Part shown: piece by piece, positions 1-49,782 of the stretch
How the letters are laid out: each line of letters opens with the position of its first letter
Position numbering within the stretch: position 1 is the stretch's first letter
DNA from: Ignavibacteriota bacterium
GTDB taxonomy: Bacteria > Bacteroidota > Ignavibacteria > UBA10030
Length of the DNA: 49,782 bases
NCBI GenBank assembly: GCA_003819715.1
Contig: RPQN01000018.1
Span: 1 to 49,782 of the forward strand
Reading direction: 5' to 3'
Translations under genes and position numbers: made by a program
The notes under the pieces: model-generated
The model's database searches: none
Told to the model about the DNA's origin: nothing
The model's input: only the letters and a program-made list of their open reading frames with translations

Positions 1-74
1 AACATTCCACTAATTACAACAGATATTCTGACGAGGTTAAGGAAAAGATTACTGTTGAAGAATTGGTTTTTCAT
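1..74 (-). CDS. 5' end of integron cassette ORF (truncated by window edge), probably secreted or membrane protein
   Basis: Starts 40 nt downstream of the attC R' box on the minus strand. AAGGA RBS at 86-82, ATG at 74, open to the edge: MKNQFFNSNLFLNLVRISVVISGM... Confidence 0.55.
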   Translation of the reverse strand, partial: MKNQFFNSNLFLNLVRISVVISGM

Positions 75-114
75 AAAGTAATCCTTAAATACTATGAATG
101 TTTTTCGACACACT

Positions 115-311
115 GCCTAACGGCATGCGCATAAGCTGCGCCGTGACCAAGTTTAATGTTACACAAAAAGAAATGAGTTCACGCTATCAACTAAATTAAG
201 CTGCAACCAACCAACGAGAAACTGAATAGTAAATAATAAAAACGTAAAACCACCACCCGCAATGCTTAACGTACCCACGCTTATTGCGTCAGCTTCATGC
301 GCTGGTTAGGC
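115..311 (-). mobile_element. Integron attC site (197 bp)
   Basis: Minus strand: R'' GCCTAAC (311-305), spacer CAGCG, L'' CAT[G]AAGC, TG[A]CGC ... GCGCA, L' GCTTATG, spacer, R' GTTAGGC (121-115). Arms pair with two extrahelical bases 6 nt apart. Confidence 0.85.
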
Positions 312-406
312 AGAAACCCACAAACAGCACGATATTGGTTAATAACTTGTACTCATATTTGTTAGTTGTCGATTTGTACTTCTCAATAATTAACGTTTCT
401 GCCTAA
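121..406 (-). mobile_element. First integron cassette, no intact ORF
   Basis: Runs from the G/TTAGGC crossover at 407/406 to the crossover at 121/120. The cassette start GTTAGGCAGAAAC (407-395) is the exact reverse complement of GTTTCTGCCTAAC (317-305). Confidence 0.7.
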
Positions 407-455
407 CTATGTATTAGATAGAATTAGTCTATATAGCATGCATATTAGACATTAA
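401..455 (-). mobile_element. attI-like site
   Basis: Minus strand TCTAATACATAGTTAGGC resembles the attI1 core CTAAAACAAAGTTRRRY. TCTAATA occurs again about 31 nt upstream. It lies between the intI remnant and the first cassette. Confidence 0.7.
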
Positions 456-511
456 TTATAGATAAAATATATAATATTGAGTACCATTGACAAGGAACAC
501 AGGGCTCGACT

Positions 512-775
512 ATGGCACTGAAATTATTGGATCAAATGCTCGATATTGTGTACATAAAACACCCGTGCACCAGAACTGAAAATGTTTGCCTGTAATGGAT
601 TAAGTGATTTATTCTTGTTCTCCATAAACGCCACCCTGTCGAAATGGAAGAGAATGAAATCCGCCGGTTCTTGAACTACCTCGCTGCGAGCAATATCTTT
701 CTTCTTCAACTCAAAATCAAGGCCTTCATACGAATAATTTATTTCATTACGTAATTTTAAATCCAAACTATTAAC
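512..775 (+). pseudogene. intI: Degenerate 5' fragment of integron integrase
   Basis: Hand translation from ATG 512: MALKLLDQMLDIVYIKHPCTRTENVCL*WIK*FILVLHKRHPVEMEENEIRRFLNYLAASNI, frameshift at ~699, then SSSTQNQGL. Matches the IntI N-terminal pattern KLLDQ..KHYS.RTE..Y..WIKRFI.FH.KRHP.EM...EI..FL..LA....S.STQNQAL. Stops at 593 and 605. No catalytic domain. Confidence 0.88.
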
Positions 776-890
776 GTTGATGCTGCTGATGCATAAATCA
801 AACAAAAAACTTACATTGAATATGACTTCACCAGAGGGGCAGCTCAAAATCATTTTAACAAATTATACACCTCAAATGCACGGAGCACAT

Positions 891-1469
891 ATGCGTAAAA
901 TTATTTGCACGATTATCGTTATTGCACTCACAACGTTCCTTTTCACATTCGTATCCGCACAGGATAAAAAGCCGGCCGAACCACCCAAGGCCGCAGCAGG
1001 TCCATCTCAGGAATTATTATGGGGCTGGAACGACATCGGCAACAAGCTTATCGCTATGGCAGAAGATTTTCCTGAAGAAAAATACGGTTTTAAAGCCCAG
1101 AAAGACGAACGGACGTTCGGTGAGAATATCCTGCATGTTGCATACGATAACAATATTATGATCAACGCACTCAAGGGAATATCAGTTCGAATTGCCTGGA
1201 ACGAAGATTCATTGCAAAAACTTTACGTGACGAAAGAATCCATCGTGAACTATCTGAAGCAGGCAGTGAACGATGGCGCAGAACTTATCAAAGCACAAGG
1301 CGACAGCGGATTAACAAGCGAGTTTAAATTTCCATGGGCCAATATGATGGCCCACCGTTCTTTCGGCTGGATGGGGACTCTTGAACATTCGGGCGAACAT
1401 TATGGACAACTAGTGGTGTATTATCGCGTCAATGATATGATACCACCCGCTTCTCGCCCGAAAAAATAA
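891..1469 (+). CDS. DinB/YfiT-family protein with signal peptide
   Basis: Motifs AEDFPEEKYGFK, RTFGENILHVA and EHSGEHYGQLVVYYR. GGAG RBS before ATG 891, which begins a signal peptide (MRKIIC...VSA). The ORF-track start at 777 looks too early. Confidence 0.8.
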   Translation: MRKIICTIIVIALTTFLFTFVSAQDKKPAEPPKAAAGPSQELLWGWNDIGNKLIAMAEDFPEEKYGFKAQKDERTFGENILHVAYDNNIMINALKGISVRIAWNEDSLQKLYVTKESIVNYLKQAVNDGAELIKAQGDSGLTSEFKFPWANMMAHRSFGWMGTLEHSGEHYGQLVVYYRVNDMIPPASRPKK

Positions 1470-1557
1470 AACGATCACCGGGATTCATGCTGTGCGGATT
1501 GTAGAGTCTATTTCCAAGAATGGGCGATGATAATGTCCGTCGGGGCGACGGACTCTA

Positions 1558-2745
1558 CTATTTCTCAACAAGAAACGCTGCATCGATTTCAAATAATAAT
1601 TCATCTCTGCAAACATCCGCAACCACATTGATCGACGGCGCCTGGGAAATTCCGATTTCCTCAACGATCTTCTGATAGAGAAGGAAATCTTCTTTACGTT
1701 TTAAGAAAACCGTCGCTTCACAGAGATCCTGCAAAACGGCCCCTTCCGGAGCGATCAATGACGACACAACGCTCATCGTTTGTTTGATCTGGGCGGCAGA
1801 ATCACCGATAAAAACGCTTTTCCCGTCCTCGTCAATGGAAGCGGTGCCCGAGACGAGTATCAATTTACATTTGTCGTCTTCAATAACCATCGCCCGTGAG
1901 AATGCCGAGCCATACCGAAACGGCGACCGCTGTTTCGTACCGTAGAGAGGCCGGACTTTGGTGGTGCTTTCAGGTGAGTGGTGAACGGCGAATACATCCA
2001 TTACCGCAGCACGCCCGAGCGGATTTCTTCCTTCTATACCCGTGCTTGCGGGAAAAAATATCTGCTCGGCATGTTCGTGTCGGTCCGCAGTTCCGATAAT
2101 TCCGTATTCCGAATAACACCGATTCCGCACCACATTAAAATCATCGTACCAATCAAGGATATCCGAGATATAGATCCATGTTCTCACGACATCCTGATAA
2201 GTCGATCCTTGAGTACGAAGAAGCCGTTCTGCCTGACGAAACATTGCTTCCGACTGGTCCTTGCGGTTGGAATGACCGATGCCGTTGGTATTGCCGCCGT
2301 CCATACTCTGAAGCACATAAAATGTCGCGCCATCCACATTCCATGCCCGTCCTTTGGGAATACCGTCATCAACGATAGTCCTGACTTTGGTGCCCGCTGA
2401 GGGTGTTACTGCTCTGATCTGAAATCCGGCAATCCCATGTTCAACGCAGGACTCTCCTTCAACAAATGTCATCGGCGTATCGACCTGCATTCCATGTCTG
2501 CTCAATGCACCGGTACGTGCTTTCTGGATTTGCTGCTGGAGTTCCACTCTGGTGAAGCAGCGCTCATGTATAATCTGGCTCGATGAAGCGGCCAGGACTT
2601 CAGCGATTCTGCCGTATATTTCTTCAGTTGTTTTTTCCGGATCAGCACGGCGGTCGGTGATCGAAGCACTGAGAAATAAATGATCGTGCAGCGATGTAAT
2701 AAAGAGTTTATATGCGGGGTGCAGCTCGATTGAACGTTGAATCAT
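1558..2745 (-). CDS. Rid (YjgF/YER057c/UK114) superfamily protein, FkbO/Hyg5 chorismatase-like
   Basis: Motifs VRTWIYISDI, PASTGI, YGSAFSRA, LVSGTASID and ADVCRDELLFEIDA. Confidence 0.75.
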   Translation of the reverse strand: MIQRSIELHPAYKLFITSLHDHLFLSASITDRRADPEKTTEEIYGRIAEVLAASSSQIIHERCFTRVELQQQIQKARTGALSRHGMQVDTPMTFVEGESCVEHGIAGFQIRAVTPSAGTKVRTIVDDGIPKGRAWNVDGATFYVLQSMDGGNTNGIGHSNRKDQSEAMFRQAERLLRTQGSTYQDVVRTWIYISDILDWYDDFNVVRNRCYSEYGIIGTADRHEHAEQIFFPASTGIEGRNPLGRAAVMDVFAVHHSPESTTKVRPLYGTKQRSPFRYGSAFSRAMVIEDDKCKLILVSGTASIDEDGKSVFIGDSAAQIKQTMSVVSSLIAPEGAVLQDLCEATVFLKRKEDFLLYQKIVEEIGISQAPSINVVADVCRDELLFEIDAAFLVEK

Positions 2746-2758
2746 CTCATATACTCAT

Positions 2759-4366
2759 TTAGCGTTTTGTCGTTTTCATTTTTTTCGATCCACCATCGAC
2801 GGCAATGGATTTTGGTGCAATGTTTTTTCTCTGCAGAAGAACGTTCGGATCCAATTTCGCCGTCAACATTTCTTCCGGTTTCGAAAACGCAGCATCCGAG
2901 AGCGCCTGGGGACTCATCTTCACGGGTTCGTTCGCGAACTCCGGAACATTATAGACAGAGAGCGATACTTCCTGCGATACAAGGTCTTCTTGGGGCATCA
3001 CAAACGGCTTGGAGGCACTGCCCGATGAATCGATATGGCTGAAATAGGGCCTTGTAAAAATATTATCGTCGCGTTTGCTGGAAAAGACGATCCATCGGCT
3101 GCTGCTCGACCATGAATGGAATGAATCCGCACGGTCGCTGTTCGCTTCCGATTTTTTCCATTTCCCCGTCCGTAAGTCCAGCATATAGATATCGGCGGTC
3201 TGAAGATAAATCGGGAACTGGCTGTATGCGGCTCCGGTAAACAGGAGGAAATGTCCATCCGGCGATACTCTCGGTTCTGTAATGCTCAAACCGGATTCTT
3301 TTGCCGATATGACCGTCTCCAGCTTTCCCCATGTCTTTTGAACAGGATCATAGCCCATCCGCATCAGATCATACTGGATTTTATCGTAGGCGATATCGCT
3401 CGGATTTTCCGGATTTTCGAATGTCTCGATCTTCGGAGCGCTGCAGAAGTAAAGAGTTCTTCCATCGGGAGACCACGCGGGCCAAATTTCCATCCGGTCC
3501 GGACTGGAGATGTCCAGTGTTGTTGTTACCGTATTGGTCGGAATATCATAAAGAATAATATCCGAGTACCGGTCCAGTACATCCCGGCATTCGCCTGTTT
3601 CATGGAAGAACAGCCGCAGTTTGCTCACGGTGAAGGCAATCAGTTCGCCCGACGGATGCCATGCGGGATACGCAGCAGGTCCGTTAAACTTTGTTTTGAG
3701 ATCAATTTTTTTCGCTTTGCCGTCGGTCACCAGCAGCATCGAAGTCCCCGGGCCGCCGCGCAGATGGAGAAGCCACCGGTCGGTTTTATTCTGATAGAAA
3801 TTATGGCAATTCATGCAATTGTCCTGGGTCAGCTTGTTCACCAGGACCGGCTTCTCAGAAAAATCTTCAAGGCAGCGTTGATAGATTCCCATCTTTTTAA
3901 AGAGATTATAGAGAGATCCGAACTTCCTGTACGCGAGATAGCCGTCGATAGAATCCTGCGAAATCTGATTGACGATCGGGGTGTAATTCAGCCAGCTGCC
4001 TGATTGATTCCTGACGAAGATCTCAGCGGTGAGCGGCTGCCCGGCATTTTCTCCGAGAAGGCGCTTCCAGTCCTTGATCGGAATCTGGATATGGCCGGTT
4101 CGATTCTGAATCCGGATGGGATCTCCATGAGAGGAATGAATGCGTACGAAATAATCCTGTCCTGCTTCTTTTATTAAAAAATTTAACGGTGCAATATTCG
4201 GCGGGATGAGGAGACCGGAATAGTCCGGTTGGATGACCGCCCCCCGGTTTGCCGATTGAATGTCTGTCCTTCCCTCCGGGGAACGGGAGCATCCGGCACT
4301 AAAAAAGACGACCGCACAGAACGAGATCCACCAGGATCCCATCCTGAGAATATTATTGAAATTCAT
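2759..4366 (-). CDS. TolB-like (PD40 beta-propeller) lipoprotein with CxxCH motif
   Basis: Lipobox-like FSAGC. Repeats YPAWHPSG, WPAWSPDG, PRVSPDG, FHSWSSSS. Motif NCMNCH. Start set at ATG 4366, overlapping the upstream stop. Confidence 0.78.
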   Translation of the reverse strand: MNFNNILRMGSWWISFCAVVFFSAGCSRSPEGRTDIQSANRGAVIQPDYSGLLIPPNIAPLNFLIKEAGQDYFVRIHSSHGDPIRIQNRTGHIQIPIKDWKRLLGENAGQPLTAEIFVRNQSGSWLNYTPIVNQISQDSIDGYLAYRKFGSLYNLFKKMGIYQRCLEDFSEKPVLVNKLTQDNCMNCHNFYQNKTDRWLLHLRGGPGTSMLLVTDGKAKKIDLKTKFNGPAAYPAWHPSGELIAFTVSKLRLFFHETGECRDVLDRYSDIILYDIPTNTVTTTLDISSPDRMEIWPAWSPDGRTLYFCSAPKIETFENPENPSDIAYDKIQYDLMRMGYDPVQKTWGKLETVISAKESGLSITEPRVSPDGHFLLFTGAAYSQFPIYLQTADIYMLDLRTGKWKKSEANSDRADSFHSWSSSSRWIVFSSKRDDNIFTRPYFSHIDSSGSASKPFVMPQEDLVSQEVSLSVYNVPEFANEPVKMSPQALSDAAFSKPEEMLTAKLDPNVLLQRKNIAPKSIAVDGGSKKMKTTKR

Positions 4367-6197
4367 TTTGACTCTCCGACGTCCGGGTGGGGGGCTTGAC
4401 AAACATAAAATAGTACCAGAATGTATCGTCATACCGGCCTCTCAAATTCTGCATGGCACTGGTTCTATCCCCCTTGAATGCATAAAGGATGCGGCGGTAT
4501 TCCATAAAGCGCTGGAAGATTCCCTGTTCGACGACATCCTGGAGAATCTGCTGATTGAATTTCGGGTCCATCGATGCGACAAAAAGCACTGCTTCCTGGA
4601 CATGCCGCGGATACCGGTTATAATTAAAGGAATGAAAATCCTCCAGATGATTTAAGAGTTCTCCCATATTACCGGTCAGGAGAAGATTGGCAATCATATA
4701 TTCGAAAGCCATTTTATTAATCGAGTTGCGATTTACCAAAAGATCCAGTTTCGGTGAAGCTGATTTGGTCCTCGAAATCAGGTCCTCTGCCGGCATGACC
4801 GATCGGATATGCCTGAATTCCGGATCTGCTGCAAGGCCGGACGGATTCCCAATCAACCGGAGGTAATGGTCAGCGGCCGGTCCCTGGAATGGAACATTTT
4901 TCAGGTTGAGAAAATATCGTTTCGCAGCTTCGTGATTCCCCTTGGCCAGATAAATTTTCCCAAGCCTCTTTAAAAGATCAGGTGCGGCAGCGTTGTGTTC
5001 GATTGCCTCATGCGCCCAATGCTGTGAATCATTGACGAGTCCAAGTCTCCAGCTGATATTGCTCGCATATTCCGGCCAGGCGAGAGACCACGTTTGATTC
5101 ATGATCAGTCCCTGTGATCCCTTCGACTGCGGATAAGCGAACATACTGTCCAGCAGTTTTCCTGTCTCGTACAATGCAAGGTTGGACTGGCAAAGGATGA
5201 GAGGCGATTCGTTCGAACTATATTTCGTCATGGCCAGGACATCGGACCATCGTTCCTCGGTGACCGCCCGATTCACCATCTGGACGTGGCGCTTAATTTC
5301 GTTGAGCGATTCCCGGGAAAGTCCATAGGTACAACCGGCAATCAATATCGTCCCCGCTGCCATTTTTAAAAGTGGGGCAAGGTTTTCATTTTTTTTGATG
5401 AGTTTCGGAATCTTTACCAATCCTGCGAGCGAAACGAAAATGAATGTCAGGAGATAAAATGCCGGAATCAGATATCCCGTGTACCATAATTCCGTCGGCA
5501 TTTCGAACGGGAGATTATGAACATACGCCTGTTTGAGAGGGACGAGAACAACAGAATGAGCGGCGAGATATGGAAGGATCCCGGAGACCATAAGGACCGA
5601 AGCGCTGCTGACAAATCTTTTTTGGGAAAGCTCATCCACTCCAAGAAGCGCCGCGAAAATGAAAAATGCGCCGCCCGTCATCCAGAACAGCATGAGAGAT
5701 ATGCCAAGACACAAAACCGTACGGAGAATCCGGTTCTGAGATTTCCACCGCAGAACTATGTTGAGCGCAAGGAGATTTATCATGAGCGCTATCATGACGC
5801 TCAAACGGGTATCAAATTGAGTATAATAAACAAGAAACAATCCCATCGGGATCAGGTGGAATGTATGGATCGGGCGCCTCTTGAATAAAGTCGACATCCA
5901 TAACTTCGTCAGCACCATGACCAGCCAGAACCCGGCGGTGAGCACGAGCGATATGATCAAATCAGAAAACCAGGATTGCATGATCAACGCCGACATCCAG
6001 TCCGTCAAGCCGCCGGGAATAACCAGGAAATCTTTCAGAAAATCCGCTGTGTCAAGGAATGCAGGGGACTGAACTTCGATCATCAAGAGAGGATGGATAA
6101 CGTACAGCAAATACAGGAAGCAGGATAAAAGAAGAATGCCTTCCTGAATCCAGATCACCCATTGTTCAAACCGTTTTTTTTCGCTGAACGCCTTCAT
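4353..6197 (-). CDS. DUF6057-like membrane protein (multi-TM N-half, helical/TPR-like C-half)
   Basis: About 9 hydrophobic segments. Motifs PGGLTDW, NLALYETGKLLDSMFAYPQ, NKMAFEYM, PRHVQEA and TFWYYF. Confidence 0.7.
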   Translation of the reverse strand: MKAFSEKKRFEQWVIWIQEGILLLSCFLYLLYVIHPLLMIEVQSPAFLDTADFLKDFLVIPGGLTDWMSALIMQSWFSDLIISLVLTAGFWLVMVLTKLWMSTLFKRRPIHTFHLIPMGLFLVYYTQFDTRLSVMIALMINLLALNIVLRWKSQNRILRTVLCLGISLMLFWMTGGAFFIFAALLGVDELSQKRFVSSASVLMVSGILPYLAAHSVVLVPLKQAYVHNLPFEMPTELWYTGYLIPAFYLLTFIFVSLAGLVKIPKLIKKNENLAPLLKMAAGTILIAGCTYGLSRESLNEIKRHVQMVNRAVTEERWSDVLAMTKYSSNESPLILCQSNLALYETGKLLDSMFAYPQSKGSQGLIMNQTWSLAWPEYASNISWRLGLVNDSQHWAHEAIEHNAAAPDLLKRLGKIYLAKGNHEAAKRYFLNLKNVPFQGPAADHYLRLIGNPSGLAADPEFRHIRSVMPAEDLISRTKSASPKLDLLVNRNSINKMAFEYMIANLLLTGNMGELLNHLEDFHSFNYNRYPRHVQEAVLFVASMDPKFNQQILQDVVEQGIFQRFMEYRRILYAFKGDRTSAMQNLRGRYDDTFWYYFMFVKPPTRTSESQNEFQ

Positions 6198-6531
6198 CGT
6201 CTTTTTTACCGCAAAAAGGATTAATAAGAATTAAAAGTAAAAAAATTTGTCTCCAAGTCCTAATCGAATATACCTCTGCCCGCCGGTACTCATTCCTGCT
6301 GAATAGCGCAGTCATTCGATTGATACTTGGAATTTGGTATTGTCATTTCTTTGTTCCCGCAATAGTTGACGTGGAATACGCGGCACGGAAAAAAGAGAGG
6401 TTTTTCTTTATTGAAGAACGAACAGCGTTCCCGGATAAATCCAAAAAAAGATTCCCGATCACAGAAACACTGTCCCATGACTGCTGAAATGCCGGAGCTT
6501 AATATTATTCTTGAGGTGTGTAGTCCTTTTC

Positions 6532-7677
6532 CTATTTCCTGGACGTCACTAATAATTTTTCGCTATAAACGGTATGCCCCATATTCATCTGGATAAAATA
6601 CATGCCCGGGGGCAATTTTTGCAGTTGGAGCGTAGCGGCAAATTGATTGTTTAATTTTGAAGCGGACGTCCGGGAGATCTCCTGTCCCAGTAAATTATAG
6701 AGCCGGATCGAGACTTCGCCGCGATAGGAATTTTCTAATTCTACTTTTGAAGAAGAGGAAGACGGATTGGGATACAATTTCATGACATGGGCAGAGATCG
6801 GCTGCCTGTTTGCAACGCCGGTGCTCGTTTCCGCGGCTAATGTTACATGTCCAAAACCATCGGCATTCATCCAATGCATGTTGCCGGGAGCGGCTTCCCA
6901 AACTGACCCGAACATATGGTCCCGGACTTTCGGATTTTCGTTCAGGCCATCGTTGTCGCAATAGGCAACAGATATTCCCATCTCTTTACCGGCCGCCAAT
7001 TGCGATCTTGCTGCCGCCTTATTGCTCTCGGTATATGTGTCATTATAGACGATAAGAGAAAACTCTCTGACCGCCGTTTGACCGGTTCTCCGTAATGCAT
7101 ATTCCGGGAAGTGCGAAGTATAATTTGCACGCGCGCTGGCCTGCTGTGTTCCCGCCATATCGTCGACCTGCCATGCCGTTGTCACCTGTCCATCTGCGGG
7201 ACAGGCCGCATACATGTGATATGCAAAAGCGTTTTCAGCATTTGTCGCCGGACCATCATAGCGATGCTCGCCGCCCGATGCATTCTCATCTATGAAAACC
7301 TCTGAGATGTCATAGTCATAGATCGCACCGCCGCCGGTCGGTTTATAGCCATCCACAAAAACATCGTCATGAACTTCCATGAGGAAGTACAGCAAGTTTG
7401 TCGTCGATGACCAGACAACCTTGTATCTTCCGTAATAGTCAGAAGAATCTACTGTTGTTCCATAATCAATCCATACCTGCATCATGCCCTGCCAGGGAAC
7501 GTTTTGCCAGCACGCATCATCACCTCTTCCATCGATTGTCGGTGCGACGACCGCTTTCGGTGCCAGCACCGGATCATCTTGAACAATCCCGTGCTGGGCA
7601 TTTGCATGAAATGGGAATAGAAGGCACATCATAACAATAATGATGAATGAACGAACGTCATCCTGATATAATTTCAT
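6532..7677 (-). CDS. CBM9-like sugar-binding domain protein with T9SS C-terminal domain
   Basis: Signal peptide ending HANA. Motifs APTIDGRGDDACW and LYFLMEVHDD. C-terminal KLYPNP...YNLLGQ...LPPGMYFI. Start adjusted to ATG 7677. Confidence 0.7.
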   Translation of the reverse strand: MKLYQDDVRSFIIIVMMCLLFPFHANAQHGIVQDDPVLAPKAVVAPTIDGRGDDACWQNVPWQGMMQVWIDYGTTVDSSDYYGRYKVVWSSTTNLLYFLMEVHDDVFVDGYKPTGGGAIYDYDISEVFIDENASGGEHRYDGPATNAENAFAYHMYAACPADGQVTTAWQVDDMAGTQQASARANYTSHFPEYALRRTGQTAVREFSLIVYNDTYTESNKAAARSQLAAGKEMGISVAYCDNDGLNENPKVRDHMFGSVWEAAPGNMHWMNADGFGHVTLAAETSTGVANRQPISAHVMKLYPNPSSSSSKVELENSYRGEVSIRLYNLLGQEISRTSASKLNNQFAATLQLQKLPPGMYFIQMNMGHTVYSEKLLVTSRK

Positions 7678-7739
7678 GAAAATTTCATTCCTTCCGCTTG
7701 ATTCATTGACAACGACACTGACCGGACGTTTTTCTCTTT

Positions 7740-9698
7740 TTACTTGAGCAACACCATACGCTGCACCTGCGATTGAGCGCCCTGTGTTCCTTGTGCACTG
7801 AGCCGGGCAAAATATATTCCCGATGCCGCGCTCGTGCCGTTCACCCGCCCGTTCCACTGAACGGAATACGAGCCGCTTGTTTGGTACACATTCACCAGAG
7901 TGCAGATGCATTGACCCTGAACATTATAAATAGATAAATCAACCTGTGCGGCCTGCGGAAGATGATACCGGATCGTAGTGCTCGGATTGAATGGATTGGG
8001 ATAATTCGGTTCCATCGCAAAGACATTCGGCTGCATACTGGAATTGCGATCCTCGACCGAGGTAAGGATTTCGAGCTTCTTTAATTCAATGCCGGACCCC
8101 GTTCCGAGATCGCGGGAATACTTCTGGTCGATTGCATTATCCCAGTGCTCGTGAACTCCCAGACTTCCAATCACCGTCCCGTCCCGTTCCGGGTCATACC
8201 GCACCCCTGCGGGCCAGAAAGAAGAATCGGCAGCCTGATACAGATGATCGTCAACGCCAACCATTTGCGGATAGGTCTCTGCATGTTTATCGCTCGTAAA
8301 TTCCGCTTTCAATATATCATAACAAACGGATTCCAATGCAATTGGATCCTGGGACACGAAAATTGAGGATGGCCAATCATTATTGAACGGCGGCATCTTG
8401 AATTTTACCGGTTTGACATTTGCACCGGGTCCGCCCCAGAGGCCGTCAACCACAAACAACATTGCATTACCGCCTAATTTTTTATGCCCCAGGAGATCGA
8501 CTAAAACACGATATTTATTAAATCCGAATCTGCTTCTCGCATTTCCTGCCGGCGCCACTCCATCCGGATTGGGGAGGCCCATATGCAAATGCATGGCATT
8601 TGTTCGTGTGTGCGATCCGAAGTTGCATTTTCCGATCAAAGTCATTCCCGCCCGTTCATGGACCTTGAGCGCAGCGACATAAATCAGATAATCGGTCTGT
8701 TCAAAGACAGAATATAATTTGTCAGCGGTAATGGGAATCCCTTTTGACATATCGCCCCAGTTCGGATCACCGGCTCGAAGCACCGCACCACGGTCCGCGT
8801 AAAATATCGAAGTGTCTGCCCCTGGAACCGACTGCGTGCGTCCGGTCCCGGCGCTTCGGCTGATATATTTGACATTGGGGAATTCCGCATGCCAGATATC
8901 GTAAAATTCGTTCTGACAATCATTCCCCGGATCGCCGACCGTAATATTGGCCTGAGGTATTCCGCAGCCATTGATCAGTTCGCGCATGATCGCCAGGACC
9001 GGCTGAGGCGCGGTTTTTGCCCACGTGAAAATATCTAATGAGGTAGTTACCTGGGTTGCCCCGACGGCATTGGTCTTGATAAATATTTTTTCCCCGGCTT
9101 GATAACCGACGGGGCCTTTTCCTTTTTTCATATTAAAGTAGACAAACAACGTATCCCAGGCTTTTTTCACATCCGATTTGCCGGTGAGACTGAGAATGGA
9201 GTTCGTCATCATATCATTCACGACACTCATATTTGTATTTTTCGACAAAAAATAGGCATCTCCAAATGTGCTATTGCTGCAATTTTCATTGGTTGCATTC
9301 GGATTTCTGGTCCACACCACACGGCCGGGGAAAATTCCTTTTGGAATTCCCCTGGGGGTATTGGCGGTATCGAGATAACTCGTACTTGCATAGACCGCCG
9401 GCTGATCAGCCTGAAACGCAAAAAATCCGGCAACCAGCGCAATCGCCATAAAGCCTGCCATCGCCCAGTAACGCGAATTTTTCCAATGATCCCTCATTTT
9501 GCCCAAGGCAAAGGCCGAGGTCGCCAGTCCAAGCAGATAGACGACAAAGGCGGAAGCCAGAGGATATGCGACCTGCATACAGGGATAGGTCGCCCGGCTC
9601 GGCTTTGGAATGACCCGGAGGAGAAACCAGATGGACGCCCCAATACCGATGAGCGGGAAAAATAATTTTGAGAGTACCGATTTCAGTTTCATATGCAC
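7740..9698 (-). CDS. DUF362-domain protein with membrane N-terminus and T9SS/FlgD-Ig C-terminal domain
   Basis: Motifs WFLLRVIPKPSRATYPC, GIFPGRVVW, GEKIFIKTN, LKVHERAGMTL..K.NFGSH, DPIALESV and NYPNPFNPSTTI. Confidence 0.78.
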   Translation of the reverse strand: MHMKLKSVLSKLFFPLIGIGASIWFLLRVIPKPSRATYPCMQVAYPLASAFVVYLLGLATSAFALGKMRDHWKNSRYWAMAGFMAIALVAGFFAFQADQPAVYASTSYLDTANTPRGIPKGIFPGRVVWTRNPNATNENCSNSTFGDAYFLSKNTNMSVVNDMMTNSILSLTGKSDVKKAWDTLFVYFNMKKGKGPVGYQAGEKIFIKTNAVGATQVTTSLDIFTWAKTAPQPVLAIMRELINGCGIPQANITVGDPGNDCQNEFYDIWHAEFPNVKYISRSAGTGRTQSVPGADTSIFYADRGAVLRAGDPNWGDMSKGIPITADKLYSVFEQTDYLIYVAALKVHERAGMTLIGKCNFGSHTRTNAMHLHMGLPNPDGVAPAGNARSRFGFNKYRVLVDLLGHKKLGGNAMLFVVDGLWGGPGANVKPVKFKMPPFNNDWPSSIFVSQDPIALESVCYDILKAEFTSDKHAETYPQMVGVDDHLYQAADSSFWPAGVRYDPERDGTVIGSLGVHEHWDNAIDQKYSRDLGTGSGIELKKLEILTSVEDRNSSMQPNVFAMEPNYPNPFNPSTTIRYHLPQAAQVDLSIYNVQGQCICTLVNVYQTSGSYSVQWNGRVNGTSAASGIYFARLSAQGTQGAQSQVQRMVLLK

Positions 9699-9705
9699 CT
9701 GCTCC

Positions 9706-11292
9706 TTATTTCATGAATATCATTTTCTTTGTATCTGTTCGTGTCGGTGTTTGAAGTATATAAAAATATATTCCGCTGGATAACCGTGAAGCATCAAATG
9801 TTACACTCTGTTCCTTCTGACGTTCTGCCAGGCCATTGAAGAGGCTCGCGATCTCCTGTCCATATATATTATAGACCGTCAGCGTGGCATGTTCTGTGCT
9901 GGAGAGTACAAAAGAGATTTTTGTACTGGGATTGAATGGATTTGGATAATTCTGTGATAACACAAATCCGGCGGCCATGCCCGAAGATGCCGGCTCGACA
10001 GAAGTCGGCAAACCGGAAACATCCAGCGTATCGAGGATTCCCATGTATTCATTTTTCGTATTATACAATCGGATTGCCGCCGTCTTCGCACTGTTGGGGA
10101 TTCCCAGGGTCTCCTGCAATTGAAATTCCGTAAGAGGAGTGATTGCATGGGATTGTCCTTCAGCCAGAGCCTGTCCTTGCGCATTGACCAATACGATCTT
10201 CGCGGTGCCGGTGTAGAAGACACCATAGATTCCGGAAAAACTATGCGTCGTGGAATTATAAGATAATCTCCCGGCGATCGCGCCGACCGAGTCCACATCC
10301 AGAATCGGCGCCCGGACTTTAGCAGCCCACCAATTTTCCGTGAACGTAGAATTTCCACCGTTGGCCGTAAGCAGAACGACCGGTCCTTTCACTTCAACTT
10401 CCATGTAAAGTGGAATTCCCGCGCCGCTGACGTACACTGTCGTGCGCGCGCCGCCGTCAGGATATTGCCTGCCTTCGAAAACCGGGAAGGTTCTTGCAAA
10501 CACGACCGTATCCGACAAACTGGTATAGGCAATCCAGCCCTTTGCCGGATCGGCAAATACTTTTTTACTGCTTGAAGCAAACTGAACACCATAGATCCCC
10601 GGGACAACTTCTCCCAGCCACGCTGAACTTGCACCATCATACTGAATGCCGTTCGCTCCGTAAACACTGTTGGGATTGAGAGGAAAATACGCCCGGAAAT
10701 TCGTGTAATCTGACTTGCCGGTATGGTTCACAATGGCCGGCGCGATACTCCACATACCCCAGCTGGTATCTTTCGTCCCCTTGTTGATAAGAGTTTGCTC
10801 CATCCGGACCCGGGTCGTACCGGAAAAAAGTGTTGCCCGCCGCTTGAACTGAATATTCGCCGCAGCCCATTTCTCTATGGGGCTCAACACTGTGAGCGAG
10901 ACAGAATCGTTCGTCTGGGTTGCTTCCAAAATCGAGTAGGCACCAAAATCCAGCGTGGGGGGCGGCGGCCAGGTGCCGGGCCAGAGGTTTTGAGGCGAAG
11001 GCCAGTTCTTATATCCGCCAAAATTATAGTATAAACCGTTTGCAGGCGTGTACTTTTTCCCGAACAAGCTCGGGTTCACCATCAGAGATGGAAGGCTCCC
11101 TAAATCGTACTGCATCACCCGTGCACCGATCGCCGGCACCGTGGCCATGGTGATCAGTTCATTCTGCATGACGATGGTGGTATCCCAGCCCCATTGCTTG
11201 TAATTGGAGACGGTGTGCATGGTGACGCCCGGGGTCTGGCCGTACACCATCGCGGAACAGAAACAAACGATGAAGAGACTCAGTTTTCGCAT
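9706..11292 (-). CDS. DUF4380-like (mutarotase-like fold) secreted protein with T9SS C-terminal domain
   Basis: Signal peptide. Motifs VPAIGARVMQY, NFGGYKNWPSPQ, YPDGGA, YMEVEV and QNYPNPFNPST. Confidence 0.68.
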   Translation of the reverse strand: MRKLSLFIVCFCSAMVYGQTPGVTMHTVSNYKQWGWDTTIVMQNELITMATVPAIGARVMQYDLGSLPSLMVNPSLFGKKYTPANGLYYNFGGYKNWPSPQNLWPGTWPPPPTLDFGAYSILEATQTNDSVSLTVLSPIEKWAAANIQFKRRATLFSGTTRVRMEQTLINKGTKDTSWGMWSIAPAIVNHTGKSDYTNFRAYFPLNPNSVYGANGIQYDGASSAWLGEVVPGIYGVQFASSSKKVFADPAKGWIAYTSLSDTVVFARTFPVFEGRQYPDGGARTTVYVSGAGIPLYMEVEVKGPVVLLTANGGNSTFTENWWAAKVRAPILDVDSVGAIAGRLSYNSTTHSFSGIYGVFYTGTAKIVLVNAQGQALAEGQSHAITPLTEFQLQETLGIPNSAKTAAIRLYNTKNEYMGILDTLDVSGLPTSVEPASSGMAAGFVLSQNYPNPFNPSTKISFVLSSTEHATLTVYNIYGQEIASLFNGLAERQKEQSVTFDASRLSSGIYFYILQTPTRTDTKKMIFMK

Positions 11293-11383
11293 GAGATCAT
11301 TCTCTCTGATGGTTGAGTGAATGCGCTGAACAAGAAATTATTACGGGAACCGATCACGGACGACTCGCGAGATGAAGCGACCA

Positions 11384-11418
11384 TGGATCTTTTCCCGTTC
11401 TCAACGGGAAAAGATCCA
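11384..11418. repeat. Perfect 16-bp inverted repeat with 3-nt loop
   Basis: TGGATCTTTTCCCGTT-CTC-AACGGGAAAAGATCCA between two co-oriented genes. Confidence 0.8.
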
Positions 11419-11470
11419 CCGGAAGACATGAAATTCGTTCATGATGCAGCTTCACGCCGCTTCGATGAAT

Positions 11471-13492
11471 TTATTTCAGCAGCAGCATCTTTGCCGATCG
11501 AACGAACGTCTTTCCATCCGCCAGCGACGATGCAGCCACCCGATAGACATAGACGCCGCTGGACAATGAACTGCCGCGTTCGTTCGTTCCGTTCCACACC
11601 ACTTTTTGATACCCCGCCGATTGTGCGCCGACGGTGAACGATTTCAGCTCACGGCCCTGCAAATCGAAAATGGTGATCACGACGGAAGATTTCTCGGGCA
11701 GGGAATATGCGATCGTGGTGCTCGGATTGAACGGGTTGGGATAGTTCTGGTAAATCCTGAAATACTCGGGAGCGTTCTCAACGTCGGCAACGCTGGTGGC
11801 CGTTTGTTCCGTCTCGACCAATTCGATGCCGGTGCCCGACGTCGGATTGAGGTTCCGCGAATATTTCATGTCGGTCGCATTGTCCCAGTGTTCATGTGTG
11901 CCGAGGCTGTACACATGCTGGCCCGAGTTATCCGGATCGTACTTAATCCCGACCGGCCAGTTGTTCGAGTCCGCCGCCTGATGGAGATAATCGTCAACGC
12001 CCGGCATTTGCGCCGAGGCGTCGAAGCCGCTGACATCGGTGAATTCCGTTCTGAGGAAATCGTAACCGACGGATTCAATCGCCACCGGGTCAAGAGAGAC
12101 AAACATCGACGACATGAACGTATTGTTGAAGGGAGCCATCTGCCATTTCCGGGGGATGTCCAGTTCGTACGATGTCGCCCAGAGTGCATCCATAATATAG
12201 ATGAGGTTTTTGGCGCCCAGGAATTTGTGCGTAATGAGATCGACCTGTATGCGGTACATCCCGTAATCCGAACGCATCGTCGGATCTATCGCTGTGCCAA
12301 ACGGACGCACCAAGCCCATGTGAAGATGTCCGGCATCGCCGCGCGTATGAGATCCAAAATGATTTTTTGCAAACATGGTGATTCCGCCGCGCTGATGGCC
12401 CTTCAACTGGGGAATATTGATCATATACTCCGCAGTCTCAAAAATGGTGTACAGATAATCCTGAATAACCGGGACCCGGTTCGTGCTGCCGGGGCTCATG
12501 GAATTTGTCAGGAGCACCGATCCTTTGTCGGAATACGTAATTTTTGCAGTCGTGCTGGCGACCACTTTTTCTCTTCCCAGAGTCGTAAGGTTATAGTCGA
12601 GATAATGGACATTGGGGAATTCCCCATGCCACGCATCATAGAGATGTTTGTAGATATGCTTCATCGGATCGCCGACATAAATATCGGTTTGTGCAACACC
12701 GACGACATTCACAAGCTGGCGAAGCACGGTAAGAACCGGCGCAACCGATGTCTCGGAGATATACTGGTTCGGCGTCATGTTCGAAGTATTGAAGTTGCCG
12801 CTCCAGGCGCTTGTGGCATTGGTTTTAATAAAGATCTTTTCGCCCGGTTTATAATTCACAGGACCTTTGCCCCGCTTCGTATTATGGAACTGGAAGACCA
12901 TTCTCCAGGCAGCGCTGTCGGATGTCTGGCCGGTGATGCTGTGCAGGCCGGAGGAGATCATCTTATCAACGGTCGCCTGATTATTGTTCTCTCTCAGGTA
13001 CCATGCATGTCCCGCCTGGTTGACAACGCATTTCTGGTTCACGGCGCTGGTATCATGAATCCAGACCACGCGTCCCGGGAAAATCCCTTTTCCCACCCCC
13101 ATCGGCTGATTCGACGCAACGCTGATTGTCGGAAACTTCTGGAAGTTATCCGGTTCAGCGTAATAGGAGCCGCTGATCCCGAAGACGACAAAAGCCCCGA
13201 GGAAAAATACCGGATAATACCGTAACGATTGTTTTGACCGGAATAATGCGATGCCGGAGATCGCCAGCATCACCAGGTAACCGATGAATCCGGAGGCAAT
13301 CGGCATGGCAGTTCGAACACACGGATACGATAAGCGGCTGGGCTTAGGAATGACGCGAAGAAGGATCCAGACCATTGCAGCAATACCGATGACCGGGAAC
13401 AACAGCCGCGAGAAGCCGTTCAGCCGGCCGACACCGATGAATTTTCCAGTCTGAGGACAGAATTTCAGGTACTTTGTAACGAAGTTTTTCAT
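11471..13492 (-). CDS. DUF362-domain protein with T9SS C-terminal domain (paralogue of 7740..9698)
   Basis: Motifs WILLRVIPKPSRLSYPC, GIFPGRVVW, GEKIFIKTN, LKGHQRGGITMFAKNHFGSH, DPVAIESVGYD and QNYPNPFNPST. Start at 13492 is inferred; the ORF extends to 13567. Confidence 0.78.
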   Translation of the reverse strand: MKNFVTKYLKFCPQTGKFIGVGRLNGFSRLLFPVIGIAAMVWILLRVIPKPSRLSYPCVRTAMPIASGFIGYLVMLAISGIALFRSKQSLRYYPVFFLGAFVVFGISGSYYAEPDNFQKFPTISVASNQPMGVGKGIFPGRVVWIHDTSAVNQKCVVNQAGHAWYLRENNNQATVDKMISSGLHSITGQTSDSAAWRMVFQFHNTKRGKGPVNYKPGEKIFIKTNATSAWSGNFNTSNMTPNQYISETSVAPVLTVLRQLVNVVGVAQTDIYVGDPMKHIYKHLYDAWHGEFPNVHYLDYNLTTLGREKVVASTTAKITYSDKGSVLLTNSMSPGSTNRVPVIQDYLYTIFETAEYMINIPQLKGHQRGGITMFAKNHFGSHTRGDAGHLHMGLVRPFGTAIDPTMRSDYGMYRIQVDLITHKFLGAKNLIYIMDALWATSYELDIPRKWQMAPFNNTFMSSMFVSLDPVAIESVGYDFLRTEFTDVSGFDASAQMPGVDDYLHQAADSNNWPVGIKYDPDNSGQHVYSLGTHEHWDNATDMKYSRNLNPTSGTGIELVETEQTATSVADVENAPEYFRIYQNYPNPFNPSTTIAYSLPEKSSVVITIFDLQGRELKSFTVGAQSAGYQKVVWNGTNERGSSLSSGVYVYRVAASSLADGKTFVRSAKMLLLK

Positions 13493-13821
13493 ATGAATAA
13501 TTCCGGATGCAAATCCGCCTTTCCAATGAAGATTGAACCACGTTGTGAATTTATCGGAGCGATCCATTGCTCGGGATCATGAATGAAATCCATGGTCATT
13601 TTATAATACTAATATTTTGTTCGATAAACATGTGCTCAGCCGCACTTCCGGGAATATCTCGAGGCGGAATATTCTTCAAGGGAAAAATCATCACGGAAGT
13701 ATTTCGAGGTAATTCACATGGAGGTTAAAGAAAATTATTCCTATTTTTTATAAAGTACAGGGGACGTTGTATCAAAAAAAGGAATACGGCAATTTCGAAA
13801 CAAAACAGAGGATTAACGCTC

Positions 13822-14883
13822 ATGAAACTTTCGCTTCTCAGCAGGATTTTTATTTTCGATGTATTCTTCACTGTTCTCGCGCTGGTGGTGGTCTGGGTCT
13901 TCCTGCGTCCCCAATACGAAGATCGGCTCATCACCGAACACCGGAATAGCCTCCGGCAAATGCAATCCTACGCCCTCGCTGACCTTGATCAAATCATTGC
14001 CGGCTGGTCTGATGTGACAAAATTTATCGCGGCCCAGGTGAACGAGCGTCCGAAAGAAGGAGAAATCGTACTCCGATCCATGGTCGCGCTGCATCCGGAG
14101 ATTGTTCAAATAAAAATTCATTCTCCGCAGCTCGTCGATGAACTGAGCAGTCAGAATACATTGTATCCGCCTCCTCATGTCCAGGTGATGGACAGCAACG
14201 GGATTCGTTCGAACGTGGATTCCCTTCTTATGTTTTACTGGGCTCAGGATTCTTTGGACCGGCAGCACTATCTTGTGACCAGAACGAATATTCAAGTCGA
14301 GAACCATCCGTTTAACCTGACCGTGATCTGGGATGCAAAGGAACTGGTGACCGTTTTTTCCAAATTGCCGTTTGGTGAAGGATATTCTGCGAGTATTCGA
14401 AGTGTCTCTTCAGTACTGCTGGAGCATCATTCCTCGTTCAAACCATTGGAGAGCCGGACGGCCCCCGGCAGCGAAGCAACCGTGCAGCGTGTACGCCAGG
14501 ACAAATCTGATTGGAGTGTGTTGACGGGTGCGTTTCGAACTGCTCAACTCTGGTTGGTCGTCGCCGTTCCCGAACAGTCGATGCTCCTCCCGGTGGAGGA
14601 ATTACTGCGCGCCATAACCGTGTGCATCATCGGACTGGCTTTCATCGTGCTCCTTCTCGGCTGGATTCTTTCGTCTCAGATTAAACGGCCGGTCCGCCGG
14701 CTGGTCCGGGATGTGCAGAACCTTCACGAGATGGATTTTACGCAGACAATCCAGGTACCCGCGATAAAAGATTTACGCGGCATGGGAGAAGCGCTTGAGC
14801 AGCTGCGACAGATGATGGAGCTGAACATGCCTCCGCGGGAAAAAAGCGAAGGGCAGGAAAGCGATTCCGAACCGAACGTGTAG
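13822..14883 (+). CDS. Two-TM sensor-like protein (Cache-like periplasmic domain plus HAMP) with no output domain
   Basis: N-terminal TM, ~230-aa loop ending WLVVAVPE, second TM, HAMP-like IKRPVRRL...DLRGMGEALEQL, then a short tail. Confidence 0.65.
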   Translation: MKLSLLSRIFIFDVFFTVLALVVVWVFLRPQYEDRLITEHRNSLRQMQSYALADLDQIIAGWSDVTKFIAAQVNERPKEGEIVLRSMVALHPEIVQIKIHSPQLVDELSSQNTLYPPPHVQVMDSNGIRSNVDSLLMFYWAQDSLDRQHYLVTRTNIQVENHPFNLTVIWDAKELVTVFSKLPFGEGYSASIRSVSSVLLEHHSSFKPLESRTAPGSEATVQRVRQDKSDWSVLTGAFRTAQLWLVVAVPEQSMLLPVEELLRAITVCIIGLAFIVLLLGWILSSQIKRPVRRLVRDVQNLHEMDFTQTIQVPAIKDLRGMGEALEQLRQMMELNMPPREKSEGQESDSEPNV

Positions 14884-14901
14884 CCGTACCGATTGTGGTC
14901 T

Positions 14902-14926
14902 GCGGCGCATGACCCGCCTGCGCCGC
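14902..14926. terminator. GC hairpin between convergent genes
   Basis: GCGGCGCA-N9-TGCGCCGC, without a clear U tract. Confidence 0.4.
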
Positions 14927-14935
14927 GGATCGATG

Positions 14936-15508
14936 TTACAGCTTGTTCCAGCTCAGTCGATCACCCTCTTTAATTCCAAACTTATCGGTAAAGCCGGCAT
15001 TGACTTCAAGTACAAGGAGTGTCATTGCCGTGGCAGAATAGGACTGCTCGGAAAACGGAGTGGTATTCCTGCAAATGGTGACGATCACACCATCCCGGTT
15101 GATGAAAATCATATCGAGCGGGAGGATGGTATTCTTCATCCAGAATGAAGCGATTTGTTCCTGTTCAAGGAGAAAGAGCATCCCCTGCCGCTCTTCCATC
15201 ACCGGCCGCCCCATCAGCCCGATCTCCCGTCTCGTGTCGTCATCGGCAATCTCAATATCAAGAGAGACAATGGGCTTGTTGTCGCGATTTGAAATGGTGC
15301 ACCCGCCCTCCTTTTTAAACATCGGAGCGATGGCAGGGCCTGATGTCTCGGTTGTGTTTTTCTTAGGCATAAAAATTATAATGAGCGCGACGGCAATAAC
15401 CGCCAATGAAACGCCAATCTGGAGACGCCGCTTTGATTTCGGCTGGGCCTCTTTATTCTGATCTGCGAATCTGTTTTTTTTTGACATGGATTTCTTCATT
15501 CGGCGCAT
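14936..15508 (-). CDS. DUF192 family protein
   Basis: Motifs EIADD..RE.GLM, GMLF, FWMKNTILPLDMIFI and VLEVNAG. One TM segment. Exact start uncertain. Confidence 0.88.
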   Translation of the reverse strand: MRRMKKSMSKKNRFADQNKEAQPKSKRRLQIGVSLAVIAVALIIIFMPKKNTTETSGPAIAPMFKKEGGCTISNRDNKPIVSLDIEIADDDTRREIGLMGRPVMEERQGMLFLLEQEQIASFWMKNTILPLDMIFINRDGVIVTICRNTTPFSEQSYSATAMTLLVLEVNAGFTDKFGIKEGDRLSWNKL

Positions 15509-15517
15509 GGTGAGGAA

Positions 15518-17215
15518 TCAGCGAATGCTCCCCGCCGTTTTCGGCACGAGCGTATACTGCGGTTCAATATCTATCGGGAGTGATCCGAGCTTCTCGAGTC
15601 CCCGCTGCATGGCCGGGCGGACCACCGCATACTTTTGAATCAATGCTTGTGCCTTCTCGTACGAACCTTCGGCTTCAATCGTAAGAATGTCACCGGTTAA
15701 TTTTTTCACCGCATCCTTTATTTTGAGCATATCGATGCTGAATGTCCCTGCCGGTTCATTCATCCTGATAGCGCCTGCATCGGTGAGCACATTGAACTGG
15801 ATCGCGACTCCCTTTCCATGCGCTTCGTTGACGCCGAACCGGACCGAACGAAACATGCTGGCAAGAAATGTCGTGTACATTTCCTGTTCCATCCGTTTCT
15901 CGAGGAGCCCCCGATCAATAAGAAACTGCAGCGCGAAGAGCCCCGTGATATCGGCCTTTGCTTCTTCGATGGCGGAGTAGAGTTCCTTCAATTCCTGCCG
16001 GACATTCGTCTCTTTTCCATTGACGGAAATATTGTGCGGGCCCAGCCCGTGCATCAGCTCATGGGCGAGGATATGAGTGAAAAACGCATTGAACGAGACA
16101 TCGGCCTGCTGATCCTGCGCGAGCACGAGTTTTGAAATCGGCAGGAGTATTTTATTGAATTTTGCCTCCTGCATATTTTTCAGCATCACGCGCTTCGATC
16201 CTTTTTCGCGGATGACCCGTTCGTCATTCGGCAGGTTAAATGCCGCCGTCTGCACCCCGCGGTTCCCTTCCCCGGCGGCATAGATCACATCCACCACACG
16301 GATCGGCGACAGCGCAGCAAGTTTCGGATTGCGGTACTTCGCATCGAACGGAAGATTGTTTTCGATCTCCTGCAAATACCCGCTGAATTTTTCCAGCTTT
16401 GCAGACTCCGTTTCATCGCGCAGTGTGACAAACACTTCAAATGCCGCTTTATAATTAAACAACTCGTCCATATACGTCTCATAAGGGCCGATGGTCAACT
16501 CGATCGGCGCATCAAGCTCCATCCATGCGACATCGCTGGCGTAATAATCGTTGCTGCCGAATGCATCCGCCCTTGCAGTAAGAAATTTTTTCAGAGTGGT
16601 GTTGTCTGTCGACCGCGCCGCTTCCTGTAACAGCGCTGCCGCCGGTTTCAGCCATTCGCGGTATTCGCTGCTGTACGGAATGACCTGCAGGTGTCCGCCC
16701 GCGGCACGCCGAACAGTATAAAAAAAGCCTGTTGCGTTCTCCCGTTCCTGTTCATTCAATCCTTTGATCCACGTCGAAAATTCTTCTTTCGACATATCCT
16801 CCGGATAGTAGTTCGCTCCTGCCGGTTTTTCTTTTGGCGCCCCGTTGATGAACGACGCGTTGTTATCCAGCAGCGACCATGGCCCCATATTGATCCGGAA
16901 ATAATGGAGCAATTCTTTACCTTCCGTTGTCGAATCGGTTTCTAACTTCTTTAACCGTTCCACGTTCCCGCTCCACACTTGACGCAGGAACATCGGATCC
17001 AGCAATTGAGCCGCTTCAATGATTTTATGTAATGCTTTTGTATCGCCGGGGGAGAGGCCGGCGACATCAGCGGAAATTTCTGTCGGAGCAAAACGGGCGA
17101 TTTTCTGTTCGAGAGTCATTGCAGGCGATGTCTTGGTTGATTCCTGTTTCCTACAGGAAACGAGTGAGACAGCAAGCACTACTGCCGCAGCGGAAATGAT
17201 GATGGTGGGTTTCAT
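15518..17215 (-). CDS. Peptidase M49 (dipeptidyl-peptidase III-like) lipoprotein
   Basis: Lipobox LVSC. Motifs IGPYETY.D, QTAAFNLPND, HELMHGLG and EEAKAD. Confidence 0.85.
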   Translation of the reverse strand: MKPTIIISAAAVVLAVSLVSCRKQESTKTSPAMTLEQKIARFAPTEISADVAGLSPGDTKALHKIIEAAQLLDPMFLRQVWSGNVERLKKLETDSTTEGKELLHYFRINMGPWSLLDNNASFINGAPKEKPAGANYYPEDMSKEEFSTWIKGLNEQERENATGFFYTVRRAAGGHLQVIPYSSEYREWLKPAAALLQEAARSTDNTTLKKFLTARADAFGSNDYYASDVAWMELDAPIELTIGPYETYMDELFNYKAAFEVFVTLRDETESAKLEKFSGYLQEIENNLPFDAKYRNPKLAALSPIRVVDVIYAAGEGNRGVQTAAFNLPNDERVIREKGSKRVMLKNMQEAKFNKILLPISKLVLAQDQQADVSFNAFFTHILAHELMHGLGPHNISVNGKETNVRQELKELYSAIEEAKADITGLFALQFLIDRGLLEKRMEQEMYTTFLASMFRSVRFGVNEAHGKGVAIQFNVLTDAGAIRMNEPAGTFSIDMLKIKDAVKKLTGDILTIEAEGSYEKAQALIQKYAVVRPAMQRGLEKLGSLPIDIEPQYTLVPKTAGSIR

Positions 17216-17321
17216 GTCGATTCATCAATGTTAATAGTTCATATGAACGGGTTTTGAATTGTTTATAATTTGAGAAATGGATACGGGAAAAGCAAGAAGG
17301 ACGACACGAATAAACACGAAT

Positions 17322-17352
17322 AAAAAAGCCGGGAAAGAATGCTTGGCTTTTT
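17322..17352. terminator. Probable intrinsic terminator
   Basis: AAAAAAGCCGGG...CTTGGCTTTTT, an imperfect stem flanked by A and T tracts. Confidence 0.5.
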
Positions 17353-17359
17353 CCCTGCT

Positions 17360-17563
17360 TTACGGCACTTTAGAAATTTCTTCCTTTTCTCGTGTATACA
17401 GCAAAGCCATCACTTTCGGGTCTCGTTCCAGATTACCAGCGATAAATGATTCCCGAAGAGTAATGCATTTCTCTTTGACATTGTTGACCATTTCTTTGTT
17501 ATCCGGGCTTCTCGCAGCCAATTCTTTTATACGAACCAAGACATGCGTTCCTGAGTTTGTCAC
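17360..17563 (-). CDS. Small hypothetical protein, in frame directly after the upstream TAG
   Basis: 67-aa ORF whose GTG abuts the upstream stop; it ends just before the terminator. Confidence 0.35.
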   Translation of the reverse strand: MTNSGTHVLVRIKELAARSPDNKEMVNNVKEKCITLRESFIAGNLERDPKVMALLYTREKEEISKVP

Positions 17564-18838
17564 CTATTGCATCCTCTCTTCCTCGATGGACGCATCTTCA
17601 TCATCCATCGATCTTACAAACGGATCGTTACCTATCTTATCGTTGAAATCGATGTAAAATTTCTGAACTGGTTTCAGCGAGTCCAGATAAGCGCGAAACC
17701 GATCCCCTTCTTTGATTTCCGCTTCAGTCTGGCGCGGTACCCAGAAAGAAAATTCTCCCTCAAGCGAAACAAAATTCTCTAATTTTGCGGCTGCTCCTTT
17801 GGCATCCTCTTTGATTCGATAGTGAAGATACCGGGTTTTCTTATTCGCCTTTATCACCGTAGCTATCGCTGAGACTCCGGATGTTTTAAGTTCTTTGTGA
17901 ATACCGGGATCATGGGTTTCGGGAACGATACTCTTGTACCCATTTATTACAAGAATAAACAACACGAGCAATGCAAACGTACTGAATCCAAAAAATATTG
18001 GAGAGGGCCAAAACTCATCCCATGTGTTCACACGACCCTGATCCGGTTTGCCGGCAAGATAGATGACCTCCACCTTGTCGCCCGCCTTAAGCCGGGACAA
18101 TGGCTTGGCCAGCGATCTTCGAATGGTATGGGGCGTACCTGAAGAATCTTCAAAGTCGATCATCGGAAACATTCCGCTTTCTATAGTGCCATTGTTGCTT
18201 TTGGAGTAACCTCTTTCAATCGCTGTGACGTACCCTGTCACCTTCATGCCGTTGGAACGCAGATCGGCTGTTATGTTGTAAGTCCAATACGTCCCTAACA
18301 CACATGAGGGGATCGCGAAAAACAAAATAAGCAGGACAGGAAAACGAACGGGATTCAGGTGAAAGTGAGCAATGACAGTTGGCAGGAGATGGAAGGGATC
18401 ATCCAATGTCGGGTCATTTGAAATGAGGATGCCTCCCATCCACATCAAGATTAAAACAACGACAAAACCCAGAAGAACGCTTGCCGGGCCGATCGGAAAA
18501 TCCTCCCAGGTAAGTAACAGGGCATTTCTGGGATTTGACTTGCTGTAAGCTACAGTGAGGTCATCCCCTACCCGTGCCGAGGGAGCCGAGGTATATGACC
18601 GACCACTGACCCTGATAAGTTCACCGTCTGAAGTAACAAATTCAACCATTGGAGAGAACATTGGTGCTCTCCCGGGTTCGCTGTTGAAACGCGACGAACT
18701 CTCCATCCCAACAACAATACCATGGGCTCTTTTCCCGGCAATCAATAAGTGAACTGAATTCTGCAGCAAATATCCCGTCAGGAATAACAAAAGCAGAATT
18801 ACGAAACTCAATATCCATCCAATCCAATTTATCGCCAT
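17564..18838 (-). CDS. Membrane protein with two DUF3592-like domains
   Basis: Two units of TM + A/VxGxV...PM(V/I)xF...GDxxxVxY...P + TM. Confidence 0.72.
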   Translation of the reverse strand: MAINWIGWILSFVILLLLFLTGYLLQNSVHLLIAGKRAHGIVVGMESSSRFNSEPGRAPMFSPMVEFVTSDGELIRVSGRSYTSAPSARVGDDLTVAYSKSNPRNALLLTWEDFPIGPASVLLGFVVVLILMWMGGILISNDPTLDDPFHLLPTVIAHFHLNPVRFPVLLILFFAIPSCVLGTYWTYNITADLRSNGMKVTGYVTAIERGYSKSNNGTIESGMFPMIDFEDSSGTPHTIRRSLAKPLSRLKAGDKVEVIYLAGKPDQGRVNTWDEFWPSPIFFGFSTFALLVLFILVINGYKSIVPETHDPGIHKELKTSGVSAIATVIKANKKTRYLHYRIKEDAKGAAAKLENFVSLEGEFSFWVPRQTEAEIKEGDRFRAYLDSLKPVQKFYIDFNDKIGNDPFVRSMDDEDASIEEERMQ

Positions 18839-18939
18839 AGCTCTGAGTTCACTAAATTTTATGTATCCGGTCCAACGGGCTCATTTGAACATTCAAGTCA
18901 TTGTTTTCTTGTGAGTATTTCACCAAAGCAAATGATTGA

Positions 18940-19272
18940 TCAGGGCCTTGTGAAGCTGCCAAATTTTATGTTATTCTCACGCATAAATACTCCAAACAAA
19001 GAGTATGCTTTATTTACACTGAACCGATTTTTAATTTCCTGTAAAAGAGCGGATTGATCCCCGTCTCTTATGCTCAAGAGATTATAGAATTTATTTACTT
19101 CTTCCGGCTCTACGGTATAGATATACTCATAATCCGAATCGCCGCAGTATTCTTCAACAGATTTTCCCACATCGTGTCCATCAAAGTACAACTGGCCTTT
19201 CTCGTTAAAGTATATCTTCATAGATATTTTAATATCAGGTCTCTCTAAATAAAACAGAATTACTTTTTCCAA
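18940..19272 (-). CDS. Hypothetical protein
   Basis: 110-aa ORF, co-oriented with its neighbours, TTG start. Confidence 0.6.
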   Translation of the reverse strand: MEKVILFYLERPDIKISMKIYFNEKGQLYFDGHDVGKSVEEYCGDSDYEYIYTVEPEEVNKFYNLLSIRDGDQSALLQEIKNRFSVNKAYSLFGVFMRENNIKFGSFTRP

Positions 19273-19315
19273 AGCGCGCCTTTGATGGGTTTATTTTACT
19301 TTTTCGAAACGCTTC

Positions 19316-19939
19316 TTAGAATCTGTTCCCGTTTTGCTTTTCGTCTTTCATAATCTTTTCCAAGTCCAAGAGTCCGATAAGTACGGCACTGTTATTTCCT
19401 TCGCCTGCCGCTTCTCCATTATATGTTATTATAAACTTCCCGTCTTTGTAATAGGTAATATCCGAGATGAAATCAAATTGCTTGCGATTGAAGAGAATGG
19501 TAAGCTCGTTATTTGAAAGGGCCTTTACCATCAGATAAAATGTTTCCGAGTCGCCGCGGTATTGCCTGTCAATGCTTTTTAAAGTCACTTTTGAATATTT
19601 CTGTTTATCGACTGGAACATTATGCAGAGAGTAACCGCTTCTATATTCCCCTGTACCATCGTTCATTAAACACTCTCTTTCCTTTGCGATGGCATACGGA
19701 TTCAGAGTATCTAAAATAGCACCGTTGTCTGGGGATATTTCAATAAATGTCGAATCCCAATTCCTGCCGAAAATGAAGTTCGATTCTTTGATATAGACTT
19801 CTCCAACCCGACCTTCAATTTTTATATTCCAGACAAAGTCTTTTACGGTGAACGTATAGTCTTTGTGATTCAAAAAGGTCTTGGTGCACATCATATTGAA
19901 TAACGAGAGTATGGAAAATACAATTATTCGATTTTTCAT
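19316..19939 (-). CDS. Hypothetical exported protein or possible lipoprotein
   Basis: N-terminus MKNRIIVFSILSLFNMMC. Confidence 0.6.
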   Translation of the reverse strand: MKNRIIVFSILSLFNMMCTKTFLNHKDYTFTVKDFVWNIKIEGRVGEVYIKESNFIFGRNWDSTFIEISPDNGAILDTLNPYAIAKERECLMNDGTGEYRSGYSLHNVPVDKQKYSKVTLKSIDRQYRGDSETFYLMVKALSNNELTILFNRKQFDFISDITYYKDGKFIITYNGEAAGEGNNSAVLIGLLDLEKIMKDEKQNGNRF

Positions 19940-20002
19940 TGGCGGGACATGTACTCTTTTTTCATCGATTCAATTTCAGCAGGACAAAGTCCATCACCGC
20001 CG

Positions 20003-20761
20003 TCACTTGCTGTTATTGTTGACAAAATCAATCATCGGCTGTCCGGGATCATGGAAAATAACCCCCCCATTCTTATCTATCGTATAAAGCAATGCCATCA
20101 TTTTTGTGTATCGTTCCTGCTTCCCGGTGGTAATAGATTTTCGAGTAAGAGCATAATTATTTTTGATTACTTCCACATTCCCAACATCGCTCTCAGGGTG
20201 TTTTTTCGCATAGCCGCTCACAGCCAATTCATGTGCATAGACGACGGCATTTTCTTCTGAATTGACCGCAAGGCCATCCTCCCAAAATTCAGCGATATAG
20301 GTGCCATCGCCAATGTGTTGAATACGGATATCATAGTCTCCTGCAATCTTCTTCTGATCCATCTTTCCGAATTCACTGAACACCAGCAGAAATGTCTCTA
20401 CGTCGAATTGTGTCGCTGCGGCATAGTCGTTCCTTGATTGTTCCCCTAACGCCTGCAATTCATTTTGCTTTTCTTCCGGCCATGTAGTTATTTTTGCTGC
20501 AATAGCTTTATTCTCCATTGATTCCGGGTCTGATTTTTTCGCCGACTGCTTCAGATCGGTAATGGACCGCCCTTTAATTGATTTATAAATTGGATCATTT
20601 TTATCCAGGTAATCTGCTGTTCCATTTTTTGCTGCCATCATGGGTTTCCCCGTTTTATGAGATTGAGAGTAACTATAACCGCCGCTGAATACGAGGAACG
20701 CACTGAGTACGATCAATAGTCGTTGAATAGATTTATTCTTTGAAGATGTCCGTGGCTGCAT
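20003..20761 (-). CDS. Hypothetical secreted protein
   Basis: Signal-like RLLIVLSAFLVFSGGYSYS/Q after ATG 20761. The ORF extends to 20881. Confidence 0.6.
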   Translation of the reverse strand: MQPRTSSKNKSIQRLLIVLSAFLVFSGGYSYSQSHKTGKPMMAAKNGTADYLDKNDPIYKSIKGRSITDLKQSAKKSDPESMENKAIAAKITTWPEEKQNELQALGEQSRNDYAAATQFDVETFLLVFSEFGKMDQKKIAGDYDIRIQHIGDGTYIAEFWEDGLAVNSEENAVVYAHELAVSGYAKKHPESDVGNVEVIKNNYALTRKSITTGKQERYTKMMALLYTIDKNGGVIFHDPGQPMIDFVNNNSK

Positions 20762-20867
20762 GTATTGATCCTTCAATTGATACCATGTATTACTTTTTTT
20801 CAATCGTGAGAAGCCCTTATCGGTCAGGTGGTTTCCAATAGTACGAGAGTGAACGGCTTTCAGTATT

Positions 20868-23558
20868 TTACCATTGAACATTCAGTGCAACATGAAATAT
20901 GAGCTCATCATAATTGAGCGTGTTGTCGGCAAGATCTTTATAGGCTGTCTGTTCTGCCCTTGCGTTAAGAGTAATATTTTTCCACGGGGAAATGGTCGTC
21001 GTCAAATAAAACCCTGTTTTATGATTCACCGCCTCTTCCGCGGTGACGTCTACTCCGATCGTGCTGGTGAGGAATTCCGAAAATGCGGCGTTGACGCTGA
21101 AATCATAATTGCTGATATGAGAATTTAATGACAACGAAGCTGTTTTAATGAGTCCCCAGGTACCTGAAAATGAGAACGGATTATTAAAGCTTACTCCTTC
21201 AGTTATAGAAATTGAATTGGTGTGATAATCCGACAGGCCGCTGAGGGTGAGTGCTTCATTCCTCGTATAGGCGACCGTGGTGGATATGTTCAATTCATCA
21301 ATGAGCAAAACGTAACCGGTGACCGCGGAGAGCATGGAAGTTTTATTTTCAACCTTCCGGGTAAGAACCGAGTCGTCGTTTTTCTGAACAACCGGTGAAT
21401 ACGAAACCTGCAGGAAAGGAAGTTTCGGAAAATTCAGCCCGAGATTGAGCCCATATGCCGAAGTGGTGGTGGTGGAGCTTTTCCAATCAATGAGGTTGTC
21501 GTGCGAAGTTCTGAAGAATGTACTGAGCGATATTTTTCTGGAAAATAATCCCTGTTCGGCTTTTGCTTCGTAGGCGATTTGATCATTTCTCAAATTCGGC
21601 GCTCCAAGGGATACATACCCTGGTCCGATCATTTTCGTATTAAAAGAAATGCGGGTTGCAGATCCTGTATTGTTATAGGATATTTTTCCTGAATACGAAT
21701 AATCAAAGGAAGAGCTGATTTTAGGATGAAGGACTCCCTTGATCCAGCTTGGGATTTCTTTTATTTCCAGGTCGGCATCTCTTGTATCACGCGTAAGAAT
21801 TGCGGCATTTCCTTCTCCTTCAATGAGAATATGATCCTGAAAGAGAGCCAGTTTTGTTTCCATGCCAAAAACATCATTTGCTTTTGGAGTCAACGGTATA
21901 CTGCCGGGCGATATGGAAGGCCCCATCGCTGAAGTAGTGGATGAAACGGTCATTGAATTTTCATCGTCCTTCACATAAACCCCGGTAAAGAATAAATGAG
22001 TGCCTTCTTTTTTCCCCAGTCCGAGCCGGCCGGCATACAAATTTCTTTGGTACGCAATATTTTGTATACTCCTCTGATTCTTCGATGCCGCGAACGCCGC
22101 ATAAAGAATTCCCGGATTCAGTTCAACATTAATTCCCGTCACCGGAACCCCTTTTAACGTGTAATCAGAATAGGACGGGTAATTTATTCCTATGCCCAGC
22201 GCAATGAAGCTCATCATGAAATTATCCCATCCCGACAGTTCCTTAATTTTATCTCCCAGACGCGTTTTGAGATTTTCCCGATAGCTCTTAAAATCAACAT
22301 TAAAAGCGAAGCGGTTGATGCTCTGGCGATCCGATCCATTCTGCGAAGAAAGAAGAATGTTTGCCGTGATGGGAAGATCATACAGTATCAGAGAAGGATT
22401 AAGCTCCGCTGTTAAAATACTCTTCGGTACCTCTGAAAACGGCAAGTCTTTGTAGCCGGTCTCCCAGCTTAATTTTGCATTTCCTGAAAATAGAAGAGGA
22501 CTTGGTTTGTTTTCTTTTTCATTTTCATATATCATATCCGCTAATTGTGAATTGTCTGTCGATGCAAGCAGCAGGTGTTGCCCGGCAAAGGAAGAGGAGG
22601 TATTGCCCAATTCGTTTGCCGACGTTGATTTATTATCGACGAACGTATGCTGTGAATTATCGGTATAGGTAAATTCCCAAGTCTCGCTTTCAGAAATCAG
22701 TTCATTGTTGAGATACGCACCCACCTGCCACGCATACGTCCTGTTGTTTTCAAACCTCCTGCCTCCCGTCGGATATAAAAAAACACTGGAATAAATATTT
22801 TGATTTTTATAGAAGGCGGGATTGGATAAGAGCGCATCAGAGGGGGATTGATTCCCCAGCATCTCCGCAATTCTTATGGAGTATGTTGCCTTAACGCCCG
22901 GCGGGATGGGAGAAGGCGGCAGCCAGTTGAACGTAATGGAGGAGCCATTAACATAATTGGCCGGTATTCCTGTGTCTTCATTTGTTTTCGTTCCCGTTGT
23001 TGTCATTCCATCATTCCCCGATCCAGCAACATCAGTTCCGCCCCCTGAAATTATCTTCACGCCGTTTTCCGGCAGCAACAGTTCAACCTGGGACATGTTC
23101 TGTGTCTGCGCCTGTATGCATTGTGTCCCAAGTTCCACTCCGGTTTCTGCATTGAAAACCGTAACACAAATCTCATAATCGCCCGTAGGGACAGCGCCGA
23201 CATTCTCAACCACATTCGCGTATTTGTTATTATTGACATCAACACTCATGGGAACAAGCTCCCGCGAATTTACAACTTTTACGCCGGGGGCTAATGAAAA
23301 AGCAGCCGTCGTTGCAGATACGATTTGTCCTTTTGCCGATTCGCTTGCGACACCATGCAGGTACACCCGATACGTTGTCGTTGTGGGATTTATTAATGTC
23401 ACCTTCCACATATGTTCAATCTTGAACTGGAAGGGAGGCGGCTGCTGAAGGACAACGGTGACCTGGGCATGGAGATCCATTTGAGAAAATAAGAGCATCA
23501 CCGCAAGAGCCGAAACAATACAGCGTACGTTTATTCGTTTCACAAAATTCCTTTTCAT
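20868..23558 (-). CDS. Probable outer-membrane beta-barrel protein with N-terminal tandem Ig-like domains
   Basis: Signal peptide (DLHA/Q). About 540 aa of alternating amphipathic strands ending HVALNVQW. N-terminus paralogous to the 1614-aa protein. Confidence 0.7.
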   Translation of the reverse strand: MKRNFVKRINVRCIVSALAVMLLFSQMDLHAQVTVVLQQPPPFQFKIEHMWKVTLINPTTTTYRVYLHGVASESAKGQIVSATTAAFSLAPGVKVVNSRELVPMSVDVNNNKYANVVENVGAVPTGDYEICVTVFNAETGVELGTQCIQAQTQNMSQVELLLPENGVKIISGGGTDVAGSGNDGMTTTGTKTNEDTGIPANYVNGSSITFNWLPPSPIPPGVKATYSIRIAEMLGNQSPSDALLSNPAFYKNQNIYSSVFLYPTGGRRFENNRTYAWQVGAYLNNELISESETWEFTYTDNSQHTFVDNKSTSANELGNTSSSFAGQHLLLASTDNSQLADMIYENEKENKPSPLLFSGNAKLSWETGYKDLPFSEVPKSILTAELNPSLILYDLPITANILLSSQNGSDRQSINRFAFNVDFKSYRENLKTRLGDKIKELSGWDNFMMSFIALGIGINYPSYSDYTLKGVPVTGINVELNPGILYAAFAASKNQRSIQNIAYQRNLYAGRLGLGKKEGTHLFFTGVYVKDDENSMTVSSTTSAMGPSISPGSIPLTPKANDVFGMETKLALFQDHILIEGEGNAAILTRDTRDADLEIKEIPSWIKGVLHPKISSSFDYSYSGKISYNNTGSATRISFNTKMIGPGYVSLGAPNLRNDQIAYEAKAEQGLFSRKISLSTFFRTSHDNLIDWKSSTTTTSAYGLNLGLNFPKLPFLQVSYSPVVQKNDDSVLTRKVENKTSMLSAVTGYVLLIDELNISTTVAYTRNEALTLSGLSDYHTNSISITEGVSFNNPFSFSGTWGLIKTASLSLNSHISNYDFSVNAAFSEFLTSTIGVDVTAEEAVNHKTGFYLTTTISPWKNITLNARAEQTAYKDLADNTLNYDELIFHVALNVQW

Positions 23559-23590
23559 TAGCTTATGAATGAGTCCACAAAGACTCACTT

Positions 23591-25726
23591 TTATTCAATA
23601 ATTTTACCCACCACTTCGCTCAACGTTGACTGACCGCCATCCTTCATAACGGCCTTTATTGCATAGTAATTTGTCTTATGGGCATTCTTGTCGGTATAAG
23701 ACTTTTCCGTCGTGATGTCATATTGCGTTAAGTTTCCGTTATCGTCCTTTTTGTAAACAATAAAAGAAGGCTCAACTTTTGAGGAAGGATAATTCCAGGT
23801 CAGGATAATATTTTTCTTTTCGACTTTTGCATTGAGGTTTTCAATGGGAGGCCGAATGCCGGTGTCATATGGTTTGCCGTATACCGCGGATGCATAATGA
23901 GAATACAATCCGCCAAAATCCTTCGCCCTTATTGAATAATAGTACGTAACTCCCGTCGTTACGTTCGTATCAATAAATTTGGATAAAAGGGAACTGAACA
24001 TGCTCAGAATTTGCCATTCAGACTTCAAGTCTGTTTTTCTGTAGAGAATATGCTCTTGTACATCTGCACTGCTGCTTGAGACAAAGAATAATTCCACTTG
24101 TTTTTCTTTCACAACGACACTTGTAAATATCGGAGAGACAGGTGCTATGGTGTCCGGTCGCGCGACTTTGAGGAGATCCGAAAAATCTGATTGATTGTAG
24201 TTGAAATCGAGAGCTTTCACTTTATAATAGATAAACGGAGTTAAAGAATTTAACGTGACCGTGTCTTTGAATACGGTTTGAATTTCCTGATTTAAGGAAT
24301 CGTTCTCGACAAAGCCCTCGACCATAACGGAAAATTCATGTTCGGGGCTGTTTGCCTTGAAGAGCCGATACCCCATCAAATCTTTTTCTTTGCTTTTCTT
24401 CACCGTTATCGTCACCACTCCCAACGAATCTATTGTCCCCGATAGAAAAGCAGGCTTGCCGGGGGGTATGGAATCAATCAACGTGACCGATACCGGGAAT
24501 GAGGAGCTTACATTATTTGCCGTATCCATTGCCTGGACGACATAATAATTTGCCTGCCCTCTGACAAATGTCGTATCCGTAAATGTTCTTGCTTCTTTCG
24601 GCAGCATCGCCTGATGCAGGACTTTAAAATCTCCTTCATTTTTATTTGCCCGTGCAACAAAAAATCCTTTTAAGTCCGGAGCCGGAACCGGGTTCATCTG
24701 CCACGTCACCAATACTTCGTTTGGTTTTACATTTTGAGGCTGCGGCAAAAACGGTTGTTCGGGAGGAGTCAAATCCTTAGGCATGGCTTTCACTTCTGCA
24801 AATTGTACTTTTTCACCGAACAATGTGTAACCAAAAAATCGATACGTATAGACTTGATAATTGATAAGGTTTTTGTCGTTGAATCCGCTTCTCGATTCGC
24901 CGCCCGCAGCGCTGCCTTCAAGATTATGAATAGGCGCCTTATTCAATTGAGTAAATGTCGTCTCGCCTGGATTCGCACGTTCTACAAAATATCCTGAAAG
25001 ATCCGGTGTCTCTATCCAGGCAAAAAATAATTCCGTATCTCCCTGTTTCACATAAACCGGGTTATCATAGCCCTTCTTAAGGTTTTCAGCAACAATTCTA
25101 TAATCAACGGAGATAACCGTATAAACATCGGATTTCCCAACAGGTCTTGCTCGATAGAAATAGGTCTTCCCTTTTATTGCGGTACTATCCGTATACGCTA
25201 AACCCAATGCGGTTGCAGCCTTTGCGTCTTTGAGAGCAGTGAGTGTAAATATCATATACTCGAAATCTTCCTTACTCTTTTGATCTTTTAATTCAGCAAT
25301 TCCTTTTTCGAAATTGAATGCTCCCCCTTTTCCCTTGTCAATGTTTTTCAGAAAATCTCTTGCAATCTCCAATTCATTCTTTGATTCCAGGCTTTTCTCG
25401 CTCCTGAGAGCAGTTTCCCATTGAGTATCGCTGTAAGGAAATATTCTTGCAATTTCTGCATACGTCATTTTATTGGGATCTTTTCTTATAATCGACGTAT
25501 CGAAAAGCATTCGCTCTATAATAAACCCTTCTTTAAACCCGACTTCCAAAACAGATTTTTTATCGGGGAAAAATCGAATTTCAACACCTTTGCCCTCCGT
25601 ATATCTGCCGATTAAATTAATAGTGCTGACCGGATTGATGACGGGTTCTGCATCTTGCGCAAAGCAATTGCTCGCGTAAAATAATATTGATGCGATAGTG
25701 AGAATGTGTCTTGTTTGTTTATTCAT
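23591..25726 (-). CDS. Secreted fibronectin type III repeat protein
   Basis: Signal peptide. Repeated W...GYxVxR...FxD...YxYxV/I pattern with linkers DLTPP, DSIPP and DTIAP. Confidence 0.8.
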   Translation of the reverse strand: MNKQTRHILTIASILFYASNCFAQDAEPVINPVSTINLIGRYTEGKGVEIRFFPDKKSVLEVGFKEGFIIERMLFDTSIIRKDPNKMTYAEIARIFPYSDTQWETALRSEKSLESKNELEIARDFLKNIDKGKGGAFNFEKGIAELKDQKSKEDFEYMIFTLTALKDAKAATALGLAYTDSTAIKGKTYFYRARPVGKSDVYTVISVDYRIVAENLKKGYDNPVYVKQGDTELFFAWIETPDLSGYFVERANPGETTFTQLNKAPIHNLEGSAAGGESRSGFNDKNLINYQVYTYRFFGYTLFGEKVQFAEVKAMPKDLTPPEQPFLPQPQNVKPNEVLVTWQMNPVPAPDLKGFFVARANKNEGDFKVLHQAMLPKEARTFTDTTFVRGQANYYVVQAMDTANNVSSSFPVSVTLIDSIPPGKPAFLSGTIDSLGVVTITVKKSKEKDLMGYRLFKANSPEHEFSVMVEGFVENDSLNQEIQTVFKDTVTLNSLTPFIYYKVKALDFNYNQSDFSDLLKVARPDTIAPVSPIFTSVVVKEKQVELFFVSSSSADVQEHILYRKTDLKSEWQILSMFSSLLSKFIDTNVTTGVTYYYSIRAKDFGGLYSHYASAVYGKPYDTGIRPPIENLNAKVEKKNIILTWNYPSSKVEPSFIVYKKDDNGNLTQYDITTEKSYTDKNAHKTNYYAIKAVMKDGGQSTLSEVVGKIIE

Positions 25727-25767
25727 AATGATATCTGCTTTTTAATTGTTGAATTATTTTTTGCATG

Positions 25768-28700
25768 TTAATGGAGATGCGGCAGCGATGTACTCACTGT
25801 TGCAAGCTGGGACCCCGTCTTGAAATTTTTGGTAACGGTCTGTGCAACAACGGCGTTATTCTTGTTTTTGGCATTGATCCAGGTATTATTGACGTACTCT
25901 TTCAAGGCAGCCGTAACGGTAAAAACATAATTTTTATTGAGTGTGAGATTATTTTTTATCTCAGGCGGTTCGGGCGGTAAATTATTATACGTATTCGTTA
26001 CTGGCGGCAGAGGGTAGCTCACAGTCTGTATATTGCTGATACTGAGCGATGTATTGCTTATCGGATGAATAGCATTGGTATTGGTACTCGCAGTGTTGAG
26101 ATGTGCCGATGTTTGACCAATCGTTATTGGTGTTGATGTATTTATTACGGTTGGCACTAATACCGTATAGAGAAACTCTCCCAGATTATTTTGTCTTGTC
26201 TTTAATGATTGATTGGTCAATGACCCGTTATCATTTTGAATTTTTATGCTCGTCGTGACCACCAGTTTAAATGTTCTGCTTTTTACAGAACCATCCGATT
26301 GCTGCTCTGATACATCAAATACATTGCCGGGGATCAATCCGTACTCGACGGCTAAAGGAGCGGTGATGGGAAAGTCAAAATGCTGATCCGGATGTACATA
26401 TTTTATCAATAATTGTTGTTGCTCTCCGGCGGCATCTCCTTGAGCAACCGTTGCTCCCGTTAACGCGCCTGATGTCCCGCAATCGGTGCCCTTCACAAAA
26501 GTTTTATCAAAAGAGGCATTCACCAAATAATGGTCCTGAGGATGCACACACGCTGACCACGATGGCCAATATGCCGGTCCTGACCAATCGCCTGTAGAAT
26601 GTATCCAGGTCGTATAGTGACCGATGAGCACAGATCCCTGAATTTCTCCGGCAACATAGACGGGATTTGGAAATTTTCCTGTTAACCAGCCTCCGGCTTT
26701 AATGTCTGCAAGCGGCCAGGTGTGACCATCACTTGATCTTTTGATACTAGCGAGTACAGAAGCATAAAAGCCTATGTCCCCAGAAGCCTGCCATCCGTTA
26801 ATTCCAATCCGTTCGGAAGGGTTCTCGCAATTCTGTCCGCTATACTCCGCAAAAGCTAAATCTAATTCTGCACCTGCTGCCAATGCTAACGATGCATCAT
26901 AGTTGCCCGTGACATTAAATCCAAAATCATTTTTAAATGTAAATCCTACGCCAAGCGCTAATCCTTTGCCGGTTGCCGTATTATTATTGGTGACACCGAG
27001 GGTTTTTACTCCCATCCCTGGATCATGTCCGAACACACCGCGATAACCGTCCTTAAATGTTTGTGTAAATCCTGAGGGCGGCGTGATGTGATTGCCAAAC
27101 ATCAAATATTGATATAAATGGGCGGTGAAAAGATCTACATTCACGTCAACTTTCGTTAACGAATTATCATTGGACGATGGTTCTCCGAACTTAAAATACC
27201 ACTGATTTACTTTCCCATTAATATCCAAGACAAGATTCGCCGGACTTGGTGTTGAGATCGGCGGAGCATTTACCATAACGTTTGCAGAAAGGTTAAAATG
27301 CTTATCCGGGAAATTATACGTGACGCTCACATTTCCCTTCACGTTCGCCTTCGCTCTTTTGGGAGCGGTAAGACCGGCGGCAACATAAAAGTCGCCTGTA
27401 AATGCAATGAATATTAAACCCTCGGATTTTGAAAACTGCGCATCCAATGCGACGTCTGCATTAAAAGATTCTTCTTTTGGTGTCGTGGCAATCGTTGCCG
27501 CAATTTTCAAACCAAACGTTGAGTATTTCGGTTTAAATGTAAATCTTTTACCCGATGGTGTTTTCGTGGAGGCCGACAATATTGCATCCATATTATAGTA
27601 GGCACCGCCGCCAAAACCTCTAAAAGCAATGCCCGGCAAAAACGGAACTCCCGGTGGAGGTAAGAGTACATCAGCTTCTACGCGCCAGTATCTGTACAAC
27701 GTACTTCCATGTTGATAATTGGTATTGCCGAATTCTAATAATGCGTCTGCTGTTATTCCAACCGGTGTAAAAGCGACGCTTAATGTTCCTAAGAAACCAT
27801 CGCCAAAAACAGAGTCATGATTTCTGAATAAAATACTCCCATCAATTTTTACTGCCGGTAAATTTGCATGGACGGCAAGGCTATCGAGAGATATCCCCTT
27901 GAATTGCGGCGTAAATTTCTTCGCGCTGGTATTTAATTCCACCGCAAAATTAGCGCCTATGGTTGTACTTCCGCCAATATCCTCGGTAAGGTCGGCAACG
28001 ATATCAAGACAGACCTCCCCTCTTAAGAGCTCTTTGACGTTCGCACTGCCGGAAGGCACTGTTGATTTTGATTTATAATAGATCTTTTTAATTGAGACAG
28101 GGAAATTAGCTAAGAATTTCTGAGGACTCGCAAAACTCCACGAACCAGGGCTGAACTTGAGAGAATCAGTGGACGGAGTATTTTTGTAAGTTAATCCGAC
28201 ATTCTCAAAGTCCAATTCCATATTGACTTTTAAAGTATTGAAGGGAGATGGAAAAGTTGGATTATCCCACTTGAATTTACCATTAAGCATTATAGAAAAT
28301 GTTTTTAAGGTGGGAGTAATAACCGCGGTAATATTTGTCGTTGGGAGTAAAGTCATCTCTCCCTTCAATATATCGGCTTCAATAGGCCCCGACGGCATAA
28401 CCACTATTTGAAAACTGTTCGCATTTGAAACCTGGCTGAATACGGCGGTGTACTTCAACGTATTGGTGATGGTGTCTTTGCTGATGGGCAATACCAGCAA
28501 TCCTTTCGCCGTTCCGCTGGTTAAAGAACCTTTCAGCATAGCGATCTCAAGAGTATCAAGACTGGCACTTAAATTTGCCACGCTGCCGCTGGCGAACGTA
28601 ACAACATGTAATGCCTTCATTTTTAATGTGATGCCATAATCATCAATGATGAGATCATTCGCAGTTATAAATGTTGGATTTGCGCCTGTCTTCCAGGTTT

Positions 28701-30612
28701 CAGGCAGCGTGAGTTTAAACTTTTTCACATACAGTCCCCGCCAGAGCAGCCTTCCCGCAGCGGTCGTATCATCGGTGTAATTTTTAGGGAAGAACATGCC
28801 GGCAGGATTCCTGACATCTGAAAGGTCGAGAGCAATGGAGTCCACCTGAATTTTCAACCCGTTCGTACCAATTATTTCGCAATCCGGCAAATTTCCGGAA
28901 AGAATTATGTCCTGCATACTCGTCCCATTTCCCGAGAGAGTTGCTTTCACGGAATCCGTTGAAGTTGGGATGGGAAGCAGCCAATCTCGTGAAAATTTAA
29001 TTTCAAGGCCGAGACTGATATTGGTAATACCAGTATCTGCCCACTGAACATAACATCCGGAGTTTGCTGCCCCCTTCTTAAAGTTGAATTTCATTTTTGG
29101 ATTGGATGTTACATTGGGTAATGTAAAATCATTCACCAGTTCAACGCGCCCATTGGTAAAATCAATGCTGCTGGGATGTATCTTAAAGTATTTTCCCGCG
29201 AATCCGAGCTTATACGGAGTGCCTGATTTTGTAAACTGTTCCTGTGCCAGGAAATTAATTTTAGATTCATTCTGTTTGAATATGATTTCGGTAATCACCA
29301 ATTTCTGATTGCCGTTATTGAACTGTAAACCAAAAGGCATTTTAAGAGGATTGCTCGGTAAATTGGGAGTTGGAATAACATTTGAATAGTTCATGGACGG
29401 CTGACCAAAATTTAGACCATTAGTCCATGTAATCAGATCATTAACCTGGTTATTGGACCAATTTATAGTGTTATCGACAACATTAGCTACCCCCGGACCT
29501 GAGAGCAAACTTAGCGCCCAGGCTTTGGGATATGCCTGATATGAGGTACTGGAACTGCCGCTTTCAGTAGTTACAATGCCCCCGGAAGTCAAACGCTTTA
29601 ACGTATCTATTCGTATCTTTTTAAATTCAACTGCAACACTTGTCAACAACCAGTGTATGTACACACTGCCATTACCAGAAAGCGAACTATCCGCTTCGTG
29701 GGTCATTTGAGAAACAACAACCTTAAATTCTCCATTCAGTCCAGCCTTTATCGTATCGCCTGCTGCGACGGTCCCCGTTCCTCCTCCAGATGTGGTGCTA
29801 TCCGGCGCGTTCGTCGTGAGCAAGCTTTTTGCATGACCCTGGTTTTTTGCAATCCCGAACATAAACGGCGCCGCCAATCCGTTATTCTCTCCAATGCCTT
29901 GTCCTGTATTATCGAGGCACTGTACATTCCACGCATATTTTTTATCCGTATCAAGCTTTCTCGCCGATACCGGGTATTGAAACATGGTTGCTCTGATATC
30001 CGTTTTTTCAAACCAAGCCGTATTTCTTTGTAAAGCAAATTCAGGAGATTGATTTCCAAGTATCTCCACAATCATGAGTTTGTATTTGATTTGTCCTGAA
30101 GGAGCCGGCATGGGTGGCAGCCATGTGAAAAAGAGAGACTGACCTTCCGGCAGAGAATCGCCGTCAGCAGGCGCCAGAAGGGCAGGCGATGAAATTATTT
30201 CCACTCGTTGATCAATACAGTCGCTCCCAATTTCCTCGCCGGAAATATCTTTTACATGAATACATATGGTGTAATTTCCGGAAGGCGCATTGCCCGTGCG
30301 GGTAAATGCATTGTTCCATTTACCTGATTTGAAATTGACATTTCCGGTTTTGACATCTTCGTATGTAATTTTCTTCATTCCGGGAGGCAGGCTGATGGGC
30401 TTTGAATTCCCTTCCACGACGATTCCCTCGCTCGCTTCATCGAGTGTTCCGTTTAATGTCACCTGAAGGGTGTTCCGGCCGGAATTCATAAGCGTCACTT
30501 TCCATATATCCGCTGCGCGGAGCTGGTTGGGCGGAGGCTGCAGAAGCTTTACCGAAACCTGCGCAAAACAAAACCCGGTAAACAACATTGAAAGAAAAAT
30601 TAGTTTTCGCAT
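25768..30612 (-). CDS. Large secreted beta-rich protein (resembles Bacteroidota TANFOR/FN3-locus giant proteins)
   Basis: Signal peptide (CFA/Q). Two N-terminal Ig-like domains, then GDTIKAG...SGNGSVYI.WL...VEF..I.I and later GFGGGAYYNM. No T9SS C-terminal domain. Confidence 0.7.
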   Translation of the reverse strand: MRKLIFLSMLFTGFCFAQVSVKLLQPPPNQLRAADIWKVTLMNSGRNTLQVTLNGTLDEASEGIVVEGNSKPISLPPGMKKITYEDVKTGNVNFKSGKWNNAFTRTGNAPSGNYTICIHVKDISGEEIGSDCIDQRVEIISSPALLAPADGDSLPEGQSLFFTWLPPMPAPSGQIKYKLMIVEILGNQSPEFALQRNTAWFEKTDIRATMFQYPVSARKLDTDKKYAWNVQCLDNTGQGIGENNGLAAPFMFGIAKNQGHAKSLLTTNAPDSTTSGGGTGTVAAGDTIKAGLNGEFKVVVSQMTHEADSSLSGNGSVYIHWLLTSVAVEFKKIRIDTLKRLTSGGIVTTESGSSSTSYQAYPKAWALSLLSGPGVANVVDNTINWSNNQVNDLITWTNGLNFGQPSMNYSNVIPTPNLPSNPLKMPFGLQFNNGNQKLVITEIIFKQNESKINFLAQEQFTKSGTPYKLGFAGKYFKIHPSSIDFTNGRVELVNDFTLPNVTSNPKMKFNFKKGAANSGCYVQWADTGITNISLGLEIKFSRDWLLPIPTSTDSVKATLSGNGTSMQDIILSGNLPDCEIIGTNGLKIQVDSIALDLSDVRNPAGMFFPKNYTDDTTAAGRLLWRGLYVKKFKLTLPETWKTGANPTFITANDLIIDDYGITLKMKALHVVTFASGSVANLSASLDTLEIAMLKGSLTSGTAKGLLVLPISKDTITNTLKYTAVFSQVSNANSFQIVVMPSGPIEADILKGEMTLLPTTNITAVITPTLKTFSIMLNGKFKWDNPTFPSPFNTLKVNMELDFENVGLTYKNTPSTDSLKFSPGSWSFASPQKFLANFPVSIKKIYYKSKSTVPSGSANVKELLRGEVCLDIVADLTEDIGGSTTIGANFAVELNTSAKKFTPQFKGISLDSLAVHANLPAVKIDGSILFRNHDSVFGDGFLGTLSVAFTPVGITADALLEFGNTNYQHGSTLYRYWRVEADVLLPPPGVPFLPGIAFRGFGGGAYYNMDAILSASTKTPSGKRFTFKPKYSTFGLKIAATIATTPKEESFNADVALDAQFSKSEGLIFIAFTGDFYVAAGLTAPKRAKANVKGNVSVTYNFPDKHFNLSANVMVNAPPISTPSPANLVLDINGKVNQWYFKFGEPSSNDNSLTKVDVNVDLFTAHLYQYLMFGNHITPPSGFTQTFKDGYRGVFGHDPGMGVKTLGVTNNNTATGKGLALGVGFTFKNDFGFNVTGNYDASLALAAGAELDLAFAEYSGQNCENPSERIGINGWQASGDIGFYASVLASIKRSSDGHTWPLADIKAGGWLTGKFPNPVYVAGEIQGSVLIGHYTTWIHSTGDWSGPAYWPSWSACVHPQDHYLVNASFDKTFVKGTDCGTSGALTGATVAQGDAAGEQQQLLIKYVHPDQHFDFPITAPLAVEYGLIPGNVFDVSEQQSDGSVKSRTFKLVVTTSIKIQNDNGSLTNQSLKTRQNNLGEFLYTVLVPTVINTSTPITIGQTSAHLNTASTNTNAIHPISNTSLSISNIQTVSYPLPPVTNTYNNLPPEPPEIKNNLTLNKNYVFTVTAALKEYVNNTWINAKNKNNAVVAQTVTKNFKTGSQLATVSTSLPHLH

Positions 30613-30926
30613 GAGACACCATCTTCTGATTGAGCGGTTGTGATAATTCCATACTTTTATTCAAGTTCAATCTATCTTTCGGATACACGTTATACAATCG
30701 CACATTCGTGGTATATTCCAAAACGATCCTGGAAAGCCATACGCAGGCGGTTGTTGTGTTGAGTGTCCCAATGTGAGACGCGGGAATAGAGCGCTGCAGA
30801 TTTTGGCGAGCGTCCGGTAAGACTTTTGAGATGATTGACCGAGCAAATCGATCATTCAATTCCGGAGCAACGAAAATATTATCAGGAGGACTACTAAAAA
30901 TCTCGAAAAATGAAACGGGTGTGAAA

Positions 30927-31598
30927 TTAAAGAAGGTTCTCTTTATATACTTTTGATACAGCGCCGCTGAGGGTGTGAACCTGAAGCTTGATATAGATGT
31001 TTTTGAGGTGCGTATTAACGGTGTGGAAACTTAAAAATAATTGTTTGGCAATTTTCTTCTTGGTGGATCCATTGACCATGAGCTTAAGGATTTCTTTTTC
31101 GCGATCGGTCAGCCCATAATTCCCTTTCGGAGCAGCGAGGCTCGTAAACAGGTCGAGAACGGTATGCGCAATGGACGCATTCATGGGAGCACCGCCGGCA
31201 AGGACTTCTTTGATTGCTTCAATTGCATTTTCGGGAGATGAATCTTTGAGGATGTACCCCGATGCCCCGGCACAAAGTGCATTGAACACATTGATACTGT
31301 CATCGTGGATGGTCAGCATAATGATGTTCGTTGAGGGGCTGGCCGCTTTGAATTGTTTTACCCCTTCGACACCGTCCATTCCCGGCAATCCAATATCGAG
31401 CAGGATGACTTCAGGCGGTTCGGACGATTCGAGCGTTTTCAATGCTTCTTCGCATGACGTGAACCCGAATGCGCAGCGCATCCCTTCGGTTTCGTTGATC
31501 AGCTCAGCGAGGGTTTTCTGGAAATGGATATTGTCTTCCACTAGCCAAATTGTAACGCGTTGAGCAAGTGATTGCTTTTTTCCCATTCGTTGCTTCAT
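30927..31598 (-). CDS. NarL/LuxR-family response regulator
   Basis: Motifs LVED, LLDIGLPGMDG, GASGYILK and LTDREKEIL...TVNTHLKNIY.KL. Confidence 0.93.
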   Translation of the reverse strand: MKQRMGKKQSLAQRVTIWLVEDNIHFQKTLAELINETEGMRCAFGFTSCEEALKTLESSEPPEVILLDIGLPGMDGVEGVKQFKAASPSTNIIMLTIHDDSINVFNALCAGASGYILKDSSPENAIEAIKEVLAGGAPMNASIAHTVLDLFTSLAAPKGNYGLTDREKEILKLMVNGSTKKKIAKQLFLSFHTVNTHLKNIYIKLQVHTLSGAVSKVYKENLL

Positions 31599-31797
31599 GG
31601 TTGTTTAACATACGTCTTCGAAATCGTCAGCACCATACCACCTTCGTGGTATAATAGAAATATATTCATGAAAGTTGCACGAGGACGATTTACAAAATTT
31701 TATATTCCTCTGAACATCTACACGCAGCCTTACATCAACTTGCACGAACCTTTGGAGCTGACCTTGGAAGAGGATTCGCTCCCGACAAAGGCATTTG

Positions 31798-33615
31798 TTA
31801 TGGCTTCTCTGTTGGTACAGAAAGTGTGATTTTGACACCCCGTCCAGTGCAACTTGAAATATCAATTATTGCTCCAATCTTTGCCGCACGGTCACTGAGG
31901 TTTTTCAACCCCAGTCCATCTTTTACATCCCCGGCTTCAAATCCAACGCCGTCATCACAAACCGAGAGAATAAATCTATTGGATTGACTTTTGATTTCTA
32001 TAGCCACCTTCGTGGCATTTGCATGTTTCACAATATTATGGAGGATTTCCTTATAAATAAGATAGATCTCTTTGCGTATAAGAAGATCCGGCATCGATTC
32101 AATTATGTGACCGGATGTATTGAAGGTATATTGGAGATCGGTGAGGAATTTTGGGGTCACTTCCTTTAATCGTTGTATGAGATCGACAAATTTATCATGC
32201 TGGGGATTGATGAACCAAACGATATCGCGGATCGCATCAGTCGTTTCTTTTGCAATTGCCGTTATTTCAGCGAGGCGGTGCTTTTCCAGTTGACTAAGCT
32301 TCGCGCTCCGCCGAATCATCTGGCTGGTCATGGATATGCTGCTCAGATTGCTGCCAATTTCATCGTGAAGATCGGCAGCAATACGGCTTCGCATTTCTCC
32401 CTTTTCCAATTCTTTCTCAATCTTGATCGTGTTAATCCTATCGCCAAGGGCAAAGGAAAACAACGTCATTTCCCAGAGCATCCCGGCCTGGAGAGTATAT
32501 TCGGTGAAGAGGTTCAGGGGAAGAACGCCGGAAACGCGCAGCCCTCTGACAATCAGACCGATGAGGAATCCCATGACAGCGAGTAAATAGAAACGTGCGG
32601 GTGCGTAACGGTTCTGCAAACCGATAATCGCCATTGCCGTCGTTAATAAAGCATAGGGAATGATGATAAACGATATCATTCTATTCATCAATGGACCTGA
32701 AGTTATGGACGCAAAGATCAGCACCATCCCTCCAAGAATGGCACACACGGTTAATCCCTTATGAAGGAGCGGACTAAATCGCGATGAGAAAAGTATTCGC
32801 TGAGTGAACAACGAGCCGAACAAGAGGAAAAATCCAATCGCCATCTGGAATATATGGACAGACGCCACGACGGAATTTGGGAAAAAGTATTCTTCGTAGA
32901 GTCCGTCGACGACCATCTGATGAAACACATAACCCGCGACGTATAAAACGTAAAATAAATATGATGTATCGCGAATTGCAAGAAAGAGAAAGAGGTTATA
33001 CAAAACCAGTATCAGAATGGATCCATAAAATATACCAAGGTAGAACTGTGCATTGTGGTCAGCATCCATATACCGTTGGAGCGTCATAAGCCGCAGATAC
33101 AAGGCAACAGAACTTTGCGATTCAAAACGAACATACAGCGTCTGGTTGATCATGCGCTGCGATCTTATGCTGAACGCTGCACGACGATCCTTGATTTCGC
33201 GCCGGTTAAACGGCAATAACGTCCCGGCATGTTTTGAAAATATTCGATGTAATGAATCGACGATAAAGAGATCCACGTTGTCGATGCCCGGGTAATTGGC
33301 CTGAAGAATCCATCTATTTCCATTGAGAGTGGAATCTACAATCTCAACCCTCACCCACCACGATGAGTTTGTGATGCCTGGGTTGAGCATGGTGTTGGAC
33401 GCCGGTTTGAATTGATACAAAATCTCCGGTGAGAGTATTTCCTGAATGGTCCGTAAACAGCTTTTGTCTTCGAATACACTAAGATATGGTGTTAACTCAT
33501 ATTCAACGTTACTCGCATTGAGAACAAGCTTGTTTTGTGCCTGCGTGTTTACTATAAAACTTATGATTGTTACAAGGATAACAACTGCACGGTTCAGGAA
33601 GTACGATGGGGTCAT
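31798..33615 (-). CDS. Sensor histidine kinase (7TMR-DISMED2 + 7TM-DISM + HisKA_3 + HATPase)
   Basis: Motifs YGSILILVLYNLFLF.AIRD, SFALGDRI, IAADLHDEIGSNLS, EILHNIVKHA, DDGVGF and GLGL. Confidence 0.9.
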   Translation of the reverse strand: MTPSYFLNRAVVILVTIISFIVNTQAQNKLVLNASNVEYELTPYLSVFEDKSCLRTIQEILSPEILYQFKPASNTMLNPGITNSSWWVRVEIVDSTLNGNRWILQANYPGIDNVDLFIVDSLHRIFSKHAGTLLPFNRREIKDRRAAFSIRSQRMINQTLYVRFESQSSVALYLRLMTLQRYMDADHNAQFYLGIFYGSILILVLYNLFLFLAIRDTSYLFYVLYVAGYVFHQMVVDGLYEEYFFPNSVVASVHIFQMAIGFFLLFGSLFTQRILFSSRFSPLLHKGLTVCAILGGMVLIFASITSGPLMNRMISFIIIPYALLTTAMAIIGLQNRYAPARFYLLAVMGFLIGLIVRGLRVSGVLPLNLFTEYTLQAGMLWEMTLFSFALGDRINTIKIEKELEKGEMRSRIAADLHDEIGSNLSSISMTSQMIRRSAKLSQLEKHRLAEITAIAKETTDAIRDIVWFINPQHDKFVDLIQRLKEVTPKFLTDLQYTFNTSGHIIESMPDLLIRKEIYLIYKEILHNIVKHANATKVAIEIKSQSNRFILSVCDDGVGFEAGDVKDGLGLKNLSDRAAKIGAIIDISSCTGRGVKITLSVPTEKP

Positions 33616-33712
33616 AGATAACGAATAATTATAGGAGGCATGTGAAGCACTTTAAATACTCTTCGTCAATCAGGTCAACAGAGAAGCACAATAATCGATG
33701 AATATTTGGTAA

Positions 33713-33743
33713 TGGACTCTAATCAAAGAAGACTCAGAGTCCA
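33713..33743. terminator. Hairpin downstream of the helicase
   Basis: TGGACTCT-N15-AGAGTCCA. Confidence 0.35.
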
Positions 33744-33770
33744 ATATCCAAGTGTCAATTCCCTTTTTCC

Positions 33771-35429
33771 TTATGCTTTATCGCGGATAAACAAGCGTTT
33801 CAGCTTTTTCTTGAAGCCGCCGCGTTCCTCTTCCATGGTTGCCATGAGGCTGCGCCAGTCACCTGTTTGCGCCGGAGGAACAGAGGATGATGCCTTCTTT
33901 ACAAATTTTGGTTTTTCGGCTGAAAAGGATTGACGATGCTTTTCATCATCCCGATGTTCACGCGGTTTGAATTCATTACGCGGTTTTCCGGAATATTCCG
34001 AACGCCGTTGTTCATTGTGCGGTCTGCTTGCGGATTCCGGGCGACGATGTTCGCTCTGCGGACGTCCCGTGGACTCTGTACGGCGATGATCGCTTTGCGT
34101 TCGTCCTGATTCTGTGCGACGATGTTCGCTCGGCGGACGTCCTGTGGATTCTGTTCGACGATGATCGCGGTACGGCTTTCCAGAAGATTCTGAATGCCGC
34201 CGTTCCCGATGGTCATCCCTTCTGCCATGTCCGCCCTCCCGACGTTCCCGGGGAGATTTCTCATCGTCATGTTTTCCAGCGACCGCCGGCCTTTTCGCGT
34301 AATCGAAACCGGGATAGCGTTTCAACTCGAAATGTTTATCGGTGTACCGCTCGATGCTTTTGAGATACTTTTGCTCCTGCGTCGAGACGAAGGTAATGGC
34401 GTCGCCTGTTGCAGAGGCTCTGCCGGTCCGGCCGATACGATGGATATAGTCTTCTGCGAATGTCGGCGTGTCGAAATTCACCACGTGGGAAATTCCCTCC
34501 ACATCAATACCGCGCGCGGCAATGTCCGTCGCGACCATGACTTTATACTGGCCCTGTTTAAATCCTGCCAGCGCCCGCTGCCGTTGAGCCTGCGTCCTGT
34601 TGGAATGGATCGCAATGGCTTTAATGCCGGCACGTTCAAGTTTGTTGCAAATTTTATCCGCGCCATGTTTCGTGCGGGAGAACACCAATATGGTGTCCAT
34701 CTCTTCCGTCTTGAGAATATGGAGAAGCAGGTCCATTTTTGAGTCCTGCGGTGATGAATAAAAATACTGCTTCACGGCGTCGACCGGATGCCGCAGTACT
34801 CCGATCTCGATCATTTCAGGGTTGACTTGAATGGAAGCGACCAGTCCTCTCACTTCCTTCGACATCGTTGCAGAGAACAACAGCGTTTGACGCTTCGCGG
34901 GAATTTTGGCGATGATCTTACGGACGTCATCGATGAATCCCATATCAAACATCCGGTCGGCTTCGTCGAGCACCAGGATTTCCACATGCGATAAATCGAC
35001 GGTGCGCCGGCTGATATGATCCAGCAGACGCCCGGGGGTGGCAACGATAATATCCACTCCGCGCCGAAGCCGCCTGATCTGGTTTTCCATGTTGACGCCG
35101 CCGAAAATGGACATACTCTGCAGACCGGCAAAGCGGCCGTAGGCTGAAATAAATTCCTCGCCCTGCTGCGCCAGTTCCCGAGTCGGTGTGAGAATGAGGC
35201 CGCGGGTCAGATGTCCCTTGATCGCCGGCCGTTCTTTGATAAAATGATTCAGCATTGGCAGGGCAAATGCTGCGGTCTTTCCGGTCCCGGTCTGCGCGCA
35301 GCCGATGATATCGCGGCCTGCCACTGCCAGCGGAATGGCGCGTTCTTGAATTGCGGTGGGCGCAGTATATCCCGTCGCGAGAATGCCCTGCACGAGTTCG
35401 TCGGCAAGGCCTAGTTTTGAAAATGACAT
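33771..35429 (-). CDS. DEAD-box RNA helicase (RhlE-like)
   Basis: Motifs AQTGTGKT, PTRELA, TPGRL, DEAD, SAT, ARGID and HRIGRTGR, with a long basic tail. Confidence 0.95.
   Translation of the reverse strand: MSFSKLGLADELVQGILATGYTAPTAIQERAIPLAVAGRDIIGCAQTGTGKTAAFALPMLNHFIKERPAIKGHLTRGLILTPTRELAQQGEEFISAYGRFAGLQSMSIFGGVNMENQIRRLRRGVDIIVATPGRLLDHISRRTVDLSHVEILVLDEADRMFDMGFIDDVRKIIAKIPAKRQTLLFSATMSKEVRGLVASIQVNPEMIEIGVLRHPVDAVKQYFYSSPQDSKMDLLLHILKTEEMDTILVFSRTKHGADKICNKLERAGIKAIAIHSNRTQAQRQRALAGFKQGQYKVMVATDIAARGIDVEGISHVVNFDTPTFAEDYIHRIGRTGRASATGDAITFVSTQEQKYLKSIERYTDKHFELKRYPGFDYAKRPAVAGKHDDEKSPRERREGGHGRRDDHRERRHSESSGKPYRDHRRTESTGRPPSEHRRTESGRTQSDHRRTESTGRPQSEHRRPESASRPHNEQRRSEYSGKPRNEFKPREHRDDEKHRQSFSAEKPKFVKKASSSVPPAQTGDWRSLMATMEEERGGFKKKLKRLFIRDKA
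33975..34215 (-). repeat. Degenerate 36-39 bp coding tandem repeat (~6 copies)
   Basis: HRRTESTGRPPSE / HRRTESGRTQSD / HRRTESTGRPQSE / HRRPESASRPHNE / QRRSEYSGKPRNE. Confidence 0.8.
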
Positions 35430-35893
35430 TGGTAAATCCTTCTACTAAAAATGAGGAAACACGCTGAACAGTATTGAAAACTTGCAGAAGATAAACTCCG
35501 CCGATGGCGGATACGCAATGAACAATCGCGTACAAGTGCGCTCATAAAGCGACTTGGAAAAGAAGAACACATGAATGGTCGGGTTCTTCCGTGCTGTACC
35601 TTAGTGCCGGTCCTGTGACATCTCAAAACCTTCACTTCGCCGCATGAAGAGAATTGCTTCTTCGTCATGGGCGCTTGCTAAATTATCATCAGAGAGCGAG
35701 TCTCAAATGCCCGCTTCCGATGCCTAATTGCACGGATGCGGTTAGCCGCTATCTGCGGCTGAAATAAGATACGAAAAATTCTATTGCCTTCCTATTGAAT
35801 CAGAAATAAATATTGAGGGATTACGATAGTGAATATCAGGCGAACCTATCATAATGGATTTGAAGTAAAAGTCTTTTCATGCAATATTGAAGT

Positions 35894-37060
35894 ATGAATA
35901 AAGATGTCGTCATCATCGGAGCAGGCGCGGCGGGACTCATGTGCGCCATCGAAGCGGGAAAACGCGGGCGGTCCGTTCTTGTGTTGGACCATGCCCGTCA
36001 AATCGGTAAAAAAATACGCATCTCCGGCGGCGGAAGGTGTAATTTCACCAATAGGAATGCTTCACCTGCCAATTTTATTTCTCAGAATCCGCATTTCTGT
36101 AAATCAGCCCTCGCTCGCTTTACACCCACGGATTTTATTTCATTGATAAATAAACACAGTATTTCATTCCACGAAAGAAATCATGGCCAGCTGTTCTGCG
36201 ATGACAGCGCGGACCAAATCGTTCGCATGCTGACTCAGGAATGCAAGCTGGCCGGCGTCGAGATACAAACGGAGTGTGAAGTTCACAACATAACGAAAGC
36301 ACAGGATTTCCAGTTACAGACGACAATTGGACCGCTAACCGCATCCTCGCTGGTGATCGCGACCGGCGGGCTTTCCATACCAAAGTCGGGAGCAACGAAT
36401 TTCGGACTGAAGGCGGCGGAACAATTCGGTCTCAATATTATCCCGTCAAGACCCGGATTGGTACCGCTGAAATTCGCATCAGATGATTTTAAACCGTTTC
36501 TGGAACTCAGCGGAATATCGGTGGACGCCGAAGTACACTGCAACGGAATCTCTTTTCGCGAAAATATCCTGTTCACGCATCGCGGGTTAAGCGGTCCTGC
36601 CATTTTACAGATTTCATCCTACTGGATTCAGGGAGACTCCCTTTCCATCAACCTGTTCCCGGGAAGAGACATCCTGGCATTGCTTCACGCCCAGCAGCAA
36701 AGTAAAAAGCAGCTCTTGACCATCCTGGATCAATTCCTGCCCGCGCGTTTTAATCAAGCCTGGTTTTCTCAAACCTCCAGTTCGAAACCGATGAACCGGT
36801 ATTCCCCCGGCGAATTGAAATCGATCGCTGCCGCCCTCACGCACTGGCTCCTGACTCCTACCGGAACCGAGGGATATGAAAAAGCGGAAGTGACCGTCGG
36901 CGGCGTGGATACCGGCGAACTTTCTTCAAAGACCATGGAATCGAAAAAAATACCCGGGCTCTATTTCATCGGAGAACTCGTGGATGTCACAGGATGGCTG
37001 GGCGGTTATAATTTTCAGTGGGCTTGGTCTTCAGGATGGGCGGCAGGCCAGGCAGTGTAA
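35894..37060 (+). CDS. HI0933/YhiN (BaiN) family FAD-dependent oxidoreductase
   Basis: Motifs GAGAAG, KIRISGGGRCNFTN, ATGGLSIP, LFTHRGLSGP and GGYNFQWAWSSG. Confidence 0.93.
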   Translation: MNKDVVIIGAGAAGLMCAIEAGKRGRSVLVLDHARQIGKKIRISGGGRCNFTNRNASPANFISQNPHFCKSALARFTPTDFISLINKHSISFHERNHGQLFCDDSADQIVRMLTQECKLAGVEIQTECEVHNITKAQDFQLQTTIGPLTASSLVIATGGLSIPKSGATNFGLKAAEQFGLNIIPSRPGLVPLKFASDDFKPFLELSGISVDAEVHCNGISFRENILFTHRGLSGPAILQISSYWIQGDSLSINLFPGRDILALLHAQQQSKKQLLTILDQFLPARFNQAWFSQTSSSKPMNRYSPGELKSIAAALTHWLLTPTGTEGYEKAEVTVGGVDTGELSSKTMESKKIPGLYFIGELVDVTGWLGGYNFQWAWSSGWAAGQAV

Positions 37061-37065
37061 GAAGC

Positions 37066-37100
37066 AGTAATGAGTAGTGAGTAACGAGTATGGAGTAAAA
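37066..37100. repeat. Degenerate heptamer tandem repeat
   Basis: AGTAATG AGTAGTG AGTAACG AGTATGG AGTAAAA. Confidence 0.6.
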
Positions 37101-37115
37101 GAATCAGGTAAAGAA

Positions 37116-37145
37116 AAGCCCGCGCCGATTTCTCAACGCGGGCTT
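37116..37145. terminator. Terminator between convergent genes
   Basis: AAGCCCGCG-N12-CGCGGGCTT. Confidence 0.72.
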
Positions 37146-37175
37146 CTGCTGTAAGCTCAACGCTTATGGCTCAAG

Positions 37176-39938
37176 TCACTGGACAATATTCCCATTGCTG
37201 TCTATCAGTTTTACTTCGCCATAGCCCAGTTCACGAATACCCGCTTCGATCTTTGACCGGTCCCCCACGACGACCCAGACCATATTATCCGGGTGCACGA
37301 CTATTTTTGCCGCGCGGGAGATATTATCAAGAGTAAGACCTTTGATTTTCTTCACAAAGGTTTCAAAATAATCGTTGTTATAATCGAAGCGCACCATCTC
37401 GGCAACGGAGCCCATGACGGCATTGTTGGTCTCCCATGAACCGGGCAATTCGAGAGTCATGCTGCTCTGTACTTTCGCCAGTTCGCCGGAGGTTGCCGGA
37501 CGCGGGCCCAGGATGTCGCGGAACTCCTTGTTCAATTCCATGATCGATTCCTTGGTCTTATCCGTCTGCACAATCCCGTAACCGATGAACGGCTGCTGCC
37601 CGCGGGCATTGAACACGAAACTGCCCGAACCGTAAGACCAGTGTTTATCTTCGCGCAAATTCATATTGATGCGGGAAGTGAATGAGCCGCCGAGAATGGT
37701 ATTCATCGCTTCAATTGCAATGGCATCCGGATTGTTCTTCGGCAGAGTGAGATTTGCCGGGAAAATGATTGACTGCCCTGCACCGGGTTTATCTAAAATG
37801 TAAACACTCGGGTGAGCCGGCAGGTTGATGGTCGCAAGATTCTTTTTCGGTACATCCCCCGCTTTCCATCCGCTGAATAATTTTTCGAGCCGCGGTTTTA
37901 ATTCGCCCAGGGTGATATCGCCAACCACAATCATCGTCGCGATATTCGGCTTGATCCATGTCTGGTAGAATTTTACCATATCATCGCGGTTCATTTTCGC
38001 AACCGACTCTTCCGTGCCGGAGCCGGTGAGCGGAGTACTGTACGCATGATTGCTCCCATAGAGCAATTTCGGCATTACGCGGTATCCCATTTGAATAGGC
38101 TGGGTTTTTTCCCGCTGGATGCCGGCGATGGTTTGTTTCTGCAGACGGTCAAAATCCTCCTTCGGGAATGACGGTTTCAGTACCACATCGGCAAATATCG
38201 CAAGCGATGCATCCAGGTTTGATTTCAGCGCAGAGAGAGACACCGTGGACATATCGAGATTCGATCCGGTACCCAGGTTTGCACCGAGCATGGCCAGTTC
38301 ATCGCTGATCTGGAGCGCATTTCGAGTCGCAGTTCCTTCGTCCATCATATTCATTGCAAGATTTGCCGTGCCGGGTGCGGCAAACTGGTCGGCCGCATAT
38401 CCCGCATCAAACAATAAATTAAAATTGACTACCGGCACCGATTTCCGTTCGGCGAGGATCACTTTAAGTCCGTTGGAGAGGACCGTGCGTTCGAGTTTCG
38501 GAAACGTTGCCTCAGGCGCTTCGCCGACTTTCGGCAGTGTTTTACGGACGGTGGTATCCTGTTGGGATTCGGAATAATTCGGGAACGGGAATATTTCCAG
38601 AACGTACGCGCCGTCGGAGAGCCATTCCTTTGCAGCATCCTGCAGATCCTTTATCGTAGCATTTTGAATCCGTTTGAGCGTCGTTTTATAAAAATCCGGT
38701 GAGCCGCCGTACACCTGATTCATTGCAAGGATGTCGGACTTTCCGCCGAATCCGCCGATGCGTTCAATACCGCGGACAAATCGCGCGAGCGACTGGGTTT
38801 TTACCCGTTCCAGTTCTTTTTCCGTCGGGCCGGATTTTATCAGCTTCGCAAGCTCCTCATTGACCGCGGCTTCGACTTTTTTCAGATCGTCGCCCGGTTT
38901 TGCCGTGGCTTCGATATAGAATTGACTGGCAATTTCCCGCTCATCAAGATATGAGTTCACATTTGTTGCAATCTGGTCATCGTAGACCAGCCGCTTATAG
39001 AGGCGCGATGTTTTTCCCGAGGCAAGAACATTGGTCAGGAGTTTTAAATATTCAAATTCCGGCGTTCCCCAAGCGGGCATATTCCATACTTTGTAGAGAC
39101 GCGCCTGCGGTACTCGATCCTGTGCGGACTGCCTCTGCTCACCCGTCCGCTTTGCGGTCCAGGAATTGAAATGCGCCACCGGAGGGCCGGAGGGAATGTC
39201 CCCGAAATATTTCTTCACTTTTTCCAGGGCCGTGTTCGCGTCAATATCGCCCGCAACGACCAGGACGGCGTTCGCCGCGCCGTAATATGTTTTAAACCAC
39301 TCTTTCACATCGTCAAGTGATGCCGCATTGAGATCCTCCATCGAACCGATCACCGTGTGCGCGTACGGATGCGTTGCCGGCCACGTCGCTTTCGTGATCA
39401 GTTCTTCCGCGACCGCATAGGGCTGATTATCTCCCTGCCTTTTTTCGTTTTGCACGACGCCGCGCTGTTCATCCAGTTTCTTCTGGCTGATCACGCCGAC
39501 GAGATGCCCCATACGATCCGATTCCATCCAGAGGGCAAGATCCACCGCGCTCACCGGAACATTCTGAAAGTAATTCGTTCGATCCTCGCTGGTGGTCCCA
39601 TTAAGATCGGTTGCCCCCACGCGCTCGAGCGCCTGGAAATAATCGTCATCAAAATTTTCGCTGCCGTTGAACATCAAATGTTCAAACAGATGCGCAAAGC
39701 CCGTCCGCCGTTCTTTTTCATTTTTCGATCCGACGTGATACCATACGTTCACCGCGACGATGGGCGCTTTATGATCCTCGTGCACGAGCAGGGTGAGGCC
39801 GTTCTCCAGAACGATTTTTTTATACTGAATATCGATTTCCGGAAGGTTCTTCTTGGGAGATTGTTTTTGCGCAACCGTGAGAAGAGGAATTGCCGAAAAG
39901 GCGAAGAAGACTAAACCGAACAGCAAAAATGTTCTCAT
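37176..39938 (-). CDS. M16 family zinc protease (pitrilysin/PqqL-like), exported
   Basis: Inverted zinc motif HLFEH, with duplicated M16 halves. AAGGAGG RBS before ATG 39938 and a signal peptide. Confidence 0.92.
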   Translation of the reverse strand: MRTFLLFGLVFFAFSAIPLLTVAQKQSPKKNLPEIDIQYKKIVLENGLTLLVHEDHKAPIVAVNVWYHVGSKNEKERRTGFAHLFEHLMFNGSENFDDDYFQALERVGATDLNGTTSEDRTNYFQNVPVSAVDLALWMESDRMGHLVGVISQKKLDEQRGVVQNEKRQGDNQPYAVAEELITKATWPATHPYAHTVIGSMEDLNAASLDDVKEWFKTYYGAANAVLVVAGDIDANTALEKVKKYFGDIPSGPPVAHFNSWTAKRTGEQRQSAQDRVPQARLYKVWNMPAWGTPEFEYLKLLTNVLASGKTSRLYKRLVYDDQIATNVNSYLDEREIASQFYIEATAKPGDDLKKVEAAVNEELAKLIKSGPTEKELERVKTQSLARFVRGIERIGGFGGKSDILAMNQVYGGSPDFYKTTLKRIQNATIKDLQDAAKEWLSDGAYVLEIFPFPNYSESQQDTTVRKTLPKVGEAPEATFPKLERTVLSNGLKVILAERKSVPVVNFNLLFDAGYAADQFAAPGTANLAMNMMDEGTATRNALQISDELAMLGANLGTGSNLDMSTVSLSALKSNLDASLAIFADVVLKPSFPKEDFDRLQKQTIAGIQREKTQPIQMGYRVMPKLLYGSNHAYSTPLTGSGTEESVAKMNRDDMVKFYQTWIKPNIATMIVVGDITLGELKPRLEKLFSGWKAGDVPKKNLATINLPAHPSVYILDKPGAGQSIIFPANLTLPKNNPDAIAIEAMNTILGGSFTSRINMNLREDKHWSYGSGSFVFNARGQQPFIGYGIVQTDKTKESIMELNKEFRDILGPRPATSGELAKVQSSMTLELPGSWETNNAVMGSVAEMVRFDYNNDYFETFVKKIKGLTLDNISRAAKIVVHPDNMVWVVVGDRSKIEAGIRELGYGEVKLIDSNGNIVQ

Positions 39939-40068
39939 AGATCCTCCTTGGATTGAAAGTGATGTGAAATAAATTGAATATAAGACGAGATATTGTAGTG
40001 TCATCGACTGTTGTTATAACGGATGAACAGGGTAAAAGTTGTGACTGGAAGCGTCCGGATTCCTCTTT

Positions 40069-40836
40069 TTAAGACAAGAAGTCAAGAACGACCTCTGTGA
40101 ATTCCTCCCGTGCATCTACATGAACCCAATGCCCGGCGTTTTTTATGGTCACAAGCTCGGCTGCCGGAAAGAGCTGTCCAATGAGAGGGAGATCGTCCAT
40201 CTGGATGTATTCCGATTTTTCACCCCGGATAAACAGGGCCGGACGCACATATTGATGGTCCCGCGGGAGTTCCTTATAGATCTGTTCATTATTTTTTTCA
40301 ATAGCCCGGAGATTCAATTTCCAACGAAACAGGCCGGAATCATCGCGCATTAAATTCTTTAAAAGAAATTGACGCACGGATACCTCGGGTATTTTCATTG
40401 CAAGCGCTTCATCGATATCTTTTCGATAGTGAAAACCGCTCAAATCAAGAGACATCATCGCTTCCAGTACTTGATCGTGATGCTCTTGATACGATCTCGG
40501 TGCGATATCTACAACAATCAGTCTGTTCACAAGTTCCGGATGAAGCAGTGCGGTCAGTGCTGCGGTTTTTCCGCCCATGGAATGCCCGAGGAATGAAGCG
40601 GAAGAAATGTGATGCTGCATCATAAACTCCACCATATCTTCTGCCATCGCCGGATAGTTAAAGACATCACGATGCGGTGAACGTCCATGATTTCGGGCAT
40701 CGGGAATGTATGTCCGGAATTGTTCGCCGAATAATTTCCCGTACGAATGCCAGTTCTCCGACAAACCGAACAACCCGTGGAGAATGATGAGTGCCGGCGA
40801 CGACTCAGAACCATATGCGTTATAATGAAGTTGCAT
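40069..40836 (-). CDS. Alpha/beta hydrolase, YbfF-like esterase
   Basis: Motifs HGLFG, DARNHG, GHSMGGK, VDIAP and AGHWVH. Confidence 0.88.
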   Translation of the reverse strand: MQLHYNAYGSESSPALIILHGLFGLSENWHSYGKLFGEQFRTYIPDARNHGRSPHRDVFNYPAMAEDMVEFMMQHHISSASFLGHSMGGKTAALTALLHPELVNRLIVVDIAPRSYQEHHDQVLEAMMSLDLSGFHYRKDIDEALAMKIPEVSVRQFLLKNLMRDDSGLFRWKLNLRAIEKNNEQIYKELPRDHQYVRPALFIRGEKSEYIQMDDLPLIGQLFPAAELVTIKNAGHWVHVDAREEFTEVVLDFLS

Positions 40837-40906
40837 TGATGTTGACTGGATAGACGATACTCACGCACCGCATGGTGAATACTCGAATGAAGAGATGTCA
40901 AATCAT

Positions 40907-41920
40907 TTATAACAAAACAATATTGTTCCGTTTGAATTCCGCAATCATTTCTTCCGGCCAGATACTTGCTTGAATTTCGCCGATATGTGCTTTGTGGAGA
41001 TAAAGCATACAGAGGCGCGATTGACCGATGCCGCCTCCGATGGAAAGCGGCAGTTCATCATTCATCAACCGTTGATGAAATTTCAAATTCAACCGGTGTT
41101 CCTGTCCGGAAAGACCGAGTTGTTTTTTAAGAACACCCTTATCAACACGGATGCCCATCGACGACAGTTCGAAGGCGCATTCGGTCACCGGATTCCAGAC
41201 AAAAATATCGCCGTTCAGAGTCCAGTCGTCATAATCGGGTGCGCGCCCGTCATGCCTGGTGCCGTCTGCAAGGTTTCCCCCAATGCCGATAATAAACACC
41301 GCCCTGTGTTCGCGGACAATGGCATCTTCCCGTTCCTGGGGAGTGAGCGTGGGATATCGTTTCAACAATTCTTCAGAATGAATAAATGTAATCTTTTCAG
41401 GAAGGATGGGTTTTAATACGGGATATTCATAATAGACATATAATTCCGTCCGGCGGATGACGTCATAAATCGTTTCAACGGTCCGTTGAAGGTAGGCCAG
41501 CGTCCGCTGTTCGGCGGTGATCACTTTTTCCCAATCCCATTGGTCGACGTAGAGAGAATGGAGATTATCCAGCGTTTCATCCGCCCGGATCGCATTCATG
41601 TCCGTATAGATCCCGGATCCGACGGGGATGGAATAGTCGGCAAGCGCCATTCGTTTCCACTTTGCCAGGGAATGGACTACTTCCGCCTCCTGATCGTGAA
41701 GGTGACGGATCTTAAAAGCCACAGGCCGTTCTATACCGTTGAGATCGTCATTAACCCCGGTTCCTTTTAACACAAAAATCGGGGCGGTCATCCGCTTCAG
41801 ATCCAGTTCGAGTGCAAGATTCAACTGGAAAAAATCCTTGATCCTCATAATCGCCTGTTCCGTGGTATGCAAATCCAGCACCGGATGATATCCTTTCGGA
41901 ATAAAGAAACCTCTCGGCAT
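40907..41920 (-). CDS. asnA: Aspartate-ammonia ligase
   Basis: Motifs NDDLNG.ER, VHSLAKWKR, VDQWDWE, RAPDYDDW, SSMGIRV and GGGIGQSR. Start set to ATG 41920. Confidence 0.95.
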   Translation of the reverse strand: MPRGFFIPKGYHPVLDLHTTEQAIMRIKDFFQLNLALELDLKRMTAPIFVLKGTGVNDDLNGIERPVAFKIRHLHDQEAEVVHSLAKWKRMALADYSIPVGSGIYTDMNAIRADETLDNLHSLYVDQWDWEKVITAEQRTLAYLQRTVETIYDVIRRTELYVYYEYPVLKPILPEKITFIHSEELLKRYPTLTPQEREDAIVREHRAVFIIGIGGNLADGTRHDGRAPDYDDWTLNGDIFVWNPVTECAFELSSMGIRVDKGVLKKQLGLSGQEHRLNLKFHQRLMNDELPLSIGGGIGQSRLCMLYLHKAHIGEIQASIWPEEMIAEFKRNNIVLL

Positions 41921-42039
41921 AACTGCACTCCTTTGAATGAAATGTTCCCTGGGACGTCCCTTCTGAAAATCGGAAAGGATTAGCGGAAAAGCAATTGTTC
42001 CGCCATTTTGCATCTCGATTGCCCGCTTGTTACATTTAA

Positions 42040-42984
42040 TTGAAAGAACCATCAATAAAAGGAATCGATCGGTTGAACTCTGCTTCCTTGACACTTGAAC
42101 TGCCTGGAGATTTTGATTTTTTGCGGACGGTGTACAGCCATGGCTGGTGTTCGCTGCGCCCGTTCAGTGTAGACAAAGAACATCGTGCATTGAACCGTAT
42201 CTTGACGTTAGCTGACCAATCTCTCGTCCATTGCTCAATTTCCGATCAGAGAAATTCGCAACTGGAAATTAAAACGACAAGTCCCGGACGCCTGACGGCT
42301 GCCCAGCGTTCCGACGTCGTCGGGCAAATTGCATCCTGTTTACGGTTGACCGAAGATTTTTCCGCTTTCTACCGCGAAATCCGGAGAACCCCGGACTATC
42401 GATGGATTGCCAAAATCAAGGCAGGACGGATGCTGCGTTCGCCGACGGTCTTTGAAGATATTGTCAAAATGATCTGCACAACCAATTGCAGCTGGGCGCT
42501 CACGGAAATCATGATCAACAATCTCGTGGGACAACTCGGCAGCGCATTCGACGGCGTCAATTATTCTTTTCCATCGCCGGACGCGCTTGCCGGAACCACC
42601 GACCGGTTTCTCCGGAAGAACATAAAAGCCGGTTACCGCTCGCCATTCCTCCTGGAATTCGCGGAACGGGTCGCCGGCGGGAAATTAGACGTTGAATGCT
42701 GGCGCTCGTCCGAACTCCCGACTGTTGAGCTCTTCACGGCACTCCGCTCCATTAAAGGGGTTGGCGTTTACTCGGCAGGAAACATTTTAAAACTGCTTGG
42801 CCGGTATGATTATCTCGGCCTCGATTCGTGGTCGCGCGGAAGATACTACGAACTCCATCATCGGGGGAGAACCGTCAGCGACCGTACTATTGAACGCCGG
42901 TATCGCGAATTCGGAATATGGCGCGGGTTATTTTTCTGGCTCGAAATGACGAAGTATTGGTACGAACACGAATTTCCATTTTGA
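42040..42984 (+). CDS. HhH-GPD DNA glycosylase (AlkA/OGG1-like)
   Basis: Motifs RSPTVFEDIVKMICTTN, FPSPDAL, GYR and IKGVGVYSA. Confidence 0.8.
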   Translation: MKEPSIKGIDRLNSASLTLELPGDFDFLRTVYSHGWCSLRPFSVDKEHRALNRILTLADQSLVHCSISDQRNSQLEIKTTSPGRLTAAQRSDVVGQIASCLRLTEDFSAFYREIRRTPDYRWIAKIKAGRMLRSPTVFEDIVKMICTTNCSWALTEIMINNLVGQLGSAFDGVNYSFPSPDALAGTTDRFLRKNIKAGYRSPFLLEFAERVAGGKLDVECWRSSELPTVELFTALRSIKGVGVYSAGNILKLLGRYDYLGLDSWSRGRYYELHHRGRTVSDRTIERRYREFGIWRGLFFWLEMTKYWYEHEFPF

Positions 42985-42985
42985 T

Positions 42986-43822
42986 ATGATCATTCAACTT
43001 CTGCACCGGTTCATTCGTACTCGCTATTCCCGGATGGGATTTACGAGTGAACAATACGAAATCGATTCCTGCCGCCTCCACTCTTTTCAGAAAAAAGGCC
43101 GGGACGGTTCAACCCCCATCGTCTTTCTTCACGGGCTCGGGACATCCTCCAGCACATGGATCAAAGTTCTGAGCGCGCTCCGGAGGAAAGATACTATCGC
43201 CTGTCTTGATTTGCCGGGACACGGTTTTTCAAAAATTAAGAATGGGGATGCGTACTTTACATTGAAACAAATGGACCATGCACTTGATCAATTTATCAAC
43301 CGGTTCACTGCATTACCGGTCATCCTCGTTGGACATTCGCTGGGCGGCTGGCTTGCCGCCCGGTACGCGGTGGACCATCCGGACCGGGTTCGCCGACTTA
43401 TTCTGATCAACCACGCCGGCGTCCAGTACGAAGGAGTCGAGCAACAGAAAGAGGCATTTACGATCAACAGCGTCGAAGATGTCCGGAAGCTCCTTCGACA
43501 GATGTGGTACCATTATCCATGGTATTATCAACCGTTCACTTCATCCATCTACCGCTCTTTAAAGAAAAAACAGATTACTCAATTTATTTCGTCGATCACC
43601 GAAGTGGATTTTCTTAATCCATCGCTCTCATCCTTGACGATGCCGCTTGATATTTTCTGGGGCACCGAGGACCGCCTCATCTCGATGATATCTCTGGAAG
43701 TCATGAAACAGCATGTGCCGCAGTTAAAGGCGTACTTCATTGCCCGCTGCGGTCATGTCCCCCAGCTGGAAAGCCCGCGCGCCCTGGCGGCATTATTCAG
43801 CGGCATTCTTCCTTCACCATAA
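42986..43822 (+). CDS. Alpha/beta hydrolase
   Basis: Motifs HGLG, DLPGHG, GHSLGG, WGTED and CGHVPQLE. Confidence 0.87.
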   Translation: MIIQLLHRFIRTRYSRMGFTSEQYEIDSCRLHSFQKKGRDGSTPIVFLHGLGTSSSTWIKVLSALRRKDTIACLDLPGHGFSKIKNGDAYFTLKQMDHALDQFINRFTALPVILVGHSLGGWLAARYAVDHPDRVRRLILINHAGVQYEGVEQQKEAFTINSVEDVRKLLRQMWYHYPWYYQPFTSSIYRSLKKKQITQFISSITEVDFLNPSLSSLTMPLDIFWGTEDRLISMISLEVMKQHVPQLKAYFIARCGHVPQLESPRALAALFSGILPSP

Positions 43823-43823
43823 A

Positions 43824-43851
43824 AAGCCCGCGGCGTATTTTCCGCGGGCTT
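43824..43851. terminator. Terminator between convergent genes
   Basis: AAGCCCGCGG-N8-CCGCGGGCTT. Confidence 0.75.
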
Positions 43852-43884
43852 CTCGATTCGCCACGAACAGCCGGAATAATTCAG

Positions 43885-44601
43885 TTAATCGGTTTCAGAG
43901 TCTTCAGCAGAATGTTTTGAAGCACCTTCGATGAGGAGTACATATTCGCCGCGGGGCTCCTTCTTTTCCAGTTCGGGAAGTATTGAGGAGATCGGGCCCC
44001 TTACAATTTCCTCAAATTTTTTCGTCAACTCACGGGCAACGACCACCTTACGGCTGCCGAGAGTGGTTTGGATATCCGTTAATGTTTTTATAATGCGGTG
44101 CGGCGATTCGTAAATAATAATTGTGCGTGATTCCGATTTCATCGATTCAAACTTCGTCTTGCGCCCTTTTTTCAGAGGAAGGAATCCTTCGAACACAAAA
44201 CGGTCGGTCGGCAAACCGCCGGCCATGAGGGCCGTAATACATGCGGCCGGGCCGGGAATAGGGACGATAGGGATCCCCTGCTCCAGCGCCTGCTGAACGA
44301 CATGGAATGCCGGATCGGAAATTCCCGGAGTTCCTGCATCGGAGACCAGAGCAACGGACCGGCCTGCAATTAATTTTTCAACCAATTGCGGCGCACGCAC
44401 CTGCTCGTTGTAACTGTAGTAGCTCATCATCGGCTTGCTGATGTTGTAGTGGTCGAGGAGGATCTTGGTTTTCCGTGTATCTTCCGCGGCAATCAGGTCG
44501 ACCGATGCGAGCACCTTCACCGCCCGATAGGTGATATCTTCCAAATTACCGATTGGCGTTGCTACAAGATACAAAGTCCCTGATCGAATAGATTCACTCA
44601 T
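43885..44601 (-). CDS. rsmI: 16S rRNA C1402 2'-O-methyltransferase
   Basis: Motifs LVATPIGNLEDIT, AEDTR, SDAGTPGISDP, YESPHR and RELTKKFEE. Confidence 0.95.
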   Translation of the reverse strand: MSESIRSGTLYLVATPIGNLEDITYRAVKVLASVDLIAAEDTRKTKILLDHYNISKPMMSYYSYNEQVRAPQLVEKLIAGRSVALVSDAGTPGISDPAFHVVQQALEQGIPIVPIPGPAACITALMAGGLPTDRFVFEGFLPLKKGRKTKFESMKSESRTIIIYESPHRIIKTLTDIQTTLGSRKVVVARELTKKFEEIVRGPISSILPELEKKEPRGEYVLLIEGASKHSAEDSETD

Positions 44602-44763
44602 AAATGATATTTCCTCGTATGTCCATCATCAATATAAAGATCAAAAATGATACTTGAAATGTTTTCCTGTATTACTAATTGCTTCTGAAAATCCATATAG
44701 TTATTATTTTATCCATGAACATAATCGATTCGGACATTTCTTATATTTTAATAGGAGTCGGCC

Positions 44764-45585
44764 TTGAAAATAGTATATTATCTGCCGGATGTTTTGAATC
44801 CATTTTGGAACCTGGTAGTCTCTGGTATTGAACAAAGCGCAAAACAAGGTGGCGTTGGTTTTGAGGCTATAAGTGCAAATCATAGTGATAGCCTGCAGAA
44901 CTCCCAGTTGAAAGCATTTAAGGGAAAAAGACCTGATGCAATTTTAATTTCACCTATAGATTTGAAAACAATTGATCAGATTGGCCCAATCACTTCCGAA
45001 GCGGGCGTACCAATAATAGTTATTGATCAGTATATAAAGGCGAATGTAACTGCTTGTATAATATCGGGTAACCTTCGAGGGGGGACTGCTGCAGGAAAAT
45101 ATTTTATAGACCAATTAAGCAAAGGCGGCCGTATAGTTCATATTCAAGCAGAGGATTTTGAGAATGCGAGAATGCGCAGGAAAAGTTTTATTAATAAAAT
45201 TACACAACAAAGAGATTTCACTATTATTAAAACGATACAAGCGGACGGTAACCGAAATAAAGCGTATGAGCAGATAATAGCATTCTTGAGAGAAGGAATT
45301 ACTTTCGATGGATTGTTTGCAGAAAACGATGCGATGGCTTTAGGTGCGATTCACGCACTTAAGGAAAAGCGGTTTTCTCCGTGGCCTATTGTGGTCGGGT
45401 TTGATGGTGTTCAGGAAGCGCTGGATGCCATACGCGAAGGATCTCTGTCTGCAACAATTGCGCAAGATCCTGTTACCATGGGCAAGAAAGCGTTTGAAGT
45501 TGCATTAAAAATTATTCAGAAGAACCCCTATGAAGAATTGACAACTATTATGCCGAATTTAGTTACCCGTGCAAATTTGAGTTGA
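44764..45585 (+). CDS. RbsB/LacI-type sugar-binding domain protein lacking a signal peptide
   Basis: Motifs NPFW, IPIIVID-like VPIIVID, AENDAMALGA, VVGFDG and ATIAQDP. AGGAG RBS before TTG 44764. Confidence 0.8.
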   Translation: MKIVYYLPDVLNPFWNLVVSGIEQSAKQGGVGFEAISANHSDSLQNSQLKAFKGKRPDAILISPIDLKTIDQIGPITSEAGVPIIVIDQYIKANVTACIISGNLRGGTAAGKYFIDQLSKGGRIVHIQAEDFENARMRRKSFINKITQQRDFTIIKTIQADGNRNKAYEQIIAFLREGITFDGLFAENDAMALGAIHALKEKRFSPWPIVVGFDGVQEALDAIREGSLSATIAQDPVTMGKKAFEVALKIIQKNPYEELTTIMPNLVTRANLS

Positions 45586-45622
45586 GTTTTTTCGAACCAA
45601 TCATAGGAAGATGTGTAATCTT

Positions 45623-46468
45623 CTATATTCCCCAATCCCGTACATACCGAAAGTCGACGTTGACGGTCCGGTACGAAACTTTTGCGATCAACGGCGGGCG
45701 CCGCTTAAACTGGTTCTTCTGAATCATCAGACGAATCTTCTTAATGAGCGGAGCATCGAAATTCAATTTTAACAATTCTTCATCAGTGCGCCGCTCGTCG
45801 ACCATCTCGTAGAGGAGCGCATCGAGTGTGGCGTACGTGACGCCCATTTCATTTTCATCCGTCTGCCCTTCCCAGAGATCAGCCGACGGGGCTTTCTCGA
45901 TCACCGGTTTCGGAATTCCCAGCGCTTCCGCGAGCTGCCAGATCTGCGATTTGTAAAGATCGCCCAGCGGATTGATCGCACAGGCGAGATCCCCATGCTG
46001 TGTTCCATACCCGACGAGAATTTCCGTTTTGTTGCTCGTGCCGATCACGAGCGCGTTTTCCCGCGCCGAGAGGTCGTAGAGCACAATCATCCGCATACGG
46101 GCCATCACATTGCCCCGCCGAAGCGAGTCGGTGATGTTGTTCTCATCGCAATATCCGTCCACCATCCTCGTGATATCGACGAGTTCGGATGTGATGCCGG
46201 TGGATTGGATAACGAGCTTTGCATCTTCCACACTTTTCGGATTGCTGGTGCGGTATGGGATCATGACGCCGAGGACATGTTCCTTGCCCAGCGCCTCCGC
46301 GGCAAGCGCCGCAGAAACGGCAGAATCGACACCCCCGGACACGCCGATCACCGCCTTGGTAAATCCCGCATTCGACGTCTGATCTTTGATAAACCGGACG
46401 AGCAGTTCCCGCACGATCTTCGTATTGAGTTTGAGATCTGCCCGATTGGTGCGGTGTGAAGTTTCCAT
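45623..46468 (-). CDS. nadE: NH3-dependent NAD+ synthetase
   Basis: Motifs SGGVDS, NVMARMRM, GTSNKTE and PSADLWEGQTDE. No glutaminase domain. Confidence 0.95.
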   Translation of the reverse strand: METSHRTNRADLKLNTKIVRELLVRFIKDQTSNAGFTKAVIGVSGGVDSAVSAALAAEALGKEHVLGVMIPYRTSNPKSVEDAKLVIQSTGITSELVDITRMVDGYCDENNITDSLRRGNVMARMRMIVLYDLSARENALVIGTSNKTEILVGYGTQHGDLACAINPLGDLYKSQIWQLAEALGIPKPVIEKAPSADLWEGQTDENEMGVTYATLDALLYEMVDERRTDEELLKLNFDAPLIKKIRLMIQKNQFKRRPPLIAKVSYRTVNVDFRYVRDWGI

Positions 46469-46522
46469 TTTTACGACCTTCTCAATTATCGATAATACTC
46501 TTTGTCATGATTGATAGTACTT

Positions 46523-48253
46523 TTAGTTTGAGATCGACCTTTTCCATAATTCAAATGTCAACCACCAATTAACAGTACTTCGCAGATGACTATCACCTTT
46601 ATAATAAGAATCTACAGAATATAGTATTTTGTCTTGATTATACCCGGACCAGTTTCGAACTTCATTCGAATGCGCCAAATCGAGTACGAACTCTTTCAAT
46701 TGAAGAAGGAATCGATCAGGAAGAGTATCTGCATAAGGCTTTGATATTTGATTTTTTACTTTGGTTACCATCCAAGCCGTTGATGATGCAAGATGAAAAG
46801 GATATGTGGTTCCAGATTTTACCAGTGGATAATTCATGAGACATGATTTTTTGGTGCGTATGATATCTCTATAAAGTCTTCCGTTTCTTCTCCACTTCAA
46901 ATCGGTTTTCAAAACCGCTTTTAAAAATGACGCCTGAGCCATGGGCATAAAATTCATGATAGAGGAATCGGACCTCGTCTGTTCTGGTTCCCCAAAATTA
47001 GGCACCCTCGTACGAATAGAGAGGAGATCAACAAAATTTTCAACACCTATTTCATTCGCTGTTGGCATGGTGTGCAATGTCGTATCTAAACTTTGACGGG
47101 CAGCAGAAACCAGCTCTTTTGAATACTCTGGATTAAATATGTCAGCGCGCGTTGTACGCATTAACTTAAACAATGAGGGGACATCCCTGCGGAATAACGC
47201 TGACCGACCCAGTCGAACAATTCGGTTGAGGTACTGGCGACGGGCAATTTCTCCAAACCCGCCATCAATGATCAAGTGCCCATTATTATGCTGCTGCGAG
47301 TAGTACCGTAACTTGAGAATGGAAGATACAGGTTCAACAAGGATATTCTGTGCCACAAAAGAATTAACCAGAGCGATTAATTCGTCTGAATTTGGAATCG
47401 GTTTATTGAGATAATGGCGTTTGAGACTATACCCTCGGGAAAGATCTTCGGAAATACGAACATCAGGATCTAATGGTTCGCCAAAAGTATGAACATCGAA
47501 ATTTATATTTTGAGTATCCAGAAGAATTGATAATAAAGTGCGTGAATCAAGGCCCCCAGACAAACCGAGCGATACTGTATGTCCGTTTGCGGCGGCAGCG
47601 TGCACAAGGGATTCTAATATCGAAATTGCTTGGACCTCATTTTGATTCCCGAATTCCGAACTCCAAGGATGGCTCTCATGCTTCAATACCTTGCCGTTTT
47701 TTATTACGACACGTGAGGATGGCCCCAATCGCTCTATCCCGTTCACGCAAGAATCATACGATAATTGATTAAAGAGCAGCCAGCGCCCGCCTAAAGACGC
47801 TCGATTAATATCATGTTTTTTTGTTGTCTTCGCTACCCAATCGAGGCGAGTGGAGAAGCAGATACCGGCATCACATGTACCATAATAAACTGTACGAAGA
47901 CCTAACTGATCCGTCCAAAGCTCAAGCTCATCCTTGTTCCACCGTAACGCTACAAAATGCCCGTCAAGTGTATCAGTTTGAATAATGCCAGATGAGAATA
48001 TTATGTTCCAATCTTTTTTACTGAGGATTCGTGCATTTGAATCTGATACTCTGATGCCAAGCCCTAAAACAGCCCAACCGACATCTTGCGCTTCAGTTAA
48101 CACCTCGTAGAAGCATGTCTCTTCTATCCCGCCAAGTGCAATATGCAGGTTTTGTGTAGTGAGTTTATATAATGTCCCTGGATATAATTTTTCATATTCA
48201 TTTGTATTGAAATTCTTCTGTCCGGATTTTATGACGCCAAACAACCAGCTCAT
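46523..48253 (-). CDS. Asparagine synthase (AsnB)-like ATP-dependent ligase
   Basis: Ntn-like DGHF...TDQLGLRTVYY, PP-loop LSGGLDSR and GGFGEI. No N-terminal Cys. Confidence 0.75.
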   Translation of the reverse strand: MSWLFGVIKSGQKNFNTNEYEKLYPGTLYKLTTQNLHIALGGIEETCFYEVLTEAQDVGWAVLGLGIRVSDSNARILSKKDWNIIFSSGIIQTDTLDGHFVALRWNKDELELWTDQLGLRTVYYGTCDAGICFSTRLDWVAKTTKKHDINRASLGGRWLLFNQLSYDSCVNGIERLGPSSRVVIKNGKVLKHESHPWSSEFGNQNEVQAISILESLVHAAAANGHTVSLGLSGGLDSRTLLSILLDTQNINFDVHTFGEPLDPDVRISEDLSRGYSLKRHYLNKPIPNSDELIALVNSFVAQNILVEPVSSILKLRYYSQQHNNGHLIIDGGFGEIARRQYLNRIVRLGRSALFRRDVPSLFKLMRTTRADIFNPEYSKELVSAARQSLDTTLHTMPTANEIGVENFVDLLSIRTRVPNFGEPEQTRSDSSIMNFMPMAQASFLKAVLKTDLKWRRNGRLYRDIIRTKKSCLMNYPLVKSGTTYPFHLASSTAWMVTKVKNQISKPYADTLPDRFLLQLKEFVLDLAHSNEVRNWSGYNQDKILYSVDSYYKGDSHLRSTVNWWLTFELWKRSISN

Positions 48254-48262
48254 GTATATCCT

Positions 48263-49558
48263 TTATGTCAGACCGACATGCTCAAAGATATAATCGACGT
48301 GTTTCAGACTTCTTGCCGGATCGAATAACTCATCGAGATCTTTTGGGGATAAGAGTTTCATGACTTCTTCACTTCCGAGAAGAAGCGCTTTGAATTCTTT
48401 TTCCTCTTTCCACACCTTCATTGCCTGTTCCTGGACCATGCGATAAGCGTCTTCGCGCTTCATCCCCTTTTTGGTCAGTGCGAGCAGCACCTCCTGTGAA
48501 AAAATCAGCCCATGGGTTGCATTGAGATTGCGTGTCATATGGTCCGGGTAAACGAGCAGGCGGTCGATTATCCTGGTCATATCTCCAAGTATAAAATCCA
48601 GAAGGATACAGCTGTCGGGGACGATGATCCGTTCCACCGATGAATGCGAAATATCGCGTTCATGCCATAAGGCGACGTTTTCCATGGCCGCGAGTGCGTT
48701 GGAACGCAGCAGCCGCGCGAGGCCGCTGATCCGCTCGCAGACGATGGGATTCCGCTTGTGCGGCATGGCCGACGATCCTTTTTGACCCTTGGAAAAGAAT
48801 TCCTCCGCTTCGAGCACTTCGGTTTTCTGAAGATGCCGGATTTCCGTCGCAAACTTTTCCAGCGAGCAGCCGCACACGGCGAGCGTATTCATGAACTCTG
48901 CGTGCCGGTCGCGCTGCAGGATTTGCGTCGAAATCGGAGCGGGCTGCAACCCGAGTTTCTCACAGACAGAGCGTTCGACAGAAGGATCAAGATGCTGGTA
49001 GGTGCCGACCGCGCCGGATATCTTTCCGACCGCAATTGCTTTCCGGGCGCCTTGCATCCGTTCGATATTCCTCACGGTCTCCGCATACCAGAGGGCAAGT
49101 TTTAATCCGAAGGTGACCGGTTCGGCATGGATCCCATGCGTCCGCCCGATCATGACGGTATGCTTAAATTCTTTTGCCCGACGTGCAAGGACTTCTTTTA
49201 ATCCTTCCAGATCTTTGAGCAGGACATCGGCAGACTGCATCATCTGTACCGCCAGCGCCGTATCCAGGACATCCGACGAGGTCATGCCGAGGTGGATGAA
49301 TCGCGATTCGGGGCCGACATACTCCCCGACATTCGTCAGGAACGCGATGACGTCGTGTTTCACTTCGTGCTCGATCTCGAGTATCCGGGGAATGTTGAAG
49401 TTCCCCTTCTCACGGATAATCGCGACCGCTTCCTTCGGTAACTTGCCGAGTTCCGCCTGCGCTTCGCATGCCAGCGTTTCAATTTCCAGCCAGATGCGGA
49501 ATTTATTTTCGTCTTCCCAGATTTTTCCCATTGCCGGGCGGGTATAACGCTCTATCAT
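48263..49558 (-). CDS. purB: Adenylosuccinate lyase
   Basis: Motifs MIERY, HDV, GRTHG, GSSAMPHKRNP and WHERDISHS. Confidence 0.96.
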   Translation of the reverse strand: MIERYTRPAMGKIWEDENKFRIWLEIETLACEAQAELGKLPKEAVAIIREKGNFNIPRILEIEHEVKHDVIAFLTNVGEYVGPESRFIHLGMTSSDVLDTALAVQMMQSADVLLKDLEGLKEVLARRAKEFKHTVMIGRTHGIHAEPVTFGLKLALWYAETVRNIERMQGARKAIAVGKISGAVGTYQHLDPSVERSVCEKLGLQPAPISTQILQRDRHAEFMNTLAVCGCSLEKFATEIRHLQKTEVLEAEEFFSKGQKGSSAMPHKRNPIVCERISGLARLLRSNALAAMENVALWHERDISHSSVERIIVPDSCILLDFILGDMTRIIDRLLVYPDHMTRNLNATHGLIFSQEVLLALTKKGMKREDAYRMVQEQAMKVWKEEKEFKALLLGSEEVMKLLSPKDLDELFDPARSLKHVDYIFEHVGLT

Positions 49559-49782
49559 TTTCGTCCTTTCGTCGTCGATTCCAGCTTCAGCGAGATGTCG
49601 ATCGTTTTACGGTCGCGGTACACCTTAAACTTCAGAACATCGCCCGGATTGGATTCTACCATCACCGCAAGAATGTCCTTATCGGAATTTACTTTCTCGC
49701 CGTTCACTTCAAGGACGACGTCGCCGATTTTTAATCCCGCAGCCACCGCCGGCCCGCCCTGGGCGATGTCACTGACAATAAC
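49555..49782 (-). CDS. 3' end of a PDZ-domain protein, probably an HtrA/DegP-like protease (partial)
   Basis: GPAVAAGLKIGDVVLEVNG...PGDVLKFKVYRD. Its stop overlaps the purB start. Confidence 0.7.
   Translation of the reverse strand, partial: VIVSDIAQGGPAVAAGLKIGDVVLEVNGEKVNSDKDILAVMVESNPGDVLKFKVYRDRKTIDISLKLESTTKGRK

Follow-up and report, generated by a model that had tools for sequence, protein, structure and literature searches.

At the left end of the contig referred to here as C41, which in its entirety is the stretch of DNA that was analysed (the window, 49,782 bp), there lies the head of a chromosomal integron array, comprising the beginning of a disabled integrase gene (intI), an attI region, a single attC site and the first cassettes. 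The contig belongs to a MAG (bin label G000; the congeneric genomes are labelled G001 onward) that has 396 contigs totalling 4.03 Mb at 47.7% GC, with a completeness of 94.8% and a contamination of 4.26%, and the first 800 bases of C41 have a GC content of 36%. A single public run contains the stretch, and its label is freshwater sediment metagenome. The features at this end of the contig are as follows.

1–120, minus strand: start of the second cassette, which begins TTAGGC (120 to 115) and has an open frame running off the contig end
115–311, plus strand (the recombinogenic bottom strand): attC, 197 nt, defined by covariation, by its nhmmer family and by the MFE fold
406 to 121, minus strand: first cassette, 286 nt, ending in the 197-nt attC
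312–400, minus strand: body of the first cassette (89 nt), with no ORF of at least 30 aa outside the attC
401–511, no strand assigned: attI and putative intergenic promoter region, defined by homology to the sequence preceding an intact intI (G002:C4)
512 to about 745, plus strand: intI relic of about 76 codons, N-terminal SAM-like domain only, defined by profile matches and by alignment to the 5' ends of congener intI genes
593–595, plus strand: in-frame TAA at codon 28 (CAA in the G002 homologues, i.e. both its relic and its intact copy)
605–607, plus strand: in-frame TGA at codon 32 (CGC in the same two G002 homologues)
684/685, plus strand: 1-nt deletion, and hence a frameshift, by comparison with four homologous attI-intI 5' regions
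891–1469, plus strand: DinB_2-family gene (PF12867, E 8.4e-6), the first gene beyond the relic

The frame that opens at 512 matches the Pfam domain Phage_int_SAM_4 over its residues 5–60 (E 2.8e-10, 40.9 bits against a cut-off of 27), while its best NCBIfam match is to the integron integrase family TIGR02249 (E 1.8e-8, positions 1–73 of 315), at a score of 34.1 bits that falls below the curated family cut-off of 265, as is to be expected for a remnant of 76 codons. Neither of the remaining two frames of this stretch matches any Pfam or NCBIfam family. The earlier note had read an IntI-like frame from 512 with stops at 593 (TAA) and 605 (TGA), a frameshift near 699 and no catalytic domain, and had made its reading depend on IntI similarity over 512–775; that similarity is present, and both stops are borne out by translation. 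The frameshift also exists, its actual position being 15 nt away from the one proposed, at 684/685, as given by a five-way alignment of C41 with four homologous attI-intI 5' regions; past the deletion, IntI-like reading resumes in frame 3 (SSSTQNQ). When all six frames of the MAG were searched with TIGR02249, just one match came up on C41, at 524–757 (model positions 1–78, containing two TAA and one TGA), and, again as the note had it, there is no catalytic domain anywhere on the 49.8-kb contig. Cut down to about 76 codons, and carrying two stops and a frameshift in addition, the gene makes no catalytic product here. In DNA terms, positions 399–744 are 71–75% identical to three congener stretches, of which one (G002:C4, 74%) leads directly into a full-length intI scoring 439 bits; homology to the congeners declines beyond about 733–745, and the relic presumably arose through deletion of the 3' part of the gene. 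A 109-aa ORF antisense to the relic (524–853, minus strand) has no Pfam hit and is in all likelihood a fortuitous frame of AT-rich DNA.

Beyond the relic, the DinB_2-family gene falls within a segment that is missing from G006 at the corresponding locus, so that it may have come in with the integron. Congener genomes have several paralogues of this gene (there are, for instance, three matches in G015 and two on a single contig of G006). Gene order in C41 agrees with that of G006 and G011 only from about 1548 onward, where there is a RidA-like gene, and no synteny was found between the flank of the relic and those of the relic or intact heads of congeners, implying that the various heads occupy different loci.

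Between the relic and the first cassette, positions 401–511 share about 70% identity with the sequence that precedes the intact intI of G002:C4. At their left-hand end is a crossover box of the GTTRRRY type, GCCTAAC at 401–407 (i.e. GTTAGGC on the cassette strand, 407 to 401), lying 105 nt from the ATG; 3' of this box come an imperfect inverted CTAAT and then a series of conserved blocks (TTAGATAGA...TCTAT...CATGC...TTATAGA) that extends up to the ATG at 512. The similarity of this region to the other heads starts precisely at CCTAAC. In its sequence, therefore, the stretch has the attributes by which an attI is recognised, adjoining intI on the upstream side and containing a crossover box, so that the attI-like core that had been proposed here is upheld. 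Sigma-70-like hexamers facing in both directions can be picked out (446–475 on the plus strand, 493–466 on the minus strand), but since their number in 401–511 is no higher than shuffling would give (five, against a shuffle mean of 4.9, for a consensus that may differ from that of this phylum) both promoters must be considered putative; nor are these hexamers kept in the G002 homologues of the five-way alignment.

The attC is well defined by its paired arms. Its R-box halves, GCCTAAC at 115–121 and GTTAGGC at 305–311, are perfectly complementary, and the L-box stem formed between 127–144 and 275–296 leaves two bases bulged, T at 286 and C at 293. The structure was examined in an alignment of 19 sites, seven from G000 and 12 from four congeners, that were chosen for having a full-model nhmmer match and no large insertion, partial and long-insertion copies being left out. 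For these, RNAalifold returned an L-box stem with two single-base bulges, one T and one G, both in the 3' arm as read on the plus strand; over the R- and L-box structure as a whole 92.5% of cells are paired, with nine of the 22 pairs compensatory. None of 500 shuffles gave pairing as high as this, and sliding the structure along the alignment gave at most 45.5%. The arrangement is thus the R''-L''...L'-R' symmetry, with extrahelical bases (the bulged T and G columns) on one strand, that distinguishes an attC, and the coordinates 115–311 assigned to the site beforehand prove to be exact. An MFE fold of the site likewise forms both stems (R and L), has two one-base bulges in the 3' arm, and leaves a central region of about 125 nt poorly structured. 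Taken over the whole site, the DNA fold energy is not more stable than that of shuffled sequences (z –0.98 and –0.82), so that support for the structure comes from covariation in the stems and not from folding energy. One departure from the family must be pointed out: position 293 is C, while the bulged base is G in 18 of the 18 other aligned copies, and this particular site may therefore itself be impaired. The paired bases flanking 293 have also changed, yet remain complementary.

In attC sites the bulged bases mark the recombinogenic bottom strand. Here they lie in the plus-strand 3' arm, so that the plus strand is the bottom strand and cassettes should accordingly read on the minus strand. 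In 18 of 20 inter-attC intervals on the other array contigs of the MAG, the strand of the longest ORF was indeed the predicted one, and bulge polarity and ORF orientation together indicate that the cassettes read leftward on the minus strand, away from attI; this is the divergent intI-attI-cassette layout of a canonical integron, as it had been taken to be in the earlier note. As regards other functions of the site, a 39-aa frame within it (159–278) has no Pfam hit, and a Bacteroidetes-type promoter in its centre (TTTG plus TAnnTTTG) was considered and set aside, a proper pair being found in only one of the 19 sites; a lone motif resembling TAATTTnG recurs among the long forms of attC. Rfam gave no match in the first 4.5 kb of the window or in three array contigs, apart from one at chance level (E 0.65).

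An iterated nhmmer search that started from 115–311 found 31 copies of this attC family on 11 contigs of the MAG, that is, 30 copies on 10 contigs beyond C41 (these copy numbers being those of nhmmer only); within each contig they share one orientation, and their spacing is 0.5–2.5 kb. The family occurs in 16 of the 16 genomes of the genus, at 72–86% identity. Two structural scans of the MAG for attC, one based on duplex energy and the other on anchored stems, were discarded because their hits did not exceed those in reversed-sequence controls (for example, six real against 12 control hits at a score of at least 10), and they missed most of the known copies, many sites having nested insertions; fuzzy searches for arm motifs were noisy genome-wide and served only to place arms within the array contigs. 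On C233, C260, C199, C203 and C54 (L012–L017) the sites are modular, with common R and L arms surrounding nested hairpin inserts that differ from one to the next, and they range in size from about 63 nt (C233, 3233–3295) to about 330 nt (C260, 4929–5259). Among the types of insert are those represented by CCCGATAAATCGAGG and GCCGAAGGC, as well as repeated TTGTATCAC and TTGTATCGC motifs around small hairpins. It could be that the conserved but poorly folding centre, present in sites of 150–200 nt or more and in all 16 genomes, has some function beyond recombination.

The 89-nt body of the first cassette contains repeated TTGTACT motifs, similar to the TTGTATCAC motifs in attC insert modules elsewhere in the MAG. 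The second has a frame on the minus strand, 3–113 and open at its 3' end, that would give 24 aa from the ATG at 74 or 37 aa from the GTG at 113; a tblastn search of the MAG and of a set of further loci gave no homologue for it. Assemblies from the public run (Logan) include a 565-nt contig that covers positions 1–123 and then continues for 442 nt past position 1. A further Logan contig (depth 6.5, with only 26 letters on its shorter side, which is under the reliability guidance) joins 311 to 401, omitting the body of the first cassette; this joint differs from the product expected of excision between attI and attC.

Given that the window is the whole of C41, the array exits the assembly and not merely the window, and where it might re-emerge is suggested by gene order in G006. 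There, 317 nt separate the orthologue of the RidA-like gene from a pair of genes, one glycoside-hydrolase-like and the other of the MBL fold, and the orthologues of this pair in the MAG are on C180, where they are followed by a periplasmic-binding-domain gene and then, as far as the contig end, by three attC-bounded cassettes in matching orientation (RraB-like, aldo/keto reductase, and DUF362 with a T9SS tail, this being a cassette protein with a T9SS sorting domain). Going by this synteny, C180 is probably the far end of the array headed by C41; the adjacency of the glycoside-hydrolase-like and MBL-fold genes to the RidA-like gene is seen in only one of 15 congeners, and for this reason the link to C180 is one that we infer. 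That the array leaves the window, as had been anticipated, is supported, its continuation being deduced from the 442-nt extension and from C180. The condition in the earlier note that there be further attC sites to the left receives an indirect answer from these two observations and from the 30 copies on 10 other contigs.

Crucial to any interpretation is whether the genome has another integrase, and a search for an intact intI, such as the earlier note had suggested, turned up a copy on C183 that has all of its catalytic residues and is cut by the contig end. It occupies C183:8449–9285 and encodes 279 IntI residues, scoring 391.6 bits against the TIGR02249 cut-off of 265 over model positions 36–314. 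The protein aligns to residues 40–317 of VchIntIA (2a3v; E 8e-77), and it keeps the conserved recombinase motifs and the insertion specific to IntI. The contig end removes some 35 N-terminal residues together with attI, so that the integrity of this gene is established only in part. Over their 94-nt overlap (629–721 in the relic), the relic and the 5' end of the C183 intI share 87% identity, which makes the latter the closest known relative of the relic (the intI genes of congeners reach 70–80%); the nearest named IntI loci are those of Bacteroidota, Ignavibacterium and Melioribacter MAGs, at 54–68% identity. The downstream flank of C183 is syntenic with the intact intI locus of G006, and its GC content resembles that of the genome.

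Two further attI-like stretches are present in the MAG, at 629 to about 700 on C44 and at 2477 to about 2560 on C358, the similarity again beginning at CCTAAC, so that G000 has three attI-like heads (C41, C44 and C358) in addition to the head of the C183 intI. No recognisable intI was found beside the stretches on C44 and C358 in the six-frame TIGR02249 search. In each of these extra heads (L010, C44 293–700; L011, C358 1813–2560) an attC with GTTAGGC at its end is followed by a first cassette gene, which is encoded on the minus strand, and then by CCTAAC with some 60–80 nt resembling the attI of C41; about 742–760 on C44 bears a weak resemblance to the region of the intI start codon. Both adjoin REP-like hairpin repeats of the form GTCATTCCC...GGGAATGAC (C44 1030–1140, C358 2700–2771), one of which lies at a contig end, so that such repeats may further explain the breaks in the assembly.

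Decay of intI is not confined to this MAG. TIGR02249 matches above the cut-off in 20 of 41 genomes (G000 and 40 relatives), and truncated or broken heads were found in several:

G002:C3, truncated head, model positions 1–91
G001:C66, truncated head, model positions 1–114
G008:C16, broken head, gene in pieces
G005:C14, truncated head, model positions 1–138, behind five attCs

In each of G000, G002 and G005 there is both an intact intI and a truncated intI that heads an attC array. The stub in G002 is a 364-bp attI-intI' copy that is 98.6% identical to the intact head, has its boundary exactly at CCTAAC and has different cassettes beyond, whereas that in G005 is only 70.7% identical to the intact intI; evidently recent duplication and old divergence both occur. 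The presence of several divergent integrons per genome seems to be common in the genus. In G001 (L130, L131, L045) there are two full-length intI genes of 66–68% mutual identity, together with a third, partial one that has an attI-like stretch.

The reading that best accommodates these observations, and to which we would give a probability of roughly 0.8, is that C41 carries the orphan head (the proximal end) of a chromosomal integron array whose local intI is dead, but whose sites are still substrates for the resident C183 integrase acting in trans. Positions 1 to about 745 constitute the head, with the cassettes extending leftward on the minus strand from the attI at 401–511, and the local intI has shrunk to its first 76 codons or so and gained two stops and a frameshift; on this scheme the head would no longer be autonomous, and the integrase of C183 would act in trans on both the attI and the attC of C41. 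Since the C183 intI looks intact and the attI is conserved, excision and insertion could still be catalysed in trans, and as far as can be judged from sequences the head of C41 can probably be served in this way. A hint in the same direction comes from a congener, in the form of the 364-bp duplicate in G002. It is also conceivable, though rather unlikely, that in this genus one integrase serves several heads as a general arrangement, the attI-intI' stubs being not mere corpses but secondary docking sites that result from integrase-mediated splitting or duplication of arrays. What hints at this is again the G002 copy, along with the several heads of G000, the pairing of intact with truncated intI in G000, G002 and G005, and the three intI genes of G001.

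The earlier note had supposed instead that the array is frozen and turning into a CALIN (an attC cluster lacking an integrase). So far as the local integrase goes this holds, the gene being dead, but with an IntI on C183 the MAG is not integrase-less, so that “frozen” does not follow. A truly frozen array, for which the cell has no functional integrase at all, so that its cassettes are fixed and its sites are decaying into a CALIN, must nevertheless be weighed, and we regard it as unlikely. Besides the dead local intI, it would account for a first attC without the bulged G and for a first cassette without an ORF; moreover the C183 intI is incomplete at its contig end, and C183 could be a binning error, stemming from a co-binned strain, in a MAG with 4.26% contamination. 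Against this, the GC content of C183 is like that of the genome and its flank is syntenic at the level of the genus, the C183 gene is closer to the relic than is that of any congener and has its catalytic motifs intact, and the attI of C41 is well conserved.

A quite different concern is that the relic may be an artefact of assembly or binning, reflecting either strain variation or a chimera in which the true head, that of C183, has been joined to unrelated chromosome. The MAG has 396 contigs, C183 breaks within intI exactly at its overlap with the relic, and repeats inflate the Logan depth over the attC (98–132 in three of its four bins and 24 in the fourth, compared with 6.9 for unique sequence). 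This explanation is nonetheless very improbable. A 6728-nt Logan contig produced by a second assembler matches positions 297–1600 without a mismatch and so runs from attI through the relic and on into the DinB_2 gene (the run probably being the MAG's own sample, so that the agreement tests the assembler and not the data). Alleles would be much more alike than 87%, both stops and the frameshift are in sequence that is unique, and the same truncated-head architecture recurs in congeners (G002:C3 and G005:C14). That the frame at 512 instead encodes the N-terminal part of a tyrosine recombinase other than IntI (of Xer or phage type), beside an inverted repeat of an unrelated element, is barely credible: the remnant does retain just the generic SAM-like domain, without the IntI-defining insertion and the catalytic domain, and scores only 34 bits with TIGR02249, but its homologue in G002:C4 runs into a full-length IntI, the C183 intI is 87% identical to it, and the repeat has every hallmark of an attC and bounds single-gene cassettes.

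How an orphan head served in trans would compare with known systems can be considered first in relation to the superintegron of Vibrio, a sedentary chromosomal integron with a homogeneous attC family, the VCR repeats. The resemblance lies in a conserved, lineage-specific attC family that has many copies per genome and is found genus-wide, and in cassettes that are mostly single genes in one orientation. The attC sites of the MAG differ in being longer (about 150–200 nt, with nested hairpin modules taking some to about 330 nt) and in having a large, poorly self-complementary centre, and in G000 there are several heads, with differing intI decay, within one genome. Sites of 200 nt or more, nested up to about 330 nt, are at or past the default size limit of attC finders, and with long sites and with arrays shattered in short-read MAGs the integron content of such lineages is probably under-counted. 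As for the integrase, VchIntIA (PDB 2a3v) is matched by the C183 protein in both insertion and motifs, while the copy on C41 retains only the part that precedes the catalytic domain, and that broken.

CALINs were defined by Cury et al. (2016; PMC4889954), and according to the passages of that paper dealing with them half occur in genomes that encode IntI, and rearrangements may split integrons. C41 is similar to such cases, and to integrons with an intI pseudogene, in that it has attC cassettes beside a decayed intI in a genome that encodes IntI elsewhere. It is not a complete integron, which would require a functional intI with a catalytic domain and the IntI-specific insertion; a functional integrase is absent nearby, as in a CALIN, the relic being the only integrase match on the 49.8-kb contig, and one attC is present before the contig end, the definition of a CALIN being two or more. 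For sedentary chromosomal integrons, with large arrays of similar attC sites, the size given by Cury et al. is more than 19 attC sites; the MAG has 31 copies of a family found throughout the genus, dispersed over 11 contigs and at least three heads. As compared with CALINs as described there, C41 has kept its attI and the first 76 or so codons of intI. The pseudogenes recorded in those passages, near 15 of 279 CALINs, were sought with C-terminal profiles (IntI_Cterm and PF00589, at more than 50% coverage), a screen that would miss a relic such as that of C41 in which only the N-terminal part survives; since such relics escape it, the published 95% of CALINs without a nearby pseudogene may, on this account of the screen, be an overestimate.

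To judge from the nearest named IntI loci and from the T9SS sorting domain, the taxonomic setting of C41 fits that of the integrons counted in Ignavibacteriae, Chlorobi and Bacteroidetes by Néron et al. (2022; PMC9024848), whose passage on these groups is limited to counts and has no description of the attC family of the MAG or of truncated heads. The locus, from a Bacteroidota-like MAG of freshwater-sediment origin, belongs to a known kind, that of CALINs or integrons accompanied by an intI pseudogene, and what is distinctive about it is the retention of attI and of an N-terminal stub of intI, together with its family of long attC sites. It leaves the general view of integrons unchanged, while providing a well-documented case of integron decay in a poorly studied lineage.
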